From assembly GCA_965224245.1 (NCBI GenBank), contig OZ245046.1, positions 3,328,001 to 3,392,000 of the forward strand: DNA of 64,000 nucleotides, written 5' to 3'. The DNA comes from Candidatus Eiseniibacteriota bacterium (GTDB lineage Bacteria > Eisenbacteria > RBG-16-71-46 > CAZAMP01). The position numbers were made by a program, and so were the translations under genes. This document shows, one piece after another, positions 1-64,000 of this stretch. Each line of letters starts with the position of its first letter. The first letter of the stretch is position 1. The notes beneath the pieces are model-generated. The model saw only the letters and a program-made list of their open reading frames with translations. It was not told the origin of the DNA and made no database searches.

Positions 1-169
1 AAGATCCGGGGACGCTCGGCCCGCCCTCGGCCAAACGGCTCGGGAGAACGATCCTCGGATCGCTTCTCGTGGTAGCGATCGAGCCGGCCTGACGCGCGGG
101 CGCCGGACGGTCCGGACGCGGTCGATCTCGACGTGTCGGGTTTGCGCTTGCTCATCTCGAAAGGGATCT

Positions 170-178
170 TGCTATACT
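170..178 (+). promoter_or_regulatory. Extended -10 promoter (TGcTATACT) 7 nt upstream of the ku start; probable leaderless transcript
   Basis: TG at 170-171, TATACT at 173-178, ATG at 186, no Shine-Dalgarno in between. Confidence 0.6.
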
Positions 179-185
179 CGGCCGC

Positions 186-1070
186 ATGGCGCCAAGACCC
201 GTTGCAACGGCCACGATCTCGTTCGGGCTCGTGTCGATCCCGGTGAAGCTCTTCACGTCCACGAAGACGGCCGACGCGATCTCGTTCCGGATGCTGCACG
301 ACACGTGCAAAGGCCCCGTCAAGTACCAGTACTACTGTCCCGTCGACGACGAGGTGGTCGCCCGCGACGACATCGTCAAGGGGTACGAGTACGCCAAGGA
401 TCAGTATGTCGTCGTGACGGCCGACGAGCTGAAGGCGATGGAGGAGGCCGCGACCAAGGCGATCGCGATCGAGGAGTTCGTCCCGGTATCGGCCATCGAC
501 GGGGTCTACTACGACAAGGCCTACTACGTCGCCCCCGACAAGGGCGGCGCACGCGCGTATCAGCTCCTGGCCACGGCGCTGGCCCAGGAGGGCCTCGGCG
601 GGCTGGCCCGCTACGCCGCGCGCGGCAAGGCGTACCTCGTCGTGCTGCGCCCGGTCGAGGGCGGGCTCGTCATGCAGCAGCTCCGCTACCGGCACGAGGT
701 GCGCGACATCTCCGAGGTCGAGATCGACGAGGCCACGGGCATCAAGGACGCCGAGCTCCAGCTCGCGCTGCAGCTCATCTCACAATCGGTCTCCCAGGAG
801 TTCAAGCCCGAGAACTACTTCGACGACGTCCACGTCCGCATGCAGGAGTTCATCCAGCAGAAGGTCGAGGGCCAGGAGATCGTGATGCCGGCCGCCGAGT
901 CCCCCAAGGCGCAGGTCATCGACCTGATGGCGGCCCTCAAGGCCAGCCTCGGCGCGGACGACGACTCCGCCTCCGCCGGCAAGCCGGCCGCGGAGAAGAA
1001 GCCGGCCAAGAAGAAGGCGGCCAAGAAGAAGGCCGCCCCTCGAGCCAGGAAGAAGGCATCCTCGGGCTGA
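186..1070 (+). CDS. ku: Non-homologous end-joining protein Ku
   Basis: ISFGLVSIPVKL, IVKGYEY, IEEFVP, YYDKAYYVAP and VIDLMAALKASL motifs; Lys/Ala-rich C-terminal tail. Confidence 0.95.
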   Translation: MAPRPVATATISFGLVSIPVKLFTSTKTADAISFRMLHDTCKGPVKYQYYCPVDDEVVARDDIVKGYEYAKDQYVVVTADELKAMEEAATKAIAIEEFVPVSAIDGVYYDKAYYVAPDKGGARAYQLLATALAQEGLGGLARYAARGKAYLVVLRPVEGGLVMQQLRYRHEVRDISEVEIDEATGIKDAELQLALQLISQSVSQEFKPENYFDDVHVRMQEFIQQKVEGQEIVMPAAESPKAQVIDLMAALKASLGADDDSASAGKPAAEKKPAKKKAAKKKAAPRARKKASSG

Positions 1071-1169
1071 CCCTCCCGCCGCCCCCCACGTGTGGACAGC
1101 GGCTCGGTGCTTCCGTAGACTGCGCCTCGATCCAGACCCCCGACTCCCGGCGATGCCAAGGATGGCGCG

Positions 1170-2246
1170 GTGTCCGACGCCGATCTTCACCCCACGCCCG
1201 CATCTTCGGACGTGACGCTTGCCGAGGCCGCGCGCGCACTGTCGCTGCCGCCGGACGCGGTGCGCGAGCTCGTCCGCGAGCATCTCGGCGACGCGCTGGG
1301 CGCTCGCGCCGGCACGACGCTGTCGCCGGCCGAGCTGAACATCCTCCGGCTGGCCGCGACGTTGTCGGGCCACATGCCGCGGCACCGGATCCGGCGCGCC
1401 ATCCGGAATCTCGTCGAGCAGCTCGGCGATCCCTCGGACGTGGACGTGGACGCGGACGGCGAGACCGTCGTCGCGCGCGAGGGCGATGCCCGGTGGCTCC
1501 CCGAGTCCGGCCAGACGTTGCTCCCGCTCCACGACGACGACGCCCCGCGCGATCCGGCCCATGCCCCCGCTCTCACGCCGATCTCACCGATCTCGCCGGC
1601 TCAGGGCTCCGGCGCGGGCGATACGGCGGACGCCGTCCCGGGGCGTGGGCTTCGCGGGGCGCGGGCCGGCGAGGCCGGGCCCGCCGCCTCCCGATCCGGG
1701 GCCGCGAGGGGCGCCGTCGCTCCCCGCCCCCCGCTGGCCAAGATCACGCCGCTCTTCCCCGACGCCGAGCGCGAGCCCGCGGGCACGGGCGTCACGGATC
1801 GCGACGGCACGAGCGACCAGGCACTCGAGTGCTTCGCGCTCGCCTGCGAGGCCGAGGCCGACGATCCCCGCGCCGCGAGGCGTCTCTACCTGCAGGCGAT
1901 CAAGTCCGATCCGTCCCTGTCCGACGCGCACGTGAACCTGGGGCGCCTGTTTCACGAGGCCGGCGAGGTCAGGGAAGCCGAGCGACACTACCGCTTCGCG
2001 CTCGCCACGACCCCCGACGACGTCGTGGCGGCGTTCAACCTCGCGGTGCTGTTTCAGGACCTGGGGCGCAAGAAGGACGCACTCGCCGCCTACATCGAGA
2101 CGCTGGAGATCGACCCCGACTACGCGGACGCGCACTACAACCTGGCCCGGCTGCACGAGCAGATGGGCCACCGCCGACATGCGCTGAAGCACTTCCAGAT
2201 CTACCGCACGCTCGTCGACGAGGTGGATCCGGCGGACACCGACTGA
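1170..2246 (+). CDS. TPR protein with N-terminal MerR-like helix-turn-helix
   Basis: N-terminal TLAEAARALSLPPDAVRELVR; C-terminal TPRs (DAHVNLGRLFHE, AAFNLAVLFQD, DAHYNLARLHEQ); Pro/Ala/Gly linker; GTG start uncertain. Confidence 0.8.
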   Translation: MSDADLHPTPASSDVTLAEAARALSLPPDAVRELVREHLGDALGARAGTTLSPAELNILRLAATLSGHMPRHRIRRAIRNLVEQLGDPSDVDVDADGETVVAREGDARWLPESGQTLLPLHDDDAPRDPAHAPALTPISPISPAQGSGAGDTADAVPGRGLRGARAGEAGPAASRSGAARGAVAPRPPLAKITPLFPDAEREPAGTGVTDRDGTSDQALECFALACEAEADDPRAARRLYLQAIKSDPSLSDAHVNLGRLFHEAGEVREAERHYRFALATTPDDVVAAFNLAVLFQDLGRKKDALAAYIETLEIDPDYADAHYNLARLHEQMGHRRHALKHFQIYRTLVDEVDPADTD

Positions 2247-2271
2247 CGCGATCGGGTCGTGCGGCCCCCGA

Positions 2272-2850
2272 TCACCCGCGCTCGGAGACCGGCTCGGATT
2301 CCTCGCGCAGGTGGCGCGCGATGTAGGGTACCTGGGCCAGCGAGAACAGCAGCGTCAGGCTGGTCAGTCCGACGACCTTGAACGTGACCCAGCGACTCGT
2401 CCGTACCTCGGGGTCCAGATCCGCGCCGTAGTAGAACGCGACGTACACGTTGAGCGCGCCGAGGACCAGGAAGAAGAGCGCCCAGTTCGTGTTCAGGCGC
2501 CTCCAGACGGCGTCGGTCAGGTTCATCTGAGATCCCAGGAGACGCTGGACCGCCGGACGCGTCCCGAACAGCTGACTGCCGAGGAGCACCGCCGCGAACA
2601 GCCAGTTCACGATCGTGGGCTTCCACTTGATGAACGTGTCGTCGTGCAGGGCGAGGGTCAGCCCCCCGAAGACCACGATCACGCCGAGCGTGATCAGGTG
2701 CATGGGCTCGTTGCGCCCGTGCTTCGCCCGATGGACCGTCACCTGCGCCAGCGAGGCCGCGATCGCCACGCCGGTCGCGACGTAGATGTCGAAGATCCGA
2801 AAGGCGACGAAGAACAGGATGAGCGGGAACAGATCGAACACGAGCTTCAT
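2272..2850 (-). CDS. yciB: Inner membrane protein YciB / intracellular septation protein A
   Basis: MKLVFDLFPLILFF, FGGLTLALHDDTFIKWKPTIVNWLFA, WVTFKV. Confidence 0.93.
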   Translation of the reverse strand: MKLVFDLFPLILFFVAFRIFDIYVATGVAIAASLAQVTVHRAKHGRNEPMHLITLGVIVVFGGLTLALHDDTFIKWKPTIVNWLFAAVLLGSQLFGTRPAVQRLLGSQMNLTDAVWRRLNTNWALFFLVLGALNVYVAFYYGADLDPEVRTSRWVTFKVVGLTSLTLLFSLAQVPYIARHLREESEPVSERG

Positions 2851-3056
2851 GCGGACACTCCGGGATCGAGAGGCCGGTCGCGACCGGAGACTCTACCACA
2901 CCGGGCCGCTCCCGATATCCCGCGCATCGTGGCCACGCGTGTCCTCCGACGGAGCGCTCGCGGGGCGGGACGCGAGGGGGTTGCCAGAACCGGGCCGAGG
3001 CCCCAGAATCGAGCGCGTCTTCGACGATCATCGGCGTCTATCCCGGGAGGTCTCAC

Positions 3057-4412
3057 GTGCGCCTTCGCCGCTTTGCCCTGTTTCTGGCCGTCGCCATCGC
3101 CGCCATACCCCTCACGTCGGCCCTCGGTGCGCCGGGTGACCGCACGTGGCTGCGAACGTTCGAGGAGGACTTCTACAACTGGGCAACGCCGCACGAGGCG
3201 ACGTTCGAGTTCCCCGACGGCTCGGTCAACTACTCGCGCATCCTCCTTCACTACACGATCGCGTGTCCGGGCGCCCCGGCCGACTGCGATCCCTGGGATC
3301 GGATCGGCTACCTTCAGGTGGTCCGCGAGACCGAGCCGGACGTGTTTGACAACGTCGAGATCGCGCGCATCATCACGCCGTACGACATCACCGGGGGATC
3401 CCGGCCGGGCACGTGCACGTGGACGCTGGACGTCAGCGACTACGAGCCGTTGCTCCAGGGGACGGTCACGCTCCGGAACTACATCGAGAGCTGGATCGGT
3501 GACGAGCGCGGGTGGCTGGTCACGATCGACTTCGAGTTCGTGGAAGGCGAGTGGGTCGTGGAGCCGGTCGAGATCGTCAACCTGTGGAATCAGTACTACG
3601 CCGTCTACGGGGATCCGGATCGGCCGATCGAGGATCACCTCCAGCCCCTCGACGTCGACATTCCCGCCGGCGCCGCGGCGGCCAAGGTACGCGTGATCAC
3701 GACCGGACACGGGCAGGGCAACACGGCCAACTGCGCCGAGTTCTGCAGTCGAGAGCACACCATCGTGGCCGGCGCCGACAGCTTCAGCCGGGACAACTGG
3801 CGCTCGGACTGTGAGCTCAACACGTGCAGCCCGCAAGGCGGCACGTGGGCGCTGGATCGCGCGGGCTGGTGTCCCGGGGATGGGGTGCGTCCCTGGGAGA
3901 TCGACGTGTCCGGTTCGATCGTGCCGGGCGGGACGGTGACGTTCGACTACGACCTCGAGCCGTACGAGAACTTCTGCCGACCCACCAACCCGGACTGCGT
4001 GGACGGCGTCACGTGCGCCGACTGCGACTACAACTTCACCGGCCACACCGAGCCCCATCAGGCCATCGCGAGTCAGCTGATCATCTACGAGACGGGAACG
4101 GTCGTGGGCGTGGACGATGCCGCCGCGGGCGCCCCCGACATCGTCGTGAACCCGAACAGCCCGAACCCGTTCAATCCCCGGACCACGATCTCGTACACGC
4201 TCGCGTCGGCCGAGACGGTGACGCTCGTGATCCTGGACGCGGGCGGACGCGAGGTCCGGCACATCACGCGCTCACACGACGCACCCGGGAAGCACCGGGT
4301 CAGCTGGAACGGACGCGACGACGCGGGGCGTGTGCTGCCCACCGGGGTGTATTTCTACGAGGTGCGCGGCTCGTCGGTCAGCGGTCGCCGGAAGATGGTG
4401 CTGTTGAAATAG
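3057..4412 (+). CDS. Secreted peptide-N-glycosidase F-related protein with FlgD-Ig/T9SS-like C-terminal domain
   Basis: Signal peptide; CDPWDR, EIARIITPY, TGHGQG..NCAEFC, RAGWCPG motifs; C-terminal PNPFNPRTTISY...WNGRDDAG...GVYF...KMVLLK. Confidence 0.85.
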   Translation: MRLRRFALFLAVAIAAIPLTSALGAPGDRTWLRTFEEDFYNWATPHEATFEFPDGSVNYSRILLHYTIACPGAPADCDPWDRIGYLQVVRETEPDVFDNVEIARIITPYDITGGSRPGTCTWTLDVSDYEPLLQGTVTLRNYIESWIGDERGWLVTIDFEFVEGEWVVEPVEIVNLWNQYYAVYGDPDRPIEDHLQPLDVDIPAGAAAAKVRVITTGHGQGNTANCAEFCSREHTIVAGADSFSRDNWRSDCELNTCSPQGGTWALDRAGWCPGDGVRPWEIDVSGSIVPGGTVTFDYDLEPYENFCRPTNPDCVDGVTCADCDYNFTGHTEPHQAIASQLIIYETGTVVGVDDAAAGAPDIVVNPNSPNPFNPRTTISYTLASAETVTLVILDAGGREVRHITRSHDAPGKHRVSWNGRDDAGRVLPTGVYFYEVRGSSVSGRRKMVLLK

Positions 4413-4426
4413 GCCGGAGGGCTCCA

Positions 4427-5998
4427 TCACGCATCGGCGTGGCCCCCGGCGTCCGCGCCGTCGGCGGCGCGGCTCACCTCGATGCCGTGTGCATCGGCGG
4501 CGCGGCGGGCCTCGGCGGCGACGAAGTCCGGGTTGTCGCCTGCCCGTTCCCGGACGAGCGCGCGCAGCTCGGCGTCCACTGCCGATGCCGGAAGATCGGC
4601 GATCGCCTCACAGGCCGCGGCTCGTCCCCAGGGATGCACGTCGCGGGCCGCGCGCTTGACCAGCTCGACCGCCTCGGGCGTGGCCAGGCGTCCCATCGCG
4701 GCCACCACGATCGCATAGAGCCGATGCTCCCGGTCGTCCAGGCCGGCGCGGCTCTCGCGCCGCATCGGAGCCTCGCGACGGGCCTCGAGATCCACGAGCG
4801 ACGGAAGCAGCTCGCGGAGCGCATCGAGGCCCTCCGGCGCCCCGAGCGCGGCCGCGACGTGGGCGGCGTGTACGTCACCGGTCTCCGCCACGAGCTCCAC
4901 GATCCGGGGGACGAACACGGTCAGACGCTGTCCCTCGATCACGTGGAGGGCGAGCGAGCGCGTGTGCGGATCCGCCAGCGCGCGTGCGACCGTGTCGGGG
5001 TCGACGCGTTCGGCGGCGAGTCGTCCGATCTCGTCCCGCCGCCAGTCCCGATCGGGCATCCCCTCCGACGAGGCGTCCTCCAGGAACTCCACCAGTGCCT
5101 GCAGCGCCGACGCGACCTGGATGCTCGGCGCGGATCGTCTGAGCAGACGAACGTAGCGCCGGTAGAGGTTCTCCACCGCCGAGCCCCAGCGCTCGGCTGG
5201 ATAGCCGTCGCTGTCGTAGAGCAGCGTGTTCATCAGCATGATGACCGCGTCCCGGACCCGGGGATCGTGTTCGGCCGTCTCGCACACCGCGGCGAGATCG
5301 GCGTCGAGCGCGAGGGGCACGCCGAGCTCGGCCTTGATGCCGCGCTCCATCGCGTGCACGACCAGGAGCGTGCTGCGATCGGTCGACCCGGCGTGCTCGG
5401 ACTCGGCCAGGAGCCCACGCACGAGGTGGCCCAGGGCATAGCCCGACACCCTCGGTACGAGCCCGTAGAGGTCGTCGATCACGTCCGGCACGCGCTCGGC
5501 GATCGCACGGAGCGGCGGCACGGCATAGCGCGTGAACTCGGGATGCCGCGCAAAGAGGAGCAGGTCGGCGATCTGCGCCTCGGTCGGGTGCAGACATCCG
5601 AGGAGGATGCCCCACTTGACCGACTCCTCGTTCGCGCTCGCGCGGGCGGTCTCCCAGAATCGCGCCGACGTCTCGACGCGGACCTGGTCGGGCTCCAACG
5701 CCTCCAGGAACGGTCGAAGCGCGCCGGCGATGCGGACCTCGCGCAGTCGCTGGTCGATGGCGCGCCAGGACGTGACGCGCCCGTGCTCGACGTCGTCGAG
5801 CACGCGGCGCGCGAGGTCGGTCGCTTCGGCGGTGTCGGGTGCACCGGCCGCCATCGCGTCGCGCACGCCCGGGAGCACGGGGCGATCGTCGTCACCGACC
5901 GACATCGGCGTGGCCCACGAGATCAGGAGCGCGGTCGGGATCGGGGCATCCGGACGCTCGGCGACGGCGGCGGCGATCCTGGCCAGAAAGGACGACAC
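4427..5998 (-). CDS. Hypothetical alpha-solenoid (HEAT/ARM-like) protein
   Basis: Protein-like 3' part of ORF 4427..7906; GTG at 5998 lies 5 nt after the kinase stop; HEAT-like C-terminus (AVELVKRAARDVHPWGRAAACEAIADL). Confidence 0.7.
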   Translation of the reverse strand: MSSFLARIAAAVAERPDAPIPTALLISWATPMSVGDDDRPVLPGVRDAMAAGAPDTAEATDLARRVLDDVEHGRVTSWRAIDQRLREVRIAGALRPFLEALEPDQVRVETSARFWETARASANEESVKWGILLGCLHPTEAQIADLLLFARHPEFTRYAVPPLRAIAERVPDVIDDLYGLVPRVSGYALGHLVRGLLAESEHAGSTDRSTLLVVHAMERGIKAELGVPLALDADLAAVCETAEHDPRVRDAVIMLMNTLLYDSDGYPAERWGSAVENLYRRYVRLLRRSAPSIQVASALQALVEFLEDASSEGMPDRDWRRDEIGRLAAERVDPDTVARALADPHTRSLALHVIEGQRLTVFVPRIVELVAETGDVHAAHVAAALGAPEGLDALRELLPSLVDLEARREAPMRRESRAGLDDREHRLYAIVVAAMGRLATPEAVELVKRAARDVHPWGRAAACEAIADLPASAVDAELRALVRERAGDNPDFVAAEARRAADAHGIEVSRAADGADAGGHADA

Positions 5999-6003
5999 CC
6001 CGA

Positions 6004-9000
6004 TCAGCCCTGCGACGCGGCCAGCGCCTTCCTGGCGCGTTCCAGGTCGTCGGAGATGGACGCCCGGGCGGGGACCCGATCCCTGGCGGTCTCCAGCAGC
6101 TCCACCGCTTCGGCGAATCGCCGGCGCTTCAACGCAGCCAGACCCAGCGCCTGCTCGGCCGGCGCCGCGTAGGTCGTGCCCGGCAGGCCGGGCAGCGTCG
6201 GATCGCGCTCGAGCGCGCGCGCGGCGAGGTCGGTCCCGCCGTCCACGTCGATGTCGCCGGCGATCAGGATCCAGGCCAGAAGGGACAGGTTCGTGCGGTC
6301 GGCGTCGTGGGCCAGCGCCCTGCGGGCGGCGCGCTCGGCATCGTCGTACCGCTGCTGACCGGCCAGCGCATACGCCAGGAGCTGGTACAGCCGGACGTGA
6401 TACGGGCCGTGCTCGAGCTGCAACCGCACGATCGACTCCGCATCGGCGAAGCGCTCGGTCTCGAGCGCCACCAGAACCCGACCGACCGCCGCTCGATACG
6501 AGTCGTACGAGACCGGCAAGGCGCTGCGGGCCGCCGTCTCGTATGCCACGTCCGCCTCGTCGAACGCGCGACGTGACAGCGCCAGCGAGCCCCGTGCGAG
6601 CCAGACGTCGGGGTCGTCGCCGGTGGGATCCAGCGCGCCCGCCTCGTCGATCCACGCGGCGGCGCGGTCGGCATGACCGGCGAAGAGCTCGGCCCAGGCA
6701 AAGCCCACCGGGATGGCGGCGCTCTGGCCCACCATGAGCCACCGGCGGCTGGGAGGATGATCGAACCGGTCGAGCGCGACCTCGGCGACGGAGTCGGCCG
6801 CGGCCTCGTCTCCTCGAGCCCGGAGGGCCTTGTAGAGCGACACGTACGAGCCGAGATCGTTGGGATCGTTCTCGACCGCCTCCCGCGCGGCGGTCACGGC
6901 GTCGTCGAACCGCTCGACGCGCTCGTAGAGGAGGGGCAGTGCCCCGTGCGCGTCGGTCCACTCCGCCGACGGGCTCGTCAGCACTCGCTCCGCCTCCGCG
7001 TAGTTCTGGAGGAGGATTTGCGACCAGGCCCGGCCGGCCAGTGCTTCGCCCTGGCGAGCGCTCCGGTGCTCCGTCGCGGACGCGAAGATGCTGTCCGCCA
7101 CGGCGTGATGGCCGATCGACAGATAGCCCCAGCCCACAAGGGCCGTCAGCTCCCAGCGGGACTGGTCGTCCGGGATCGTCCGGAGCCCGCGCTCGAGGTG
7201 CACCCGGGCCGAATCGAGTCGGCCCAGTCCGGTCAGGAAGTATCCCTCGAACAGATCCACGTACGGCCGGACCGTCTTCGCGGGGAGGTTCGGCCCCAGC
7301 CCGAACGAGTCCACGAACGCGTAGCCGTCGGCGAATCGACCCTCCTGGCCCAGCAGCTGGATCATGCGCTGGCGGGCGTCGGTTCCCCTGTCCTCGCGCA
7401 TGGCCTGACGCAAGAGCACCTCGCCACGCCGCTCGTCGCGGAGGGTCACGTAGAGCGCTCCGAGGCTGCGGCGGATCCCGGTCGCTCTCGGGTGATCCGG
7501 GTAGTCGTCGAGGAAGTGCTCGTACAGCGCCACCGCCCGGGGGTAGTCGCCGATGCGGCGGGCTACGTCGGCCCGGATCGCGACGAGGATCGTGTCGGTG
7601 AAGCTCGCCGGGAAGCGCTCGACGGCCTCGCGGATGGACCGGGTGACGGTGGCCGTGTCGCCGGTCGCGGTCGCGCGTGAGAGCCAGGTCTCGAAGCGTT
7701 CGACGCTCGTCGTGTCGCGCTCGAAGAGCGAACGTGCGAGCGACAGGGCCTTCTCGGGCTCCTTCCACCGATCGTAGATGTCGTACAGGTGGCGGTACGC
7801 CAGGAGGAAGTCCGGATCCAGCTCGGCCGCCCGGGTGAACGTGGCATGGGCGGCGGCGTGGTCGGGGTCGGGCTTGTGGAACTGGGCCTCGCCGAGCCCG
7901 TACCACGCGTCCTTCTGGTCGGGATACTCCTCGACCAGCGTGGAGAACGCCTCCTCGGCACGCTCGTAGTCACGTTCGACGAGCGCGAGCGTGGCCTCGG
8001 CGAAGCCGCGTTCGCGGGCGGACACGTGGGCGTCCCCCTCGAGCAGCGCGGCCAGCGGGCGCCGGGCCGACGAGGGATCGTCGCCGGCCCACCAGTGCGC
8101 GAGTGCCGAGGAGTATCGGGCCTTCGCAAACGAGGGATCGATGGTCAGCGCGGAGTCCAGCAAGGCCACCGCCACCGCGAACTCGTTGTCGTTGAGCTTC
8201 TCGCGCCCTTCCAGGTAGAGCTGGTAGGCGACCAGGGATGCGGTCGTCTTGTCGCGCACGGGGGCCGATGGCGAGACGCCCGCCTCGAGCGCGAGTCGGT
8301 CCCGGACACCGTCGGTCAGCTCGTCGACCATCGCGAACAGGTCCTCTCCGTCGATCCGACGGGACACGCGGATCGCCCCGGTCTCGATGTCGACGAGCTG
8401 GCAGGTGAGCAGCCACCGCTCGCCGAGTCGGCTGAGCGAGCCGGTGATCATCGACTGGGCGCCCGCCCGCCGGGCCACGGCGGTGGCGACGTCGGCCTGG
8501 TACACGCGGCGATCGTCCCCGGTCAGCTGCTTCTGGAGGTCGTACAGCCGCTGGCTGGACAGGACGCGCAGGTCCGGAACGTCGGCCAGGTCGGTGATGA
8601 TCAGCTCCTGCAGGATCTGCCCGTACCGCTCCGGATCGCCGGGGTCCTTCAGGTTGTCGATCAGGTGAACGGCCAGCGCGTTCGGTCCCGCGTCGGCGAC
8701 CCGGCCGCCGCCCGCACGAGAGCGCCAGCCGATGGCGAGCGCGCCCAGCAGGGCGACCAGCAGTACGGCCAGCATCAGGACCCGCGCGCCGGGGACGCTC
8801 CGCGCCGGCGCCGCCGGAGGCGCCGGTGTCAGGGAGTCGCTCGGCGCGGCCGGGCCCCCCCCCGTCGACCCCGACGTGTAGCCCTCGTGGTGGTGCCGGC
8901 CGGTCGCGTACGCCGGTGTGGACGAGAGCGAGGACGTCTCGCCGGACCCCTGGAGCTGGCGAAGATCGTGCAGCAGATCCCGGCTGGACTGATACCGGTC

Positions 9001-9810
9001 GCGGCGCCGCTTCCCGAGGCAGCGCGCGACGATGCGATCCAGCTCGATCGGAACGTCCGGGTTGAGCGCGATCGCCGGCGTGGCCGGGTCCCTGAGGATC
9101 GCCGTGATCGTGTCGGTCGTCGTCTCACCGCGAAACGGAAGCGCCCCGGTGCACATCTGGTAGAGCATGACGCCGAACGAGAAGATGTCCGAGCGGGCGT
9201 CCAGGGGCTTCCCCCTGGCTTGCTCGGGAGACATGAAAGCCGCGGTGCCGAACACCTTGCCTTCCCGGGTCAGCGTCTGCGCGACCGTGGCCATGTCCGA
9301 CACGTCGCCCGAGGACTCCGCCGCCGACTCGCCCTCGGGCTCGACGAGCTTGGCCAGCCCGAAGTCGAGTATCTTGACGTGTCCGTCGCCGGTGATCATG
9401 ACGTTGTCCGGCTTCAGATCCCGGTGGACCACCCCGGACTCGTGCGCCTTCGTCAGCCCGGACGCGATCTCGGTGGCGATCCGGACGATCTCGGACGTCG
9501 ACATCGCACCGGTGGCCAGGACCTGCCGGAGGGTCCGCCCGTCCACGTACTCCATGGCGATGAACGCCACGCCGTCCGCGTTGTCGATCTCGTGCACGGT
9601 GGCGATGTTGGGATGGGTGATGGCGGCGGCCGTGCGCGCCTCGCGGACGAAGCGCGCGAGGCGTTCGGGATCGTCCGCGACGTCCGAGTGCAGCACCTTG
9701 AGCGCGACCTGGCGCTCGAGGGCGAGGTCGCGGGCCAGATACACGACGCCCATGCCGCCCTTGCCGAGCTCGGACGTGATCTCGAAGTGGGAGAGTCTTC
9801 GACCTTCCAT
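6004..9810 (-). CDS. Hanks-type Ser/Thr protein kinase with TM helix, TolB-N/FlgO-like domain and long TPR array
   Basis: LGKGGMGVVY, VALK, HRDLKPDN, DFGLAK, GTAAFMSPEQ, SDIFSFG; TM segment VLMLAVLLVALLGALAIGW; multiple TPRs. Confidence 0.93.
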   Translation of the reverse strand: MEGRRLSHFEITSELGKGGMGVVYLARDLALERQVALKVLHSDVADDPERLARFVREARTAAAITHPNIATVHEIDNADGVAFIAMEYVDGRTLRQVLATGAMSTSEIVRIATEIASGLTKAHESGVVHRDLKPDNVMITGDGHVKILDFGLAKLVEPEGESAAESSGDVSDMATVAQTLTREGKVFGTAAFMSPEQARGKPLDARSDIFSFGVMLYQMCTGALPFRGETTTDTITAILRDPATPAIALNPDVPIELDRIVARCLGKRRRDRYQSSRDLLHDLRQLQGSGETSSLSSTPAYATGRHHHEGYTSGSTGGGPAAPSDSLTPAPPAAPARSVPGARVLMLAVLLVALLGALAIGWRSRAGGGRVADAGPNALAVHLIDNLKDPGDPERYGQILQELIITDLADVPDLRVLSSQRLYDLQKQLTGDDRRVYQADVATAVARRAGAQSMITGSLSRLGERWLLTCQLVDIETGAIRVSRRIDGEDLFAMVDELTDGVRDRLALEAGVSPSAPVRDKTTASLVAYQLYLEGREKLNDNEFAVAVALLDSALTIDPSFAKARYSSALAHWWAGDDPSSARRPLAALLEGDAHVSARERGFAEATLALVERDYERAEEAFSTLVEEYPDQKDAWYGLGEAQFHKPDPDHAAAHATFTRAAELDPDFLLAYRHLYDIYDRWKEPEKALSLARSLFERDTTSVERFETWLSRATATGDTATVTRSIREAVERFPASFTDTILVAIRADVARRIGDYPRAVALYEHFLDDYPDHPRATGIRRSLGALYVTLRDERRGEVLLRQAMREDRGTDARQRMIQLLGQEGRFADGYAFVDSFGLGPNLPAKTVRPYVDLFEGYFLTGLGRLDSARVHLERGLRTIPDDQSRWELTALVGWGYLSIGHHAVADSIFASATEHRSARQGEALAGRAWSQILLQNYAEAERVLTSPSAEWTDAHGALPLLYERVERFDDAVTAAREAVENDPNDLGSYVSLYKALRARGDEAAADSVAEVALDRFDHPPSRRWLMVGQSAAIPVGFAWAELFAGHADRAAAWIDEAGALDPTGDDPDVWLARGSLALSRRAFDEADVAYETAARSALPVSYDSYRAAVGRVLVALETERFADAESIVRLQLEHGPYHVRLYQLLAYALAGQQRYDDAERAARRALAHDADRTNLSLLAWILIAGDIDVDGGTDLAARALERDPTLPGLPGTTYAAPAEQALGLAALKRRRFAEAVELLETARDRVPARASISDDLERARKALAASQG

Positions 9811-9929
9811 TCACCCATCCTGACCGGCGCGGCTTCCCGGTCGCTGGAGACGCTACTTCCGCATACTACATCGCGGGCGGGCCCGTTGCTCGAACTCCCG
9901 GGAGCGGCGCGTATTCGGGATTCACGTGT

Positions 9930-12659
9930 CTACTTCTGGGCGAGCCGGTAGATTCCATCCGGCCGGAACACGTCCCGGGCCAGCGCGTTGACCTCGTCCA
10001 GACCCACCCCCTCGATCGCGTCCACCGCGCGCGTGACCCGCTCGATGTTGGCGCCGTTGCCCACCGCGACCGCCAGCCGCCACGCCATGACCGAGTTGTC
10101 CTGCGCTCCCAGTACCCACGCGTTGCGGAGCTTCTGGATGGCGTCGCCGAAGACGTCCTCCCCGAAGCCCTCCTCGACGTACCGCGAGAGATCGGACTCG
10201 AAGGCCGCGAGGGTCTCGTCGAACCGCTCCCGCTGGACGTCGTTCTCCAGGATCCAGGTGCCGGCCCCCCAGTTGGGCCAGAACCGGATCCACGACCGGT
10301 AGGAGACCCCCATGTCGTAGACGTACTTGTAGAAGTGGTCGTCCCCCGCGAGTCTGGAGAGGACCGTGGACACCGCGAAGGCGTGGTCGTCGTCGAAGCT
10401 CACGCCGGGTCGACCCCAGTTGACGGTCCACTGGTCCTTGCCCATCTCGAGCGCTTCCAGGGCCGCCGGTGGCGACCAGGCGGGCAGCTCCGGCCGGACC
10501 ACCGGCCCGGCCGGCTCGGCCGGAACGTCGCTCCAGTGCGACGCGATCCAGTCGGCCATCTCCGCCGGCTCCACGTTCCCGACCAGGCTCACCACGGTCC
10601 GATCGGGCGTCCAGTGCGCGTCGTGAAACGCGCGCAGATCCTGGGCGGTGATGGACGCGAGCGTCTCCTCGGTGCCGGCCGTGGGACGCCCGTACGGATG
10701 GCCCCGGTAGGCCCGCGCGTAGAACTCCTGCTTGATGTACTCGAGGTTGTTCTCGGGCAAGCGACGGACCTCGTCCAGGAGGTCGGATCGGAGCTTCTCG
10801 ACCACGGTCTCCTCGAACGACGGAAAGAAGAGCGTCTCCTTCAGGATCGCGAGGATCTCGGGGGCCTGCGAGCGGAGCGCCACGACGTGATGCGCGCCGG
10901 AATCCCGGTAGTCCTGCTGGCGAGACGTGTTCGCGCGGCTCCCCACCGAGATGTGCGCGCTGGTCTCGATGGCCAGCGACGCGGTCAGGCGGTCGAAGCC
11001 CTCGCGGTCCCATCGCCGCGTCTCGCGCATGCCGAGCTCGGCCACGAAGCGATTGATCCCCGCCTTCTCGGGCGGCTCGACCCACTGTCCGCCCAGCACC
11101 CGCGCCGACGCGGCCAGAAGCTCCGAGGCGTCCCTGGGGCGCACGATGAGCGTCAATCCGTTCTCGTAGTCGTAGCGGTACACGCCATCCACGGGTGACG
11201 CCGGGGTGAACGCCAGGGGCTCACCGGACGGCGGCACGAGCGCCCCCGCCGCGTCGAGATCCGGGACGTCGATCGGCGGCGGGGCCTCCGGCTCGACTCG
11301 AACCGCGAGAACGTCGCCGGGCTGGACGTCCTGGGGATGGACGATCGCGGTCGTCACGCGGCGGGGGCGCAGCCAGCGCTCCTTGGCCGCCTGAACGTCC
11401 TCGGGGGTGACCGCGCGGAGCTCGTCGAGGTAGGCGCGCGCGCGGTCGAGGCCGCGGCGGCTGGCCAGGACCCCGATGCGCGAGCTGAGATCCGAGAGCG
11501 TCTCCCGCTGACGCGCCTCGTCGGCGATCATCGAGCGCAGCGTCTCGTCGAACACCGACCGCGGGATGGCGGTCGCGTCGAAGGACATCACGAAGTCCTG
11601 GATGAACGCGCGCACGGCCTCGGTGTTCTCGGGCGCGAAGCGGGCCCAGATCCGGAACGCGCCGTGGTCGCGCATCACGTAGTGCCCCGCGAACACCCCA
11701 GTCACCCACTTCTCCTGCTCCACGAGGTACTGGGGCAGCCCGGCCGTCGAATCGTTCAGGAGCGCGGCGAGCACGTCGAGCGCCAGGACGTCGGGATCGG
11801 AGCCGCCGGGGGTCAGAACGCCGGTCAGGAGCTCGGTGCTCGTGGCCTGCGTGAGGTGGTCCACGCGCGTCCGGGGTCCGAGCTGCTCGGGCTCGGGGAG
11901 GCCCAGCTCGAACGACGCCGGTCCCGGCGAGAGCCCCCCGAAGACCTCACCTACCTCGCGCAGGATCTCGTCTCGCTCGAAGTCGCCCGCCAGGCAGAGA
12001 ATCATGTGGTTGGGCGTGAAGCGCTCGCGGTAGTACGCCTCGGTCAGGTGCATGTCGAGCTCCCGGACCGCCTTCTCCGATCCGATGACCGGACGGCCGT
12101 ACGGGTGCACCGTGAACGCCGTGGCATCCCACGCGTTGTACAGGAGGTTCCCTGGGCGCTCGAAGCCCCTCTCCATCTCCTGGAACACGACCTTCTTCTC
12201 GGCCTCGAACCACTCCTGCTCGAACTGGAGATCCAGGAGCCCCTCTCGAAACGTCCGGAACGCCTCGGAGAACGTCTCCACCGGCGCCTCGAAGCCGAAG
12301 TTGATCTCGTCGTCCCAGGTCCAGCCGCCGCTCTCCCGTCCCAGCGTGCTCATGCGCTTGCGAAACTCGGTCGGCGCGAGGTTCGGGGTTCCCCCCTTGA
12401 ACACGAGGTGCTCGATGTAGTGCAGCGAGCCCTGGTAATACTCGTCCTCGGTCCGCCCCCCCGTCGTCACGTAGAGATCGCAGGCGATGATCGGATGGGC
12501 GTGTCGTTCGGCGAGCAGCACGGTGAGCCCGTTGTCGAGCACGACTACCTCGAACCCGGACGTGGCGTCCGATCCGGGGGATGCGGGTGCCGCCGGAGTC
12601 GAGCCGGGCAGCGTGAGCGCTCCCGCGAGCGCTGCGATGCAAACCGTCTTCACGTTCAT
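9930..12659 (-). CDS. Secreted M16 (pitrilysin/PqqL-like) zinc peptidase, four-domain form
   Basis: Start MNVKTVCIAALAG (signal peptide); LDNGLTV; inverted zinc motif HYIEH; HPYGRPVIG; second half has HPYGRPTAG but lacks HxxEH. Confidence 0.92.
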   Translation of the reverse strand: MNVKTVCIAALAGALTLPGSTPAAPASPGSDATSGFEVVVLDNGLTVLLAERHAHPIIACDLYVTTGGRTEDEYYQGSLHYIEHLVFKGGTPNLAPTEFRKRMSTLGRESGGWTWDDEINFGFEAPVETFSEAFRTFREGLLDLQFEQEWFEAEKKVVFQEMERGFERPGNLLYNAWDATAFTVHPYGRPVIGSEKAVRELDMHLTEAYYRERFTPNHMILCLAGDFERDEILREVGEVFGGLSPGPASFELGLPEPEQLGPRTRVDHLTQATSTELLTGVLTPGGSDPDVLALDVLAALLNDSTAGLPQYLVEQEKWVTGVFAGHYVMRDHGAFRIWARFAPENTEAVRAFIQDFVMSFDATAIPRSVFDETLRSMIADEARQRETLSDLSSRIGVLASRRGLDRARAYLDELRAVTPEDVQAAKERWLRPRRVTTAIVHPQDVQPGDVLAVRVEPEAPPPIDVPDLDAAGALVPPSGEPLAFTPASPVDGVYRYDYENGLTLIVRPRDASELLAASARVLGGQWVEPPEKAGINRFVAELGMRETRRWDREGFDRLTASLAIETSAHISVGSRANTSRQQDYRDSGAHHVVALRSQAPEILAILKETLFFPSFEETVVEKLRSDLLDEVRRLPENNLEYIKQEFYARAYRGHPYGRPTAGTEETLASITAQDLRAFHDAHWTPDRTVVSLVGNVEPAEMADWIASHWSDVPAEPAGPVVRPELPAWSPPAALEALEMGKDQWTVNWGRPGVSFDDDHAFAVSTVLSRLAGDDHFYKYVYDMGVSYRSWIRFWPNWGAGTWILENDVQRERFDETLAAFESDLSRYVEEGFGEDVFGDAIQKLRNAWVLGAQDNSVMAWRLAVAVGNGANIERVTRAVDAIEGVGLDEVNALARDVFRPDGIYRLAQK

Positions 12660-12697
12660 GGTCACCTCGTCCGCGAGTCGTCGTGCATGATGGTCAC

Positions 12698-14566
12698 TCA
12701 GCGGTTCTCCAGTCGATCGACCTGCTCGAGCATGCTGCGTGCAACCGGTCCGGACATGACCGGATCGATCTCCAGCGCGCGCTCGAACTGCCGGCGTCCC
12801 GCTTCGAGATCGCCGCGAACACAGTAGATCTGTCCTCGAGAGATGTAGATCCCGCCCTCTCGAGGATCCAGGGCCTCGGCCTCGTCGATCGCCGCCAGCG
12901 CATCGTCGTAGGCGCCGGCCAGCGTCAGCAGCTGTCCGAGCCGCACCCAGCGCTCGGCGGTGGGCTGGAGCGCGATCGCCTTCCTGATCGCCTCCGCGGC
13001 CCGGTCCGGTCGCTGGAGACGCTGGTGGATGGTCGAGGCGTAGTGCCACGCCTGCGCGTCGCGCGGGTTCTCCTCGAGCGCGGCCTCGATCTCGGCCAGG
13101 GCCTCGTCGTGGTGCCCGGCGGCGCTCCGCTCCATCGCCCGGGATGCGCGTTCCCAGGCTCCGATCATGTCCTTCGGGTCGGGTCGCGCGTCGGACGACG
13201 ACGCCGGCCGGCTTCCGGCCCCGACGTAGCCCAGCGCGGCCAGGCGCCGTCGCTGCTCGGGCGTGACGGACGCCGCCCGGTCGGCCGACGGCTCGACCGG
13301 CGGCCACGCCGAGAGCCGCCGGTCCAGCTCGGTCACGAGCACATCCAGCGCATCCGGATACTCCCGATATCGGTTCGTCAGCTCGCCGGGATCCTCCTCG
13401 ACGACGTAGTACTCGGGCTCCGGGGCTCGGATGTACTTGTCGTGGAGGCGGCGCAGGCCGAACAGGGGCGCCCAGCCGTGGTTCTCCAGCGGCACCAGCG
13501 TCTCCACGTAGATCGCGCGTGATCGATCTCCCCGGGCCAGGAGATGGCGGGCCGTCGGGCTCGGCGGTGCGCCCGCGATGCCCAGGAGGTCCAGGACGGT
13601 CGGCATCACGTCGACGAGCCCCACGACGCGGTCGGATACGCGCACCGCTTCGGGAAACAGCGCCGGTGCATGCAGGACCAGGGGGACGCGCTGCGTGGTG
13701 TCGTAGACGAGGCGTGAGTGCGTCGCCTCTCCGTGATCCCCCAGCCCCTCACCGTGATCGGCGGTCAGGACGACGAGCGTGGTGGGTAGCACGTCCGCCA
13801 GGTAGAGATGCGTCATCAGGCCATCCACGTTCGCGTCGATGAAGGCGATCTCGCCGTCGTACGGCTCGTTCTCGTACTCCTCGAAGAAGCCGGGACCGAG
13901 CTCGTACGGCTGATGGGCGTCGAAGTAGTGGACCCACATGAAGAACGGCTGGCCGGACGCGCGATCGCGGTACGCGTCGAACCAGTCGACCGCCGACCGG
14001 GTCACGACGTCCGCACGACGCTGATTCAGGTGCCCTGCGCGGGTCTTGCCCGCCGTCGCCTCGATTGCGTCGTCGTAGGTGTGAAACCCCTGTGCGAGCC
14101 CGTAGCGCGAGTCGAGGACGTAGCTCGCCACGAACGCGGCGGTCTCGTAGCCGGCGTCGCGGAGAACCTCCGCCATCGTCACCACGTCGTCCGCGACGAC
14201 GTAGCTCCCGTTGTTGCGCACCCCGTGATCGGGGGGCTCGAGCCCGGTGAAGATCGTCGCGTGGGACGGAAGGGTCGTCGGGGTCGGCGCGATCGCCTGC
14301 TCGAAGACGATGCCCGGCGCCGCGAAACGATCCAGCGTCCGCGTGCTGCCACGCTCGTAGCCGTACGTGCCGAGCCGGTCGGCGCGCACGGTGTCGAGCG
14401 TGATCACGAGCAGATTGAAATCGGTGGCACGGCCGGTCATGGTGTCGGCGGCGTCGGCAGCGTCCGCGGCGGCGCCGGCGAGTCCGCAGAGGACCGCGAT
14501 CCACGAGCGCGTGCCGGCGGCAGGGCGGCATCCGGCGCGCCGGAGCCGGTTGTGGTTTCGGTGCAC
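12698..14566 (-). CDS. Sulfatase-like hydrolase/transferase (alkaline phosphatase superfamily) with C-terminal TPRs
   Basis: LLVITLDTVRADRLG, TLPSHATIFTG, WVHYFDAHQPY, YDGEIAFID, TADHGEGLGDHGE, LAALGY followed by TPRs. Confidence 0.9.
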   Translation of the reverse strand: MHRNHNRLRRAGCRPAAGTRSWIAVLCGLAGAAADAADAADTMTGRATDFNLLVITLDTVRADRLGTYGYERGSTRTLDRFAAPGIVFEQAIAPTPTTLPSHATIFTGLEPPDHGVRNNGSYVVADDVVTMAEVLRDAGYETAAFVASYVLDSRYGLAQGFHTYDDAIEATAGKTRAGHLNQRRADVVTRSAVDWFDAYRDRASGQPFFMWVHYFDAHQPYELGPGFFEEYENEPYDGEIAFIDANVDGLMTHLYLADVLPTTLVVLTADHGEGLGDHGEATHSRLVYDTTQRVPLVLHAPALFPEAVRVSDRVVGLVDVMPTVLDLLGIAGAPPSPTARHLLARGDRSRAIYVETLVPLENHGWAPLFGLRRLHDKYIRAPEPEYYVVEEDPGELTNRYREYPDALDVLVTELDRRLSAWPPVEPSADRAASVTPEQRRRLAALGYVGAGSRPASSSDARPDPKDMIGAWERASRAMERSAAGHHDEALAEIEAALEENPRDAQAWHYASTIHQRLQRPDRAAEAIRKAIALQPTAERWVRLGQLLTLAGAYDDALAAIDEAEALDPREGGIYISRGQIYCVRGDLEAGRRQFERALEIDPVMSGPVARSMLEQVDRLENR

Positions 14567-14599
14567 GGCAGCCTCTCGTCGGGGTTCGAGTCGCGGCGC

Positions 14600-14605
14600 A
14601 TTCTA
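14600..14605 (-). promoter_or_regulatory. Putative -10 element (TAGAAT) for the sulfatase-M16 genes
   Basis: TAGAAT on the minus strand about 33 nt upstream of the GTG at 14566, in a divergent intergenic gap. Confidence 0.4.
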
Positions 14606-14622
14606 ACCGACCCGGGACGACC

Positions 14623-15285
14623 ATGAGAACCCGATCACCCCAGGCGATGGCACCCCCGGGCGCCATGCGGCGCCTGGGCCCGCTGATCATGCCCTACGCG
14701 GTGATGCTGGTCGGCCTTCACGGCATCGGCAGCGCGTGGGGCGCGATGCTCGCCTACCACGCGATCGCGGTCGTATGGATGGGCCGCTCCCGCGGCCGGG
14801 TCTTCCGCCTACTCACCGCCGGACGCGACGCCAGGTTCCTCGCCGTCGCGATCGTCTTCGGCGCGATCGGCGGGCTCCTGATGCACGCGCTCGCCCCGTG
14901 GCTGGACGCGAACCGGTCCCTTCACGCCATGATGCAGGACGCACTCGCCACGTACGGTTTCGGGGAGCGGTCCTGGATCGCGTTCGCCGCCTACCATGGG
15001 ATCGTGAACCCCGTCGTGGAGGAGGCGTACTGGCGGGGCTGGCTCGGCTCGCCGGCGCGCGGCCTCCGGATCGAGGACGTCGCGTTCGCCGGCTATCATC
15101 TCGTCGTGCTGGCACCGTTCATCGAGCCGATCTGGCTCGGGGTCAGCCTCGTCTCGCTGACCGCGGCGGCCTGGCTCTGGCGCCGGGCACGGGTGCATAC
15201 TGGCGGGCTCGCTCCGGCCGTGGCCAGTCACATGGCCGCCGACGTCTCGATCATGTGGGTCCTGACCCGTCACGCGTCCGGGTGA
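14623..15285 (+). CDS. CPBP (CAAX/Abi) family intramembrane glutamic protease
   Basis: Hydrophobic; EEAYWRG, FAGYH and SHMAAD motifs intact; exact start uncertain. Confidence 0.85.
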   Translation: MRTRSPQAMAPPGAMRRLGPLIMPYAVMLVGLHGIGSAWGAMLAYHAIAVVWMGRSRGRVFRLLTAGRDARFLAVAIVFGAIGGLLMHALAPWLDANRSLHAMMQDALATYGFGERSWIAFAAYHGIVNPVVEEAYWRGWLGSPARGLRIEDVAFAGYHLVVLAPFIEPIWLGVSLVSLTAAAWLWRRARVHTGGLAPAVASHMAADVSIMWVLTRHASG

Positions 15286-15310
15286 TGCGCGGAGAGCCCA
15301 GTGCGCGTCG

Positions 15311-16600
15311 TCACCCGCCGGCGAGCTCCGGATTGAAGTACCCGTAGCGGAGCGCGGGATGCACGGCACGGAGCTCGGCCATCAGCCAGCGCATGCCGCG
15401 CCCGGGACGGACGGCCCCTGCCGGGAGGATCCGTGCATACAGCTCGGGATCGATGTTCAGATTGCGCATCTGGATCATGTCGAGCCCGACCTCCGCGATC
15501 AGGCGCAGGAGCGCGTCGCGCTCGGCCTCGGTGTCCGTCACCCCGGGGAAGCACAGGAGGTTGATCGACGTGTGCCCGCCGTGATCGTGAACGATGCGCA
15601 GGCTTTCGACCACGTCGCCGCCGTCGTAGCCGCGGGGCTGATAGTACGCACGATAGACGTCGGGGCGCGGCGAGTTCAGGCTCGCGCGCATCGCGTCCAG
15701 CCCGGCCTCGCACAGGCGACGGACCACGTCGGGTCGACTGGCGTTCGAGTTCAGGTTGATCGTGCCGCGCGACGTCGCGGCCCGGATCTGGCGCGTGGCC
15801 TCCACCAGCACGTCACCGAGGAGAAGCGGCTCGCCTTCGCACCCCTGACCGAAGCTCACGACGCCATCCGGCACGCGCGAGAGATGTCCGAGCGCGACCG
15901 CCGCGACCTCGTCCGGTCGCGGGGCCACGTCCAGCCGCTCGTGGCTCGCCCGGAACTGCCCGTCGGGCTGTAGCGAGATGCAGCCCACGCACTGCGCGTT
16001 GCACGCGACGCTCACCGGCAGGGGCGCCTCGTGTCGTCCGAGGAAGTAGTTCTGGGATGCGCGACACGCGTACTCCAGCGCACAGCGCTCGAGCTGCTCC
16101 ACGACGCGATTGGATCCGAGCTCCCTGCGACGGGCGGCCACGCCGCGGCGAATCGCGCCGTCGTCGAAGCGCCACGGCTCCTGCCGGGGATCGGGATCCA
16201 CGCGCACCGCGCTGACCCAGTAGCGCTCGTCCGCGAAGCCGATCGCCGTGTACGCGTACGTGGGCAGCGTCGGCGCCTCGCCGGCGGTCACGAACGCGAC
16301 GCTGTGACACGACGTGTGGGCCGGCGACAGAAACGCCGCCACCGCCCGCGCCTCGCCGCCCATCCAGCGGTCGACGCGAACCGGATCGCCGCTGACGGGG
16401 TCCACGCCGACCGGGCGGCGGGCCGGCAGCGCGAAGAGATCGCTCCCGCGCGGCAGCTCGATCAGCTCCTCGACCGGCAGCGGCCGGGGGCCGGCGCCCC
16501 GCTCCCCCGCCACCAGGAGCCGGTCGTGGTCGTAGATGCGGCCCTCGCGGTCGGCCACGAGCAACCGAACGGGCTCTCGCGGCCGGCGTCCGGGGGTCAA
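15311..16600 (-). CDS. Radical SAM protein of unknown function
   Basis: CNAQCVGC (CxxxCxxC); SFGQGCEGEP; QMRNLNIDP; TTG start overlaps the upstream stop. Confidence 0.9.
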   Translation of the reverse strand: MTPGRRPREPVRLLVADREGRIYDHDRLLVAGERGAGPRPLPVEELIELPRGSDLFALPARRPVGVDPVSGDPVRVDRWMGGEARAVAAFLSPAHTSCHSVAFVTAGEAPTLPTYAYTAIGFADERYWVSAVRVDPDPRQEPWRFDDGAIRRGVAARRRELGSNRVVEQLERCALEYACRASQNYFLGRHEAPLPVSVACNAQCVGCISLQPDGQFRASHERLDVAPRPDEVAAVALGHLSRVPDGVVSFGQGCEGEPLLLGDVLVEATRQIRAATSRGTINLNSNASRPDVVRRLCEAGLDAMRASLNSPRPDVYRAYYQPRGYDGGDVVESLRIVHDHGGHTSINLLCFPGVTDTEAERDALLRLIAEVGLDMIQMRNLNIDPELYARILPAGAVRPGRGMRWLMAELRAVHPALRYGYFNPELAGG

Positions 16601-18048
16601 CGCACGCCCCTCCCGCCCAGCCAGAGCACGCGCGCGCTGGCATCGCCGGCCCGGATCCAGTAGAGCCCGGCAGGCGCGGGCCGCCCCGCGGCCAGCATCC
16701 CGTCCCAGCGGGCGCGTCGGTCGTCGGAGACCTGGAGCCAGCGCACGTGCCGTCCGGCCGCGTCGACCACCTCCGCGCGATCGACGGCACCGGCATCGGG
16801 CAACGTGACCCGGATCGACGTCGTCGACGGATTCGGAGAGACGCGGATCACGCGTGGCGAGTCGGCGACCGGCGGGACCCCGACCGCGTCACACCCCCCG
16901 TAGCCGACGCCCCCCACGATGCCGCAGTAGGCGCCGTCCGGGTGGAAGCCCGGCAGGCACGGGGAGTCGACCCGGAGCCCCAGCCCGGCGTCGGGATCGC
17001 AGTAGCGGGGATCGGTCGAGAAGTTGCCGTCGACGCCCAGCTGAGCGGCGATCGGCCCGACCCAGTCGCCACCCGCATTGCCATGGATGTCGGTGCACGC
17101 GAACGCCGGTGCCGACTCGGTGAGCGCCACCGCCGGTCCCCCGAGCCCGTCGGTCACCAGCGTCGATACGACGACGGGGTCGGACCGCTCGAACTCGAAC
17201 GCCGACCCGTCGGCCGCCTCGTTGCGGTGGAACGTGCAGCTCTCGATCCGGGCGTGCGAGAGCCGGGCCAGCCGGACGCCGGCCCCCGTCGAGGCGACGT
17301 TGCCGACGAACGAGCAGTGCGAGATGGTGGGCAGCGCGAGCCACCAAGCGGAGACGGCCGCGCCGGTGATCGCGGTGTTCTCGACGAACTCGCAGTCCCG
17401 CACCTCTGGCGACATCCGGTACAGGAAGAGGGCGCCTCCCGACGAGTCGGCCGCGTTCCGTTCGAAGCGGCAGCCGCGAAGCTCGGGCTCGATGTAGGCC
17501 GCATAGACCGCACCCCCGAACGTGGAGCGGTTGTCCTCGAACACGCAGTCCACGATCACCGGCGACGAGACGTCCGAGCGCAGACCGCCGCCCTTCGCGT
17601 ACTCGCCCTGCGTGGCGTTGTCCACCAGATGACAGCGGCGGATCACCGGCGAGGACTGATAGCAGTAGATGCCGCCGCCGCTTCCGAACGGCCGGCCGCG
17701 CGTGATGCGCAGCCCCTCTATGACCGCGTCCTCGACGTACTCGCAGGCGATCCCGCGCCCGGCCAGCTCGGCGTCGATCGTCACGCAGTCCGGTTCGCCG
17801 TCCACGCTGCGCAGGGTGACCCCGGACTTCATCTCGAGGTCGTGCTCGAGGTAGGTGCCGCAGGCGACCGACACGGTGTCCCCCGGCGTCGCCAGCGCCA
17901 GGCCGGCTGCGATCGTCTCGGCGTCCCCGCCGCCGTCCTGACGCACCGAGATCACTCCCGCCGCGGCGGGCACGATCGGGGTCACGAGGAGGAGCGTCGC
18001 GATCGCGCGACTGACACGAGCCGGCATCCTGTGCGCGGAGAGAAGCAT
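16597..18048 (-). CDS. Secreted right-handed parallel beta-helix repeat protein with FlgD-Ig/T9SS-like C-terminal domain
   Basis: Repeated GGG/GGA...SP.I..C.F..N units; DSPCLPG; PNPSTTS...WDG...GLYW; start at 18048 supported by an adjacent -10 box. Confidence 0.85.
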   Translation of the reverse strand: MLLSAHRMPARVSRAIATLLLVTPIVPAAAGVISVRQDGGGDAETIAAGLALATPGDTVSVACGTYLEHDLEMKSGVTLRSVDGEPDCVTIDAELAGRGIACEYVEDAVIEGLRITRGRPFGSGGGIYCYQSSPVIRRCHLVDNATQGEYAKGGGLRSDVSSPVIVDCVFEDNRSTFGGAVYAAYIEPELRGCRFERNAADSSGGALFLYRMSPEVRDCEFVENTAITGAAVSAWWLALPTISHCSFVGNVASTGAGVRLARLSHARIESCTFHRNEAADGSAFEFERSDPVVVSTLVTDGLGGPAVALTESAPAFACTDIHGNAGGDWVGPIAAQLGVDGNFSTDPRYCDPDAGLGLRVDSPCLPGFHPDGAYCGIVGGVGYGGCDAVGVPPVADSPRVIRVSPNPSTTSIRVTLPDAGAVDRAEVVDAAGRHVRWLQVSDDRRARWDGMLAAGRPAPAGLYWIRAGDASARVLWLGGRGVR

Positions 18049-18054
18049 GCAACC

Positions 18055-18060
18055 AGTATA
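18055..18060 (-). promoter_or_regulatory. -10 element TATACT 6 nt before ATG 18048 (leaderless-type)
   Basis: Minus strand reads ggc-TATACT-ggttgc-ATG. Confidence 0.55.
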
Positions 18061-18113
18061 GCCCGGTCGATCGGCGCAGCGCGACGGGTCGAGCCCACGC
18101 TCGGCCGCGCGGC

Positions 18114-19781
18114 TCACTGGCGCCATCCCCGACGGTAGGCGTCCACGAGGACCGGCCGCATCTTGGTGTTCACCGGCACGTCGGCGCTCGCCACCAGCGC
18201 GTCTCGCCCGAACGTGAATGCGGCGTCGATCACGTCGGGGGTCACGTACCGGACCCCCACCGGAAGCCGGCGCACGTCGCGAAGACGTTCGCGCATCTCC
18301 TCGGCCGACGGTCCGGCGAGCCAGGCCAGATGCCACCCCCACTCGCCGAAGCTCGGCACGTGGTCGTGATAGGGCAGCGTCCGGAAACCCGCCGCGTCGA
18401 GCGTGCGACCGATGCAGACGAAGGCGTCCTTGGCCTCGTACGGGCTCGTCGACTGCACCGACACGACCGTCCCGGCGCCCATGCGCGCGCCGAGCGCGCG
18501 ATAGAACTCGGCCGAGTAGAGCTTGGCCAGCTCGACGGTGTCGGGATCTGGGAAGTCGATGATGACGACGTCGGCCGGAACCGCTGCATCGGCCACGAAG
18601 CGATCCGCGTCCACGTTCACGACGTGAACCTCTGCCGTGTCGTACGTGGAGTCGTCCAGGAGCGAGTGGGCCAGGTGAGACGGCTGGCGGAGCGTGACGC
18701 TCGCGCCCGGCGTGATCCCCGATGCGGCGACCTCCCGTACGCGCGCGTCGACCAGCGCGTGCCGGTTCAGGGTCACGAGCTCGGGATGCGTCGCGAACAG
18801 CTCGGTCACCGCCGGATCCAGATCCACGAGCGTGACCTCGCGCACGTCACCGTAGCGCAGCACCTCTCGGAGGGCCAGCCCGTCGCCGCCCCCCAGGATC
18901 AGCACCCGCTCGCGACGGGGCGCGATCGCCATCGGGACGTGTACGAGCAGCTCGTGGTAGATGGCCTCGTCGCGTGAGGAGAACTGGAGATGGCCGTTGA
19001 TGTAGAACCGCACGTCGTCGGCGCGCTTGGTGATCACGAGATGCTGGTAGGGCGACGTCGTCGAGACCACGATCGGATCCCGGTAGCAGCGCTGCTCCAG
19101 CGTCGCCATCACGCGGTCGGCGTTCACGAAGGCAACCCCGAGGGTGCCCACGGCCGCCACCGTCGCCGCGGCCAGGGGCGTCCGCCGCCGTACGAGCGGC
19201 CAGAAGTAGGCCAGCCCACCCACCGCGAGGAGGACGTTGACGATGCCGAGCGCGGCGGCGATCTCGGGGATCGACACGTGCCGGATCAGCACGTACGCGA
19301 ACAGGAGTGCGCCGACGAGGGCTCCCACGTAGTCCATGCTGAGGATCTCGGAGAGGTTGGCCCTGAGCGTGCGGGAGTACTGCGTGTTCACACGCAGCAG
19401 CACCGGGATCTCGAGCCCGATCAGGGCGCCCACGATGAACGCGAACCCGTACAGCACCACCTCGTAGGCGGGGGACGCCACGAACACCGCGTAGATGGCC
19501 AGCGTGCTGAGTCCCCCGAACACGCCGAGCAGGATCTCGATCCCCAGGAAGACGTCTATCAGGTCGCCCACGAGCTGCCGCTGCGCGACGGCACCCACCC
19601 CCATCGCGAACATCATGATCCCGATGATCACGAAGACCTGCTCGTACGAGCTGCCCATCAGGTGGTTGCCGAGAACGCCGAGCGTGTACTCGTAGATGAT
19701 CCCGCACGCCCCCATGACCAGCATCGAGAGCGCGAGCACCCATCTCGCGTGGCGATACCGCCTGGTCCGGTCGGCTGGCAT
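18114..19781 (-). CDS. speE: Membrane-anchored polyamine aminopropyltransferase (spermidine synthase-like)
   Basis: N-terminal TM region (GACGIIYEY, LIGLEIP, DYVGAL); SPYQHL, QFSSRDEAIYHELLVH, LILGGGDGLALRE, IIDFPDP, KLYSAEFY, VPSFGEWG; ATG overlaps the upstream TGA. Confidence 0.9.
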   Translation of the reverse strand: MPADRTRRYRHARWVLALSMLVMGACGIIYEYTLGVLGNHLMGSSYEQVFVIIGIMMFAMGVGAVAQRQLVGDLIDVFLGIEILLGVFGGLSTLAIYAVFVASPAYEVVLYGFAFIVGALIGLEIPVLLRVNTQYSRTLRANLSEILSMDYVGALVGALLFAYVLIRHVSIPEIAAALGIVNVLLAVGGLAYFWPLVRRRTPLAAATVAAVGTLGVAFVNADRVMATLEQRCYRDPIVVSTTSPYQHLVITKRADDVRFYINGHLQFSSRDEAIYHELLVHVPMAIAPRRERVLILGGGDGLALREVLRYGDVREVTLVDLDPAVTELFATHPELVTLNRHALVDARVREVAASGITPGASVTLRQPSHLAHSLLDDSTYDTAEVHVVNVDADRFVADAAVPADVVIIDFPDPDTVELAKLYSAEFYRALGARMGAGTVVSVQSTSPYEAKDAFVCIGRTLDAAGFRTLPYHDHVPSFGEWGWHLAWLAGPSAEEMRERLRDVRRLPVGVRYVTPDVIDAAFTFGRDALVASADVPVNTKMRPVLVDAYRRGWRQ

Positions 19782-20635
19782 CAGAGGGCCACGAGGATGA
19801 TCGTCGCAACCCCGATGGCCACGATGCCCTCGATCCAGGCCGCGTTCAGGTTGCGGTCGACGGCGATCTCGTGCGCGATCGTCGACCGGGGCAGGAACAC
19901 ACCGTCCGCGACGCGCCGGAGCACCGAGAGGACGACGAACCCGATGCCCGCGTTCCAGGCGAACGCGGTCAGGTTCGTCGGCCAGTCGACGAAGTCGCCG
20001 GCGGTCGCCTTCAGCAGGATGATGCCGACCGCGACCAGGCTCATGCCGAGGGCCACGCCCGCGGCCACGTTGTCGCGCTCGATCTCGGCGTGGATGTCGT
20101 ACCGGGTCACGAGCTGATAGACGCGGGCGAAGAGCGCGAGCGCGAGCTGTCCCAGCACGAAGAACGCGAGCGCCGTGAGCGGTCCTCCTCCGGTCCCGGT
20201 GATGGATCCGGCCAGGACGAGCGCGGTCGCCACGTAGGCTCCGGCCTCGACGGCCCCGGTCCCGACGTTCCGGTCCTCGACGATCTCGCGCGAGGTGCTG
20301 AAGCCAGGTAGCATCAACCGGTCCACGAGAAAGCGACTCACGTTGAGAAGCGCGACGCCGCCCAGCGCGTAGCCGACGTCGCGGGCCAGCGACGTGCCGA
20401 GCTCTCGCCCCAGGATCGTGTCGCCCAGGTCGGGTCCCCAGATCGCGCCGACGTACACGATGATCACACCGGCGAAGTAGCCGGTGAGCGTGAGACCCAG
20501 CGCGGGGTTGTCCTTGACCGTGAGCTCCTCGTCGAGTCGATAGGGCGTGGTCAGATCGTTCACGAGCTTCGCGATGAGCAGCACCACGAGGCCGCCCAGC
20601 ACGTATACCACTCCGGACGCGGCGTCCTGCCACAT
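19781..20635 (-). CDS. DUF350 (YjfL-like) membrane protein, tandem domains
   Basis: Repeated E(L/I)...N.A.G/A units (EELTVKDNPALG, EIVEDRNVGTG, EIERDNVAAG, EIAVDRNLNAA) between TM helices. Confidence 0.85.
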   Translation of the reverse strand: MWQDAASGVVYVLGGLVVLLIAKLVNDLTTPYRLDEELTVKDNPALGLTLTGYFAGVIIVYVGAIWGPDLGDTILGRELGTSLARDVGYALGGVALLNVSRFLVDRLMLPGFSTSREIVEDRNVGTGAVEAGAYVATALVLAGSITGTGGGPLTALAFFVLGQLALALFARVYQLVTRYDIHAEIERDNVAAGVALGMSLVAVGIILLKATAGDFVDWPTNLTAFAWNAGIGFVVLSVLRRVADGVFLPRSTIAHEIAVDRNLNAAWIEGIVAIGVATIILVAL

Positions 20636-20638
20636 GTG

Positions 20639-22075
20639 TCACTTCCCCCCGCCGAATCGGCTTCCCGAGCGTCCGCCTCGCGACGTGCCGCGCCCACCGG
20701 AGCCCGAGGCGTATCGGCTGCCGCGGTAGCTGCCTCCCGAGCGCTTGTAGCGCGACGACGCGTAGCCGCCGGACTTCACGTAGCGGCTGCCCGCGTACCG
20801 CGAGGACGTGTACCGCCCCTTGCTCCCGTAGGTCGGGCGACCCGAGTCGTCGCGTCCGTAGAACGTGCGCCCGGCCCGGCGCGAGGTGTCGTAGTCGCGC
20901 CAGTGACCGGTCGAGATGGGGCGGTATCCTCCGACGCCCCAGAACAGGTCGCGCATGAGCGCGTACTGGCCGTACCAGACCCAGAAGCTCCCGCCGGACG
21001 TCGTGTTCCAGTAGCCGTACTGATTGCGCTTCTCTTCGGGGGGAGCGACGTATCCGAGCCCGGCCGGCTGAACCACGCTCACCGCCTCGTGGTCGAACTC
21101 GCCGGCGGCCTTGCGTTCGAGCGTCATGCCGAGGTGATCCTCGTGCGCGAGGTAGGTCTTCTCGGAGACGGGCACCCAGCTCGTCTCGTGTGCGGTCTCG
21201 TTCGCACGAGACGCCACGTCGGTGATGTGCGTCCTGATCAGGTCGATCCGGTGTCGGAACTGCACCTCGGCGCCTTCGCGGATCTCCATGTCGGTGAGGA
21301 CGCGCTCCCACGACCAGTAGAGCTGATCGACTAGCCCGGGAAGCCCTTCGGTCAGCGCCGTGACCTCCCCGGAAGCCTCGTCGAGTACGGCGGCGGTCGT
21401 GATGAGACGGTCGAAGTCGGGCTGGTCGCCGGCGGCGAGCAGACGCTCCACCTCGTCTCCGGCGGCGAGGCCCCGCGAACGAGCGTCCGAGAGGGCACTC
21501 GTCCGCGCCTCGAGCTCGGCGCGCTTCGCCGGCCAGTCGGACGCGGCCTTCTCGACCGTGCCCGCGATCGACGCGAGGTCCGTGGCGGCGAGCGCGTCGC
21601 GCTCGGATCGGAGGCGGCTCGCGTGGTCGGCGAGGTTCCGCCGGAAGTCGAGGCGCTCGTCCACCACGCGACCGGCCTCGGCCACGTCGGTCATCGCCGC
21701 GGCCCGGAGCGCGCGCACGCGTGCGAGCGCGTCGTCCACCGCCGCCGCGTCGTCCTTCTGGTTGCGCTCGACGAGGTCGGTCGCGCGGCGGAGCTCGGTC
21801 TCTGCCTCGTCGAGCCGTTCCCGCGCGGCATCGAGCCGCCCGGAGACGGACGCGCCCACCGTCGCGGGTGGGAACAGCTCCGGATCGCTCTCGAGCGCCG
21901 AACGTGCATCGGCGTCGGAGCGCGCGAACTCGGCGGTCGCGTCGTCGAGATTGGCCTCTTCGGCGGACACCGCGGCGCGCGTGGCCTTGGGAAGTCCGCG
22001 CTCGCCGGTGACGGCGACGAGCACCATGACGACGGCGACGATGGCGATCAGGTATCCCAGGGTTCGTCTTTGCAT
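20639..22075 (-). CDS. Membrane-anchored coiled-coil protein with G/S/R/Y-rich low-complexity tail (PspA-operon associated)
   Basis: N-terminal TM, long helical region, YGYW...SFWVWYGQYALM motif, C-terminal SSRY/GSRY repeats ending RFGGGK. Confidence 0.75.
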   Translation of the reverse strand: MQRRTLGYLIAIVAVVMVLVAVTGERGLPKATRAAVSAEEANLDDATAEFARSDADARSALESDPELFPPATVGASVSGRLDAARERLDEAETELRRATDLVERNQKDDAAAVDDALARVRALRAAAMTDVAEAGRVVDERLDFRRNLADHASRLRSERDALAATDLASIAGTVEKAASDWPAKRAELEARTSALSDARSRGLAAGDEVERLLAAGDQPDFDRLITTAAVLDEASGEVTALTEGLPGLVDQLYWSWERVLTDMEIREGAEVQFRHRIDLIRTHITDVASRANETAHETSWVPVSEKTYLAHEDHLGMTLERKAAGEFDHEAVSVVQPAGLGYVAPPEEKRNQYGYWNTTSGGSFWVWYGQYALMRDLFWGVGGYRPISTGHWRDYDTSRRAGRTFYGRDDSGRPTYGSKGRYTSSRYAGSRYVKSGGYASSRYKRSGGSYRGSRYASGSGGRGTSRGGRSGSRFGGGK

Positions 22076-22105
22076 CGTCGGCTCTCGCGTGTAGGAGAAT
22101 GGTCG

Positions 22106-22729
22106 TCAGCGGCGAAAGACACGAACGTCGCCCTCGCGGACCACGTCGGCGACGTGGACCTGAAACGGCTCGCCCTCCCACTTCTCGACCGAGAGCCGGC
22201 GCCCGTCGTCGCCCCTGAAGTCCCAGCCGTAGTAGCCTTCGCCGGCTCCGCGCTCGTTGGCGAAGAAGCCGACCTCGCCGCTCTCGTGATAGTGCCAGCG
22301 CCGTCCATCCCAGTCGAAGGAATTGGACTCGCGCTCTTCCTCGTCCATCCGGATGAGGGTCTCCTCGTCCAGCCCGACGTCGTCGAGCGAGCGCGGAGAC
22401 GGGTCGCGCACGACGGTGATCTCGAGATCGTCGTCCTCGACGAACTCCACGTGCACGCGGCGTCCGCGATACTCACCGGAGACCTCATACCAGCTCTCAC
22501 CGCCGGCCTCGTACCGGTGGCGGCGATCCACCACGAAGTCGAGGTCGTCGAAGTCGTCGCCGAGCCCGACGATCGAGACCGTGTCCCCGATGCGCGCATC
22601 GGGAAGCCTCACGTCCGTCAGGTCGGCGACGCTCCGCTCGGGCCGGGCCTTCGGCCGTCGTCGAAACATCGCCACCACCAATCCGATCAAGATGACACCC
22701 AGCACCGCGAGGACGAGCAGTCGGAACAT
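22106..22729 (-). CDS. DUF4178 (YjfK-like) protein with N-terminal TM
   Basis: RIGDTV..., RHRYEAGGESWYE, YYGWDF...LSVEKWEG; position within the PspA operon. Confidence 0.7.
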   Translation of the reverse strand: MFRLLVLAVLGVILIGLVVAMFRRRPKARPERSVADLTDVRLPDARIGDTVSIVGLGDDFDDLDFVVDRRHRYEAGGESWYEVSGEYRGRRVHVEFVEDDDLEITVVRDPSPRSLDDVGLDEETLIRMDEEERESNSFDWDGRRWHYHESGEVGFFANERGAGEGYYGWDFRGDDGRRLSVEKWEGEPFQVHVADVVREGDVRVFRR

Positions 22730-22744
22730 CTCGCGCCTCGCCGG

Positions 22745-23437
22745 TTACTTGTCGCCTTCGAGTTCCTTCTTGAGTTCGGCCAGCTCGTCGTCGACGCTGC
22801 CACCCTCCAGGGCCTGGAACTCCTCCTCCAGCGACTTCGACTCATCCACGCCGAGCGATTCGAACGCCTGCGCGGTAGCCTCTTCGCGAGCCACGGACTC
22901 CTCGAAGGTGGCCAGCGCGGCGAACGCGTTGTCGGCCTCTCCGACCCCGCTCATGGCCTCGGCCACCTTGCGCTGGGCCTTGGCGGCGTTCTTGCGGGCG
23001 ATGAGCGTGCTCGCGTTGCGCTCGGCCTCGTGGATCTTCTGCTTGAGCTCGTCGACCTGGCTCTTGAGCCGCTCGCTGGCCGCACGGGCTTGGGTCACGG
23101 AGGTCTCCATGCTCGTCACCAGACGATCGCAGTCGGCCTTCTTGGCCAGCGCCTTCTTGGCCAGGTCCTCGTTGCCGGCCTCCAGCGCCTTCCTCGCTCG
23201 CTCCTTCCAGTCGGCGCTCTGCCGCACGTATTTCTGGTACTCGGCTTCGAGCCGGTTGTGGTTGCTCATGGCCTCGGCCGATGCGCGCACCACGCGATTC
23301 AGCTCGGTCTTCATGTCACGAACCGTCTGCTGGATGGTCGACTCGAACGTCGCGTCTTCCACCTTCGACATCCCCTTGTTGGCCTGGCCCCGAGCGACGC
23401 GGCCGGCGCGACCGAACAGATTGGAGAAGAACCCCAT
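22745..23437 (-). CDS. pspA: PspA/IM30 (ESCRT-III-like) family protein
   Basis: GGAGG RBS before MGFFSNLFG; coiled coil with W...A..AL..GNEDLAKKALAKK; VDDELAELKKEL C-terminus. Confidence 0.92.
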   Translation of the reverse strand: MGFFSNLFGRAGRVARGQANKGMSKVEDATFESTIQQTVRDMKTELNRVVRASAEAMSNHNRLEAEYQKYVRQSADWKERARKALEAGNEDLAKKALAKKADCDRLVTSMETSVTQARAASERLKSQVDELKQKIHEAERNASTLIARKNAAKAQRKVAEAMSGVGEADNAFAALATFEESVAREEATAQAFESLGVDESKSLEEEFQALEGGSVDDELAELKKELEGDK

Positions 23438-23454
23438 GTCGTCACCTCCCTTCT

Positions 23455-24096
23455 CTAGCTCACGAGCGCGCCGAGCAGCTCGTGCGCCGCGACGACGTCG
23501 ATGACCAGGAACTCGAGACACGACGCGATGTCGTCGCAGTCGTCGTCACCCATGGCCTGGAGCTTGCAAAAGTTGTTGAGCGTGATCGCGACCCGGCCGT
23601 CGTCGCGCGTGTAGAGCTGGAACGCGGAGGTCGAGATGCCGTTGTCCGCGGTGAGCATCTTGCGCATCAGATCGGGCGTGATCGACGCCTCGGGAACCAC
23701 CAGAAGCGACACCGTGCAGTACAGGACGTTGTCCTGAAGCACCGTGTGCATCACGATCCCGCTCTCGGGATCCTTCACGTTCAACAGGTTCGGATTGACG
23801 ACCTTGACGTCGTAGCCCTCCTGTCCGAGGAACGCGTGGATGTCATCGACGGAAACGCGATCCGCCACGTCGGTTTCCTTGACCACGGGGATACTCCTTT
23901 CTGCGACCGACAACACCAGAGCCGTGTTGGCCTCGATCCACTCCTCCAGGTCCGACTGCCGGGCCCGCCAGGCGTTGCCGACCTTGAACAGGAAGTCCAG
24001 GCGCCCGCGCGAGGCCAGATAGTAGAACTTGGCCTTCGTGATCCGGAGGTAGTCGCAGATCTCCTCCGGGACTAGGATGTGGTCGTCTCCAACCAT
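23455..24096 (-). CDS. Excisionase-type HTH (HTH_17) fused to a YbjN/YjfI/CesT-like chaperone domain
   Basis: LVPEEICDYLRITKAKFYYLASRGRL..FKVGNAWRARQSDLEEWI, then an alpha/beta domain (VLYCTVSLL...LMRKMLTADN); GGGAG RBS. Confidence 0.75.
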   Translation of the reverse strand: MVGDDHILVPEEICDYLRITKAKFYYLASRGRLDFLFKVGNAWRARQSDLEEWIEANTALVLSVAERSIPVVKETDVADRVSVDDIHAFLGQEGYDVKVVNPNLLNVKDPESGIVMHTVLQDNVLYCTVSLLVVPEASITPDLMRKMLTADNGISTSAFQLYTRDDGRVAITLNNFCKLQAMGDDDCDDIASCLEFLVIDVVAAHELLGALVS

Positions 24097-24340
24097 CGTT
24101 GACTTCTCCCTACTTTCGAAGTATTCGTAATGTATCACGATTGGTTTCAATTCATGCTGTTTTTTCTCGATGACTCGAACCCGGTTCGGGCCGAGTGCAT
24201 TCAGCATTCGAGATGTTCCAACCGTGGTCGCGGCCGGCGGGAGGCTTGAGTTCCCCCGGCGCGCTCTCGATGTTAGGAGTGACGCGGGCGCGTCTGACCG
24301 ACGGGGTCCATCAGGGCTCCCGTCATCGAAGGGGTGATCG

Positions 24341-26116
24341 ATGAAGCGTGTCGTGGTGACGATTCTGGCGGTTCTCGGGGGGCTGGCGCTCATCGCTGCC
24401 GCCGTCGGGCTGGCGACGCTCGGCGCCGCCGCTCTGCGCCGCTCCGGTGGTGGAATCTCCGAGCACACGGTACTCGTGCTGGATCTCACCCGGCCGGTCG
24501 TGGAGGACGTCCCCGACGATCCCATTGCGAGGATCACGCTCCGCCACCGCATGGTCCTCCGGGACGTCGTCGACGCCCTCGTCCGAGGCGCCGACGACGA
24601 CCGTGTGGACGGCCTCGTGGTGCGCGCCGAGGGACCGATCGGCAGCCTCGCGATCGCCGAGGAGATCCGGGATGCGATCGCGCACTTTCGCGAGAGCGGC
24701 AAGTTCGCCGTCGCGTGGGCCCAGACGTTCGGTGAGGCGCGTGCCGGGCATGCGCCGTACTTCGTCGCGACCGCCTGCGAGGAGATCACGATGTTGCCGG
24801 CGGGCGATCTCGGGCTCGTGGGCCTGTCGGTCGAGCACCCCTTCGTTCGCGGCGCGTTCGACAAGCTCGACGTGGTGCCCGACATGGACCGGCGGTACGA
24901 GTACAAGAACGCGATGAACCTCTATACCGAGACCGAGTTCACCGATGCCCACCGCGAGGCCACGACGGCCATCCTCTCGTCGGCGTTTCAGGTGATCGTC
25001 GACGCGATCGCCGGGGCCCGCGACATGACGCCCGAGGCGGTTCGCGCGGTGTGCGATCGTGGGCCACTGCTCGGCGCCGAGGCCGTCGAAGCCGGGCTCG
25101 TCGATCGGCTCGCGTACCGCGACGAGGTGTACGACGCGATCGAGACCCGGATCGGGTCGGAAGCTGCGTTCATCCCGGTCACCGACTACCTCCGCCGCGC
25201 CGGGAGCGCGTTCCGCAAGGGCGAGACCATTGCCCTGATCTACGGTGTCGGACAGATCCACCGGGGTCCGAGCACCTTCAACCCGGCCACGAGTCGCTTC
25301 GTCATGGGCGCCGACACGGTGGCCGAGGCGTTTCGGGCCGCCGTGGACGATCCCCACGTCCGCGCCATCGTGTTCCGCGTCGACTGCCCGGGCGGCTCCT
25401 ACGTGGCGTCCGACGCGGTGTGGCGCGAGGTCGTCGAGGCCCGTGACGCCGGCAAGCCGGTCGTCGTGTCGATGGGCGGCGTGGCGGCGTCCGGCGGCTA
25501 CTTCGTGGCCACCCACGCCGATCGGATCGTCGCGCACCCCACGACGCTGACCTGCTCGATCGGCGTGCTCGGGGGCAAGCTCGTCACGCGTGGCCTCTTC
25601 GAGAAGCTCGGTCTGACCTGGGACATCGCCACCACGAGCGCCAACGCGACCATGTGGTCGGACAAGGAGCCGTTCGGCGCCACCGGCCGGGAGCGGCTCG
25701 AGGCGTGGCTGGATCGGGTGTACAGCGACTTCACCGGCCGGGTGGCCGAGGGTCGAGAGATGCCGATCGAGCGGGTCCGGGAACACGCGCGCGGACGCGT
25801 GTGGACCGGTGCCGAGGCCCGCACATTCGGGTTCGTGGACGAGTTCGGCGGCTACCTGACCGCGCTCGCCCAGGCCAAGGAGCTGGCCGGTCTGAACGCG
25901 GAGGCCCAGGTCCGCGTCGAGACGTTCCCCAGGAAGCACTCGCTCCTGCAGGCGGTTCTCGGCCGCGGAGACGAGGGCGCGGCGGCCGTCGCGAGTGTCT
26001 CGATCGAGCGTGCGCTCGCGCCGTTGCATCCGACGCTGGCCGCCCTGGCCGCGCTGGGGCTCGTCGGTGATGCGGCCGAGAGCGCGCTCCTCGCCCCGAT
26101 ACCGGACGTCCGTTGA
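24341..26116 (+). CDS. sppA: Signal peptide peptidase SppA (protease IV, 67 kDa type)
   Basis: EYKNA, RVDCPGGS, KPVVVSMGGVAASGGY, TCSIGV, GRVWTG. Confidence 0.93.
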   Translation: MKRVVVTILAVLGGLALIAAAVGLATLGAAALRRSGGGISEHTVLVLDLTRPVVEDVPDDPIARITLRHRMVLRDVVDALVRGADDDRVDGLVVRAEGPIGSLAIAEEIRDAIAHFRESGKFAVAWAQTFGEARAGHAPYFVATACEEITMLPAGDLGLVGLSVEHPFVRGAFDKLDVVPDMDRRYEYKNAMNLYTETEFTDAHREATTAILSSAFQVIVDAIAGARDMTPEAVRAVCDRGPLLGAEAVEAGLVDRLAYRDEVYDAIETRIGSEAAFIPVTDYLRRAGSAFRKGETIALIYGVGQIHRGPSTFNPATSRFVMGADTVAEAFRAAVDDPHVRAIVFRVDCPGGSYVASDAVWREVVEARDAGKPVVVSMGGVAASGGYFVATHADRIVAHPTTLTCSIGVLGGKLVTRGLFEKLGLTWDIATTSANATMWSDKEPFGATGRERLEAWLDRVYSDFTGRVAEGREMPIERVREHARGRVWTGAEARTFGFVDEFGGYLTALAQAKELAGLNAEAQVRVETFPRKHSLLQAVLGRGDEGAAAVASVSIERALAPLHPTLAALAALGLVGDAAESALLAPIPDVR

Positions 26117-26135
26117 TCCGACCGGGGCGCCCGGA

Positions 26136-27362
26136 TCAGCCGCCGAAGACGCCCCGGAACCAGGCCTTCATCCCCTTCGCGGCCACCGCACGGTCGGACA
26201 CGATGGGAACGTTGGTCAGGAACTCGCCTCGATAGGTCACGACCGCGTTCCCGACCGGGCTCCCCGTGACGAGGGGGGCGCGGAGCGGATCGCGAATCTC
26301 GGTCGTGACCACGAGCTCGTCGCGGTGGAGGGTCGGAACCAGCACCCGAACGTCGCGCGACGCCAGCGGCGCGATCGTCGCGGCCTGGCTCTGCTCGACG
26401 ACCACCGGCTCGTCGGAGATCGCCTCACCCTTGGTCGCCACGGCCACGAGGCGGCACTCGTTGAACGCTCGGGAGAGGATGCGGGCCGTGATCGCGGCAC
26501 ACTCGCTTCGGGACTCGGCGCCCATGACCACCGAGACGTAGCGGGTGCCCTTGCGTTCGGCGGTCGCGCAGAGGTTGTATCCGGCGCGCTCGGTGTAGCC
26601 GGTCTTGATGCCGTCCATGCCCGAGAACCGCCCGATCAGCGTGTTGGTGTTCTCGAGGATGAACTCGCCGCCGCGAAACGGCGCCCGCTCCTTCGACGAC
26701 CACTCGAGGATGTGCGCATGGGCCAGGAGTGCCCGGCCGAGGGCCACGACGTCGCGCGCCGTGGTCACGTTCAGCCGCTCCGGATCGTCGTCCAGCCCGT
26801 GAACGTTGACGTAGTGTGTCCTCGACATGCCGAGGTCCTCGGCGCGCCGGTTCATCATGTCCACGAAGACGTCGGTCTGACCGGCCACGTGCTCGGCCAC
26901 GGCGACGCACGCATCGTTCGCGGACGCGATCGCGATGGCCTCCATCATCGCCTCGAGCGGGAACACCTCCCCCTCTCTGAGGAAGACCTGCGAGCCGCCC
27001 ATGCGCGACGCGTGGGCGGACGCGCGAATCTCGTCGTCCAGCGAGAAGTCGCCGCGAGCGACCAGGTCCATCACGAGCAGCTCCAGCATCATCTTGGCCA
27101 GCGACGCCGGCGCGCGTTCGGCGTCGGCGTTCTGCTCGAACAAGACGGAGCCGGTCTCGGCCTCGATCAAGATCGCCGCGGCACAGTCGAGTGGGTCGAA
27201 CTCGAAGCTCTCGCTGGCCACCAGCGTCAACGGGGTCGCGTCCTCGTCGAGCGGTGCCGGGGGCGTGGCGCCGCCGCACCCGAGGCCGACGAGGGCGACG
27301 ACGAGCACCGCGCCCGCCAACGAGCGCGGCGGCGGGGTCGAATGTCGCACTGAACACTCCAT
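26136..27362 (-). CDS. D-alanyl-D-alanine carboxypeptidase (S11, PBP5/6 type), probable lipoprotein
   Basis: PASLAK (SxxK), SAN (SxN), GIKTGYT (KTG); lipobox-like LGC; start uncertain. Confidence 0.92.
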   Translation of the reverse strand: MECSVRHSTPPPRSLAGAVLVVALVGLGCGGATPPAPLDEDATPLTLVASESFEFDPLDCAAAILIEAETGSVLFEQNADAERAPASLAKMMLELLVMDLVARGDFSLDDEIRASAHASRMGGSQVFLREGEVFPLEAMMEAIAIASANDACVAVAEHVAGQTDVFVDMMNRRAEDLGMSRTHYVNVHGLDDDPERLNVTTARDVVALGRALLAHAHILEWSSKERAPFRGGEFILENTNTLIGRFSGMDGIKTGYTERAGYNLCATAERKGTRYVSVVMGAESRSECAAITARILSRAFNECRLVAVATKGEAISDEPVVVEQSQAATIAPLASRDVRVLVPTLHRDELVVTTEIRDPLRAPLVTGSPVGNAVVTYRGEFLTNVPIVSDRAVAAKGMKAWFRGVFGG

Positions 27363-27474
27363 GTTCTCGTGGGAAGTCCGGAAGGTCTGCTAGTGTTCGC
27401 GGCGCGAGCGACGCCACGATCGTCCCCCGAGACGGCCTGGGGACGAGCCTCGCATTCTACAGGAGGTCACGCGC

Positions 27475-28215
27475 ATGTGCGTCCATCGATCTCGATCGTC
27501 GGCGGCTCCGGCACGGGGGCTCGTCGCCTCGGTGCTCCTGGTCGCGAGCGCGCTCCCGGCCGCGACCGCCGCGACCGCCGCCTCGGCGGAGGGCCTCGTC
27601 ATCGTTCACCATTCCCGCGGACCGCGCTGGGACATCGAGGCCGGATTCCGTGATCAGCCCGGGATCCGTGACCACGTTCGGTACTACGAGACCCTCGACG
27701 CCGACGGGCGGATCCTGATGGGCGGTCCGTTCCTGGACGACTCGGGCGGCATGATGATCCTCAGGGCCCGGGACTCCCTGGACACGATTCGCGGGATCGC
27801 GATGTCCGATCCGGCAGTCGAGGCCGGGGTTCTGGGGATGCGGGTCCTGTCGATCTCGCACCCCGTTCGGGCCGCCGATCCGGTTCGCGTCGAGCAGTCG
27901 AAGCCCGACATCCGCGTCGTCGCGTGGCTCTCGCCCGGCGAGGGCTGGTCGCCGGACACCCCGCGCCTGGAGCAGGCCGACATGGACGCCCACGTGGCCT
28001 TCTGTCGACAGCAGATCGAGGCCGGCCACTTCGCCCTGGTGGCTCCCGACGGGGACGATCGCGAGATCATCGTGTTCATGCCCGGCTACACGCCGGATCC
28101 GGCCTCCGAGCTCCTCGCCACCGACCCCGCGATCGCATCCGGCGTCGTCACGGCTGCGACGACCGAGTGGCTGATCGTGTTCAAGCTCGAACGCCCGGAC
28201 GGGTCGGCCGAGTGA
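27475..28215 (+). CDS. Secreted protein with two YCII-related domains
   Basis: AGGAGG RBS; signal peptide; EQPG-like/DHVRYY...GGPFLDDSGGMMIL...DPAV; second copy HVAFC...DPAIASG. Confidence 0.7.
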   Translation: MCVHRSRSSAAPARGLVASVLLVASALPAATAATAASAEGLVIVHHSRGPRWDIEAGFRDQPGIRDHVRYYETLDADGRILMGGPFLDDSGGMMILRARDSLDTIRGIAMSDPAVEAGVLGMRVLSISHPVRAADPVRVEQSKPDIRVVAWLSPGEGWSPDTPRLEQADMDAHVAFCRQQIEAGHFALVAPDGDDREIIVFMPGYTPDPASELLATDPAIASGVVTAATTEWLIVFKLERPDGSAE

Positions 28216-28781
28216 GCCGACCGCTGGGGCGCGGCTTCTTCGCGCGCCCCGCGCTCGTGGTCGCGCGTGAGCTCCTGGGCTGCCGACTCTGCTTCCGGCG
28301 CCCGGACGGCCGCTTCGTCAGCGGCCGCATCGTCGAGACCGAGGCCTACGCTGGCTTCGAGGATCGAGCCTCTCACGGATGGCGCGGCCGCACGGCCCGG
28401 AACGCACCGATGTACGGACCGGCCGGTCACGCGTACGTGTATCTGATCTACGGCATGCACCACTGCATGAACGTCGTCACCGACGAGGTCGACTACCCCG
28501 CCGCGGTGCTCATTCGCGCCCTGGAGCCCGAGCGCGGGCTGGCGGGAACCGACACGTCGGGGCCGGGTCGTCTGTGCCGGGCCTTCGGGCTGGATCGCAC
28601 TCATTCCGGCGCCGATCTGACACGGCCGCCGCTCACCGTGCGCCCGGGGCGCCGGCCACGCATCGTCCGGGCGACGCCGCGCATCGGCGTGGACTACGCG
28701 GGGGAGGCCGCGAGGTGGCCGTGGCGCTTCGTGGACGCCGAGAGCCCGGCGCTCAGCCGCCCGATCCCGCCCCGCGCGTGA
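28212..28781 (+). CDS. DNA-3-methyladenine glycosylase (MPG/AAG family)
   Basis: VARELLG, GRIVETEAY, YVYLIYGMHHCMN, AVLIRALEP, GPGRLC, RIGVDYA; GTGA overlap with the upstream stop. Confidence 0.93.
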   Translation: MSRPLGRGFFARPALVVARELLGCRLCFRRPDGRFVSGRIVETEAYAGFEDRASHGWRGRTARNAPMYGPAGHAYVYLIYGMHHCMNVVTDEVDYPAAVLIRALEPERGLAGTDTSGPGRLCRAFGLDRTHSGADLTRPPLTVRPGRRPRIVRATPRIGVDYAGEAARWPWRFVDAESPALSRPIPPRA

Positions 28782-28926
28782 CCCGCTCGGGGCACCGCAA
28801 ACCCGATCGCCACCCCAGGATCCGGCCCCCCGACTCGGCCGGACCCTCATGGTAGACTGACCCCTCGTCCGTGCACCGGAACGCCCGGCGTCGGTGCCGA
28901 GCTGTGGGTCTGTCGGGGGAGGCATC

Positions 28927-31863
28927 ATGCGCGCAAGACACACACATCCGTGTGCGTCCGTACTTCTCGCGGTCGTGACCGTCGTGACATCGGCGACGGC
29001 CACACCGGTGGCCACCGACCGGCCACAGGTCGCCATCGAGCCCAGCGCCGCGTCCACGAGCGCGTCCGAGCGGGCGATCGATGCCCTCTCGATCAGAACG
29101 GGCACGAGGTGGCGTGTACACGCTGTGAACGGCGCGACCGGCACGCCGCATCTGGCGTTCGGGTCGGGCATCGAGACCGGCGCGCCTGCGGCGAGCGGGG
29201 CCGACGCCGAGCGATTGGCTCGCGACTTCATCGACGCGCAGGCCGACGTCTTCGGCACCAACGCCGAGCACCTCGAGCTCTGGCAGGCCGCTCACGCAAG
29301 CGGGAAGTGGGGCGTGACGTTTCACCAGCTCCACCGCGGGATTCGCGTGCTCGGCGGACGCGTCCACGTCACGATGACCGACGCGGGACGTGTGTTCGTG
29401 ATCGGCTCGGACGTCTACCCCGGAGTCGAGGTGTCCACGACACCGGCGATCACGGCGAGCGCGGCGGTGACGCTGGCCTCGAAGCATCTCGACGCCGAGA
29501 CGCGTTCGGGCGTCCAGGAGCCCACGCTGCGCATCCTGCCGGTTCACGACGGCGGCAGGGTGACGCATCATCTCGTCTGGCAGGTCGAGCAGTGGACGGA
29601 CGACCCCACCGGACACTGGTACACGTACGTCGACGCGCACACGGGCGCGATCCGCTGGCTCCAGAGCGCCGTCTATCACGCGGACGTCACCGGTACGGTC
29701 CGCGCCGTCGTCGAGGACCTCGACTTCTGCACGGGTGCGTTCGACCGCCCGCTCGCCAACATCCGCGTGGAGATCGACGAGACCGGGGACTTCGCCTACA
29801 CCGACGTCGACGGCGCGTTCTCGATCCCGGCGGGCGCGGACCCGGTCACGCTGCGTACCGAGCTGGCCGGCCGCTGGATCGACGTGAACCGCAGCGACGA
29901 CCTCGAGAGCGCCGACCCCGAGCAGACGCTGATCGCCACGCCCGGTGTCCCCGTCGACATCGTCTGGGATGAACCCAGCTCCCGCTGGGACGAGCGCGAC
30001 GTCTACTTTCACGGCGACCTCTCGCACGAGTTCATCGTGGACGTCGATCCGAGCTACGGCGATCTCGACTACCAGATGGCGTCGACCGTCGGCATCGCGG
30101 ACGCCTGCAACGCGTTCTACGACGGCGTGGGGATCAACTTCTTCCAGGAGCTGGGGGGCTGCGCGAACTCCGGTCGGATCGGCGACGTCGTGTATCACGA
30201 GTACGGGCACGGCGTGACCTGGTATCTCTACGGCGCTCCCGAAGATCAGCCGTTCGGACGGATCCACGAGGGGAACTCGGACGTCTTCGCCTTTCTGATC
30301 TCCGGCAACGCCCTTCTCGCGGCCGGATTCCATCTCGACTGCGAGGCCGGGCTCCGGAACGCCGACAACACGCTGTGCTGGCCCGACGACCTCTTCGGTG
30401 GCTCCGGTCACACCGACGGACAGATGCTCTCGGGCTTTTACTGGGAGCTGCGCCAGCGCTTCGTGGATCTCTACGGCGAGAGCGACGGCATCGCCCGCAC
30501 GGCCCAGAACTGGCACTTCGCGCGGAAGCTCGGACTGCCGACCGATCTCGACGATCAGGTGTTCTTCGCCTTCGTCTACGACGACGACAACGGCGATCTC
30601 GACGACGGGACCCCGCACTACGGGGAGCTGTGCTCGGCCGCCGACGCACACTGTTTCCCATGTCCGGACTTCGGCGTCGAGATCCGCCACACGGCGGTCG
30701 GTCCGCTCTGGGCCGCCGATACACCGGTCGACGTGACCGCAAAGGTGTACTCGACGCTGGGATCCATCCCGGCCGACTCTGCCCGCGTTCGGTTCGCGAT
30801 CGACGACGGCCCGTTCACCGAGACCGAGATGTCCGGCAGCCCCGCCGACAGCCTGTACTCGGTCGCGCTGCCCGGGCAGCCGGCGGGCAGCACGTTGACG
30901 TACTACCTCGTCGGGGCCGACGACGCCGGCAACGTCGAAACGCTTCCTCGCACCGCGCCGACCGACGTCTTCACGGTGCTCGTCGCGCCGACCGTGTGGA
31001 ACGACTTCGAGGCGTCGGCAGCCGGATGGACCAGCGGCGGCGACGCCACCGAGGGGCTCTGGGAGCGCGTGGAGCCGGTCGGCAGCTACATCGGGATGAA
31101 CCCGGTCGCCGTGGACGAGGATCACAGCGTCCCGGGCACGTTCTGCTTCGTCACCGAGCAGAACGTCGAGGGCGAGACCGCCGCCGAGAACGACGTCGAC
31201 GGGGGGACCGCGCTCCTCCTCTCCCCCGCCTGGAACCTGTCCGGCGCGACCGAGGCCGTTCTGAACTACCACCGCTGGTACACCGACGACTCGAACACGT
31301 CGCCCCAGGAGGAGTACTGGGTGGTCGAGGTGAAGAACGGGACGCTCGGCGCGTGGGTCGAGCTCGAGAACACGACCGACAGCGAGAACGACTGGGTCCT
31401 CCAGTCGTTCGACCTGATCTCCCTGTTCGGCGCACCGGAGATCGGTCTCGTGCAGGTCCGGTTCCTGGCAACCGACCTGCCGCCGACGAACAACCTCGTG
31501 GAGGCGGGCGTCGACGACGTCTGGATCCAGTCGGATCTCGGCGGCGGCTCGGTGGGAGTCGATCCGGTGCACCCCGGCATTCCGGCGGTGACGCGCCTGT
31601 CTCCGATCCTCCCCAACCCCGCGGTTCGGGGCACGCGCGTCGCGTACGAGCTCGGTCGACCCGGCCGGGTCCGGCTCGACGTGTACGACGTCGGGGGCCG
31701 TCACGTTCGAACGCTCGTCAACACGTCCCAGGCGGCGGGGTACTACGCCGTTCGTTGGGACGGCACGGGCGACGCGGGAAGCCCGATTGCCAGCGGTTCG
31801 TACGTCGTGCGGCTCTCGGTCGACGGTGTCGATCATCATCGAAAGCTCACGGTCGTGCGTTGA
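28927..31863 (+). CDS. Secreted M4/M36-like metallopeptidase with propeptide, accessory beta domains and FlgD-Ig C-terminal domain
   Basis: FTP/PepSY-like propeptide (FHQLHRGIRV, YVDAHTG); CNAFY, YHEYGHG, HEGNSD; PNP...VYDVGGRHVRTL...WDG. Confidence 0.87.
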   Translation: MRARHTHPCASVLLAVVTVVTSATATPVATDRPQVAIEPSAASTSASERAIDALSIRTGTRWRVHAVNGATGTPHLAFGSGIETGAPAASGADAERLARDFIDAQADVFGTNAEHLELWQAAHASGKWGVTFHQLHRGIRVLGGRVHVTMTDAGRVFVIGSDVYPGVEVSTTPAITASAAVTLASKHLDAETRSGVQEPTLRILPVHDGGRVTHHLVWQVEQWTDDPTGHWYTYVDAHTGAIRWLQSAVYHADVTGTVRAVVEDLDFCTGAFDRPLANIRVEIDETGDFAYTDVDGAFSIPAGADPVTLRTELAGRWIDVNRSDDLESADPEQTLIATPGVPVDIVWDEPSSRWDERDVYFHGDLSHEFIVDVDPSYGDLDYQMASTVGIADACNAFYDGVGINFFQELGGCANSGRIGDVVYHEYGHGVTWYLYGAPEDQPFGRIHEGNSDVFAFLISGNALLAAGFHLDCEAGLRNADNTLCWPDDLFGGSGHTDGQMLSGFYWELRQRFVDLYGESDGIARTAQNWHFARKLGLPTDLDDQVFFAFVYDDDNGDLDDGTPHYGELCSAADAHCFPCPDFGVEIRHTAVGPLWAADTPVDVTAKVYSTLGSIPADSARVRFAIDDGPFTETEMSGSPADSLYSVALPGQPAGSTLTYYLVGADDAGNVETLPRTAPTDVFTVLVAPTVWNDFEASAAGWTSGGDATEGLWERVEPVGSYIGMNPVAVDEDHSVPGTFCFVTEQNVEGETAAENDVDGGTALLLSPAWNLSGATEAVLNYHRWYTDDSNTSPQEEYWVVEVKNGTLGAWVELENTTDSENDWVLQSFDLISLFGAPEIGLVQVRFLATDLPPTNNLVEAGVDDVWIQSDLGGGSVGVDPVHPGIPAVTRLSPILPNPAVRGTRVAYELGRPGRVRLDVYDVGGRHVRTLVNTSQAAGYYAVRWDGTGDAGSPIASGSYVVRLSVDGVDHHRKLTVVR

Positions 31864-31889
31864 TCACGCGAAGAAAGTCGGAGGGCGTC

Positions 31890-33902
31890 ATGCAGCTCGG
31901 CTCGGTCCTGACCCTTGTGGCACTCTCGGTCGGCGTCTCCTCGGTGGCGCCGCACGTCGTGGCCGCGGCTCCTCGCGTGCTCGACCGGAGCGTACTCGTC
32001 GACTCGGACCACGCGTACACGTGGTCCGGAGGATCGACGGACTGGAGCGCCGCGCGCGGCGCCTCGTACGGGTACGACGTCACGCACTACGACCTCGACC
32101 TCGCGGTCGACTTCGGCGTCCCCGAGATCATTGCGACCGGCACGATGACGGTCACCATCACCGAGGCCGACCTCACGTCGCTCACCGTCGACCTGAACGA
32201 CATGATGACGGTCACCGGCGTCACGGTGGACGGTCTGTCGCGTTTCTACACCACGGCCGAGGAGACGATCTCGATCACGCTCCCCTCGGCACCCGCGATC
32301 GGCGCCGAGCTGGTGGTCGCGGTCTCGTATCGAGGCCGCCCGTCCGAGGTCGGGACCAAGTCGATGCGATTCCGGACACACGGCGGGATCCCGGTGGTCT
32401 ACACCCTCAGCACGCCGTTCTCCAACGCGAGCGTGACCGTGATCCCGATCAGCCACTACTGGCGTCCCTGCAAGGACGACCCCACCGACAAGAGCACGTA
32501 CTCGGCCTCGCTCACGGTGCCCGACACGATGACCGGCGTCACGAACGGCGTCATGATCAGCGAGACCGACAACCTCGACGGCACCAAGACCTTCGTCTGG
32601 GAGCACGGCTATCCGATCGCGCCCTATCTGATCACGATCGGGATCACGAACTACGTCGAGATCACCGACACGTACGTCGGCGACACCCACACGCTCCCGA
32701 TCTCGCACTACGCGTATCCGGAACTCGTGACCCAGGCCACGTCCGACTGGGCGCCCGTCACGTCGCATCTGGCCGCGTTCGAGGATCGGTTCGGGACGTT
32801 TCCGTTCACCGGTGAGCGCTACGGCATGTACATGATCGAGCCGGGTCCGGCGGTGGAGCACCAGACCATGGTGTCGTACCCGCGCAACATCGTGGACGGC
32901 TCGGGCGACTTCGAGTACATCGTCGCGCACGAGCTGGTGCACATGTGGTTCGGCGACGAGATCACGGTCGCCGACTGGAAGGACGTCTGGCTCTCCGAGG
33001 GCTTTGCGTCGTACGGGGAGGCGATCTACGAGGAGTCGGTGGGCGGTGCGACCGCGCTCCGCGACTACATGATGGCCATGGACGCGGGACCCTACGCGGG
33101 CACGATGTACGACCCGCCCTACGTGTGGCACGCCATCGTGTACGACAAGGGCGCATGGGTCCTGCACATGCTCCGGCACGTCCTCGGCGACGCCGGGTTC
33201 GACCAGCTCATCGCCGACTATCGCGCCGCGCACGCCGGCGGCAACGTGGTCACGACCGACTTCATCGCCGTGGCCGAGGGCGTCCACGGCAGCAGCCTCT
33301 CCTGGTTCTTCGATCCCTGGGTGTACGAGGAAGGCCGTCCGTCGTACGCGTACAGCTGGATCCCCGAGACGACCGCCGGGCTCGCGGTGTCGCTGACGCT
33401 GGATCAGGTCCAGTCGCTGGATCAGCCCACGTACACGATGCCGATCGACGTCGAGATCCAGACCGCGTCGGGCACCGAGCAGCACGTGATCATGAACGAC
33501 ATGCGATCGCAGTCGTTCTCGATCCCGGTCGGGGATACGCCGATCGCGGTGACGCTCGACCCGGGCCGCTGGATCCTGGGCTCGTTCGTCGAGGAGCCGG
33601 TCGGCGTCGCCACCGGACCGGCCGCGCCCTGGGGCGTGGATGCACCGGTCCCGAACCCCGCGTTCGGTGCGACGACGATCTCGTTCCTGACCGCGACGCC
33701 GGGGCGCGTGGCGGTCCGCGTCTTCGACGTCGCGGGACGCCACGTCCGGACGCTCACCAGCGAGGTGCTGTCGGCAGGACCGCACACGGTGACCTGGGAC
33801 GGTCGCGACCGTCACGGCGAGCCGGTGGCCGCGGGCTCGTATCGCGTTCGCCTCGTCGGACCCGACGGCGTTGACCACGCATCCGTGCTCGTGGTTCGCT
33901 GA
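31890..33902 (+). CDS. Secreted M1 family aminopeptidase with FlgD-Ig C-terminal domain
   Basis: GGAGG RBS, MQLGSVLTL; YDVTHYDLDL; AVEHQT; AHELVHMWFGD...WLSEGFASY; YDKGAWVLHML. Confidence 0.92.
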   Translation: MQLGSVLTLVALSVGVSSVAPHVVAAAPRVLDRSVLVDSDHAYTWSGGSTDWSAARGASYGYDVTHYDLDLAVDFGVPEIIATGTMTVTITEADLTSLTVDLNDMMTVTGVTVDGLSRFYTTAEETISITLPSAPAIGAELVVAVSYRGRPSEVGTKSMRFRTHGGIPVVYTLSTPFSNASVTVIPISHYWRPCKDDPTDKSTYSASLTVPDTMTGVTNGVMISETDNLDGTKTFVWEHGYPIAPYLITIGITNYVEITDTYVGDTHTLPISHYAYPELVTQATSDWAPVTSHLAAFEDRFGTFPFTGERYGMYMIEPGPAVEHQTMVSYPRNIVDGSGDFEYIVAHELVHMWFGDEITVADWKDVWLSEGFASYGEAIYEESVGGATALRDYMMAMDAGPYAGTMYDPPYVWHAIVYDKGAWVLHMLRHVLGDAGFDQLIADYRAAHAGGNVVTTDFIAVAEGVHGSSLSWFFDPWVYEEGRPSYAYSWIPETTAGLAVSLTLDQVQSLDQPTYTMPIDVEIQTASGTEQHVIMNDMRSQSFSIPVGDTPIAVTLDPGRWILGSFVEEPVGVATGPAAPWGVDAPVPNPAFGATTISFLTATPGRVAVRVFDVAGRHVRTLTSEVLSAGPHTVTWDGRDRHGEPVAAGSYRVRLVGPDGVDHASVLVVR

Positions 33903-33913
33903 TCGTCCATCGG

Positions 33914-33938
33914 CCCGGCCGGCCCTCGGCCGGCCGGG
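33914..33938. terminator. GC-rich hairpin between convergent genes
   Basis: cccggccggcc-ctc-ggccggccggg: 11-bp stem, 3-nt loop; no U-tract. Confidence 0.55.
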
Positions 33939-35264
33939 TCAGCGACGTTCGCGTAGCGCGTCCTCGAGGTGGCGATAGGGCTCGGTCAGCTCACCCCGGT
34001 GCACGATCATCGCGCCGGCGATCTCGGGCGGCAGCGTGGAGACACCACCGGGCCCGGCGAAGGCGGGATCCTCCAGAGCGCGCGCCAGGTCGGGCATGAA
34101 CGGCGCCAGGGCGTCTCCGAAGGCGCGCGACGCGTCCACGGGAAGCTCGGCGGGCAGGAAGTCCACGGCCAGGATCACCGGACCGTTCCCGTCGATCCCC
34201 TCCTCGATCATCTCGGTGTCCACGTCGTACACGTAGACTGGGGCATCGGGCTCGGTCGCCTTCACCGTGAACTCGATCGCCCCCTCGATGTCGAGCGAGA
34301 CGTCTCCGATGACGCGGAGGCGGGGCGTGTCTCCCGAGTACAGCCGCGCCGCGGATTCGCGCGTCATGAGCCTCGGACAACCGGGCTCCCAGTACAGCGC
34401 GGTGATGAGAACCGTCAGCCAGGGAAGGTAGCGCTCGAACGTGGACTCGTGGCCGGCGGGATCGGCCAGGTAGCGCTCCCACGTGAACGGACCGCCGTCG
34501 CCGGGCGCGAGCCAGTCTCCGCCGTCGAACACGACCTGATAGACGCGACGGTCGATCGGCACCGAGCCCGGTCCCGCGAGGAGCTGGGCCGGCGTCAGGG
34601 TGCGCGCACCCAGCGCATTCAGGATCTCCTGCGCGCCGCCGGACACGCCGCCGGCGCCGGCGATGCCGATGACGAGCGGGCACAGCTCGGGCGGCAGTCC
34701 ATCCCGGGCGATGCGTTCGCCCGCGTCGCGGATCGCGTGCAGCGCATCGGCGAGGTCGTCGTACTGATGGGCCTGCCGGATTCGCTCGAACGGGTTCGGC
34801 GTTCCCTCCGACGCGAGTCGCCGCCCGAGCGCCCACAGCGAGTCGATCGTGCCCGCGAGGCCGGCGAAACGACTGAACCCGATCAGCCGCCGATCGGCCG
34901 CGTCCACGATGCGCTCGTAGTCGATCAGGGACGCGCCGCGATCGAGCAACGCGCGCAGCATCGGCATGCTCGTGGGCTGCCCCTTGATGGTGTGGGAGAA
35001 GAACGCGTACGTGGTGTCGGATCGGAACGCGTCGGGCGGGATCTCCTTCACCCCCAGCACGAGTGCGCAGCCGTCGAGTCGCTCGGAGAGCGTCGCGCCG
35101 GCGCGGACGTATGCCTCGTCGTCGAACGCGCGCTTGACGGACGGCTCGATCGCGATCGAGAGCCCGTGGTCCTGTACGAGCGCCTTGACGTGGCGAGGGG
35201 TCAGCGGCGCTCGGCGCTCCCAGTCACTCTTGGTCTCGCGTCGGATGCCGATCCGTAGGGTCAT
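33939..35264 (-). CDS. Lysine-ketoglutarate reductase / saccharopine dehydrogenase (AlaDh/PNT fold), stand-alone
   Basis: IGIRRETKSDWERRAPLTP, GVKEIP, FFSHTIKGQ, LIDYERI, AGLAG, YWEP..PRL, IGDVSLDIEG, VDFLPAELP. Confidence 0.88.
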   Translation of the reverse strand: MTLRIGIRRETKSDWERRAPLTPRHVKALVQDHGLSIAIEPSVKRAFDDEAYVRAGATLSERLDGCALVLGVKEIPPDAFRSDTTYAFFSHTIKGQPTSMPMLRALLDRGASLIDYERIVDAADRRLIGFSRFAGLAGTIDSLWALGRRLASEGTPNPFERIRQAHQYDDLADALHAIRDAGERIARDGLPPELCPLVIGIAGAGGVSGGAQEILNALGARTLTPAQLLAGPGSVPIDRRVYQVVFDGGDWLAPGDGGPFTWERYLADPAGHESTFERYLPWLTVLITALYWEPGCPRLMTRESAARLYSGDTPRLRVIGDVSLDIEGAIEFTVKATEPDAPVYVYDVDTEMIEEGIDGNGPVILAVDFLPAELPVDASRAFGDALAPFMPDLARALEDPAFAGPGGVSTLPPEIAGAMIVHRGELTEPYRHLEDALRERR

Positions 35265-37216
35265 CGGTTGTGGATCTCCAGGGGTTCGAAGCCGTCGGCC
35301 GGCTCGAAGCCCAGCACGCGTCCGAAGAACGTCAGCTGGGCCGCGAGGGCGCGGCGGATGTTGGGTCCTCGTTCGAATCCGTGGCCCTCGTCGTCGAAGG
35401 TCACGTACGCGTGCGGCAGGCCGCTCTCGGCCAGCGCGGCCACGATCGTCTCGGACTGCTCGGGAGGCACCACCCGATCCTCGAGACCCTGCAACAGGAT
35501 CACCGGACAGCGGATCTCGCCGGCCCGGTGCACGGGCGATCGCGCCACGTATCGGTCTCGCGTCTCGGGGTACGGCCCGACGAGCGACTCCAGGTAGCGC
35601 GACTCGAACTTGTGCGTGTCGCGGGCGAGTCGCTCGAGGTCGGCCACGCCGTACGCGCTCGCGCCGGCCGCGAACACGTCGCTCGAGACCAGTGCCGACA
35701 GCGTGGTGAACCCTCCGGCGCTGCCGCCCTTGATGACGAGGCGCGCGCCGTCCACGAGTCCGCGCCGCACCATGTCGAGCGCGGCGTTCACGCAGTCGGC
35801 GGTGTCGACGGTTCCCCACCGTCCGGTGAGCCGTTCCCGGTAGGCGCGCCCGTACCCGACGCTTCCCCCGTAGTTGACGTCGATCACGGCGAAGCCGCGG
35901 CTGGTCCAGAACTGAACCCCGAGATCGAACCCCGAGCTCGCCCGCGCAGTGGGACCGCCGTGACTGAGCACGATGAGCGGTGGCTTCTCGTCGGCGGGAC
36001 CGATCGCGTCGCGATTAGTGGGCCGGTAGAACCAGGCGTACGCGCTCTGGCCGCCGTCGGTGGGGAACTCCACCGCCTCGGGAACCGACACGTAGCCGGC
36101 ATCGATCGAGACCGAGAGACCCCGGCGCACCTCGATGATCTCCCGCTCTCGCAGGTCGAGGAGCACGACGGTCGGCGGACGATCGGGCGCCGCCCCGACG
36201 AACGCGAGTCGACCGCCCCCGTCACTGGTGAGGGTCGGGCCGTAGCCGAAGTTCGTGTACGGCAGGTCCAGGTCCTCGGTGGCGCCGTCGGGATCGATCA
36301 CCACGATGCGCTCCCGGTCGACGTCGTAGCGCACGGCCGCGATGCGCCCCTCGCCCACGAAGGCGAGCTGCGACAGACCGAAGACCCAAGGCGGATACCC
36401 GTGGTCGGCCGCCCGGGGCGCGATCGGCTCGATCTCACCGCGGTCCAGGGTCAGACGATGGAGGTTCCAGTACCCGGTTCGGTCCGAGACGAAGACGAGC
36501 GTGTCGTCGGTGATCCACGACGGCTGGAGGATCGACTCGCCGGTGCCTCCGGCCACGCGGCGGGCGCCGCGCAGCGTCCCTCGGCCGGTCCGCTCGGCGA
36601 CCCACAGCTCGCTCGCGTCCCACGGCATGTACGGATGATCCCAGACGATCCACGCGATCGCCCCGCCCGACGGGCTGACCGCCGGGGCCGCCACGAAGTC
36701 GTTCTCCGCCCACAGCACCCGGGGCGGCTCACCGCCGTCGGCCGGCACCTCCACGAGGGCATTCCGTACGTCGGGAGCGCCGTCGCGCGTGCGATGCGTC
36801 TCGCACACCGCGACCAGCGAGGCGCCATCGACCGGGACCAGATCCGCGAACCGATCGGCACGTGGTGACGGCGGGGCCGGCGTGATCGGGACCGCGGCGC
36901 CCGCGTCGAGCCGGTAGACCCGCTGATCGGTGTCCTCGACCACGAACGGAACGCCGTCGATCACGCAGTAGTCGCCACCGCCGTACTCGTGGCAGCGCGA
37001 CTTCACGCGGACGCCGTCGGGGGTCACCGACTCCACGGTGCCATCGGGGGTCCGGCGCCAGACCACGCCCCGCCCGGACTCCGCCGCCCGCGTCTCGCGC
37101 CAGTAGAGCGAGCCGCCGACCAGCCGGGGCAGGGACAGCCTCACCTCGTGCGTGGCGATCAGATCGGGCATGATCGGAGACGGCCAGCTCCCGTACGGGC
37201 GTTCGGTCGGCGTCAC
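35261..37216 (-). CDS. S9 family peptidase (prolyl oligopeptidase/acylaminoacyl peptidase)
   Basis: PYGSWPSPI, HEYGGG, HGGPT, GGSAGG nucleophile, HKFESRY, QGLED, EGHGF; GGAGG RBS before GTG 37216. Confidence 0.93.
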   Translation of the reverse strand: MTPTERPYGSWPSPIMPDLIATHEVRLSLPRLVGGSLYWRETRAAESGRGVVWRRTPDGTVESVTPDGVRVKSRCHEYGGGDYCVIDGVPFVVEDTDQRVYRLDAGAAVPITPAPPSPRADRFADLVPVDGASLVAVCETHRTRDGAPDVRNALVEVPADGGEPPRVLWAENDFVAAPAVSPSGGAIAWIVWDHPYMPWDASELWVAERTGRGTLRGARRVAGGTGESILQPSWITDDTLVFVSDRTGYWNLHRLTLDRGEIEPIAPRAADHGYPPWVFGLSQLAFVGEGRIAAVRYDVDRERIVVIDPDGATEDLDLPYTNFGYGPTLTSDGGGRLAFVGAAPDRPPTVVLLDLREREIIEVRRGLSVSIDAGYVSVPEAVEFPTDGGQSAYAWFYRPTNRDAIGPADEKPPLIVLSHGGPTARASSGFDLGVQFWTSRGFAVIDVNYGGSVGYGRAYRERLTGRWGTVDTADCVNAALDMVRRGLVDGARLVIKGGSAGGFTTLSALVSSDVFAAGASAYGVADLERLARDTHKFESRYLESLVGPYPETRDRYVARSPVHRAGEIRCPVILLQGLEDRVVPPEQSETIVAALAESGLPHAYVTFDDEGHGFERGPNIRRALAAQLTFFGRVLGFEPADGFEPLEIHNR

Positions 37217-37303
37217 GACGTTCCTCCGGTTGAAGGCGACTGGGGATGGTACTTGCCCACTGGTGACTTCCGAAAGGCCCGTCGACGACCGACCGAGAGA
37301 GTC

Positions 37304-39004
37304 ATGCACCTCCTCCCCGGACCCCGGACCCGAACGCCGATCGGATTCCTGCTCGTCCTCGCCCTGGCCGGGGGGGCGCCGGCCCAGGCCGGCGGTCCCA
37401 TCCGCGTGCTCGCCCCACCGCCAGCCGTCCCGGCGCCCGGGATCCCCGTCTCGAGCGGCACCGGCTACGTGGGGCTCGCGGACCTCCCGCTCTCGGATCC
37501 CCGGCTGCGACAGCTCGAGGCGGCAATCGACTGCGGCTTCCTCCCCGAGGCCGTTCCGTCGATCTCGGGCACCACCGCGCGCGAGTGGGCCGAGCTGGAG
37601 TCTCTCGCGGCGGGCTTCCTCATCGGGTGCCCCGATGCCGACGGGCTCGTTCCCACCGTTCGCGGATCGGGCCACACGACCGCCCCGACCACGTCCGGCG
37701 CGGTCACGGCCGGGACCGCCGGGCGGACACCGCACGCGGCCCACGCGGGCGCCGGCACTCGCGCGGCCCCGCCGGACCCGGTGCGTCTCGCGCGTCTCGG
37801 ACCCACGGAGGTCGAGCTACGGGGTGCGCATCTCTTCGCCGGGGAAACCGGGACGCGCCGGTTCGCCGACGGCGACGAGATCGAGGAGGGTCTTCACGCG
37901 CGCACGCGAGGAAGCGTCGTGCTGGAGCCGACATCGTGGTCTCACGCGAGCGCGGAGCTCGTCGGGGGAGCGGGTCGGAGCGCCACGCGGCTTCTCGTCA
38001 CGCGCGCGGCCCTGACGCTGCGCGGCCGGGGGCTCCGCGTGACGCTGGGGCGCCAGCCGCGCTGGTGGGGACCGGGACGACTCAACGAGGTGCTCCTCAC
38101 CACCAATGCGCGCGCCGGCGACGGCATCGAGCTGGCCACCGACGGCGCGCTCTCGATCGGGGCCGCGGGCGCGATCCGGTCGGCGGTGTTTCTCAGCTAC
38201 CTCGACGACGGCGCGCGTCCGACGCCATACCCTCTCCTGTTCGGGCATCGTGTCGCCTGGAGACCGCGAGGCGTGGTCGAGCTCGGAGTCGAGCGCACGA
38301 TCATGCTGGGTGGCGCCGGCCGGTCCGAGCGCTACACGCCGGGTGACGTCCTCGACATCCTGGCCGGACGAGACGAGAACCGGGTCGACTACGAGGGCCA
38401 TCGCGACACCGATCAGAAGCTCGGTCTCGACATCACGCTTCGGCTGCCGATCCTGACGCGACTGGTGCCCGGCCTCCGGGGCTCCCGCGTCTTCTTTCGA
38501 TACGCGGGAGACGACGGGCTCGACGGGTGGCTGCCGACACGCGTGTCGCACCATTACGGTGCGGCGTTTCATCTCGACCGGACCCGGTTTACCGTGGAGT
38601 TTCTCGAGAACGTCGCCGGTGGGACCTGGTACTGGAACGACGAGTACCCGGCCGGCTACACCAACCGCGGCGACTTTCTGGGCACCGATCTGGGCGGGGA
38701 TGCGAAGAGCGGTCGCCTCCGCCTCGTGCGCGCGCTGACCCGGTCGGTGGGGCTTCGGGCCGAGCTGTTCGTCGACTCGCGCGGGCATCGGTACCACCAG
38801 GGAACGAGCGATCGCCCCGAGCCGGGCGCGCGTCGCGCGCTCTACGTCGAGGCCGGCATCGCGCTGGCCATCCGATCCCGCGCCGCCGACCGCGTCGTCG
38901 TGGAGTATCGGTTCCGCAATCCGCGCCACGGCTTCGCGTACGAGCGCGACGAGTCGCTGCCGCGGCATCTCGTCGTCGTCCGTCTGAGCGGCCTCGGAGG
39001 CTGA
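37304..39004 (+). CDS. Capsule assembly Wzi family outer-membrane protein
   Basis: LGRQPRWWGPG...LLTTNA, ELGVERTIMLGG, DQKLGLD, YTNRG..LG; signal-peptide-like N-terminus. Confidence 0.75.
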   Translation: MHLLPGPRTRTPIGFLLVLALAGGAPAQAGGPIRVLAPPPAVPAPGIPVSSGTGYVGLADLPLSDPRLRQLEAAIDCGFLPEAVPSISGTTAREWAELESLAAGFLIGCPDADGLVPTVRGSGHTTAPTTSGAVTAGTAGRTPHAAHAGAGTRAAPPDPVRLARLGPTEVELRGAHLFAGETGTRRFADGDEIEEGLHARTRGSVVLEPTSWSHASAELVGGAGRSATRLLVTRAALTLRGRGLRVTLGRQPRWWGPGRLNEVLLTTNARAGDGIELATDGALSIGAAGAIRSAVFLSYLDDGARPTPYPLLFGHRVAWRPRGVVELGVERTIMLGGAGRSERYTPGDVLDILAGRDENRVDYEGHRDTDQKLGLDITLRLPILTRLVPGLRGSRVFFRYAGDDGLDGWLPTRVSHHYGAAFHLDRTRFTVEFLENVAGGTWYWNDEYPAGYTNRGDFLGTDLGGDAKSGRLRLVRALTRSVGLRAELFVDSRGHRYHQGTSDRPEPGARRALYVEAGIALAIRSRAADRVVVEYRFRNPRHGFAYERDESLPRHLVVVRLSGLGG

Positions 39005-39063
39005 CGGGCGCGCCGCGACCGATCGGACGCCGGTCGCCGTCGGGCGTCACCGTCAGTTTGAAG

Positions 39064-39092
39064 TTGCAAACCGGCCATTTGGGGTCTATGGT
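39064..39092 (+). promoter_or_regulatory. Sigma70-like promoter TTGCAA-17-TATGGT with no downstream CDS
   Basis: TTGCAA at 39064-39069, 17-nt spacer, TATGGT at 39087-39092. Confidence 0.45.
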
Positions 39093-39300
39093 TCGAGCAC
39101 TCCTACTCGAACGACCTACCTCGACCCGCTTGGGGGAATGTCACCGTGTGAACGGTCGGTGACGCCTCGGCGGGGCCCTCCGGATGCAGGACCCAACCGG
39201 ACTGCAAGACCGTTTTGTGTGGCGACTGTCACACGACGTGGAGAAAAGCAAAGTGCTCTGATCCGTGATGCCCAAGCGGTTTCTGCGGACCGGTGCTCGA
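39093..39300. ncRNA. Candidate structured non-coding RNA (long nested hairpin, 6S-like size)
   Basis: Nested complementary segments 39093-100/39293-300, 39126-134/39271-279, 39145-151/39229-235; lies between convergent genes. Confidence 0.4.
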
Positions 39301-39373
39301 TGCGGAACACGGCCCGACACAGAGGTGGCATCCCCCACCTGCCCGTGGTCACGTTCAGGCGCGTTGGGCGGCG

Positions 39374-40927
39374 TCAGGCCCTTCGCGCGTCGGAGCGGAA
39401 GCCCGCGGTGTGGATCCGGCGAACCGTCTCGATCGTGTCGGCCTCGTCGGCGCTCTTGTCGTCCCGGTAGCGACGGACGCGCGCGAACCTCAAGGCCACA
39501 CCGCCGGCGTACTGCGGGCTGGCCTGCACGTCGTTGAACGCGACCTCCACCACGAGCTCGGGCCGAACGTGCACGACGTGCCCCTCGCGTCCGATCTCGC
39601 GCGCGAGCAGCGCCTCGGTCTGCCACCGGAGAACGGCGTCCGTCAAGCCCTTGAACGTCTTCCCCAGCATGACGAAGCCACCGTGATCGGGATCGCGGGC
39701 GCCGAGATGCAGGTTCGAGAGCAGGCCCCTGCGGCGGCCGTGTCCCCACTCGGCCGCGAGCACGACGAGGTCGAGCGTGTGAACCGGCTTGAGCTTTCGC
39801 CACGCACCGCCACGACTGCCCGCCTCGTAGACCGCGGCGAGAGACTTGACCATGATCCCCTCGTGTCCGTCGGCCATTGCCCGCGACAGGAACGCGTCGG
39901 CCTCCGCCGGCGAGCCGGCTCGCACCCGTGGCACCAGACAGGACCCCGCGACGTCGGCAAGCGCCCGCTCGCGCCGCGCGAGCGGCTCGTCCAGGAGGTC
40001 GGTGCCGTCGGCGTGAAGGAGGTCGAAGAAGAACGGCGTCAATGGAAGGGTCCTGGCCATCTCGTCCACATCGAGGCGCCGGCCGAAACGCCGCATCGTC
40101 ACCTGAAACGGCTCGGGCGCGCCCCCCGCGCCCAGCGCGAGCACCTCGCCGTCGAGCAGCGCGCGCCGGAGCGGCAACGCTCGCGCCGCGGTCACGACCT
40201 CCGGGACCGCCGCCGTCACCTCGCGCAGGCGGCGCGAGTACACCCGGACCTCGTCGCCGTCCTTGTGCACCTGGATCCGCGCGCCGTCCAGCTTGTACTC
40301 GAGGAGCGCATCAGCGGCGTCGTCCAGCGCCGTGTCCAGCGCCTCGGCGGGCTGGGCCAGCATCGGCTGGATCGGACGGAAGAGCTCGAGCCCGAACGCA
40401 CCCAGCGCCGCCACGCCACGCGTGAGCGCCGCGTGCGCGACGGTGGCCACGTCGCCGGTGACCGACACCGCCCGGCGAATGCGAGATGCGTCCGTGCCGC
40501 AGGCTCTCGCGACCGCTTCCACCATGATCCCGTCGAGCGCGCCCTGCCTCAGCTCACCGAGGACGAGGCGCGTCACGAACTCCTGCTCGCGGGTCGTGGC
40601 CTGCCGGAACAGGGCGTGGACCAGTCGGACACGTTCAGCCGACGACCCTTTCCCCGAGACCGAGGTGATCGCGTCGAACGCCTGATGGAGCTCGGTGATC
40701 GAGAGCGAGGGCGACTCCGCGGCCGGCACCTCGCGCGCCCCGGCCAGCGTGGCCGGACCCAGCCCGATCCGACCCTGCGGAAGACGTGCGCTCAGGTACG
40801 AGACCACCTGCCCGAGCTCGTGGGGCGCGGCCCGGCGAAGAAGCGAGGCCAGACGGTCGATCTTCTCCAGACGGCCGGACCGGCTCCCCACCGCCTCGTG
40901 GATCTCGACCAGTTCGATGAGCTGCAT
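39374..40927 (-). CDS. ATP-dependent DNA ligase (LigB/archaeal-like: DBD + adenylation + OB)
   Basis: PMLAQ, EYKLDGARIQVH (KxDG), LDGE, FFDLL, EGIMVK, WRKLK, LRFAR. Confidence 0.95.
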   Translation of the reverse strand: MQLIELVEIHEAVGSRSGRLEKIDRLASLLRRAAPHELGQVVSYLSARLPQGRIGLGPATLAGAREVPAAESPSLSITELHQAFDAITSVSGKGSSAERVRLVHALFRQATTREQEFVTRLVLGELRQGALDGIMVEAVARACGTDASRIRRAVSVTGDVATVAHAALTRGVAALGAFGLELFRPIQPMLAQPAEALDTALDDAADALLEYKLDGARIQVHKDGDEVRVYSRRLREVTAAVPEVVTAARALPLRRALLDGEVLALGAGGAPEPFQVTMRRFGRRLDVDEMARTLPLTPFFFDLLHADGTDLLDEPLARRERALADVAGSCLVPRVRAGSPAEADAFLSRAMADGHEGIMVKSLAAVYEAGSRGGAWRKLKPVHTLDLVVLAAEWGHGRRRGLLSNLHLGARDPDHGGFVMLGKTFKGLTDAVLRWQTEALLAREIGREGHVVHVRPELVVEVAFNDVQASPQYAGGVALRFARVRRYRDDKSADEADTIETVRRIHTAGFRSDARRA

Positions 40928-41011
40928 CGTCGGCTTTCCGCAACGAGAACGCCCGCCCCGCGGGACACCGCCGGGCGGGCGACTCCACCGATCCGACCGG
41001 CTCCGAGGAGA

Positions 41012-41617
41012 TTACCGGTACAGGTCCTTGATCGTCGACCACGACGCGTTGCGGACCGGTACCGCGTCGTTCCGGACGACCTCGACGTCCGTGGTGTAGA
41101 CGTAGTCGCCGGGCGTGCCACCGTCGAAGTTGGCCGCGTTGCCGGCGACAAAGAACCGGACCGTCCCCTCCGCCGGCGCCGTCCACTGGAAGCTCCACGA
41201 CACCGGGCCGTCCGACGTGCCCGCGAACGTCCCCTCGGACGTCTGCTTGACGAAGTCACGGTCGCCGAAGTCGGAGAGCTGCGTGTTGGTCGCGTCGGTG
41301 ATCGCGAACGAGCCGATGCGGTTGTCGTCGGGACCGACCGCGGTGATCTCGAAGCCCCAGCGCATCTGCCCCGGATCGTCGAGAACGACGCTCAGGTCGT
41401 AGGTCACACCGGCATCGTACGCCTCCGGCAGTCCCTCGATGGTCAGCGTGCCGTCGCCGGAGTTCAGAGGAAACGAGCTGTGGCACAGCACGCACGTGTC
41501 GTCGAAGGGCGGGTTGCCGGCATAGTCGTCCGGCGGGCCGCTGGAGAACGCGAGCGCGGACGCGGCGCACACGATCGACGCGGTCGACACGAGCGTGAAC
41601 CTGGTAACGATCTGCAT
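41012..41617 (-). CDS. Small secreted Reeler-like / choice-of-anchor V protein with one CxxCH and a WSTIKDLYR tail
   Basis: Signal peptide; FSSGPP, TCVLCH, GFEITA, WSFQWTAP, FFVAGNAAN, GDYVYT. Confidence 0.75.
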   Translation of the reverse strand: MQIVTRFTLVSTASIVCAASALAFSSGPPDDYAGNPPFDDTCVLCHSSFPLNSGDGTLTIEGLPEAYDAGVTYDLSVVLDDPGQMRWGFEITAVGPDDNRIGSFAITDATNTQLSDFGDRDFVKQTSEGTFAGTSDGPVSWSFQWTAPAEGTVRFFVAGNAANFDGGTPGDYVYTTDVEVVRNDAVPVRNASWSTIKDLYR

Positions 41618-41886
41618 GGGGATCCTCCGACGACGTGGTGTCCAAGGTTGAGCAAACGAGGAAGGTCGCCTCGACAGCGACGACCGGACGATTATCGCAC
41701 AGGCCGGTGTTTTCGATCACGTGGTCAGCGCTCGAACCCGGTCCGCGAGACGCTACGGGATTCTACCTCGTCGCGATCCCGCGCGTGCCCCGAAACTCTG
41801 GACAGCGAAGGACTTCGGGGCGCGCGGATCTGCGCCCCGGAGGGGAGCCCCGACGCAGGGGGCGGCTCATCTCGATCGGTGTTCGA

Positions 41887-42987
41887 TCACGGGAAGCGAA
41901 CCGGATCGCCGAGCTCGTCGAGTCGGGGCTCGACACCGAGGCCGGGCGCCGACGGCGCTGAGAACCGGCCGTCGACGCGGCGGGGAGCACCGGTGGCGAT
42001 CGACCGCGTGACGTAGCTGTTGAAGTCGGTGCTGGAGAAGCGATGTCGCTCGGGTGTGCTGTGGGCCAGATGCGCGATGGCCGCGGTGACCACGTCCCCG
42101 CCCCAGCTGTCCTCGATCGTCATCGCGATCCCGTGCTCAACGCAGAGATCGCGTGCCCGGCGAGCCTTGGTGAGCCCGCCGAGCTTGCTGATTTTGACGT
42201 TCACGACGTCCATCGCGCGATCGGCGATCGCCCGCGTCAGCATCCCGAGCGAGTCGATCGACTCGTCCAGGATGAACGGCCGCGAGGTGCGCCGACGTAT
42301 CGAGAGACACTCGTCGTACGAGGCGCACGGCTGCTCGATGTACACGTCGAGGTCGGACACCGCACTGACCACGCGTGCGGCCTCGTGGGGCAGCCATCCC
42401 CGATTCGCGTCGGCGACCAGCACGTCGCCGGCGTCGAGCACGTCGCGAACGGCCCGGATGCGCGCCACGTCGTCGGCCGGATCGCCGCCGACCTTCAGCT
42501 GGAATCGGCGATACCCCTCCCGGCGGTAGCGTTCCACGCTGGCCGCCATCGCCGAGGGCGTATCCTGGGAGATCGCGCGATACAAGAGGACGTCCCCGCC
42601 ATCGCGCCCGCCGAGGAGGTCGCACACGGGGAGCCCGGCGACCCTTCCCAGGATGTCCCAGCACGCCACGTCGACGGCGGACTTCACGTAGGCGTGCCCC
42701 TCGAGACACGCGTCCATTCGCCGGACGAGGACGTCGAGCCGTGTGGGATCGGCGCCGATGAGCGAGGGGGCGATCTCGGCGAGACCGGCGCGGACCCCGG
42801 CGGCGTAGGCCGGCAGGTACACCGGTCCCAGGGGACACACCTCGCCGACGCCGGCGATGCCGGCGTCGGTGCTCACGACGACGACCGTGGAGTCGAAGAC
42901 GTCCACGCTCTTCCCCTCCGACCAGGCATATCGCCCCTCGTGGAGCGGCAGATCGACCTGATGAACGTCAATGCGAGTGATGCGCAT
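41887..42987 (-). CDS. Enolase-superfamily enzyme (MR/MLE), cis-3-hydroxyproline dehydratase / hydroxyproline-betaine epimerase-like
   Basis: [26 protein letters not shown], metal ligands in DAN, EQP and [20 protein letters not shown]. Confidence 0.88.
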
Positions 42988-43283
42988 CCTCGGGCTCCTG
43001 GGCTCTCGAGGCCCGGTTGCGGGGGACCGATGCCGGCTCGTTCGAGGGGATCGGGATCCATGCGACCCGCACGACGACGCACGCGTGCGGCCGTGCACCG
43101 GCCGGCGTGGTGCGGTTCGCGGAGGATCTGCTGGAGTCGGGAACGCTCACGACGCCCCGATCCGACGCGGTGACCGCGACACTCCTGGACCCATCCGACG
43201 GCAGCCTGTCAGAGGCGTCGTGAGCCATTCGGCCATCCCCCGGCGAGGCCGGCCTCATCGCGACGAGCCTTGCACGATCGCGG

Positions 43284-43811
43284 CTAGCGCGACCGCGCCT
43301 TGCGCGACCGTCGGGATGACGCCCTTCTCGATCCCGCCTTGCCTCGCCGTTTGCTGCCGGCCTTCTTTCGCCGGGACTTGCCGGAGAGCCGCTCGCGGGC
43401 CGCCGGCGCGTCGAGCTGCAGTGCGTCCTTCAACGCCGCCTCGCTGTTCCCGCGAAACGTGAGGCGCCCGCCCTTGCTCTCCCACAGGAACACCGCCTGT
43501 GCGGACACGCCCAGCAACTCGCCAAACTCCGCCTGCGTGAGGGACAGCTTCTTGCGTAGCGACCGGACGCTGCGAGAGGTCATGCGGAACTCCTCGGCCG
43601 GAGGAGGCTCTCCCGCCGCCTTCGCCAGGCGCGTCAGCGCCGAGGCCATGCGCTTCTGCTCCGCCTTGAGTCCGGACACCTCTTTTCGCAGACTGGCAAC
43701 CGTACCCCGCAACGTCGCATTGCTCTTCTCGAGGCGAGCGGTCGCGTTGCGTGCTTCCTTGCGCGAGAGACGGCTGATCTCTTCCTTCAGGACCTTGGCG
43801 ACGTTCGGCAT
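43284..43811 (-). CDS. XRE/YiaG-type helix-turn-helix protein with N-terminal coiled coil and basic tail
   Basis: MPNVAKVLKEEISRLSRKE; VRSLRKKLSLTQAEFGELLGVSAQAVFLWE; GGAG RBS. Confidence 0.85.
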   Translation of the reverse strand: MPNVAKVLKEEISRLSRKEARNATARLEKSNATLRGTVASLRKEVSGLKAEQKRMASALTRLAKAAGEPPPAEEFRMTSRSVRSLRKKLSLTQAEFGELLGVSAQAVFLWESKGGRLTFRGNSEAALKDALQLDAPAARERLSGKSRRKKAGSKRRGKAGSRRASSRRSRKARSR

Positions 43812-44369
43812 CTTGACTCCATCTCGACGCGCGCACTCGCGCTCGGGCGACACGCATGCGGCTCGGTGAAACGCTCACCCGTCCGAGAACGACGATGGCG
43901 AGGGTCAGCGACATGATACGGATCGGCGCAGTCTAGCAGCCTCGTGTCGTGACGTCGCCCACCGTGCCGACCAGACGCATCGAGAAGGCGACTCTCTCCA
44001 TCTCGACGACGCGCGGGAAGCCCACGCCATGTTCGGAGAAGACGCTCTCATACCGATCCGTCCCACACGAAACCCGACTCCTGGACACGTCGACGGTTTC
44101 ACGCGCCAGAATGAACGGGACTCGCATATCGGAGTCCTCTTTGGCCAAGCGGCATGTGAGTGCGCGCCGTTCACAGTCCGCGTAGACCGCCACGCCGGAT
44201 GCGCGGATCACCGGTGACCCGGAAGGCGCCGAGCCCGTCGCTCAGCGAGATGAAGCCGATCACGGCGGTCTGCCTCCCCACGGACGCCGCACCCGATCGA
44301 CGCGGTTGTCAGTCTGGCCGCGCCGCTTCGATCCTCAATGGGCATCGTCCGGTCCGGGGATCGCGTCGA

Positions 44370-46940
44370 TCAGGGCACCCGTACGAACGACGTCGTCGTC
44401 GACTCCGAGCCCGCCTGGATCCGGACGACGTACACGCCCGCCGGGGTCGGCCGGCCACGAGCGTCCCGTCCGTCCCATCCGAGCGTCCGCGCGCCCGCGA
44501 GGACACGCCCGTCGACGAGCGTGGCCACGGCGCGTCCGGCGACGTCGTAGATGCTCACCGTCACCGGCCGCGGCGGCTCGGGAACGTGGACGCGAATCGC
44601 ATCGGACGGACCGAAGGGATTCGGTACGACACCGACGAGCCGCGCGCCGCCGGGTGCGCTCGTCGACGGCGGGGGATCGATCGGCGTGACGGGCTCCTGG
44701 TAGGCGCGAACCGACACGTCGTCGAGCGCCGCCTCGACGATGTCCTCGCCGCCATCGTCGGACGCCGCGAAACGCAGCCGGACCTGGCTCGTGAGCGAGA
44801 TCATGTCGGAGAGCTCGCGATCCACGCGCTCCCACCAGCGCCGGTTCTCCCCCAGACGCTCGATCTCGATCCACGTCGCGCCGCCGTCCGGAGAGGCGCT
44901 CACGACCCACTCGTCGCTTCCGGACCCCGCGAAGGCGCTGTTCGAAAACCAGCGATGGTAGGTGAGCCGCGCGTTCGGCTGGCCGCTCAGGTCGAGCGGC
45001 GGGCTCTCGAGCGTCGTTCGTCCGCCGTCGACGTCCGCCTCGCCGATCGGCGATCCGGCGGGCGCGTTGCCGGTGACGTAGCACAGAACGGCGTCGTCGC
45101 CCGGCGTGTGATCGAACTCGGGCTGCACCGGTCGCCCGAGCTCCTGCCCGGTGGCGATGGGATCCGCGAGCGTCCAGAGCCCCGACGTCGCACCGTCGCC
45201 GGGAACCCGCGCGCGCCAGCCGTACGTCGACTCGAAGTCGTCCTCGAAGAGCGTCGTGATCGTGCCCACGAAGAACGCGTGCGTCTCCCCGGGTGCGCCC
45301 GGTGGATCGGTCGTCCGGTTGCTCTCGACGTCGACCGCGACGAGGTAGTACTCGACCCAGCGTCCGGCCGGCTTTGCGGGGATGAAGGCCTCGTACACGT
45401 CGCCGGCTCCGGTGGCGGTCAGCGCCGACCGTTCGCTCACTCCGTCGACCGCGTAGTGGACGTGGAGCGAGTCCGCATCCAGCGGCTCCGGGGACCGGAT
45501 GCGTGCCACCACTCGATACGGTGCCGACGTGTCCTCGGTGTCCGGAAGGGGCTCGTGTCCGATCGACAGGCGGAGCAGGTCGGCCAGCGTGGCCAGGAAC
45601 GCCACGCCGAGCCGCACCGTCTGGTGGGCGAGGAGCGGCTGGTTGTAGCTCGGCCCCACCCGGTCCCGGTTCGTGTGGATGAAGGGCGAGGGCCTCTGGC
45701 CGTCCTCGAAGAACATGACCGCGGGATACCCGCCCTGCCAGAACGACGCATGGTCGCTCGTGCCGGCCGGGATGTGCCCGTCCTCGAGAGGAAGGCCCGG
45801 CACGTACGTCGCGCCGACCTCGACCATCAGATCGCGCAGCGCGGGATGGAGCGCGTCGGAGATGATCGTCATGTCGAGATCGGACGTCTCGGAGTAGCCG
45901 ATCATGTCGGCGTTCAGCATGGCCACGACGTCGAGGTCCCGGCCGATCGCGATCTCGTGCACCCACGCCTGGCTTCCGAGAAGACCCAGCTCCTCGGCTC
46001 CGAACGCGATGAAGACGAGCGTGCGCGCGTACTGCTCGCGCGAGAGCACGCGCGCGGCCTCGAGGACGAGCGCGGTTCCCGACGCGTTGTCGTCGGCCCC
46101 GGGGGCGTCGGCGGTCGAGCCCGCCGCGTACGAGTCGTAGTGCGCGCCCACGATCACGATCTCGTCGGGACGGGTGACGCCGGGGATCACGGCAACCACG
46201 TTGGGCGCGTACACGCCGTCCGTCCAGTCGTGGACTCCGACGCTGTCGATGCCGTAGGAGGCCAGCTCCGCGCGGACGTACTCGGCCGCGGCGAAGCCGC
46301 CCTCGGAGGGAGCGTAGCGAGTCCCGAAGTCCTGGAGGCGCGCGACGTGGGAGTCGATCCGTGCACCGGAGACCGAGTCGGTCATCGCCTCGATCGCGGG
46401 AACGAGCGCGACGCGTGCCGGCCAGGACGGCGGCATGTCACGAGGCGGTCGACACGGTGCCAGCGTCAGGCGAGCGACCTCGAAGCCGGCGTCGAGTACG
46501 TCTCGCAGGCGCGATTCCGGAACGTCGACGACTGCTCGTCCACGATCGGCCCACAAGACACGTGAGCGTGAGGCGAGCTCGTCGACCCGCCACGGCGGGA
46601 CGGGAGAGACGACGTAGTACGTGGCCTCCTCCAGGTGTCGATCGATCTCGAGCGATGGATGTCCGGCGGCGCGCAGACGATCGACGTCGTCCTCGCTCGC
46701 GACCGCGAGGAGAAAGTCGCCCGCGTTCCACACGACGACGATGCCACGGTCGACGAGGTCGGCGAGCGTGCTCGGCGTGTCGGCATCGACGACGACCAAT
46801 CGCGAGTCGAGCACTCGGGCGTCGATCGCTGGCGAGTCGATCGGTCGCGAATCGGCGAAGCGGATGTCCTTCGCGTGCGAGGCCGATGGCATCGACACGA
46901 GGAGCGTGAGCAGCACGGCAGTCGGAAGGGGCGCTTGCAT
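44370..46940 (-). CDS. Secreted M28 family metallopeptidase with accessory domains and FlgD-Ig C-terminal domain
   Basis: GAHYDS, GADDNASG, AEELGLLGS, NADMIG, SDHASF, IHT..D; PNPF...IYDVAGR...WDGRD. Confidence 0.92.
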   Translation of the reverse strand: MQAPLPTAVLLTLLVSMPSASHAKDIRFADSRPIDSPAIDARVLDSRLVVVDADTPSTLADLVDRGIVVVWNAGDFLLAVASEDDVDRLRAAGHPSLEIDRHLEEATYYVVSPVPPWRVDELASRSRVLWADRGRAVVDVPESRLRDVLDAGFEVARLTLAPCRPPRDMPPSWPARVALVPAIEAMTDSVSGARIDSHVARLQDFGTRYAPSEGGFAAAEYVRAELASYGIDSVGVHDWTDGVYAPNVVAVIPGVTRPDEIVIVGAHYDSYAAGSTADAPGADDNASGTALVLEAARVLSREQYARTLVFIAFGAEELGLLGSQAWVHEIAIGRDLDVVAMLNADMIGYSETSDLDMTIISDALHPALRDLMVEVGATYVPGLPLEDGHIPAGTSDHASFWQGGYPAVMFFEDGQRPSPFIHTNRDRVGPSYNQPLLAHQTVRLGVAFLATLADLLRLSIGHEPLPDTEDTSAPYRVVARIRSPEPLDADSLHVHYAVDGVSERSALTATGAGDVYEAFIPAKPAGRWVEYYLVAVDVESNRTTDPPGAPGETHAFFVGTITTLFEDDFESTYGWRARVPGDGATSGLWTLADPIATGQELGRPVQPEFDHTPGDDAVLCYVTGNAPAGSPIGEADVDGGRTTLESPPLDLSGQPNARLTYHRWFSNSAFAGSGSDEWVVSASPDGGATWIEIERLGENRRWWERVDRELSDMISLTSQVRLRFAASDDGGEDIVEAALDDVSVRAYQEPVTPIDPPPSTSAPGGARLVGVVPNPFGPSDAIRVHVPEPPRPVTVSIYDVAGRAVATLVDGRVLAGARTLGWDGRDARGRPTPAGVYVVRIQAGSESTTTSFVRVP

Positions 46941-47127
46941 GGACGGCTCCCACGTGGGTGAACCCGATGATGGCCCCCGGACAAGTCCGTGTTCGAGTGT
47001 ACCCGGAGGAGTCCATCGATCGCCAGCGCGACCGACGTCGCCCACGTCAGGCGAGTGCTGCTAGGATGGAGACAGGCGCGCCGGGGCGATGTGAAGCGTG
47101 TTCGACGGAGCCACCAGGAGGTCGACC

Positions 47128-48210
47128 ATGCGTGGGCGCGCATCGTTGCGTCTGATCGCGATCGGTGTCGGCTGCCTGCCGGTACCCGCGGACTCGAAGG
47201 ATGACCCGCCTGTAGCCCCGCCTCCGGCGACGATGGACGCTACCGGCGTTCCGACGGAGTATCCAGCATACGCAACGACCGAGCGCCGGTACTCGGACCC
47301 CACACCGACGCCCGGCGCGGCGGGGATCCTCGAGGAAGACGACGCGCTGTGCAGCCTCACGAGGCTCTTTCTCGGCTCGACGGCGACCTACGCCGGCACC
47401 GTACTCTCGTCCGAGCTGGTGCACGTGAGCCCGCTCGACGAGATGGCCCGGGAGGCGATCGACTCGCAGATCCGCTGGGGGCGACGCACCCCGATCCACG
47501 GCGCGGGGATACTCGAGGACCTCGTCCAGGTCGTGGAGCTGCGTGTCGACTGGAGCGTGCCGCACGACGACGCGGAGGTGATTCTGCTGGTGAGCCTCGC
47601 GGGCACGTATTACCTCGACGGCCTCGCCCTCATCACCGTGACGAATCCCAAGTCTTTGGCGCCGGGCGACCGGATCCTGGCCTTCGCTCGCCCGATCGAG
47701 GTCGCCGAGTACCCGGATGCCTGGCACGTCTGTAGTACCACCCACCGTCGCCTCGATCGCGTGGCCGACGAGGCGTCCGAGACGCTCGTGCGGGATCGAA
47801 TCGAGGCCCTGGCGGATGCCAGTGCGAACGCCTTCGCACAGCGATCCAGCCGGGAACGGCTGGGGTGGATCGAGGGGTCCGTCACCGGCTTCGTGAAGTC
47901 GTACGAGCCCGAACGAGGTGCGTCGTACACGATGACGCTCGACGACGTGCATGCTCGCGACGGCGCGTTCGACGTCCCGTCCCCGCTGGACGTGCTGTTC
48001 TCTCGACTGACGAGGAACCCGATCGGACTCCTGCCGTGCGGGATCTCACCCGACGTGGAGCGCGGACAGTTCGTTCTGCTGTCGCTGTGCCGGGCGGCGG
48101 ATGGCTCGTACTACGCCTGCGAGGATGCGTGGGGATTGCTGCGTGAAGAAGCCGCCGCTGGAGCCGAGATGGAGAAGACGTTGTGGCGCGGTGCACGATT
48201 CGTGAGGTAG
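47128..48210 (+). CDS. Hypothetical secreted protein (possible tandem OB/NTR-like beta domains)
   Basis: AGGAGG RBS before ATG 47128; short hydrophobic N-terminus, Pro/Thr linker; no family recognised. Confidence 0.6.
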   Translation: MRGRASLRLIAIGVGCLPVPADSKDDPPVAPPPATMDATGVPTEYPAYATTERRYSDPTPTPGAAGILEEDDALCSLTRLFLGSTATYAGTVLSSELVHVSPLDEMAREAIDSQIRWGRRTPIHGAGILEDLVQVVELRVDWSVPHDDAEVILLVSLAGTYYLDGLALITVTNPKSLAPGDRILAFARPIEVAEYPDAWHVCSTTHRRLDRVADEASETLVRDRIEALADASANAFAQRSSRERLGWIEGSVTGFVKSYEPERGASYTMTLDDVHARDGAFDVPSPLDVLFSRLTRNPIGLLPCGISPDVERGQFVLLSLCRAADGSYYACEDAWGLLREEAAAGAEMEKTLWRGARFVR

Positions 48211-48447
48211 CGAGCGCGGTCGTGCTCGCGTCGATCGCGTGCGAGGCCTCACCCGCGTACCCGGCGCAGGCGCCCGTGTCACCAGAGCCTTGACCCCGCG
48301 AGGCGGCTCGTCGAACATCCTCGCCGTCGAGCCCATCGAGAACGTGATCGCCAGCACGTCGTCGTCGATCGCGACTTCGAGCCACTCTCCACGTACGACT
48401 GGCGAGAACGGGTCGTCCGAATCGCCGCGACGAGCGGGGGGAACACC

Positions 48448-49146
48448 GTGAGACAGAAGCCGTGGCAGAAGAAGGTGATTCGCCAGCTACCAACGTACGG
48501 GGGGCGGCTCGTCATCTTCTGCGGTCAGGGCAACGAGCCGATGCTCAGCGTCCTGCGATCGCACGTGCGGAGCTCCTCGGGAATCTGCCTGACGCTGGCG
48601 AAGAAGTGGATGTGCGAGCTGAGCAACGGACGCGACTTCTGGGACTGGATGATGCCCGGAGGTCAGCTGAACGCGGCCGCGGCCGCGAGCATCACGATCC
48701 AGCACGTCGACAAGGGACGGGCCGACGTCCCCGAGACGACCTCGGGTCAGCGGGCGCCGAGCCACTCCGGGACCACCGATGCGCAGTTCCTCGCGTTCTA
48801 CGGTCAGCTCGAGTCGTCCAAGCTGGTCATTCCGGGCGGCGCCAGCGGGTTCGGAAACCCTCCGGCGGGCGAAGTCCCCGCGGCGCTCGGCGCCGTCGTC
48901 CGGGACAAGCGACCTCCGGCCCAGGCCTATGCCCTGTTCAACATGCACGCCGACGGAGCGTCCGGACACTCGGTCGCCGCCGAGGCGATGAACTACGGCA
49001 TGGTCAGGTTCTACGACCCCAACATCGGAGAGATGGTCTTCGAGCGCGCGGACAGCTTCGCGGGCTGGATGGCCGACGTGCTCGGCAGCGAGGTCTACCA
49101 GACGTACACGGCCTTCAACTACCGGTGGTACAGCCGCTCGAGCTGA
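48448..49146 (+). CDS. YopT/AvrPphB-type (C58) cysteine protease domain protein
   Basis: GICLTLAKKW (Cys), GHSVAA (His), FYDPNIGE (Asp) in canonical order. Confidence 0.75.
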   Translation: MRQKPWQKKVIRQLPTYGGRLVIFCGQGNEPMLSVLRSHVRSSSGICLTLAKKWMCELSNGRDFWDWMMPGGQLNAAAAASITIQHVDKGRADVPETTSGQRAPSHSGTTDAQFLAFYGQLESSKLVIPGGASGFGNPPAGEVPAALGAVVRDKRPPAQAYALFNMHADGASGHSVAAEAMNYGMVRFYDPNIGEMVFERADSFAGWMADVLGSEVYQTYTAFNYRWYSRSS

Positions 49147-49256
49147 TCGGGTTCCCGGCTGTACATGCCGGGGTCAGAACGCATTCTCCGGGGGAAGGGC
49201 CGGTCTCTGCATTCTCGGTCCGCTTCCGGCGAGCATCGACGTGGCGTTCTCATCGG

Positions 49257-49282
49257 CGAACGTGTACCCGGGTACACGTTCG
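49257..49282. repeat. Perfect 26-bp palindrome within a 60-nt extended hairpin
   Basis: CGAACGTGTACCC|GGGTACACGTTCG, flanked by GTGGCGTT (49241-248) and AACGCCAC (49293-300). Confidence 0.85.
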
Positions 49283-49627
49283 ATCAGCATCAAACGCCAC
49301 CAGAATGGTGGGTTGCATCGCAACCGTCAGGAAAGTGAAAGATCGGCCCTCCGGAATCACCCGTTGCCATTTCGGTAGGATCAGAAGGGCCGCCGACGGA
49401 GAGAGCCGCATGGCCGTCGAGGTTCGCTGGCGTCCCAACCGCGAGCCTGGTCATCAAGTGTCGGAGCATGCCGGCACACGTTGCATCGCGCACATCCACT
49501 TCGAGTCCACCCGCAGGGTGAAGCGATGCAGGACGGAACCATCGGGCCGCCTCGCGATGGTAGTAAGAGCAGGTCGGACGAAAGCAAACGGCAGCGGACG
49601 GCTTCGACTGACTGGCAGGCGTTGAGA

Positions 49628-49704
49628 TGGAGGGGACTCCGGGGGTTGAACCCGGGACCTCCAGATCCACAATCTGGCGCTCTAACCAGCTGAGCTAAGT
49701 CCCC
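49628..49704 (-). tRNA. tRNA-His (GUG) with encoded CCA; atypical U73, no encoded G-1
   Basis: GGGGACT-TA-GCTC-AGCTGGTTA-GAGC-G-CCAGA-TTGTGGA-TCTGG-AGGTC-CCGGG-TTCAACC-CCCGG-AGTCCCC-T-CCA; all four stems fully paired. Confidence 0.96.
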
Positions 49705-51098
49705 AAGATCGATCTGACCGCGTCGACGACCGCGCCCGGTGCGACCGTCGACTGCGTGCGCGCACGCATGTCCTTCACCTGCACCTGTCCCGCTTCGGCG
49801 TCGTCGGGTCCGATGATCACGACCACCGGGACGCCCTGCCGCGCGGCGTACGAGATCTGTGCCTTGAAGGAGGTGTCTTCGCCCACGTAGATCGACGTGG
49901 CAACACCCGCGCGCCGCAGCTCGCCCGCGAGTCGTTGGTACCCCGGAACGAGCTCCGAGGCGAAGTTGACGATCATCACCTCGGTTACGGTGCGGGCGGA
50001 ATCTAGCATACCGAGGGCTTCCATTCCCGCGAAAAGCCGATCCACCCCGACCGACGTTCCCGTGCACGGCACGGCGGCGTCGGGCATGAACCGGCCGATC
50101 AGCGTGTCGTACCGTCCGCCCGAGTACACCGTCCCGATCTCGCGGCAGTCGTCGAGCACCGCCTCCCAGATGGGACCGGTGTAGTAGTCGAGCCCGCGCG
50201 CGATCGTCGGGTCGATCCGCCAGTCCGAGTCCGGAACGCCCGCGTCCCGTACGTACGCGGCGATGCGCCGCAGCTCGTCGAGCCCCTCACGCCCCAGCGG
50301 AACGTCGCCGAGAAACGTCTCGAGGCCGTCGAGCACGGCACCGATGTCGCCCTCGATCCCGAGGTAGCGCTCGACGAGCCCAATCTGTTCCGGGCTCAGC
50401 CCGAGTCCTCCGCCGTCACCCCCGGGGTCGCCCGAGCTCGCGGGTCGGGCCAGCTCGGCCAGGACGCCCTCGAGACCATCCTTGTCGATCTTGTCGAGCA
50501 CGCGGATCACCGCCGCGACCTCGTCGGGCGAACGGTCGAAGCCGCCCTTGGTGGCGAGCCCGTTCAGGATCTTCCGGTTGTTGACGCGAATCGTGAAGCT
50601 CGTGAAACCGAGCTCGCGGAGCACGGTGCTCATGATCACGATCATCTCGGCGTCGGCGAGCATGTCGCTCGTCCCCACCACGTCCGCGTCGAACTGCAGG
50701 AACTCGCGGAAGCGTCCGAGCTGCGGCTTCTCGCCACGCCACACCGCACCGATCTGGTAACGCTTGAACGGCTTCGGCACGTCCGGGTTCGCGGCCACCA
50801 CGCGGGCCAGCGGCACCGTCAGATCGAACCGGAGCGCGACCTTCTGGTTGGCCTCCTTCGGCTCGCGGCCCAGCCACCCGCCGCCGCGCGAGACGAATGT
50901 CCGGTAGATCAGCTTCTGGGTGTCGGTCTCGCCGCCCATCAGGACGCCCAGTCGCTCGACGGCCGGCGTCTCCAGCGGATCGAACCCGAATCGCTCGTAC
51001 ACGCGCCGGACGCGATCGATGATCGCCATCCGCTGGACCTGTCGGTCCGGCAGGTAGTCGCGGAACCCTCCCGCCAGGAGGGGCTTCACCTTGCTCAC
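49695..51098 (-). CDS. hisS: Histidine--tRNA ligase
   Basis: GFRDYLP, LETPAVE, LRFDLTVPLAR, WRGEKPQLGRFREFLQFDAD, ARGLDYYTG, GGRYD, GVDRL, C-terminal anticodon-binding domain. Confidence 0.97.
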   Translation of the reverse strand: MSKVKPLLAGGFRDYLPDRQVQRMAIIDRVRRVYERFGFDPLETPAVERLGVLMGGETDTQKLIYRTFVSRGGGWLGREPKEANQKVALRFDLTVPLARVVAANPDVPKPFKRYQIGAVWRGEKPQLGRFREFLQFDADVVGTSDMLADAEMIVIMSTVLRELGFTSFTIRVNNRKILNGLATKGGFDRSPDEVAAVIRVLDKIDKDGLEGVLAELARPASSGDPGGDGGGLGLSPEQIGLVERYLGIEGDIGAVLDGLETFLGDVPLGREGLDELRRIAAYVRDAGVPDSDWRIDPTIARGLDYYTGPIWEAVLDDCREIGTVYSGGRYDTLIGRFMPDAAVPCTGTSVGVDRLFAGMEALGMLDSARTVTEVMIVNFASELVPGYQRLAGELRRAGVATSIYVGEDTSFKAQISYAARQGVPVVVIIGPDDAEAGQVQVKDMRARTQSTVAPGAVVDAVRSILGT

Positions 51099-51182
51099 GT
51101 CGGTTCGCTCCGGTTGACCGGCCCCGGGGCCGACCCCGTCCGGTTCGCGGCCCCGTCGATCCGTGGGGTTTTGGAGCGGAGG

Positions 51183-51211
51183 AGAATAGGGCGGCCCCCC
51201 GGGAACGTCAA
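51183..51211 (-). promoter_or_regulatory. Sigma70-like promoter for hisS-tRNA(His): TTGACG-17-TATTCT
   Basis: Minus-strand -35 at 51211-51206 and -10 at 51188-51183, 17-nt spacer. Confidence 0.65.
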
Positions 51212-51246
51212 CTCCGAGCGGGCCACTTGAGGGACCCGGGTCCGCG

Positions 51247-51759
51247 TCAGGGTATCTCCTCGACGGGACCGTGCGTCTCGAGCCACTCCATCAGCATCGT
51301 GTAGACCTCGAAGTAGGTCGCACGGCGGACGGGGTGGGTGTGGTCGAGGAGCGCCTTCGGATCGATCCACGAGAACTCGTCGAACTCCTCGGAGACGGCG
51401 TCTTCCTCAATCTCACCCTCGAGCCTCAGAACGAACCAGATGTGGGATTGGCCGTCGTAGAGGCCGGTCTCCGACCCGCCGGCCCAGACGTAGCGCGTGC
51501 GCCGGGGAAGCAGGCCGAGGATCTTCACCCGCCGCGTGCCCAGCTCCTCGTACAGCTCGCGGAGCACGGCCTCCTCGGCATTCTCGTTCTCGTCCATCCC
51601 CCCCTGGGGGAACTGCCAGTGCGGGGACTCGGAGTCGTTGCGCCGCCCGACGAGGAGCCGACCCGCGGCGTCGAACACGAGCGCGCCCACGGCCGGACGG
51701 AAGCTGGGGCCGCCCTTGCCGAAGTGTGACTCGTCGCTGTTCGTCAGATCCGCCGCCAT
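51247..51759 (-). CDS. rppH: Nudix hydrolase, RNA pyrophosphohydrolase RppH-like
   Basis: FRPAVG, WQFPQGG, Nudix box GMDENENAEEAVLRELYEELG, GQSHIWF, EFDEFSW. Confidence 0.82.
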   Translation of the reverse strand: MAADLTNSDESHFGKGGPSFRPAVGALVFDAAGRLLVGRRNDSESPHWQFPQGGMDENENAEEAVLRELYEELGTRRVKILGLLPRRTRYVWAGGSETGLYDGQSHIWFVLRLEGEIEEDAVSEEFDEFSWIDPKALLDHTHPVRRATYFEVYTMLMEWLETHGPVEEIP

Positions 51760-51919
51760 CGCGCATCACCGTCGTGGGCCCGGGGAAGTCACGCACGGGT
51801 GTCGCGCGGCGCTGGGCCCGGGCCGCGGACACGGCGGCGGTCGCCTCGACGGGATGTCGCACCGGGACCCCGTTAGCTCGTCGCCTGCGTTGCTGGTCGA
51901 TCCGGTTGGGTCGTTCAAC

Positions 51920-51949
51920 AGTATAGCCACTGTGTCTCGGCAGCGGCAA
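51920..51949 (-). promoter_or_regulatory. Putative promoter for rppH: TTGCCG-18-TATACT
   Basis: Minus-strand hexamers at 51949-51944 and 51925-51920. Confidence 0.45.
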
Positions 51950-52038
51950 TTCACCCCGGAGGCGGTCCAAGAGCGCCGAGAACGAAACGGGCGTCGCCTC
52001 CCCGGACACGCTCCGGTACCGGCACGGGCGTCGTCGCC

Positions 52039-52070
52039 TTGACACGCTTTCCCGCGGGCGATTAACTATG
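52039..52070 (+). promoter_or_regulatory. Putative promoter (perfect TTGACA plus AT-rich -10 region) for the gene at 52168
   Basis: TTGACA at 52039-52044; attaactat at 52061-52069. Confidence 0.45.
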
Positions 52071-52167
52071 GCGGCGTCGGTGGATCCCAGCAGAACCGGC
52101 GAACACGGATGCGAGTGTCGACCGGGAGTCGTGTCCGACCCTTCCCCCACCGGAGGCTTTCGCCGAA

Positions 52168-52620
52168 ATGGAGCTCTTTCTGATCGTCGTCGTGGCGGTG
52201 CTGATCCTGTTCCACCTCCACAGTCTCCGCAAGTCGACGGACACGCTCATCCAGCGTCTGGGTGCCTCGGCCCAGGCCCCGCCCTCCGCCATCCGACCCG
52301 AGGAGTTGAATGCACTCCGCTCACGGCTCAACGACGTGCAGTCGGCGGTCACGTCGATCCAGTCGCATCTGGCCGAGATGCGCAAGGACCACGAGATCCT
52401 CGACGAGCTCGAGGAGAACGTCATGCACGAGTGGGCCAAGGTCATCGAGGACAAGCTCGGCAAGCGCCCGATCTTCGTGGCCTGTCCGAAGTGCGGGCAC
52501 GAGGGCGGGCTCGAGCCGAACCTGCTCACCGAGGACGATTCCGAGTACGGCTGCCCCAACTGCGGCTCGATCCTGTCGGTGGAGCTGTTGCGCGAGACGT
52601 ATCCCGACGCGGTCATCTGA
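52168..52620 (+). CDS. Hypothetical protein: N-terminal TM, coiled coil, C-terminal zinc ribbon
   Basis: GGAGG RBS; MELFLIVVVAVLILF; heptad region; CPKC...CPNC. Confidence 0.8.
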   Translation: MELFLIVVVAVLILFHLHSLRKSTDTLIQRLGASAQAPPSAIRPEELNALRSRLNDVQSAVTSIQSHLAEMRKDHEILDELEENVMHEWAKVIEDKLGKRPIFVACPKCGHEGGLEPNLLTEDDSEYGCPNCGSILSVELLRETYPDAVI

Positions 52621-52649
52621 GCGCCGGATCGCGTGAGCGCCCCCGTACG

Positions 52650-54740
52650 CTAGTCCAGGTGCAGTGCGGTGAGCTCGCCGCCGTATCCCTGGAACACGAC
52701 CGCCACCCCCGACTGCACGTACGCCGGGTCCGCGGGTACCCACGCGCCGAGCCATCCGTCCACACGCGCGCGTGAAGGCGAGAGCCGATAGACCCGGCCG
52801 TCGCGACACGGGATGAAGGCGGCCGCGTCGGTGGTCCACACCGCGTGCGGGCGGCCGCCGAGCCGCACGAGCGCATCGGCCTCCCCGGGACGAACGACCC
52901 GCGCCATCGCATCGGGTCCGGCCAGGACCAGCGCGTCGCCCACGACCCCCCAGTGCGTGCGCGGGGGCAGCGGCCGCCGCTCCAGCACCGCGAGCCGGTC
53001 GTCGAGCACCACGAGCGAGTCGGCGGTGGCGGCGATCCAGCGATCGTGACCGCGAACGCCACGCGATCGCGGCGGGAACGCGCCGCCACGCGCCGCCCCG
53101 ATCTCGCCCGACCGGGGATCGACGGCCACGAGCCGGTCACCGGTGCCGACCAGGATCCAGCTCTCGTCCGGGCGCGTTCGCGTGGTGCCCACGGTGTCGA
53201 GCCGGGTCGCCGAGAGCCGGCCCCCGGTTCCGAGATCGACCCGAACGATCTCGCTCCCGTCGATCCCGAGGACGGCGGACTCGCGGGTCACGGCCAGCGG
53301 CGTCCAGACGCGCCGATCGGGGCGCCAGCCCGGCACGCGATCGGGCAGCAGACGCGACCACAGCCGCTTTCCCTTCACGTCGACGGCGAACACACCGCCC
53401 CCATCGAGCGTCCCCACGACGATGTCCGCCTCGCCGCTTGCGTACGTCGCGGACACCGCCGTGAGCTCGGGGCGCCTCCACGCGATCGAGCCCGACTGCC
53501 AGCTTCGCCCGAGGAGGCCGTCGTCGACGGCGTAGACGATTCGCGACCGCACGCTGGAGAACGGTCGCCGGGCATGCGCGCCCTCCACCGTCCACAGGAT
53601 CCGACCGCGCTCCCTCACGCGCTCCGGGTCGAGCGATTCGACCCGAGACAGTGTCACGTCGTCGTCGCGGCGATCGACGTGGAGCCCGTTGTCGAGCGCG
53701 AGCGCATCCACCAGCGCGCCGGGGGTCTGATGTCGTGACGACACAATCGAGCACGGGGCCTCCCGATCCACGAACGCCGCCTTCACGGCCGCCCCGAGCA
53801 CGTCGGTGAGCCGGTCGGTGACCTCGGACAGCGGCACCGACTCGAACGCGGTCGCCACTCTCCCTTCACCATCGGCGAGAACCGGTGCATCGCCGGCTCG
53901 GCGTGCGAGCGCCCACGTGTCCGATGACGCGGGATCGAGCCCCGCGCGCGACACGCGATCGGCCACCGCCGACGGAATGTGCGCCAGAGGAAACGCATCC
54001 ACGAGAACACGCCGGAGCCACCCCGCGATGCCGGGCTGCCCCAGACGCTCCGCGAGCGCCACGACGAGGGCGCCCTCTCCGGCCGAGAGCGTGCGAAGGG
54101 TGTACCCGCCCGGGTCCCCCGCGGCGACGGCGCCCATGGCGCGAGCGGCCTCGGCGAGCCGTCCGCCGACGTGCGCGGCGATACGTTCGATGCGCGGCCC
54201 ATCCGGCGCCGGAAACGACAGCGTCCAGTCGTCGGGCAACGTGGCCACGACGCGTCCGCCGGTGATGGCCGCGGACAGCACGGCGGGATCGTTCAGAAGG
54301 AAGTGTCCGAGCTTGCGCTCGAGCGTCGCGGCGTCACCGCCGTCGCCCAGCTCGCTCAGCACGAACGCGACCACGCGGAACGCGAGCCCCCGCGCGGCGT
54401 GCGCGCCGGCGGGGCCGCTCACGAAGACCGACCGGCCGTCGAGCGGACCGGATCCGAGCTCGATGCTCTCGGGCGTCGACGCGAAGCCGAACATCGTCAC
54501 CAGCTCGGGGTCCCGGCGAACGACGAACGCGCCCACCGTCACCGACGGCGGATCGACCGTGTAGCGCAGGGTGGCGGGGGCATCGATCCAGCGTCCGTCG
54601 ATCAGGAACGTTCCGGCACCGACCTCCCGGCTGAGCGAGAGCGGGTCGCGGGCGCCGGCCGGCTCCGCGATCCACGGCGCGAGGGCCGCGACCACGAGCA
54701 CGGCCGCCGCCCGGCGAGGCGCGCCGGCGTGATCGAGCAT
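52650..54740 (-). CDS. Hypothetical exported protein with possible STN-like domain and PQQ/BamB-like beta-propeller
   Basis: Signal peptide from MLDHAGAPRR; FESVPLSEV...ALALDNGL segment; VVGTLDGGGVFAVDVKGKRLW and LVAVDPRSGE repeats. Confidence 0.62.
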   Translation of the reverse strand: MLDHAGAPRRAAAVLVVAALAPWIAEPAGARDPLSLSREVGAGTFLIDGRWIDAPATLRYTVDPPSVTVGAFVVRRDPELVTMFGFASTPESIELGSGPLDGRSVFVSGPAGAHAARGLAFRVVAFVLSELGDGGDAATLERKLGHFLLNDPAVLSAAITGGRVVATLPDDWTLSFPAPDGPRIERIAAHVGGRLAEAARAMGAVAAGDPGGYTLRTLSAGEGALVVALAERLGQPGIAGWLRRVLVDAFPLAHIPSAVADRVSRAGLDPASSDTWALARRAGDAPVLADGEGRVATAFESVPLSEVTDRLTDVLGAAVKAAFVDREAPCSIVSSRHQTPGALVDALALDNGLHVDRRDDDVTLSRVESLDPERVRERGRILWTVEGAHARRPFSSVRSRIVYAVDDGLLGRSWQSGSIAWRRPELTAVSATYASGEADIVVGTLDGGGVFAVDVKGKRLWSRLLPDRVPGWRPDRRVWTPLAVTRESAVLGIDGSEIVRVDLGTGGRLSATRLDTVGTTRTRPDESWILVGTGDRLVAVDPRSGEIGAARGGAFPPRSRGVRGHDRWIAATADSLVVLDDRLAVLERRPLPPRTHWGVVGDALVLAGPDAMARVVRPGEADALVRLGGRPHAVWTTDAAAFIPCRDGRVYRLSPSRARVDGWLGAWVPADPAYVQSGVAVVFQGYGGELTALHLD

Positions 54741-54802
54741 GGCTCTCAGGAAACAGGAGATTCTCACAGCCCTCGGATTGGACGATGTGAGCCGGTCCGC
54801 GA

Positions 54803-57800
54803 TCAGTACCCGAACAGGAACCCGAAGTAGAACTTCCAGTCCTTGGTGGTCAGCTCGCCACCGGCGTCGCCGCTCTCGTCGGTGATCGTATTCGGGATCG
54901 GGACGCGATCCAAGGAATAGGCCCCCTCGACGTACAGGCGCGCCGGGAAGGTGTTGAAGTTGACCATGTCCAGGCGCAGCTCGAAGCCGACGTCCCGCAC
55001 GAGATCGCGGGCCAGCTTCTGGCGCTTGATGTCGTCCCAGATCGGACGCTCCCAGACCAGACCCGCCTCGTAGAACACTCCGGCGTAGAGTCGTTCCAGG
55101 TGAAACTGCAGAAGCCGGCGATCGATCTTCGGGAGCACGGGGAAGCGATACGTCGCGCGACCCAGCCCGTAGGCCCGCCCCTCCAGCGTGTAGTACGTGT
55201 AGCCGCGGAGCCCCGGCCGCGACCCGACACGGAACCAGAAGAAGTCGTCGACGCGCTCGGAGATCCACCCGCCCTGGAGGCGTGCCTCGAACGCGTGCGA
55301 CCCGTAGGGCAGCCCACGCGATTGCTGCATGACGCCCGAGATCTGGTGGAACGTGTTGTCGTCGTACAGCGTGGTCACGATGCCCGCGTCGTCCACCTCG
55401 CGGTTGCCGCTCGGAGACAGGTCGTTGTTCGAGAACACGTACTGGAGCGCGTACGACGATCCGACGGGGTTGATCTCCGCGTCCAGTCGCCGCGCCGCCT
55501 GGCGCCGCGTCCACGACACGACCACGTCCCGTCCCCGGTAGTAGTCCCAGCCGTCCTTGGGCAGGATCAGGAACTGACCGTCGTCGAGGAGATCGTCCAC
55601 CGGTGTGAGCTTGGTGACCGCGAGGTTCAGGTGGCTCTTCGAGTACCGGAAGCGCGCGGAGAGCTCCGAGTAGAAGTACGGCGAGTAGAGGCTGCCGTTC
55701 TCCAGCCGCAGACCCACGTCGACCTCGAGCGCGTCGTAGCGGAGGTCCAGATCCCACCTCCGCTCGAGGCCCTCGAGCTTGGCGTCGATCGCGTCCTCTC
55801 GGTGCTTTCGGATCCAGAAGCCCTCGGCGAAGAGCGTCGGCCAGAACAGCCGGTTCTCGTAGATCGCGAACAGATCGAAGTCGCCGTTGGTACCCGCCGC
55901 GAGCCCCCCGAAGATGGACTGCTTGTCGAGAACGTCGTTCGTGCTGGCGTACAGGCCGAGCTTAACGCGGCCCTCGTCCACGACGACCCGTGGCGAGACG
56001 AGGAAGCGCGAGAACTGTCCGCGGTACGGATGCGGATCCACGTCGATCGTGACCGGGGTGATCCGGGCCACGTCCCGCTCCAGCGGCTCGAAGCGCTCGA
56101 TGGGCTCGTTCAGCGCGTCGTCGATCGGCATCACGTGAATCTTGTAGCCGTCCGACGTGAAGCTCGCGAACGCGAGCAAGCGCCCGTCCGGGCTGAGTGC
56201 CGGGTACAGGGCGCCGCCGACGACGTTGGTGAGCCGGGTCGTCCGCATCGTCTCGAAGTCGAGCCGGTAGACGTCGAACTTGCTGAACCCGCTCGCGGGC
56301 GTGTCGGACGTGAACAGGATCGCCGCGTCGGAGGGATGCACGAAAGGCATCCGGTCGTCGGCGGGACTCGCGAACAGGGGCTCCGGCTCGACCGGCACCG
56401 GCGCGAACGCCTCCAGGCGCACGATGTCGCGCGTCTCGCCCTGACGCACCGACCCTCCCGAGTCGAACGCGTCGACGATCAGCGAGAGGCCGTCGACCGA
56501 CCACTTCGGCGCGTAGTACTGGCGGCCGAACGGCGAGTCGGTGATGACGGTCACGTTCGCGTTCTCCTCCTCGGCCGGAAGATCGACCAGCACGACGTCG
56601 TTGGTGCCGTCGGCGTTGTACACGGCCGCGATCTTCGTCCCGTCCGGAGAGACCGCCGGATCGCGAAGCCGGGCGCCGCGCGTGAGGCGCGTCTCCTCCT
56701 CGCTCTCGAGGTCGTACCGGTAGAGGTCGAAGTAGAGGGAGCCGAAGCGGTCCTTCTCGGCACGCTTCGCGTAGTACACCGACTTCCCGTCGGGCGCCCA
56801 GTCGAAGCCGCCGGCCACGCCGGGCGCCAGCAGCTCGGTCGGGGCATCCTCGCCGTCGGCCGGCGCGACGTCGCGAACGACCAGCGATCCCCGGTGGAAG
56901 GGGCTTCCGCCGTTGCTGATCCAGGCCAGGCGCCTTCCGTCCGGAGAGAACAGCGGGTGGATGTTGTACGTGCCGGCCTGGTCACCCTCGAAGGGGGTGC
57001 CCGAGCGCTCGGTGGGGCGCACCCGCGCCGCCTGCGCCTCCGCCGTGGCCTCGACTTCGGCCCGCCACTCCCGGTACAGCTCCGCCCCGGACTTGCCCGT
57101 GGCCTTCTCGAACGCCCCCTCCGGGGTCAGCCGGAACGGACTCCGGAGTCCCTCGATGATCTCGCGAAGCGAGGCTTCCCCGTACTCTCGCGCGATGTAG
57201 CGCGTCATGCTGAACCCGTGGTCGTACACCATCTCGCTGCAGAGGGTGCCCTTGAACAGCGACATCTCGTCGTACGTCAGGAGCGTTCCGTCGAGAGCCG
57301 CCACCCGGACGATCATGTCGCGGTGCGCGTCCCACTGGTCGAGGTGGGTGTCCGACGTCATGTACTGCGCGCTGCCCTCGGCGAACCACGCCGGCACCTG
57401 TACGCCGCTGTACGGATACGAGGCGATGCGGTTGGGATAGCCCGTCAGGACGTCGGTGCGGCGCTCGTCCTCGTAGTCGAACCACTGGAGGTACACCGCC
57501 GGCACGTTGGTCGGCGTGCGCTGCGATGCCTGGATGTTGACCATGTGCGTGAACTCGTGGGTGATCACGTTCCAGAGCCACTGCGTCGTGCCTCGCAGAT
57601 CGAACTCGAGGTTCGTGGCCCAGATGGCCATCTTGCCGTCGAAGAAGTAGGCCGAGCCGTTGGCGTAGTCCTCGTAGTCCCCCAGGATGAGGTGCGTCTT
57701 CTTGGCGGGCTCCCAGTCGTAGAGCCCCGTGATGCGGGGGTAGATCGTCTCGGCGATGATGGCGGCCTGGCGGGCGGTCTCGTCCACGCCGTCGTGGTAG

Positions 57801-57934
57801 TGCACGATGAAGTGGTCGGTCTCGAACGTGAGCCAGTCGAGCTCGCTGTGGTTCTGCGCGCGCGCCGGGCGCGCGAGATGGCACGCGGCCAGAGCGAGCA
57901 GCGCCACGGCGAGCGCGCGAGCCGCTCCCCTCAC
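54803..57934 (-). CDS. Outer-membrane protein: gluzincin/peptidase MA-like domain + PD40/TolB propeller + Omp85-like beta-barrel
   Basis: ITHEFTH...WFAEG; SPDG/WAPDG repeats; GLRGY motif; C-terminal FYFGFLFGY beta signal. Confidence 0.82.
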   Translation of the reverse strand: MRGAARALAVALLALAACHLARPARAQNHSELDWLTFETDHFIVHYHDGVDETARQAAIIAETIYPRITGLYDWEPAKKTHLILGDYEDYANGSAYFFDGKMAIWATNLEFDLRGTTQWLWNVITHEFTHMVNIQASQRTPTNVPAVYLQWFDYEDERRTDVLTGYPNRIASYPYSGVQVPAWFAEGSAQYMTSDTHLDQWDAHRDMIVRVAALDGTLLTYDEMSLFKGTLCSEMVYDHGFSMTRYIAREYGEASLREIIEGLRSPFRLTPEGAFEKATGKSGAELYREWRAEVEATAEAQAARVRPTERSGTPFEGDQAGTYNIHPLFSPDGRRLAWISNGGSPFHRGSLVVRDVAPADGEDAPTELLAPGVAGGFDWAPDGKSVYYAKRAEKDRFGSLYFDLYRYDLESEEETRLTRGARLRDPAVSPDGTKIAAVYNADGTNDVVLVDLPAEEENANVTVITDSPFGRQYYAPKWSVDGLSLIVDAFDSGGSVRQGETRDIVRLEAFAPVPVEPEPLFASPADDRMPFVHPSDAAILFTSDTPASGFSKFDVYRLDFETMRTTRLTNVVGGALYPALSPDGRLLAFASFTSDGYKIHVMPIDDALNEPIERFEPLERDVARITPVTIDVDPHPYRGQFSRFLVSPRVVVDEGRVKLGLYASTNDVLDKQSIFGGLAAGTNGDFDLFAIYENRLFWPTLFAEGFWIRKHREDAIDAKLEGLERRWDLDLRYDALEVDVGLRLENGSLYSPYFYSELSARFRYSKSHLNLAVTKLTPVDDLLDDGQFLILPKDGWDYYRGRDVVVSWTRRQAARRLDAEINPVGSSYALQYVFSNNDLSPSGNREVDDAGIVTTLYDDNTFHQISGVMQQSRGLPYGSHAFEARLQGGWISERVDDFFWFRVGSRPGLRGYTYYTLEGRAYGLGRATYRFPVLPKIDRRLLQFHLERLYAGVFYEAGLVWERPIWDDIKRQKLARDLVRDVGFELRLDMVNFNTFPARLYVEGAYSLDRVPIPNTITDESGDAGGELTTKDWKFYFGFLFGY

Positions 57935-60900
57935 CGGGCCACCGCCATCTTCGTCTCGTGCACGACGCTCTCGGCGCCGCGGGCCGTCACGCGAACGAGG
58001 TAGAGCCCCGGCGCCACGCGGTCGCCCTCATCGGACCGGAGATCCCAGGACCGTTCGTTCGGAACGCCGCCCAGGCCCGGTGCCGAGAGCTCGGCCACGC
58101 GCAGGCCGGTCACGTCGTACACGGTGATCGTGACCTCGGCGTCGGATCCGAGCACGTAGCGAAACGTCACGTCGTCGTAGGCGGGCGTCGGGTACACGAC
58201 CAGGTCGTCCTCGGCGAAGAACGAGTCGACGTCGACCACGTCCACGAAGCCCGACGCGTCGAGCGCATTGCCGCGCGCGCTGGATCCGCCGGCGGCGCCC
58301 CAGTGGGCATCGGCATGAGCGTCGGGGGCGAAGGCGGCATACGACCATCTTCGGCCCACGTTCGCCGCCACGACCGCGCCTCCGCCGAGTCCGCTCACCA
58401 CCGGCGTGCTGCCGTGCGTCCGCCCCGCCGGACGCGGCCACCCGTCCAGCACCCTGCCCTCGCCGTCGAACGCGCGGAGCAGGCCGTCGGGGCACGCGAC
58501 CAGCACGTCCTGCGTGCCGTTGCGATCCAGGTCCGCGATCAGCGGCTCGGTCGCGACCGGATCCTCCAGGGGATCGAAGGCCGAGAGCGTCACCGGCCAG
58601 CCGTCGAGACGGACCCCGTTGACGCCGAGCGCACGTGCGCGGTTCACGTCGCCCACGACCACGTCGAGACGACCGTCGCGGTTCACGTCCCCCAGCGCGG
58701 GCCGGCTCTCGGCCGACTCCAGCGCGACCGGCCAGCCCGGCAGCATCCGGAGCTCGTTCGCCGATCCCGGCGCGGCCGGCTCGAAGCGATGCATGGCCAG
58801 CGTCCCGTTCGAGGTCAGCGTGACCAGTACGGCCTCGCCGGCGGCGCTCGTGCGTCCGAGACGGGCCGGAACCCCGGACTCCCCGCCGATCGCGGCCACG
58901 AACTCCGCCTCCAGCGCGCGTGTGACCAGCCCGTCGCCGGGCCCGAACACGAACGACTCGATCTCTCCGGATCCGTGCGAGACGATCAGGCGATCGGAAT
59001 CCACCGCGAGTCCCGTCACCGCGGACGTCACGCCGAGCTCGACGCTCTCGGCGACGAAGCGACCGAGCGCCACGCTCCATTGCCAGTGATGAAGCCGTTC
59101 ACCGGTGGCGGCGAAGACGTCGCCGGCGCCGTCATCGTCGATGTCGGCCACCGCGACCCGGAGCGGGGCGGTGCCGGCGCGGCCCGGTCGGGGTGGCAGG
59201 AGCAGCGCGGTGACGCTCCACGCGTCCCCGCCGTCGGCCGCCCGCACGGCCAGCGAGCCGTCCTCGAACGCGGTGAGGATCTCCTGGGCGGCGTCGTCCC
59301 CGGCGATCACGTCGGCGACGAGCACGTCGTTCTCGCCGTTGCGACTCCACTCGGCATCGATCACACGCCCCGACCCGGACTGGTCGACGATGCGGACGGT
59401 CGTCTCGTCCACCAGCACGACCTCGATGGAGCCGTCGCCGTCGACGTCGCCGGAGACCGGCGAGATCGCCGTGTAGACGTCACCGCCGTCGTCGGGCCAT
59501 CCCGGCAGCGAGAGCGCGCTTCTGATCGTGCATGTCATGACGCCGCCCGTGTCACCGATGGCGGTCACGAAGACGCCGGTGTCGGCCCGGCCCTGGTTCG
59601 ATCGGCTCGACGGCGTCGACTCGGGGGTCAGCGCGTCGTTGTTCCCGGCGAAGAATGCGTCCTCGGGCAGGCCGAAGCCTCCCTCGGGGTAAAGCCCGAT
59701 CTCGTCCAGTCCGTCGGCCTCCAGGAGCTTCACGCCCCGCCGACGGAAGTCGGCGTTCACGCGGTTGTCGTCGCGCGTGGCGTCGATGACGTCCTGATCG
59801 ATGTGCCAGATCAACAGTCCCGACCCGGGAATCCCGTAGTCGTACTCGTCGCCCTCGACCGCGATCGGCACCGTCTCGTCCAGGAGGATGGTGAACGTCC
59901 CGTTCCCGTCGAGCTCCTTCTTGCGGGTCTCGATCAGGAAGTACTCGCGATCGTCCACCGGAACGATCACCAGATCGGCGCCGCCGTCGAGCACGCCGCG
60001 GGCGCGCACGCCGACGTCCTCGCCGTTGGTGACCACCACCGCGTCGCCCCAGCCGAGATCGAAACGCGACCAGCCGCACACGAGCGCGGGCGACTTGCCG
60101 AGGAGGTTCCCGCCCCCCTGATCCATCAGCCCGAAGCGACCGATGCCCGGAGCCCCGGAATCCGGATTGAACAGCACGGGCAGCCCGAGCTGGCTCCCCA
60201 TCAGCTGCGCGAACACGCCGGTGAGGGCGAACTCGAAGCCTTCCTGGTTCTCGGTCTCGGGCAGCCACAGGCCCTCGGTCACGTGATGCGCGCCGCCCTG
60301 CACCGCGATGCCCGGCCAGTCCTCGTCCTCCCCGAGATAGTCGCGCAGCTCCTCGAAGGACAGGAACGCGGAGACGATGTCGCTCGGCGTCGAGTCGTCG
60401 ATCAGGAGATCCTGCCCTACCCCGGCGTGGAAGATCGTGTAGTAGTCGTACGCGTCGAAGGCGACCCCGGACTCGTCGGCCACCGTGATCGCGTCGCGAA
60501 AGAACTCGGCGAGGCGGAGGTTCAGCGCGGCATCGGTCGTGTCGGGGTTGTAGTAGCGCATCGGCCGGGGCATCTCGTAGAAGCGCGGCGTTGCGGTGGC
60601 CGTCGGGGAGAGATCCCACGTGATCCGGAGCCGACCGCCCGACGCCGCGTCGAGGTAGTGGTCGAGGGCCTGACACTGGCGATCGAAGTACGGGTGATCA
60701 TGCGGGGGGCGGTTGGTCTCGTAGGTGTCGTCGGGCTCGAGCTGGAAGCGTCCGTCTCCGGTCGTGTTCGGGTCGGTATCCTCGGGAAACTCGACGAGCA
60801 AGACGAGGAGCCGTGCCGTCTCGGCGTCGCCGGCGGGTATGCGCTGCCCCGCTCGAAACGCCGAGGCATGGCGCGCGGGATCCGCCGCCCGTTGCGACGG

Positions 60901-61065
60901 GCGTCCGGGTCGAAGCCGGAGCTCGGGGGAGGCAAGTCGATCGCCCGCGCCGCGAGCATCGGCCACGCTGGCGTCGGGGACGGTGGCCATCCAGCCGAGA
61001 GCGGCCAGGACGGCGACGACGAGGACGCCGCGTACGAGTGCGCGTCCGGATGATCGTGCGTGCAC
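57931..61065 (-). CDS. Secreted M6 (immune inhibitor A)-like protein with degenerate active site, FG-GAP repeats and T9SS-like C-terminal domain
   Basis: LLVLLVEFP, IFHAGVG, GIGRFGLMDQG, WSRFDLGW, EYFLIETR, SGLLIWHID; GDVDGDG/ADLDRNG repeats; AQLMGSQLGLP where HExxH is expected. Confidence 0.8.
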   Translation of the reverse strand: MHARSSGRALVRGVLVVAVLAALGWMATVPDASVADARGAGDRLASPELRLRPGRPSQRAADPARHASAFRAGQRIPAGDAETARLLVLLVEFPEDTDPNTTGDGRFQLEPDDTYETNRPPHDHPYFDRQCQALDHYLDAASGGRLRITWDLSPTATATPRFYEMPRPMRYYNPDTTDAALNLRLAEFFRDAITVADESGVAFDAYDYYTIFHAGVGQDLLIDDSTPSDIVSAFLSFEELRDYLGEDEDWPGIAVQGGAHHVTEGLWLPETENQEGFEFALTGVFAQLMGSQLGLPVLFNPDSGAPGIGRFGLMDQGGGNLLGKSPALVCGWSRFDLGWGDAVVVTNGEDVGVRARGVLDGGADLVIVPVDDREYFLIETRKKELDGNGTFTILLDETVPIAVEGDEYDYGIPGSGLLIWHIDQDVIDATRDDNRVNADFRRRGVKLLEADGLDEIGLYPEGGFGLPEDAFFAGNNDALTPESTPSSRSNQGRADTGVFVTAIGDTGGVMTCTIRSALSLPGWPDDGGDVYTAISPVSGDVDGDGSIEVVLVDETTVRIVDQSGSGRVIDAEWSRNGENDVLVADVIAGDDAAQEILTAFEDGSLAVRAADGGDAWSVTALLLPPRPGRAGTAPLRVAVADIDDDGAGDVFAATGERLHHWQWSVALGRFVAESVELGVTSAVTGLAVDSDRLIVSHGSGEIESFVFGPGDGLVTRALEAEFVAAIGGESGVPARLGRTSAAGEAVLVTLTSNGTLAMHRFEPAAPGSANELRMLPGWPVALESAESRPALGDVNRDGRLDVVVGDVNRARALGVNGVRLDGWPVTLSAFDPLEDPVATEPLIADLDRNGTQDVLVACPDGLLRAFDGEGRVLDGWPRPAGRTHGSTPVVSGLGGGAVVAANVGRRWSYAAFAPDAHADAHWGAAGGSSARGNALDASGFVDVVDVDSFFAEDDLVVYPTPAYDDVTFRYVLGSDAEVTITVYDVTGLRVAELSAPGLGGVPNERSWDLRSDEGDRVAPGLYLVRVTARGAESVVHETKMAVAR

Positions 61066-61237
61066 GGTTTACTCGCCGAGGTGAAGGCTGACGCAACGGC
61101 ACGAGTGCCGCGCGCGCGAGGATGGCATCGGCTGACGACATCCAGTACAACCGCCCCTCCGGGGAGGGGTTCCAGAAAGATCCGCCGGATGCTAGTGGAT
61201 GGCACGAAACGGGGTCAACCGTAACTTGGGGCGTTAG

Positions 61238-61978
61238 TTGCGTTTAACACACGGGTTGGTGTCCGCGGTCCTGACCGGGGGTGCGGCGGCCGCGTTCGCC
61301 GTGGCGCGCGGCTGGGACATGGCGCCGATCGCGATCGCAGCGATGACGGGCGCGATCGGGGCGCTGGCGTGGTGCGCTCGTAGCGGGCCCGGTGTCGAGC
61401 CGATGGACCGGATCGGTCACGCGGTCACGGTGGTGTGGCTGGTCGCCCTGATGAGCCTCGCGGCCGAGCGATGGATGGTCGAGCCCTTCGGCCGGAGTGG
61501 CGTGGTCCGTCCCGTCGCATGGATCGTCCCGGTGGCGCTCGTCCTCGCCCTGGCCCGGTGGCTCCTCGGATTCGGGGGACGCGAGCTCCGGCTCTCCACG
61601 CGACCGCGCCCGACGTGGACCGTCGTGGTCTCCTCGGTCGCCGCCCTGGGGCTCGCGCTCACGGCCAGGGCACCCGCGGGGGCTCCACCCCCACACCTCC
61701 TCGGCATCGGCGTCGAGGAGATCCTGTTCCGGGGGTTCGTGCTCGCGGCCGTCCGGGAGCGTGCCGGCGGCACCACGGCGATCGTGGTCTCGTCGCTCGC
61801 GTTCGGGCTCTCGGTGCCGCTCGATGGATCGCCGGCGCACCCGGACCTCGTGGACCTCGGCCGCCGAACGGCGATCGGCGCGTGCGCCGGCTACGCCACC
61901 GTGGTCGGTCGTCACGTGGGCTTCGGGGTCCTCTCCCGCATCGCCGGGGTGGCGCTGGCCGCTCGCCTTCCCGGTTGA
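61238..61978 (+). CDS. CPBP-like membrane protein, probably degenerate
   Basis: Multiple TM helices; EEILFRG present, later His motifs absent; TTG start uncertain. Confidence 0.65.
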   Translation: MRLTHGLVSAVLTGGAAAAFAVARGWDMAPIAIAAMTGAIGALAWCARSGPGVEPMDRIGHAVTVVWLVALMSLAAERWMVEPFGRSGVVRPVAWIVPVALVLALARWLLGFGGRELRLSTRPRPTWTVVVSSVAALGLALTARAPAGAPPPHLLGIGVEEILFRGFVLAAVRERAGGTTAIVVSSLAFGLSVPLDGSPAHPDLVDLGRRTAIGACAGYATVVGRHVGFGVLSRIAGVALAARLPG

Positions 61979-62042
61979 GCCCGAGACGGACCCGGGGCGG
62001 CCCCGAGCACGGCGTTGACGCCGGGACCGAGGGCCCGGGGGC

Positions 62043-62963
62043 TCAGAGCTCGCCGGTGACCCGGCGAAGACCGGTGAGGCTTCCTGTCTCCGAGTAGAAC
62101 TTCAGCGTGTTGAAGATGCGGCACCAGCTCAGGTACGTCCAGAGCCCGTCCCGGCCCGTGTGCCAGGACTCCAGCGCCCCCTCGCCCCACGACGCGAGCT
62201 CGACGCGCGACGACACGCCCTTGGAGACGAGCGCCCATCGCACGTCCACCGACCCGCCGCTTCGCGCCTCCCAGCGCTGGTGGAGCATCTTCCCCGGCGC
62301 CGAGTCGACGATGCGAACGATCCCGAAGGGCTCGGTCCACCCCTCGTCGGCGGAGGGATCGAAGTCGACGCGCTGGGCGGCCCGGCGCGAGCACTCGGAC
62401 GGATCGGTCAGGACGCGCCAGATCCGCTCGGACGCGCATCGCACCTCACCCGTGATCACCTGCCGGCCGCCGGGCACGTTCTCGTAGTCGACGCGGATGC
62501 CCGGGTTGCCGCGCTCGAGGTACATCTTGAGGTTGAGGAGGTAGTTCTCCCACGGGTAGTGGTCTGCGCTCTCGCCACGCGCATCTTCGTGCGGGCGGCC
62601 GGTCAGCTCGTGGACCACGCGGAGCCGGCAGTCACCCCGCTCGTCGCTGAGGGCGTAGCGCACGACCGACGGCTGGCCGTCCACGTCCCAGGCGAAACGG
62701 ACGTTCCGGCCCGTCTCGTACCCCAGGAGCGCCTGCCCTGCGGACTCCAGGCCGTCCAGCCGGTACGAGTATCGGCCGCCGAACGTGTAGTGGCCGCTCG
62801 GCTTGGTATCCACGTCGGCGAACTCGCAGAACCAGTTCCGCATGTCCTCGGGCTCGATCAGCGCCTTCCACACACGGATCGGCGGAACCGCGATGACCAC
62901 CTCGACGCCCAGGCTGAACCGGCCGGCGACGTCGGACTGCGCGCTCTTGGACGTGCGTTCCAT
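62043..62963 (-). CDS. Tandem SRPBCC (AHSA1/START-like) domain protein
   Basis: IAVPPIRVWKALIEPEDMRNWF...WENYLLNLKMYLE; second copy ERIWRVLTDP...FNTLKFYSE; GGAGG upstream. Confidence 0.82.
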   Translation of the reverse strand: MERTSKSAQSDVAGRFSLGVEVVIAVPPIRVWKALIEPEDMRNWFCEFADVDTKPSGHYTFGGRYSYRLDGLESAGQALLGYETGRNVRFAWDVDGQPSVVRYALSDERGDCRLRVVHELTGRPHEDARGESADHYPWENYLLNLKMYLERGNPGIRVDYENVPGGRQVITGEVRCASERIWRVLTDPSECSRRAAQRVDFDPSADEGWTEPFGIVRIVDSAPGKMLHQRWEARSGGSVDVRWALVSKGVSSRVELASWGEGALESWHTGRDGLWTYLSWCRIFNTLKFYSETGSLTGLRRVTGEL

Positions 62964-63000
62964 GCTTCCGAGAGACCTCCATCCCGTTTCGGAGGGACGC

Positions 63001-63046
63001 AGTGTAGCACGGCCCGTTGCGACCCTTCGATCGTCACCTGTACAAT
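63001..63046. promoter_or_regulatory. Overlapping divergent promoters (minus TGcTACACT; plus TTGCGA-18-TACAAT)
   Basis: agtgtagca at 63001-63009; TTGCGA at 63017-63022; TACAAT at 63041-63046. Confidence 0.5.
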
Positions 63047-63123
63047 CCTCGGGCTCCGAAACGAGACGGCGTTCGAGCCCCGATGTACGCTCACGCGCCC
63101 GCTCACCGACAAGGATCACGACC

Positions 63124-64000
63124 ATGACCGACCTTCTGACCGCTCTCGAAATCCAGGACGTGAACTCCGGCGTGTACGACGGCACCTGGGTGCCCTCGCC
63201 GGGCGGCGACACCCTCACGTCTCTCAATCCCACCACGGGCGAGCCGATCGCGCACGTTCAGCAGGCCGCCCCCGACGACTACGAGCGCGTGGTCTCCGCC
63301 TCGGCGGAGACGTTCCGGCGCTGGCGCATGCTGCCCGCACCCGAGCGCGGCGAGTACGTGCGCCGGATTGGCAACGCGCTGCGCGACCACAAGCGCGAGC
63401 TGGGCATGCTCGTCGCGCTGGAGATGGGCAAGATCCGCACCGAGGGCGAGGGTGAGGTCCAGGAGATGATCGACATCGCCGACTTCGCGGTCGGCCTCTC
63501 GCGCCAGCTCTACGGCCTGACGATCCAGAGCGAGCGCCCCCAGCACCGGATGATGGAGCAGTGGCACCCCCTGGGACCGGTCGGCGTCGTGACCGCATTC
63601 AACTTCCCCGTCGCCGTCTGGGCCTGGAACGCGTGCATCGCCGCGGCGTGCGGCGACACCGTCGTCTGGAAGCCGTCCAGTTCGACGCCGCTCACGGCGA
63701 TCGCGGTTCACAAGATCGTGGACCGCGTCATGAAGGGCTCCGGCTTCGAGGCCGTGTTCACCCTCGTCGTGGGCCGCGGCTCGACGATCGGCCAGCGGCT
63801 TCTCGACGACCGGCGGGTTCCCCTGATCAGCGCGACCGGATCGTGCGCGCTCGGCGAGAAGGTCGCCATGGCCGCGGCCAAGCGCTACGGGAAGACCATC
63901 CTCGAGCTGGGCGGCAACAACGCCGTGATCGTCATGGACGACGCCGACCAGGATCTCGCGCTCCGGGCGTGCGTCTTCGGGGCCGTGGGCACCGCGGGTC
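63124..64000 (+). CDS. Aldehyde dehydrogenase, ALDH7 / alpha-aminoadipic semialdehyde (P6C) dehydrogenase type; truncated by window end
   Basis: Own translation (absent from ORF track): MTDLLTALEI...PAPERGE...EMGKIRTEGEGEVQEMIDIADFAVGLSRQLYG...SERP.HRMMEQWHPLG...AFNFPVAVW...WKPSS...ATGS...LELGGNN. Confidence 0.93.
   Translation, partial: MTDLLTALEIQDVNSGVYDGTWVPSPGGDTLTSLNPTTGEPIAHVQQAAPDDYERVVSASAETFRRWRMLPAPERGEYVRRIGNALRDHKRELGMLVALEMGKIRTEGEGEVQEMIDIADFAVGLSRQLYGLTIQSERPQHRMMEQWHPLGPVGVVTAFNFPVAVWAWNACIAAACGDTVVWKPSSSTPLTAIAVHKIVDRVMKGSGFEAVFTLVVGRGSTIGQRLLDDRRVPLISATGSCALGEKVAMAAAKRYGKTILELGGNNAVIVMDDADQDLALRACVFGAVGTAG

What the first reader, a model, noticed from the sequence alone, without database searches (positions are those of the whole stretch)
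49628..49705. tRNA-His lacking the G-1:C73 identity pair (encodes U-1 and U73)
Seen: an otherwise perfect cloverleaf with GUG anticodon. The base 5' of G1 is T (49705) and the discriminator before CCA is T (49631). Established: almost all bacterial tRNA-His encode G-1 paired with C73, the major HisRS identity element. The best-known exception is a group of Alphaproteobacteria (for example Caulobacter) with no G-1 and A73. Inference: U73 without G-1 would be a different identity solution, either anticodon-driven recognition or post-transcriptional addition of a -1 base by a Thg1-like enzyme. It could be a naturally orthogonal His pair.
Basis: partly seen in the sequence, partly recalled or inferred. 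Interest (0 to 1): 0.85.

Follow-up and report, generated by a model that had tools for sequence, protein, structure and literature searches.

The report
Histidine tRNA without G-1, with U73
The only histidine tRNA gene of this uncultured bacterium lacks the extra 5' G and the C73 that nearly all bacteria use to mark this tRNA, and it is fused to the end of the gene for the enzyme that loads it, so histidine identity seems to have been rewired here in a way not reported for bacteria.

Summary
Window 49704..49628 (- strand) is a high-scoring tRNA-His(GUG) with a 7-bp acceptor stem (G1:C72), U at -1, U73 and an encoded CCA. It is the only real tRNA-His in a 97% complete genome. Independent short-read contigs agree at both bases.

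New here: the tRNA lies at the end of the genome's only hisS gene. The hisS TAG stop codon is tRNA positions 8-10, a 10-nt overlap.

No Thg1-like gene is present, and a normal bacterial RNase P RNA is. The mature tRNA therefore most likely starts at G1.

Within the phylum (206 genomes; earlier notes and one NCBI name say Eisenbacteria) the state is derived and rare:
- 108 genomes show C73 among the listed rows.
- Only this genome shows U73.

The nearest HisRS relative with DNA (G045, 51% identity) also has hisS followed by a tRNA-His without C73 (A73). G014 carries an alphaproteobacterial-style pair instead.

This HisRS lacks the alphaproteobacterial signatures. It keeps the motif-2 Gln and has a clade-specific loop insert where other HisRS hold G-1.

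Verdict: a new bacterial variant of G-1-independent histidine identity; the mechanism is untested. Unchecked notes of this scan report G-1-less tRNA-His/HisRS pairs on other DNA (CPR, an Ignavibacteria-like genome).

The parts
49628..49704 (-). tRNA-His(GUG) gene, 77 nt: 7-bp acceptor stem with G1:C72, 9-nt D loop with U20a, variable loop AGGUC, encoded CCA
   Evidence: ARAGORN; Rfam RF00005 70.2 bits; sequence read
49705..49705 (-). Position -1 = U (T in DNA): no encoded G-1
   Evidence: Logan contigs with 0 differences across it (records 6 and 14)
49631..49631 (-). Discriminator U73
   Evidence: Logan contigs of two samples cover it (records 1, 9, 17, 25)
49668..49670 (-). Anticodon GUG
49695..51098 (-). 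hisS, 467 aa (P0001), the only HisRS-family gene of the genome; cyanobacterial/Bacteroidota/eukaryote-like type
   Evidence: the ORF listing; translation; TIGR00442 351 bits against a cut-off of 286.75; the only PF13393 match in G000; nearest solved structures 3NET and 6NHI
49695..49704 (-). 10-nt overlap of hisS and the tRNA: the last hisS codons Leu-Gly-Thr-stop are read from U-2, U-1 and tRNA positions 1-10, and the TAG stop is U8-A9-G10
   Evidence: coordinates; sequence; translation
50844..50891 (-). HisRS residues S70-Q85 (SRGGGWLGREPKEANQ): a clade-specific insert in the loop that aligns with the G-1 pocket loop (Gly72'-Gly73') of T. thermophilus HisRS
   Evidence: alignment; shared only by P0002, L117 and L120; the pocket is described in PMC4357726. 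The role of the insert is inferred
50706..50735 (-). HisRS motif-2 loop GEKPQLGRFR: it keeps the Gln that is Gly in alphaproteobacterial G-1-less HisRS
   Evidence: alignment; Gly123/Gln123 covariation in PMC3937112
51183..51211 (-). Only sigma-70-like promoter match in 49200-51500, just upstream of hisS. None lies inside hisS ahead of the tRNA, which fits one hisS-tRNA transcript (weak)
   Evidence: 1 site against 0.2 expected in shuffles; 0 terminator-like sites

Best explanation
This is the cell's single, working tRNA-His. It is transcribed as the 3' end of the hisS message. Ordinary RNase P cuts it at G1, because U-1 cannot pair with U73. It therefore matures without any -1 nucleotide, with G1:C72 and U73. 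The adjacent, sole HisRS charges it without using the G-1:C73 pair. Recognition most likely rests on the GUG anticodon plus a remodelled acceptor-end contact. The clade-specific RGGGW loop insert sits where other HisRS accommodate G-1. Shown: gene anatomy, uniqueness in the genome, absence of Thg1, presence of RNase P RNA, rarity in the phylum, and linkage with hisS in the nearest HisRS relative. Inferred: the mature 5' end, co-transcription, and what HisRS reads.
For: - The tRNA is real and canonical in fold.
- It is the only real tRNA-His among 55 ARAGORN calls in a 97.39% complete genome. The second 'His' call is a 97-nt misfold.
- The only PF13393 match in the genome is the gene that overlaps it.
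- No Thg1 or Thg1C domain is found at E<=1.
- Bacterial type A RNase P RNA is present, 245.6 bits.
- Both odd bases are confirmed in independent contigs.
- The state is derived. In 34 of 40 sampled relatives tRNA-His has g at -1 and C73. In one search, by my hand count, 117 of the 150 listed rows are tRNA-His 3' halves: 115 with C73 (108 genomes), one with U73 (G000), one with A73 (G014).
- In the HisRS tree G000+P0002 (SH-aLRT 100) is sister, at support 85, to P0003+G045/P0009. G045 has hisS, then 28 nt, then a tRNA-His with G1:C72, A73 and no CCA, and that is its only HisRS.
- Among the 29 hisS-region loci L039-L067 from relatives, tRNA-His was found only in L039, G014, so linkage goes with the non-canonical tRNAs.
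- Precedents show that HisRS can work without G-1 by leaning on the anticodon: Caulobacter crescentus (PMC3064791, abstract and sections read) and T. brucei, whose tRNA also has U73 (PMC4338351).
- hisS has genome-average GC, so it is a resident gene.
Against: - There is no RNA evidence: the mature 5' end, charging and co-transcription were not observed.
- HisRS keeps the motif-2 Gln and the basic motif-2 residues of canonical enzymes, so no known G-1-independence signature is present.
- In C. crescentus a U72C change costs 91-fold, so C72 here means the Caulobacter rules cannot simply be transferred.
- The loop insert lies in a hypervariable region. Clade members next to canonical tRNA-His (L114, L116, L122) also lack the GG dipeptide, so its role is a guess.
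- The one same-family genome (G001) gives no answer: its hisS is cut at a contig end and no tRNA-His is among its 37 recovered tRNAs.
- 2.6% of the genome is unassembled.
Confidence: 0.72

Rival explanations
1. A -1 nucleotide is added after transcription by an enzyme unrelated to Thg1, or RNase P cuts one base early and leaves U-1. The mature tRNA would then still carry an extra 5' residue and phosphate for a conventional HisRS pocket.
For: HisRS keeps the motif-2 Gln and the basic residues that contact the G-1 phosphate in T. thermophilus. The 5' phosphate matters more than the base (PMC4338351 passage).
Against: No Thg1 or Thg1C domain at E<=1. U-1 cannot pair with U73, and the altered RNase P cut is tied to a stable G-1/C73 pair (PMC3064791 discussion). 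No other family of -1-adding enzymes is known (my recall).
Confidence: 0.08
2. A canonical G-1:C73 tRNA-His lies in the unassembled part of the genome, and the copy in the window is a spare or a decaying gene.
For: The genome is 97.39% complete in 27 contigs. tRNAs are often missed in metagenome bins.
Against: The copy scores 70.2 bits with a perfect cloverleaf and CCA and is fused to the only hisS. It lies on the 6.45-Mb main contig. A relative's HisRS clade shows the same linkage with a non-C73 tRNA.
Confidence: 0.07
3. There is no special co-adaptation. HisRS simply tolerates a poor substrate, and co-expression from one transcript (a high local supply of both) compensates, as overexpression does in yeast lacking G-1.
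For: Yeast survives without G-1 if the tRNA and HisRS are overexpressed (cited in PMC3064791). The operon arrangement would give coupled expression. No known signature change is seen in HisRS.
Against: A tRNA with G1:C72 and U73 shares its discriminator with this genome's tRNA-Gly, Thr and Cys, so weak discrimination would be costly. The HisRS subclade has a conserved insert at the pocket loop.
Confidence: 0.1
4. Assembly or sequencing artefact at 49631 or 49705.
For: None found.
Against: Logan contigs of four runs from two samples show 0 differences where they cover the sites.
Confidence: 0.02

Closest known systems
G-1-less tRNA-His with divergent HisRS in the RRCH clade of Alphaproteobacteria (Caulobacter crescentus; Yuan et al. 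2011, PMC3064791; Amrine et al. 2014, PMC3937112)
   Same: No encoded G-1, no C73, a 7-bp acceptor stem, a 9-nt D loop with U20a, and a HisRS of the same broad (eukaryote/cyanobacteria-like) type at 36-40% identity. It probably works alike, through G-1-independent, anticodon-weighted recognition.
   Different: U73 instead of A73 and G1:C72 instead of G1:U72 (U72C costs Caulobacter HisRS 91-fold). HisRS keeps Gln where RRCH enzymes have Gly (KPQLGRF against KPGPGRF). It has no acidic pair at the pocket position and sits in a different HisRS clade. The tRNA is fused to hisS, whereas the two are unlinked in the two alphaproteobacterial records checked. It is in another phylum.
Trypanosoma brucei tRNA-His with its G-1-independent HisRS (Rao and Jackman 2015, PMC4338351)
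   Same: The only published tRNA-His I found with both no G-1 and U73. That organism also has no Thg1. The anticodon contributes to recognition and U73 alone is not sufficient (review PMC9976931).
   Different: It is a eukaryote. The T. brucei and T. cruzi HisRS structures (3HRI, 3HRK) are more distant from this protein (E about 1e-34) than human or Nostoc HisRS, so this is convergence, not kinship.
Canonical bacterial tRNA-His (encoded G-1 paired with C73, retained by an unusual RNase P cut)
   Same: The GUG anticodon and the general cloverleaf. This is the state of 34 of 40 sampled relatives.
   Different: Both halves of the defining pair are absent here.
tRNA genes co-transcribed with, or overlapping, protein genes (animal mitochondrial 'tRNA punctuation'; bacterial mRNA-tRNA co-transcripts): my recall, not searched
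   Same: tRNA excision would define the 3' end of the upstream message.
   Different: Here excision at G1 would remove the stop codon of a bacterial aaRS message, and the tRNA is that enzyme's own substrate.

Membership tests
Canonical bacterial tRNA-His identity (G-1:C73) | Encoded G at -1 | tested here: not met
   T at 49705; confirmed in contigs
Canonical bacterial tRNA-His identity (G-1:C73) | C73 discriminator | tested here: not met
   T at 49631
Alphaproteobacterial (RRCH) G-1-less tRNA-His/HisRS pair | No G-1 | tested here: met
Alphaproteobacterial (RRCH) G-1-less tRNA-His/HisRS pair | A73 discriminator | tested here: not met
   U73; feature defined in PMC3064791
Alphaproteobacterial (RRCH) G-1-less tRNA-His/HisRS pair | G1:U72 pair | tested here: not met
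   G1:C72
Alphaproteobacterial (RRCH) G-1-less tRNA-His/HisRS pair | 9-nt D loop with U20a | tested here: met
   The D loop is AGCUGGUUA. Not diagnostic: three family-f16 genomes have it together with g-1/C73
Alphaproteobacterial (RRCH) G-1-less tRNA-His/HisRS pair | HisRS motif IIb loop Gly in place of Gln | tested here: not met
   G000 has KPQLGRF. The four alphaproteobacterial HisRS, the 'Proteobacteria' MAG (L032) and G014 have KPGPGRF; PMC3937112
Alphaproteobacterial (RRCH) G-1-less tRNA-His/HisRS pair | Acidic residues replacing the Gly-Gly G-1 pocket | tested here: inconclusive
   The aligned positions read A-N in G000, next to a 16-residue insert, and the alignment of this loop is uncertain; PMC4357726
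Thg1-dependent G-1 addition | A Thg1/TLP gene in the genome | tested here: not met
   PF04446 and PF14413: 0 matches at E<=1
G-1-independent histidine identity in general (works like) | HisRS charges a tRNA that starts at G1; the anticodon is a major determinant | not testable with these tools
   Needs aminoacylation assays and 5'-end mapping

The most novel reading that the evidence does not exclude
hisS and tRNA-His form a self-contained, co-transcribed identity module with its own rule: no G-1, U73 read by the clade-specific RGGGW loop, plus the anticodon. Placing the hisS stop codon inside the tRNA (U8-A9-G10) makes tRNA maturation and complete hisS mRNA mutually exclusive. RNase P cleavage would leave a non-stop hisS message for tmRNA tagging, which gives a built-in balance between enzyme and substrate. 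Such linked modules would have replaced the canonical pair more than once in this phylum (G000, G045, G014), partly by lateral transfer.
Probability: 0.2. Interest if true: 0.85.

Novelty: new variant of a known kind. Interest (0 to 1): 0.68.

Why it matters
G-1:C73 is among the most conserved tRNA identity marks. [quoted passage not shown] The 2023 identity review lists only that clade among bacteria (PMC9976931).

Here a free-living bacterium of another phylum has lost both halves of the pair and uses a different acceptor end (C72, U73). Its HisRS lacks the alphaproteobacterial signatures. Two further non-C73 forms occur in the same phylum, each beside hisS.

If this holds, histidine identity is more evolvable than thought. 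It would also offer a compact, naturally linked HisRS/tRNA pair as a candidate orthogonal pair, and a testable case of gene overlap that couples tRNA processing to synthetase expression.

Tried and rejected
- **Second tRNA-His.** The ARAGORN call at C1:3072399-3072495 is a 97-nt misfold and was rejected.
- **Thg1-like enzyme.** None found.
- **Recent recruitment from another tRNA of the genome.** The best match is tRNA-Val, 61 of 77 identical, so no support.
- **Recent lateral transfer judged by composition.** hisS has genome-average GC.
- **The U20a/AGGUC tRNA body as a marker of G-1 loss.** Rejected: the pattern hits 5 of 206 genomes, and three of them (G060, G062, G066) are canonical.
- **A basic residue before the N-terminal GxRD motif as a marker.** Rejected: it is also absent in clade members beside canonical tRNAs.
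- **Close relatives' DNA.**
  - The genome-contig scan gave nothing above 40% identity.
  - The metagenome scan gave two close but truncated hits, L117 (81% over residues 2-175) and L120 (68% over residues 1-115). Neither reaches the 3' end.
  - P0002 (69% identity, on a 45-kb contig) could not be fetched as DNA.
  - G001 (same family) has hisS cut at a contig end and no tRNA-His.
- **RNA evidence.** No RNA holder was listed.
- **Papers.** Ardell and Andersson 2006 (PMC1363771) is not held. Supplements, which hold the HisRS alignments of PMC4357726 and Fig. S3 of PMC5389517 with phage U73 tRNA-His, are closed and may bear on the pocket and U73 claims.
- **Structure and complex prediction.** Not run: without coordinates they could not test the pocket.

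Full report
**1. Observation**

ARAGORN reports a single tRNA in the window, tRNA-His(gtg), at 49628..49704 on the - strand. The Rfam tRNA model scores it 70.2 bits (E 2.1e-15) over the whole model.

Reading the sequence gives a perfect 7-bp acceptor stem, G1:C72 to U7:A66. T stands at -1 (49705), T at the discriminator (49631), and CCA is encoded. A register shifted by one, making the first G a G-1, would destroy U8 and the D and T stems and would leave UCCA. I reject it.

Logan contigs from two runs of one sample cover both sites with 0 differences. Two runs of a second sample cover 49631. The first sample may be the source of the assembly.

**2. Is it the cell's tRNA-His?**

The window lies on a 6.45-Mb contig of a 6.94-Mb, 27-contig genome that is 97.39% complete.
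- ARAGORN finds 55 tRNAs in the whole genome, two of them called His. The second is a 97-nt misfold.
- The tRNA-His is not a recent copy of another tRNA; the best match is tRNA-Val, 61 of 77 identical.
- U73 is otherwise used here by tRNA-Gly, Thr and Cys. No well-formed tRNA call (one with an encoded CCA) in this genome has C73.

**3. Surroundings**

The ORF 51098..49695 (-) is histidyl-tRNA synthetase (TIGR00442, 351 bits). It is the only PF13393 match in the genome.
- Its TAG stop is at 49697..49695, which is tRNA positions 8-10. The two genes overlap by 10 nt.
- The only sigma-70-like site in 49200-51500 is just upstream of hisS, and no terminator-like site was found. This fits one transcript, weakly.
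- A NUDIX gene lies upstream.
- GC content is at the genome average.
- A bacterial type A RNase P RNA (245.6 bits) and a tmRNA are present.
- No Thg1 or Thg1C domain is found at E<=1.

**4. Relatives**

The genome's phylum holds 206 genomes in one class. Earlier notes of this scan say Eisenbacteria, and the NCBI name of P0009 fits.

In 40 sampled relatives:
- 34 have g at -1 and C73.
- One (G014) has t at -1, G1:U72 and A73.
- For five no tRNA-His was recovered.

A pattern running from the anticodon loop to the CCA end was searched over all 206 genomes. It listed 150 rows, and 43 more were not listed. By my hand count:
- 117 rows are tRNA-His 3' halves.
- 115 of these have C73. They come from 108 genomes, one of which is the unpublished G083.
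- One has U73 (G000) and one has A73 (G014).
- tRNAs without an encoded CCA escape this pattern.

The U73 state is therefore derived and rare. The one same-family genome, G001, is uninformative. Its hisS belongs to the same GGFRDYLP type but stops at a contig end, and no tRNA-His is among its 37 recovered tRNAs.

**5. The synthetase**

The nearest solved structures are 3NET and 6NHI, followed by human cytoplasmic HisRS entries.

A full search of 1.84 billion representative proteins gives one close relative, P0002 (69% identity). The next hits are at 52% or less.

In a quick maximum-likelihood tree:
- G000+P0002 (support 100) is sister, at support 85, to P0003+P0009.
- These lie inside a well-supported clade (99) that is separate from the other HisRS of this phylum.
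- P0009 is identical to the only HisRS of G045.
- G045 carries hisS, then 28 nt, then a tRNA-His with g at -1, G1:C72, A73 and no CCA.
- G020, of the same genus, has an unlinked canonical pair.

Among the 29 hisS-region loci L039-L067 from relatives, only L039 (G014) held a tRNA-His. G067, found in a later search, has a canonical one 785 nt upstream.

**6. Comparison with the alphaproteobacterial system**

The published features are A73, G1:U72, U20a and anticodon-dependent charging, with a 91-fold loss for U72C (PMC3064791). The HisRS has Gly in place of the motif IIb Gln (PMC3937112) and two Asp in place of the Gly-Gly G-1 pocket (PMC4357726).

Two alphaproteobacterial tRNA-His genes that I fetched show exactly these tRNA features.
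- **G014** matches them in the tRNA and in HisRS (KPGPGRF, an acidic pocket). It groups weakly with the alphaproteobacterial HisRS clade.
- **G000** shares only the absence of G-1 and the U20a body. It has C72 and U73, keeps Gln (KPQLGRF), and carries a 16-residue insert (S70-Q85) at the pocket loop. That insert is shared only with P0002, L117 and L120.

The loop is hypervariable in this clade. Members that sit next to canonical tRNA-His also lack Gly-Gly. The insert is therefore a candidate determinant, not a demonstrated one.

**7. Mechanism**

U-1 cannot pair with U73, RNase P is ordinary, and Thg1 is absent. The mature tRNA should therefore begin at G1.

Charging must then be independent of G-1. 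By analogy with C. crescentus and T. brucei, the anticodon is expected to carry much of the identity. The T. brucei tRNA also has U73, there called 'not found in other annotated tRNAHis' (PMC4338351). The acceptor end, U73 and G1:C72, would be read by a remodelled enzyme surface. These steps are inferred.

The overlap has a consequence. Cleavage at G1 removes the hisS stop codon, so processed transcripts would be non-stop messages and would be handled by tmRNA. Whether this is used for regulation is unknown.

**8. Novelty**

My full-text searches found G-1-less bacterial tRNA-His only in Alphaproteobacteria and in their phages' 8/4 tRNAs ('A73 or U73'; PMC5389517).

Unchecked notes of this scan report linked G-1-less tRNA-His/HisRS pairs in CPR bacteria, one of them with U73, and in an Ignavibacteria-like genome. 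The general phenomenon is therefore probably wider than the literature says.

This case is a new variant: a different acceptor end, a HisRS without the known signatures, and fusion of the two genes.

Noticed in passing
L039/L004 (G014:C71:269-345 tRNA; 391-1686 hisS): Another genome of the same phylum carries an alphaproteobacterial-style pair. Its tRNA-His has t at -1, G1:U72, A73 and U20a, and lies 45 nt upstream of a HisRS with the RRCH-type KPGPGRF motif and an acidic pocket. This looks like lateral transfer or convergence.
   Followed up: partly
L164 (G045:C10; tRNA 66953-67030, hisS 67088-68413, - strand): hisS is followed after 28 nt by a tRNA-His with g at -1 opposite A73, G1:C72 and no CCA. 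It is the only HisRS of that genome, while G020 of the same genus has a canonical, unlinked pair. G027 of that genus shows neither hisS nor tRNA-His in its assembly.
   Followed up: partly
window 49695-51098 (-): This HisRS contains no histidine at all (0 of 467 residues). 26 of the other 150 representative homologues are also His-free (median 4), so cognate-residue depletion recurs in this family.
   Followed up: partly
window 48462-49625 (+): A 387-aa ORF without a Pfam match converges on the tRNA and ends 3 nt from its 3' end. If it is real, a hisS-tRNA transcript has no room for a terminator and would run antisense into it.
   Followed up: no
L113 4282-4354; L115 1592-1664: In two metagenome contigs of the same HisRS clade a tRNA-Arg(UCU), not tRNA-His, follows within 30 nt of the end of the hisS match. 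In L114, L116 and L122 a canonical tRNA-His lies upstream on the opposite strand. tRNA genes next to hisS are common in this clade.
   Followed up: no
G000:C1:3072399-3072495: ARAGORN calls a 97-nt 'tRNA-His' here. The fold is poor, with a long extra arm and no CCA. I take it to be a false positive.
   Followed up: yes
G028:C35:8493-8535 and G073:C373:1370-1412: Two genomes of family f7 share a conserved stretch that fits the anticodon-to-CCA pattern and ends ...ACAUCCA, yet it does not look like a tRNA T arm. It is probably coding sequence.
   Followed up: no

Follow-up and report, generated by a model that had tools for sequence, protein, structure and literature searches.

Why should the gene for a histidyl-tRNA synthetase (HisRS) end inside the gene for the very tRNA that the enzyme charges, and what does such an arrangement imply for histidine identity in the organism that carries it? 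The question is raised by a locus on contig OZ245046.1 of a Candidatus Eiseniibacteriota genome (here termed G000; 97.4% complete, 27 contigs, 69% GC). The window, i.e., the whole stretch of DNA that was analysed, comprises 64,000 nt, and all coordinates refer to it unless stated otherwise. Both genes are encoded on the minus strand, a detail that had been missing from the first-pass annotation of this DNA.

The hisS/tRNA-His Junction

The following features define the junction:

49695..51098, minus strand: hisS, histidine--tRNA ligase, 467 aa, GTG start (sole long open reading frame in its frame; TIGR00442, Pfam)
49628..49704, minus strand: tRNA-His(GUG), 77 nt, CCA encoded (ARAGORN; Rfam RF00005; model R1)
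49668..49670, minus strand: anticodon GUG (ARAGORN, position 35 of the gene)
49631, minus strand: discriminator U73, followed by the encoded CCA at 49628-49630 (sequence and cloverleaf; the canonical bacterial discriminator is C73)
49695..49704, minus strand: overlap of hisS and tRNA-His, 10 nt (read directly from the sequence)
49695..49697, minus strand: hisS stop codon TAG, equal to tRNA U8-A9-G10 (sequence and cloverleaf)
49704..49705, minus strand: expected RNase P cut between U-1 (49705) and G1 (49704), within the TTG codon of Leu465, no G-1 (inferred from the cloverleaf register)

Read directly, the minus strand at the junction is GTC AGA TCG ATC TTG GGG ACT TAG CTC AGC, with tRNA-His G1 (base 49704) as the third base of the hisS TTG codon (Leu465) and tRNA positions G1 to G10 made up of the last base of this codon, Gly466, Thr467 and the TAG stop. 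The letters, the open reading frame, ARAGORN and Rfam all confirm the initial claim that the hisS stop codon lies within the cognate tRNA gene on the same strand, with an overlap of 10 nt. As the stop codon coincides with U8-A9-G10, every hisS mRNA must include 10 nt or more of the tRNA gene, and since an RNase P cut 5’ of G1 falls inside the Leu465 codon, each matured tRNA would leave behind an mRNA devoid of a stop codon.

Both genes are single-copy in G000 (one HisRS, one credible tRNA-His). The HisRS, a class IIa synthetase, is the only protein in the whole genome above the TIGR00442 cut-off (whole-protein score of 351.2 bits versus 286.75), comprises the domains PF13393 (tRNA-synt_His, residues 11-355) and PF03129 (HGTP_anticodon, residues 373-463), and has a start position that is consistent with those of its homologues in the alignment. 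The tRNA matches RF00005 with 70.2 bits at 49631..49704 (minus strand), represents the top match of the His-specific model R1 (90.4 bits versus 78.5 for the runner-up), and adopts a perfect cloverleaf with a standard GUG anticodon. A second tRNA-His called by ARAGORN (97 nt, C1:3072399-3072495) was rejected as spurious, having a long extra arm and mismatches and not being among the 30 R1 matches.

An open reading frame that ends in a tRNA gene is by itself not rare in G000, as same-strand frames of at least 150 codons end inside 10 of its 44 CCA-ending tRNA genes. In the three longest of the other cases, the open frames proved spurious, the genuine genes ending 66-109 nt 5’ of the tRNA, such that hisS is the only real gene to run into a tRNA among the four cases examined. 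A 547-nt contig of run X1 (Logan contigs) spans 49659-50205 with zero differences; thus, the junction is no error peculiar to the assembly, although X1 may be the source sample. The AF2 model of the HisRS shows a confident HisRS-like fold (pLDDT 95.3), in which the last helix encompasses residues 454-465 and only Gly-Thr lies beyond it. As this helix ends at residue 465 with two residues left, the C-terminus is, as modelled, not extended by the overlap.

The 11 HisRS proteins of the clade are 59-72% identical and terminate in LGT, SGT, AGT, SGT, AGT, SST, LGR, LGR, GRS, VRS and EPA. A Gly-Thr end (GGN ACN, then TAG; tRNA positions 2-7) is found in 5 of the 11, with tails differing by 0 to 9 residues, and the third-last codon is able to end in G (= G1) in all of them; as the proteins are related, the shared Gly-Thr does not represent five independent events. 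If the overlap were clade-wide, the middle base of the third-last codon would make position -1 a non-G in 10 of the 11. In X5, an unrelated mangrove metagenome run, one contig joins the tRNA 5’ end at 49704 to hisS at 49752 (depth 3.3; the shorter arm of the joint spans 30 nt). Drawing on the protein C-termini and this one low-depth metagenome joint, the overlap does not look private to G000. A private read-through mutation, raised at the outset as the counter-possibility, is at variance with a HisRS that is unextended and with clade ends that carry the residues dictated by the tRNA.

Beyond these proteins, G001, a member of the same family, harbors a hisS fragment that is 100% identical to residues 1-69 of P0010 (the HisRS protein serving as its match) and is cut by the contig end; tRNA-His was absent among the 35 tRNA species recovered from this genome. 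Scans for hisS relatives identified 6 loci in genome contigs, none above 40% identity, and 8 loci in metagenome contigs, the best of which (L057, 81% identity across residues 2-175) departs from the hisS sequence beyond residue 175 or so and is without the hisS 3’ end. In class and phylum searches, which covered the same 206 genomes, only G045 matched (51%). A further tier of relatives, at about 50% identity, carries Patescibacteria labels.

The Missing G-1:C73 Identity Pair and Its Distribution in the Phylum

At the acceptor end, the tRNA-His is non-canonical, featuring U-1 (T at 49705), G1-C72 and U73, and the canonical marks of a bacterial tRNA-His, encoded G-1 and C73, are both absent. The loss of this near-universal identity pair weighs more than the codon constraint at position -1 that had been noted earlier. 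The first-pass annotation had regarded position -1 as a constraint set by the codon and had overlooked the absence of the pair. C73 occurs in none of the 44 CCA-ending tRNAs of G000, and neither Thg1 (PF04446) nor Thg1C (PF14413) gave a match in the 97.4%-complete genome. With U-1, U73 and no Thg1 found, the mature tRNA-His should start at G1. According to one report, RNase P is guided to cleavage at -1 by the G-1:C73 pair (PMC3245924); in the available text of another, the combination of U73 and no G-1 is reported for Trypanosoma brucei only and as ‘not found in other annotated tRNAHis species’ (PMC4338351). A 9-nt D-loop with an extra U (U20a), which belongs to the description of the alpha-proteobacterial RRCH type, occurs here (AGCUGGUUA) but equally in the canonical tRNA-His of G056, G061 and G064.

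Positions -1 and 73 were read in 54 of the 151 phylum genomes surveyed with the RNA model, and 51 of these 54 encode G-1 together with C73 (30/30, 20/20 and 8/8 other genomes, 7 of the 8 being also among the 30). The genomes with a non-C73 tRNA-His are G000, G014 and G045, and in all three hisS adjoins tRNA-His. A HisRS-like open reading frame within about 1.5 kb was found at none of 36 canonical tRNA-His loci (31 genomes), and no tRNA of any kind lies beside ‘type A’ hisS genes (0/12 loci). Linkage of hisS and tRNA-His thus recurs exactly where the pair is non-canonical. In G014 the tRNA comes first and is separated from hisS by a 36-nt spacer, and in G045 a 28-nt spacer lies between hisS and tRNA-His; since these two linked pairs show no overlap and occur with either gene first, the recurrent feature is the linkage rather than the overlap. 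The G014 pair fits the alpha-proteobacterial RRCH type feature for feature, its HisRS carrying KPGPGRF and an 18-residue insertion. An alpha-proteobacterial donor of this pair was considered and rejected: the HisRS proteins closest to it (69-73%) bear the label Thermoanaerobaculia, and therefore no donor is named.

Features of the HisRS Protein

Two segments of the enzyme are of particular relevance to recognition of the tRNA end:

50841..50888, minus strand: HisRS residues 71-86, RGGG followed by the clade-specific insertion WLGREPKEANQK (alignments; block-mean pLDDT of the loop 75)
50700..50741, minus strand: motif-2 loop WRGEKPQLGRFREF, Gln retained (alignment)

Residues R121, R129, R301-G302-L303, Y305-Y306, G327-G328-R329 and D331 are invariant across 104 sequences; the conserved boxes are known as motif 2, RGLDYYTG and GGRYD. 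Similarity to human HisRS (190 bits) exceeds that to the E. coli enzyme (98 bits), and the protein is, judged by sequence similarity, a divergent member of the eukaryote/archaeon-like subfamily; the HisRS tree was obtained by a quick search with SH-aLRT support only. The G-1 pocket loop of Thermus thermophilus HisRS reads 71’RGGR74’ (PMC4357726), with which the RGGG stretch was equated via the flanking motif and not by structural superposition. The motif-2 segment is KPQLGRF and the anticodon-binding domain has no insertion in the alignment; the Gln of the motif-2 loop is a Gly in the alpha-proteobacterial G-1-less type, as described in the accessible part of PMC3937112.

Across the phylum genomes, the HisRS loop shows no clean covariation with the type of tRNA-His. 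The ‘type A’ HisRS proteins of G021 and G004 are without the Gly-Gly, with a long insertion at this site in G021, and the tRNA-His of G021 is canonical despite a loop without Gly-Gly. The loop beside the Gly-Gly pocket was therefore dropped as a marker of G-1 independence in view of these two counter-examples, and is regarded as a lead only.

Candidate Expression Signals and Processing Machinery

Upstream of hisS, two candidate expression signals were identified:

51183..51211, minus strand: sigma-70-like promoter match TTGACG-17-TATTCT, 9/12 (consensus match only)
51108..51111, minus strand: possible ribosome-binding site GGAG, 9 nt before the GTG start (read from the sequence)

The promoter match sits in the 148-nt gap between a NUDIX gene and hisS, with one sigma-70-like site found versus 0.2 expected from shuffles. 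What had been termed ‘one clear promoter’ corresponds to this single site, a consensus match whose consensus may not be that of the phylum. With the same reservation as to the consensus, no sigma-70-like site was found inside hisS; the scan is limited by the promoter type of the phylum, and a tRNA promoter internal to hisS, which would speak against the reading favored below, is conceivable. No terminator-like site was found in 49300-51600, and an Rfam e-value scan of 49000-51500 for a T-box or other leader returned the tRNA only. We found no structure 3’ of the tRNA (fold z-score 0.53), and a 12-bp hairpin in the hisS 3’ end was not beyond shuffles (z -0.66). The idea of a genomic island at the tRNA was unsupported, as the GC content is even (0.62-0.75).

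Regarding processing and ribosome rescue, G000 has a type A RNase P RNA (245.6 bits), tmRNA and SmpB (194 bits), and no ArfB at the cut-off (best 51.8 bits versus 100). With tmRNA and SmpB found and ArfB below cut-off, tagging is the rescue route identified. The proposal that RNase P maturation of the tRNA would yield a non-stop hisS mRNA is thus supported by the geometry of the junction, with the cut inside Leu465, and the genome encodes the components required, i.e., RNase P RNA, tmRNA and SmpB.

Discussion

On balance, we consider it probable that hisS and tRNA-His represent a co-inherited, co-transcribed and presumably G-1-independent HisRS/tRNA-His pair in one compact unit. A non-canonical pair would have been inherited jointly within a small Eisenbacteria lineage (G000, one family-mate and a few metagenomic relatives), with tight linkage holding the mutually dependent partners together. 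Judged from its sequence, the mature tRNA-His would start at G1, with no G-1 added. The sole tRNA-His gene being without G-1, and no Thg1 having been found, we infer that charging is G-1-independent and that the HisRS recognises its tRNA by other features, most likely the anticodon, by analogy to known G-1-independent enzymes; those of Caulobacter, T. brucei and Acanthamoeba are anticodon-dependent according to the accessible parts of the respective reports (PMC3064791, PMC4338351). The intergenic spacer may have shrunk to nothing, such that the near-universal U8-A9-G10 now provides the stop codon right after the last helix. The two genes being probably co-transcribed, the hisS mRNA would at the same time be the 5’ leader of the pre-tRNA, the RNase P cut at G1 would remove the stop codon, and translation of processed hisS copies would have to end in rescue by tmRNA/SmpB.

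It was also conceived that the overlap is a selected regulatory device, in which RNase P maturation and translation termination compete and the output of HisRS and tRNA-His is thereby coupled or autoregulated; we regard this as rather unlikely, including its component that HisRS translated from cleaved transcripts is destroyed through tmRNA tagging. In its favor, any one molecule can, by geometry, meet only one of the two fates, the genome has RNase P RNA, tmRNA and SmpB with ArfB below cut-off, neither a terminator nor a sigma-70-like promoter was seen between the genes, and the arrangement seems to be kept across the clade despite tail indels. One advantage might lie in the promoter, which could be as strong as the sole tRNA-His gene demands without causing excess synthesis of the enzyme. 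However, the G014 and G045 pairs are linked in either order without any overlap, the cost of the overlap amounts to two unstructured residues, as neutral spacer loss would also give, and mere descent could account for the persistence of the arrangement in a small related clade.

Very improbable in our view is a functionally canonical pair that is odd in its arrangement only, with G-1 supplied by an unrecognised enzyme or unusual processing and then read by the HisRS. Its basis is that the enzyme keeps the pocket-loop Gly-Gly as well as the motif-2 Gln and Arg residues (PMC4357726), which could mean that G-1 is still bound and, to that extent, stands against the favored reading. Yet the HisRS proteins of T. 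brucei and Acanthamoeba are G-1-independent with an ordinary motif II, as stated in the available text of PMC4338351. Furthermore, position -1 is a U, so that processing cannot leave a G there, U73 is unable to form the pair that directs RNase P to -1 (PMC3245924, accessible part), Thg1 and Thg1C matches are lacking, and -1 would be a non-G in nearly all clade members (10/11) if the overlap holds clade-wide. Scarcely credible, and already largely refuted, is an artefact or private accident, whether through faulty assembly, through a read-through mutation of recent date in this genome, or because the element is a tRNA pseudogene or tRNA-like 3’ structure and the functional tRNA-His is encoded at another site. 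Such an origin might be entertained for a GC-rich genome in which open frames commonly enter tRNAs (10/44) and which is neither complete nor closed (97.4%, 27 contigs), but Logan contigs match the junction without differences, the cloverleaf with its CCA is perfect and is the only tRNA-His by two methods, the HisRS ends where its relatives end, and the clade C-termini bear tRNA-dictated residues.

Among known systems, the alpha-proteobacterial RRCH pair (Caulobacter crescentus; Yuan et al. 2011, PMC3064791; Amrine et al. 2014, PMC3937112), as far as the accessible parts of these papers describe it, likewise has no encoded G-1 and no C73, and combines this with a divergent eukaryote/archaeon-like HisRS that presumably needs its own partner. 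It differs in the tRNA (U72/A73 with G1-U72, versus C72/U73 with G1-C72 here), in the enzyme (motif-2 Gly and an insertion in the anticodon domain, versus Gln and an insertion beside the Gly-Gly pocket loop here), and in that these parts mention no gene linkage, whereas hisS and tRNA-His overlap here. T. brucei (Rao & Jackman 2015, PMC4338351, available text) shares the absence of G-1 combined with U73, the ordinary motif II and the lack of Thg1, but is a eukaryote without gene linkage, and 3hri scores only 122 bits. The likeness to the T. brucei pair, with the enzymes compared at the family level, more likely reflects convergence than common descent.

With respect to gene arrangement, a parallel is offered by tRNA punctuation in mitochondria, where a tRNA abuts or overlaps a coding region, its excision sets the mRNA 3’ end and the existence of a stop codon, and polyadenylation completes the partial stop codon. 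Here, in contrast, cleavage would destroy a complete stop codon, and we see no mechanism that would complete it, given that an A added to UU gives UUA (Leu). Protein and tRNA genes also share a transcript in E. coli, at secG-leuU and in the tufB operon, where RNase P separates the two and affects the fate of the mRNA; there, a spacer is present, the stop codon is intact and the encoded protein does not have the tRNA as its cognate substrate, whereas at our locus there is no spacer, the stop lies inside the tRNA, and the tRNA is cognate to the encoded synthetase. The pylS-pylT genes constitute a linked, transferable synthetase/tRNA cassette, an orthogonal pair inherited and transferred together. 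They differ in being an addition to the code without overlap, while in our case a housekeeping pair would have been replaced and the genes overlap. A hisS/tRNA-His overlap or operon was not found described in the literature searched.

A more far-reaching interpretation, which we rate as distinctly unlikely, is that a non-alphaproteobacterial lineage rewrote histidine identity (no G-1 plus U73), with the overlap acting as a governor that ties HisRS inversely to tRNA-His maturation and linked cassettes spreading this solution. If true, each RNase P-matured tRNA-His would turn one hisS mRNA into a non-stop message cleared by tmRNA, and one strong promoter would serve a stable RNA and a low-abundance enzyme. 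Non-canonical histidine identity would then spread among uncultured bacteria by means of linked HisRS/tRNA-His cassettes, an idea that derives from the three differently arranged cassettes in one phylum. Irrespective of this, the overlap is a clean test case for the fate of a bacterial mRNA whose stop codon lies inside an RNase P-excised tRNA, and such HisRS/tRNA pairs are natural candidates for orthogonal systems.

G-1 on tRNA-His is among the most conserved tRNA identity marks, and its loss in bacteria has been treated, in the accessible parts of PMC4338351 and PMC9976931, as confined to one alpha-proteobacterial lineage. The locus described here would be a second, different bacterial solution (U-1/U73), and its phylum-mates give two more, with synthetase and tRNA side by side. 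In G000, enzyme and tRNA give the impression of a re-wired pair maintained as one unit. Taken together, the three cases suggest that uncultured bacteria have more freedom in histidine identity than has been assumed, and that two interdependent partners may come through replacement or transfer by being physically linked.

The hisS stop codon lies within the tRNA-His gene

At the end of hisS, the minus strand of the window reads ...GCG GTC AGA TCG ATC TTG GGG ACT TAG CTC AGC TGG..., where two features meet:

49695..51098, minus strand: hisS, histidine--tRNA ligase, open reading frame of 467 codons
49628..49704, minus strand: tRNA-His(GUG), 77 nt, called by ARAGORN (Rfam tRNA model, 70.2 bits)

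The hisS product scores 351.2 bits against TIGR00442 (curated cut-off 286.75) and carries the Pfam domains tRNA-synt_His and HGTP_anticodon. G1 of the tRNA is the third base of the Leu465 codon (TTG), positions 2-7 encode Gly466 (GGG) and Thr467 (ACT), and the stop codon TAG corresponds to U8-A9-G10. The 10-nt same-strand overlap described in the first-pass annotation is exact, as confirmed by the sequence, the open reading frame, ARAGORN and Rfam. A 547-nt contig from sequencing run X1 spans 49659-50205 with zero differences; since this run may represent the source sample of the genome, it excludes only an error of this particular assembly. Judged from these sequence data, the finding is real.

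By the bare criterion of an open reading frame ending in a tRNA, the case is not beyond chance in this 69%-GC genome (G000), as 10 of the 44 CCA-ending tRNA genes contain the end of a same-strand frame that stays open for 150 codons or more. The three longest other frames running into tRNAs had no family match when examined; at these loci the true genes use other frames and leave 66-109 nt between their stop and the tRNA; they are miaA and the genes for a TPR protein and a class-I Glu/Gln-type synthetase. Among the four cases examined, only hisS is a real gene entering a tRNA. The class-I Glu/Gln-type tRNA synthetase gene (L137, G000:C1:1954393-1955700, outside the window) has tRNA-Gln(CUG) 66 nt downstream of its end and tRNA-Glu(CUC) after that, on one common strand, and represents a second synthetase/tRNA linkage in G000.

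Both partners are single housekeeping copies: the assembly (6.94 Mb, 27 contigs, 97.4% complete) holds one HisRS over the family cut-off and one credible tRNA-His, the latter being the best match of the His-specific covariance model (90.4 bits; the runner-up, at a tRNA-Gly site, scores 78.5 bits). ARAGORN called a second 'tRNA-His' of 97 nt at G000:C1:3072399-3072495, which is malformed and unmatched by this model. It is one of 11 odd 'tRNAs' (74-97 nt, without CCA) called in this GC-rich genome, which are therefore probably false positives and could mislead annotation.

A tRNA-His lacking G-1 and C73

The window's tRNA-His has U at position -1, an acceptor stem running from G1-C72 to U7-A66, the discriminator U73 and an encoded CCA. 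Bacterial tRNA-His usually carries a genomically encoded G-1 that pairs with C73, and this pair makes RNase P cut one position early (PMC3245924). The phylum is probably Eisenbacteria; over the rows aligned, the HisRS of one phylum-mate matches a protein labelled Candidatus Eisenbacteria by NCBI. Out of 151 phylum genomes surveyed with the His-specific covariance model, 54 were read, and g(-1) and C73 were present in 51 (30/30 top-scoring loci, 20/20 picked from lower-scoring rows, and G026); the exceptions are G000 and the phylum-mates G014 and G045. C73 occurs in none of the 44 genuine tRNAs of G000, a domain search of the 97.4%-complete genome found neither Thg1 nor Thg1C domains, and the RNase P RNA of the genome is of type A. 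Bacterial RNase P prefers U at -1. In view of U-1, U73 and the missing Thg1/Thg1C, the mature tRNA-His should start at G1. The first-pass annotation remarked that a G at -1 would change the Leu codon to Trp; the non-canonical nature of the tRNA (U-1, U73) had gone unseen.

G-1-independent HisRS has been described in bacteria as a 'single isolated lineage' in PMC4338351, and the histidine section of a 2023 identity review lists, among Bacteria, only alpha-proteobacteria (PMC9976931). In its proposed function, the window's pair would resemble the G-1-independent systems of Caulobacter and T. brucei, but it differs from the alpha-proteobacterial type in lacking A73, U72 and the motif-2 Gly.

The synthetase and its relatives

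The nearest relatives of the window's HisRS are nine metagenomic proteins (P0002-P0010, 59-72% identity); the next tier ('tier-50'), which includes Patescibacteria-labelled proteins, is at most 50% identical. At E <= 1e-20, HisRS of phylum-mates matched in 14 of 40 relatives, with only 33-43% identity, and in the other 26 there was no match; G045 is the one of 205 other phylum genomes with an enzyme at 51% identity. In G001, a genome of the same family, a hisS fragment broken by a contig end is 100% identical to P0010 residues 1-69, marking the clade P0001-P0010 as this lineage's own enzyme. The nearest relative found in DNA form is L057, a metagenome contig of 1335 nt (4-705, plus strand; 81% over HisRS residues 2-175), which leaves HisRS after about residue 175 and ends soon after; either the gene is disrupted or the contig is chimeric.

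In a quick maximum-likelihood tree with SH-aLRT support only (45 rows: 9/10 clade members, the truncated P0008 being left out, 18/110 tier-50 proteins, 12 sequences of other Eisenbacteria HisRS termed 'type A', G014 with four of its relatives, and G045), the clade (support 100) is nested in a group (99) with tier-50 proteins and G045, separate from the G014 group and from two distinct 'type A' groups. HisRS is thus polyphyletic in the phylum: 'type A' splits into two groups, G014 stands for another, and the enzymes of G045 and the window's lineage resemble tier-50. Compared with solved structures, the window's HisRS scores higher against human cytoplasmic HisRS (190 bits) than against that of E. 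coli (98 bits), in line with the eukaryote/archaeon-like subfamily that PMC3937112 discusses in connection with alpha-proteobacteria.

The motif-2 loop, WRGEKPQLGRFREF, retains a Gln where the alpha-proteobacterial type has Gly. At the position of the T. thermophilus G-1 pocket loop, 71'RGGR74' including Gly72'Gly73' (PMC4357726), the window's enzyme has RGGG, followed by a 9-12-residue insertion (WLGREPKEANQK) confined to the clade among the types compared. In the AlphaFold2 model (pLDDT 95.3), this stretch is a loop of lower confidence (block mean 75). We keep the insertion as a lead only for a marker of G-1 independence, because the 'type A' enzymes of G021 and G004 lack Gly-Gly and that of G021 has a long insertion at the same spot, despite which the G021 tRNA-His is canonical. 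The G045 enzyme is also without the Gly-Gly pocket loop.

Probable conservation of the overlap in the clade

C-terminal extension of the protein, raised at first pass, is not borne out by model or alignment: the last modelled helix (454-465) is followed only by Gly466-Thr467, and other HisRS end near the same column. The 11 clade C-termini read LGT, SGT, AGT, SGT, AGT, SST, LGR, LGR, GRS, VRS and EPA. Five of them end in Gly-Thr, although the stretch from the last helix to Gly-Thr varies in length by 0, 1, 3, 6 and 9 residues, as would be expected of a fixed nucleotide anchor G GGN ACN UAG in the tRNA 5' strand; as clade members are related, the shared ends are not independent events. We know of no protein-level reason for a conserved Gly-Thr end. 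In all 11 proteins, the third-last residue has a codon able to end in G (= G1), for which a rough estimate of ours from amino-acid composition gives a chance of about 0.05. Should the overlap hold, position -1 would be the second base of this codon, which excludes G there in 10 of the 11.

In a mangrove metagenome from an unrelated study (run X5), one contig joins the tRNA 5' end (49704) to hisS (49752) at a depth of 3.3, with 30 nt on the shorter side, hinting at the overlap beyond G000. G001 lacks both the remainder of hisS and tRNA-His (35 tRNA species recovered, none His), as would be expected if both sat in a single assembly gap. The C-termini and the X5 joint indirectly suggest that the overlap is not private to this genome.

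Linkage accompanies non-canonical identity

In all three non-C73 genomes (G000, G014, G045), hisS adjoins tRNA-His:

L012 (G014:C71), 269-345, plus strand: tRNA-His, 36 nt upstream of hisS
L012 (G014:C71), 382-1821, plus strand: hisS
L070 (G045:C10), 1471-2865, minus strand: hisS with its own TAA, then a 28-nt spacer
L070 (G045:C10), 1369-1441, minus strand: tRNA-His

By comparison, no HisRS-like ORF was found beside canonical tRNA-His at 36 loci of 31 genomes with flanks of about 1.5 kb (20 loci with 30-nt flanks being left out), and no tRNA at 12 'type A' hisS loci; kin are not independent in these counts. The three linked cases represent three families, three arrangements and three HisRS lineages. 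All hallmarks of the alpha-proteobacterial G-1-less type (PMC3064791) are present in the G014 pair: U-1, G1-U72, C3-G70, A73, motif-2 Gly and, in the anticodon-binding domain, an insertion of 18 residues. Yet the HisRS proteins closest to that of G014 (69-73%) carry the label Thermoanaerobaculia, which may mean that the type is more widespread than published accounts hold. The G045 tRNA-His has g(-1), A73 and no encoded CCA, and in the genus-mate G020 a canonical tRNA-His goes with another HisRS type, a contrast that suggests recent replacement of the pair.

Predicted consequences of the overlap

The gene upstream of hisS is:

51247-51759, minus strand: NUDIX gene (ORF)

The 148-nt gap between the two holds one sigma-70-like match, in keeping with the 'one clear promoter' noted earlier as far as a consensus match goes, and, 9 nt ahead of the GTG start codon, a GGAG; a scan of the locus for terminator-like and promoter-like sites found none within hisS or tRNA-His or between them. 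Beyond the tRNA, a gap of about 480 nt without family-matched ORF precedes a convergent gene (48448-49146, plus strand, 232 aa; Peptidase_C58, the YopT-like cysteine protease family, E 9.6e-14), itself preceded by an ORF without Pfam match (47098-48210, plus strand, 370 aa).

Since hisS reaches its stop codon only within the tRNA gene, any full-length hisS mRNA would double as a pre-tRNA-His. RNase P would cut between U-1 and G1, leaving an mRNA that ends in ...AUC UU, its final complete codon being Ile464, and ribosomes on it would need trans-translation. G000 has tmRNA (tag ANSHEMALAA) and SmpB; no ArfB match reaches the cut-off. A 12-bp hairpin with two G-U pairs (about 49722-49752, minus strand), within the hisS coding end and some 20 nt before G1, could shield the 3' end of the cut mRNA; its fold is no better than that of shuffles (z -0.66). 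As the cut mRNA is non-stop, HisRS and tRNA products would compete for each molecule, and this competition, inferred as in the first-pass reasoning, is upheld by the geometry. The overlap resembles mitochondrial tRNA punctuation and bacterial mRNA-tRNA co-transcripts, with the difference that cleavage here would destroy a complete stop codon, that of the gene for the cognate synthetase. Full-text literature searches, with supplements and subscription journals outside their scope, yielded no description of a hisS/tRNA-His overlap or operon.

That the competition is regulatory, the overlap acting as an adaptive governor, appears unlikely to us: it could be a tolerated side effect of spacer loss, and the linked pairs of G014 and G045 retain their spacers, making linkage rather than overlap the recurrent feature. 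We lean instead, with some reserve, towards a co-inherited, co-transcribed and G-1-independent synthetase/tRNA pair, in which the overlap would be a by-product persisting in the lineage.
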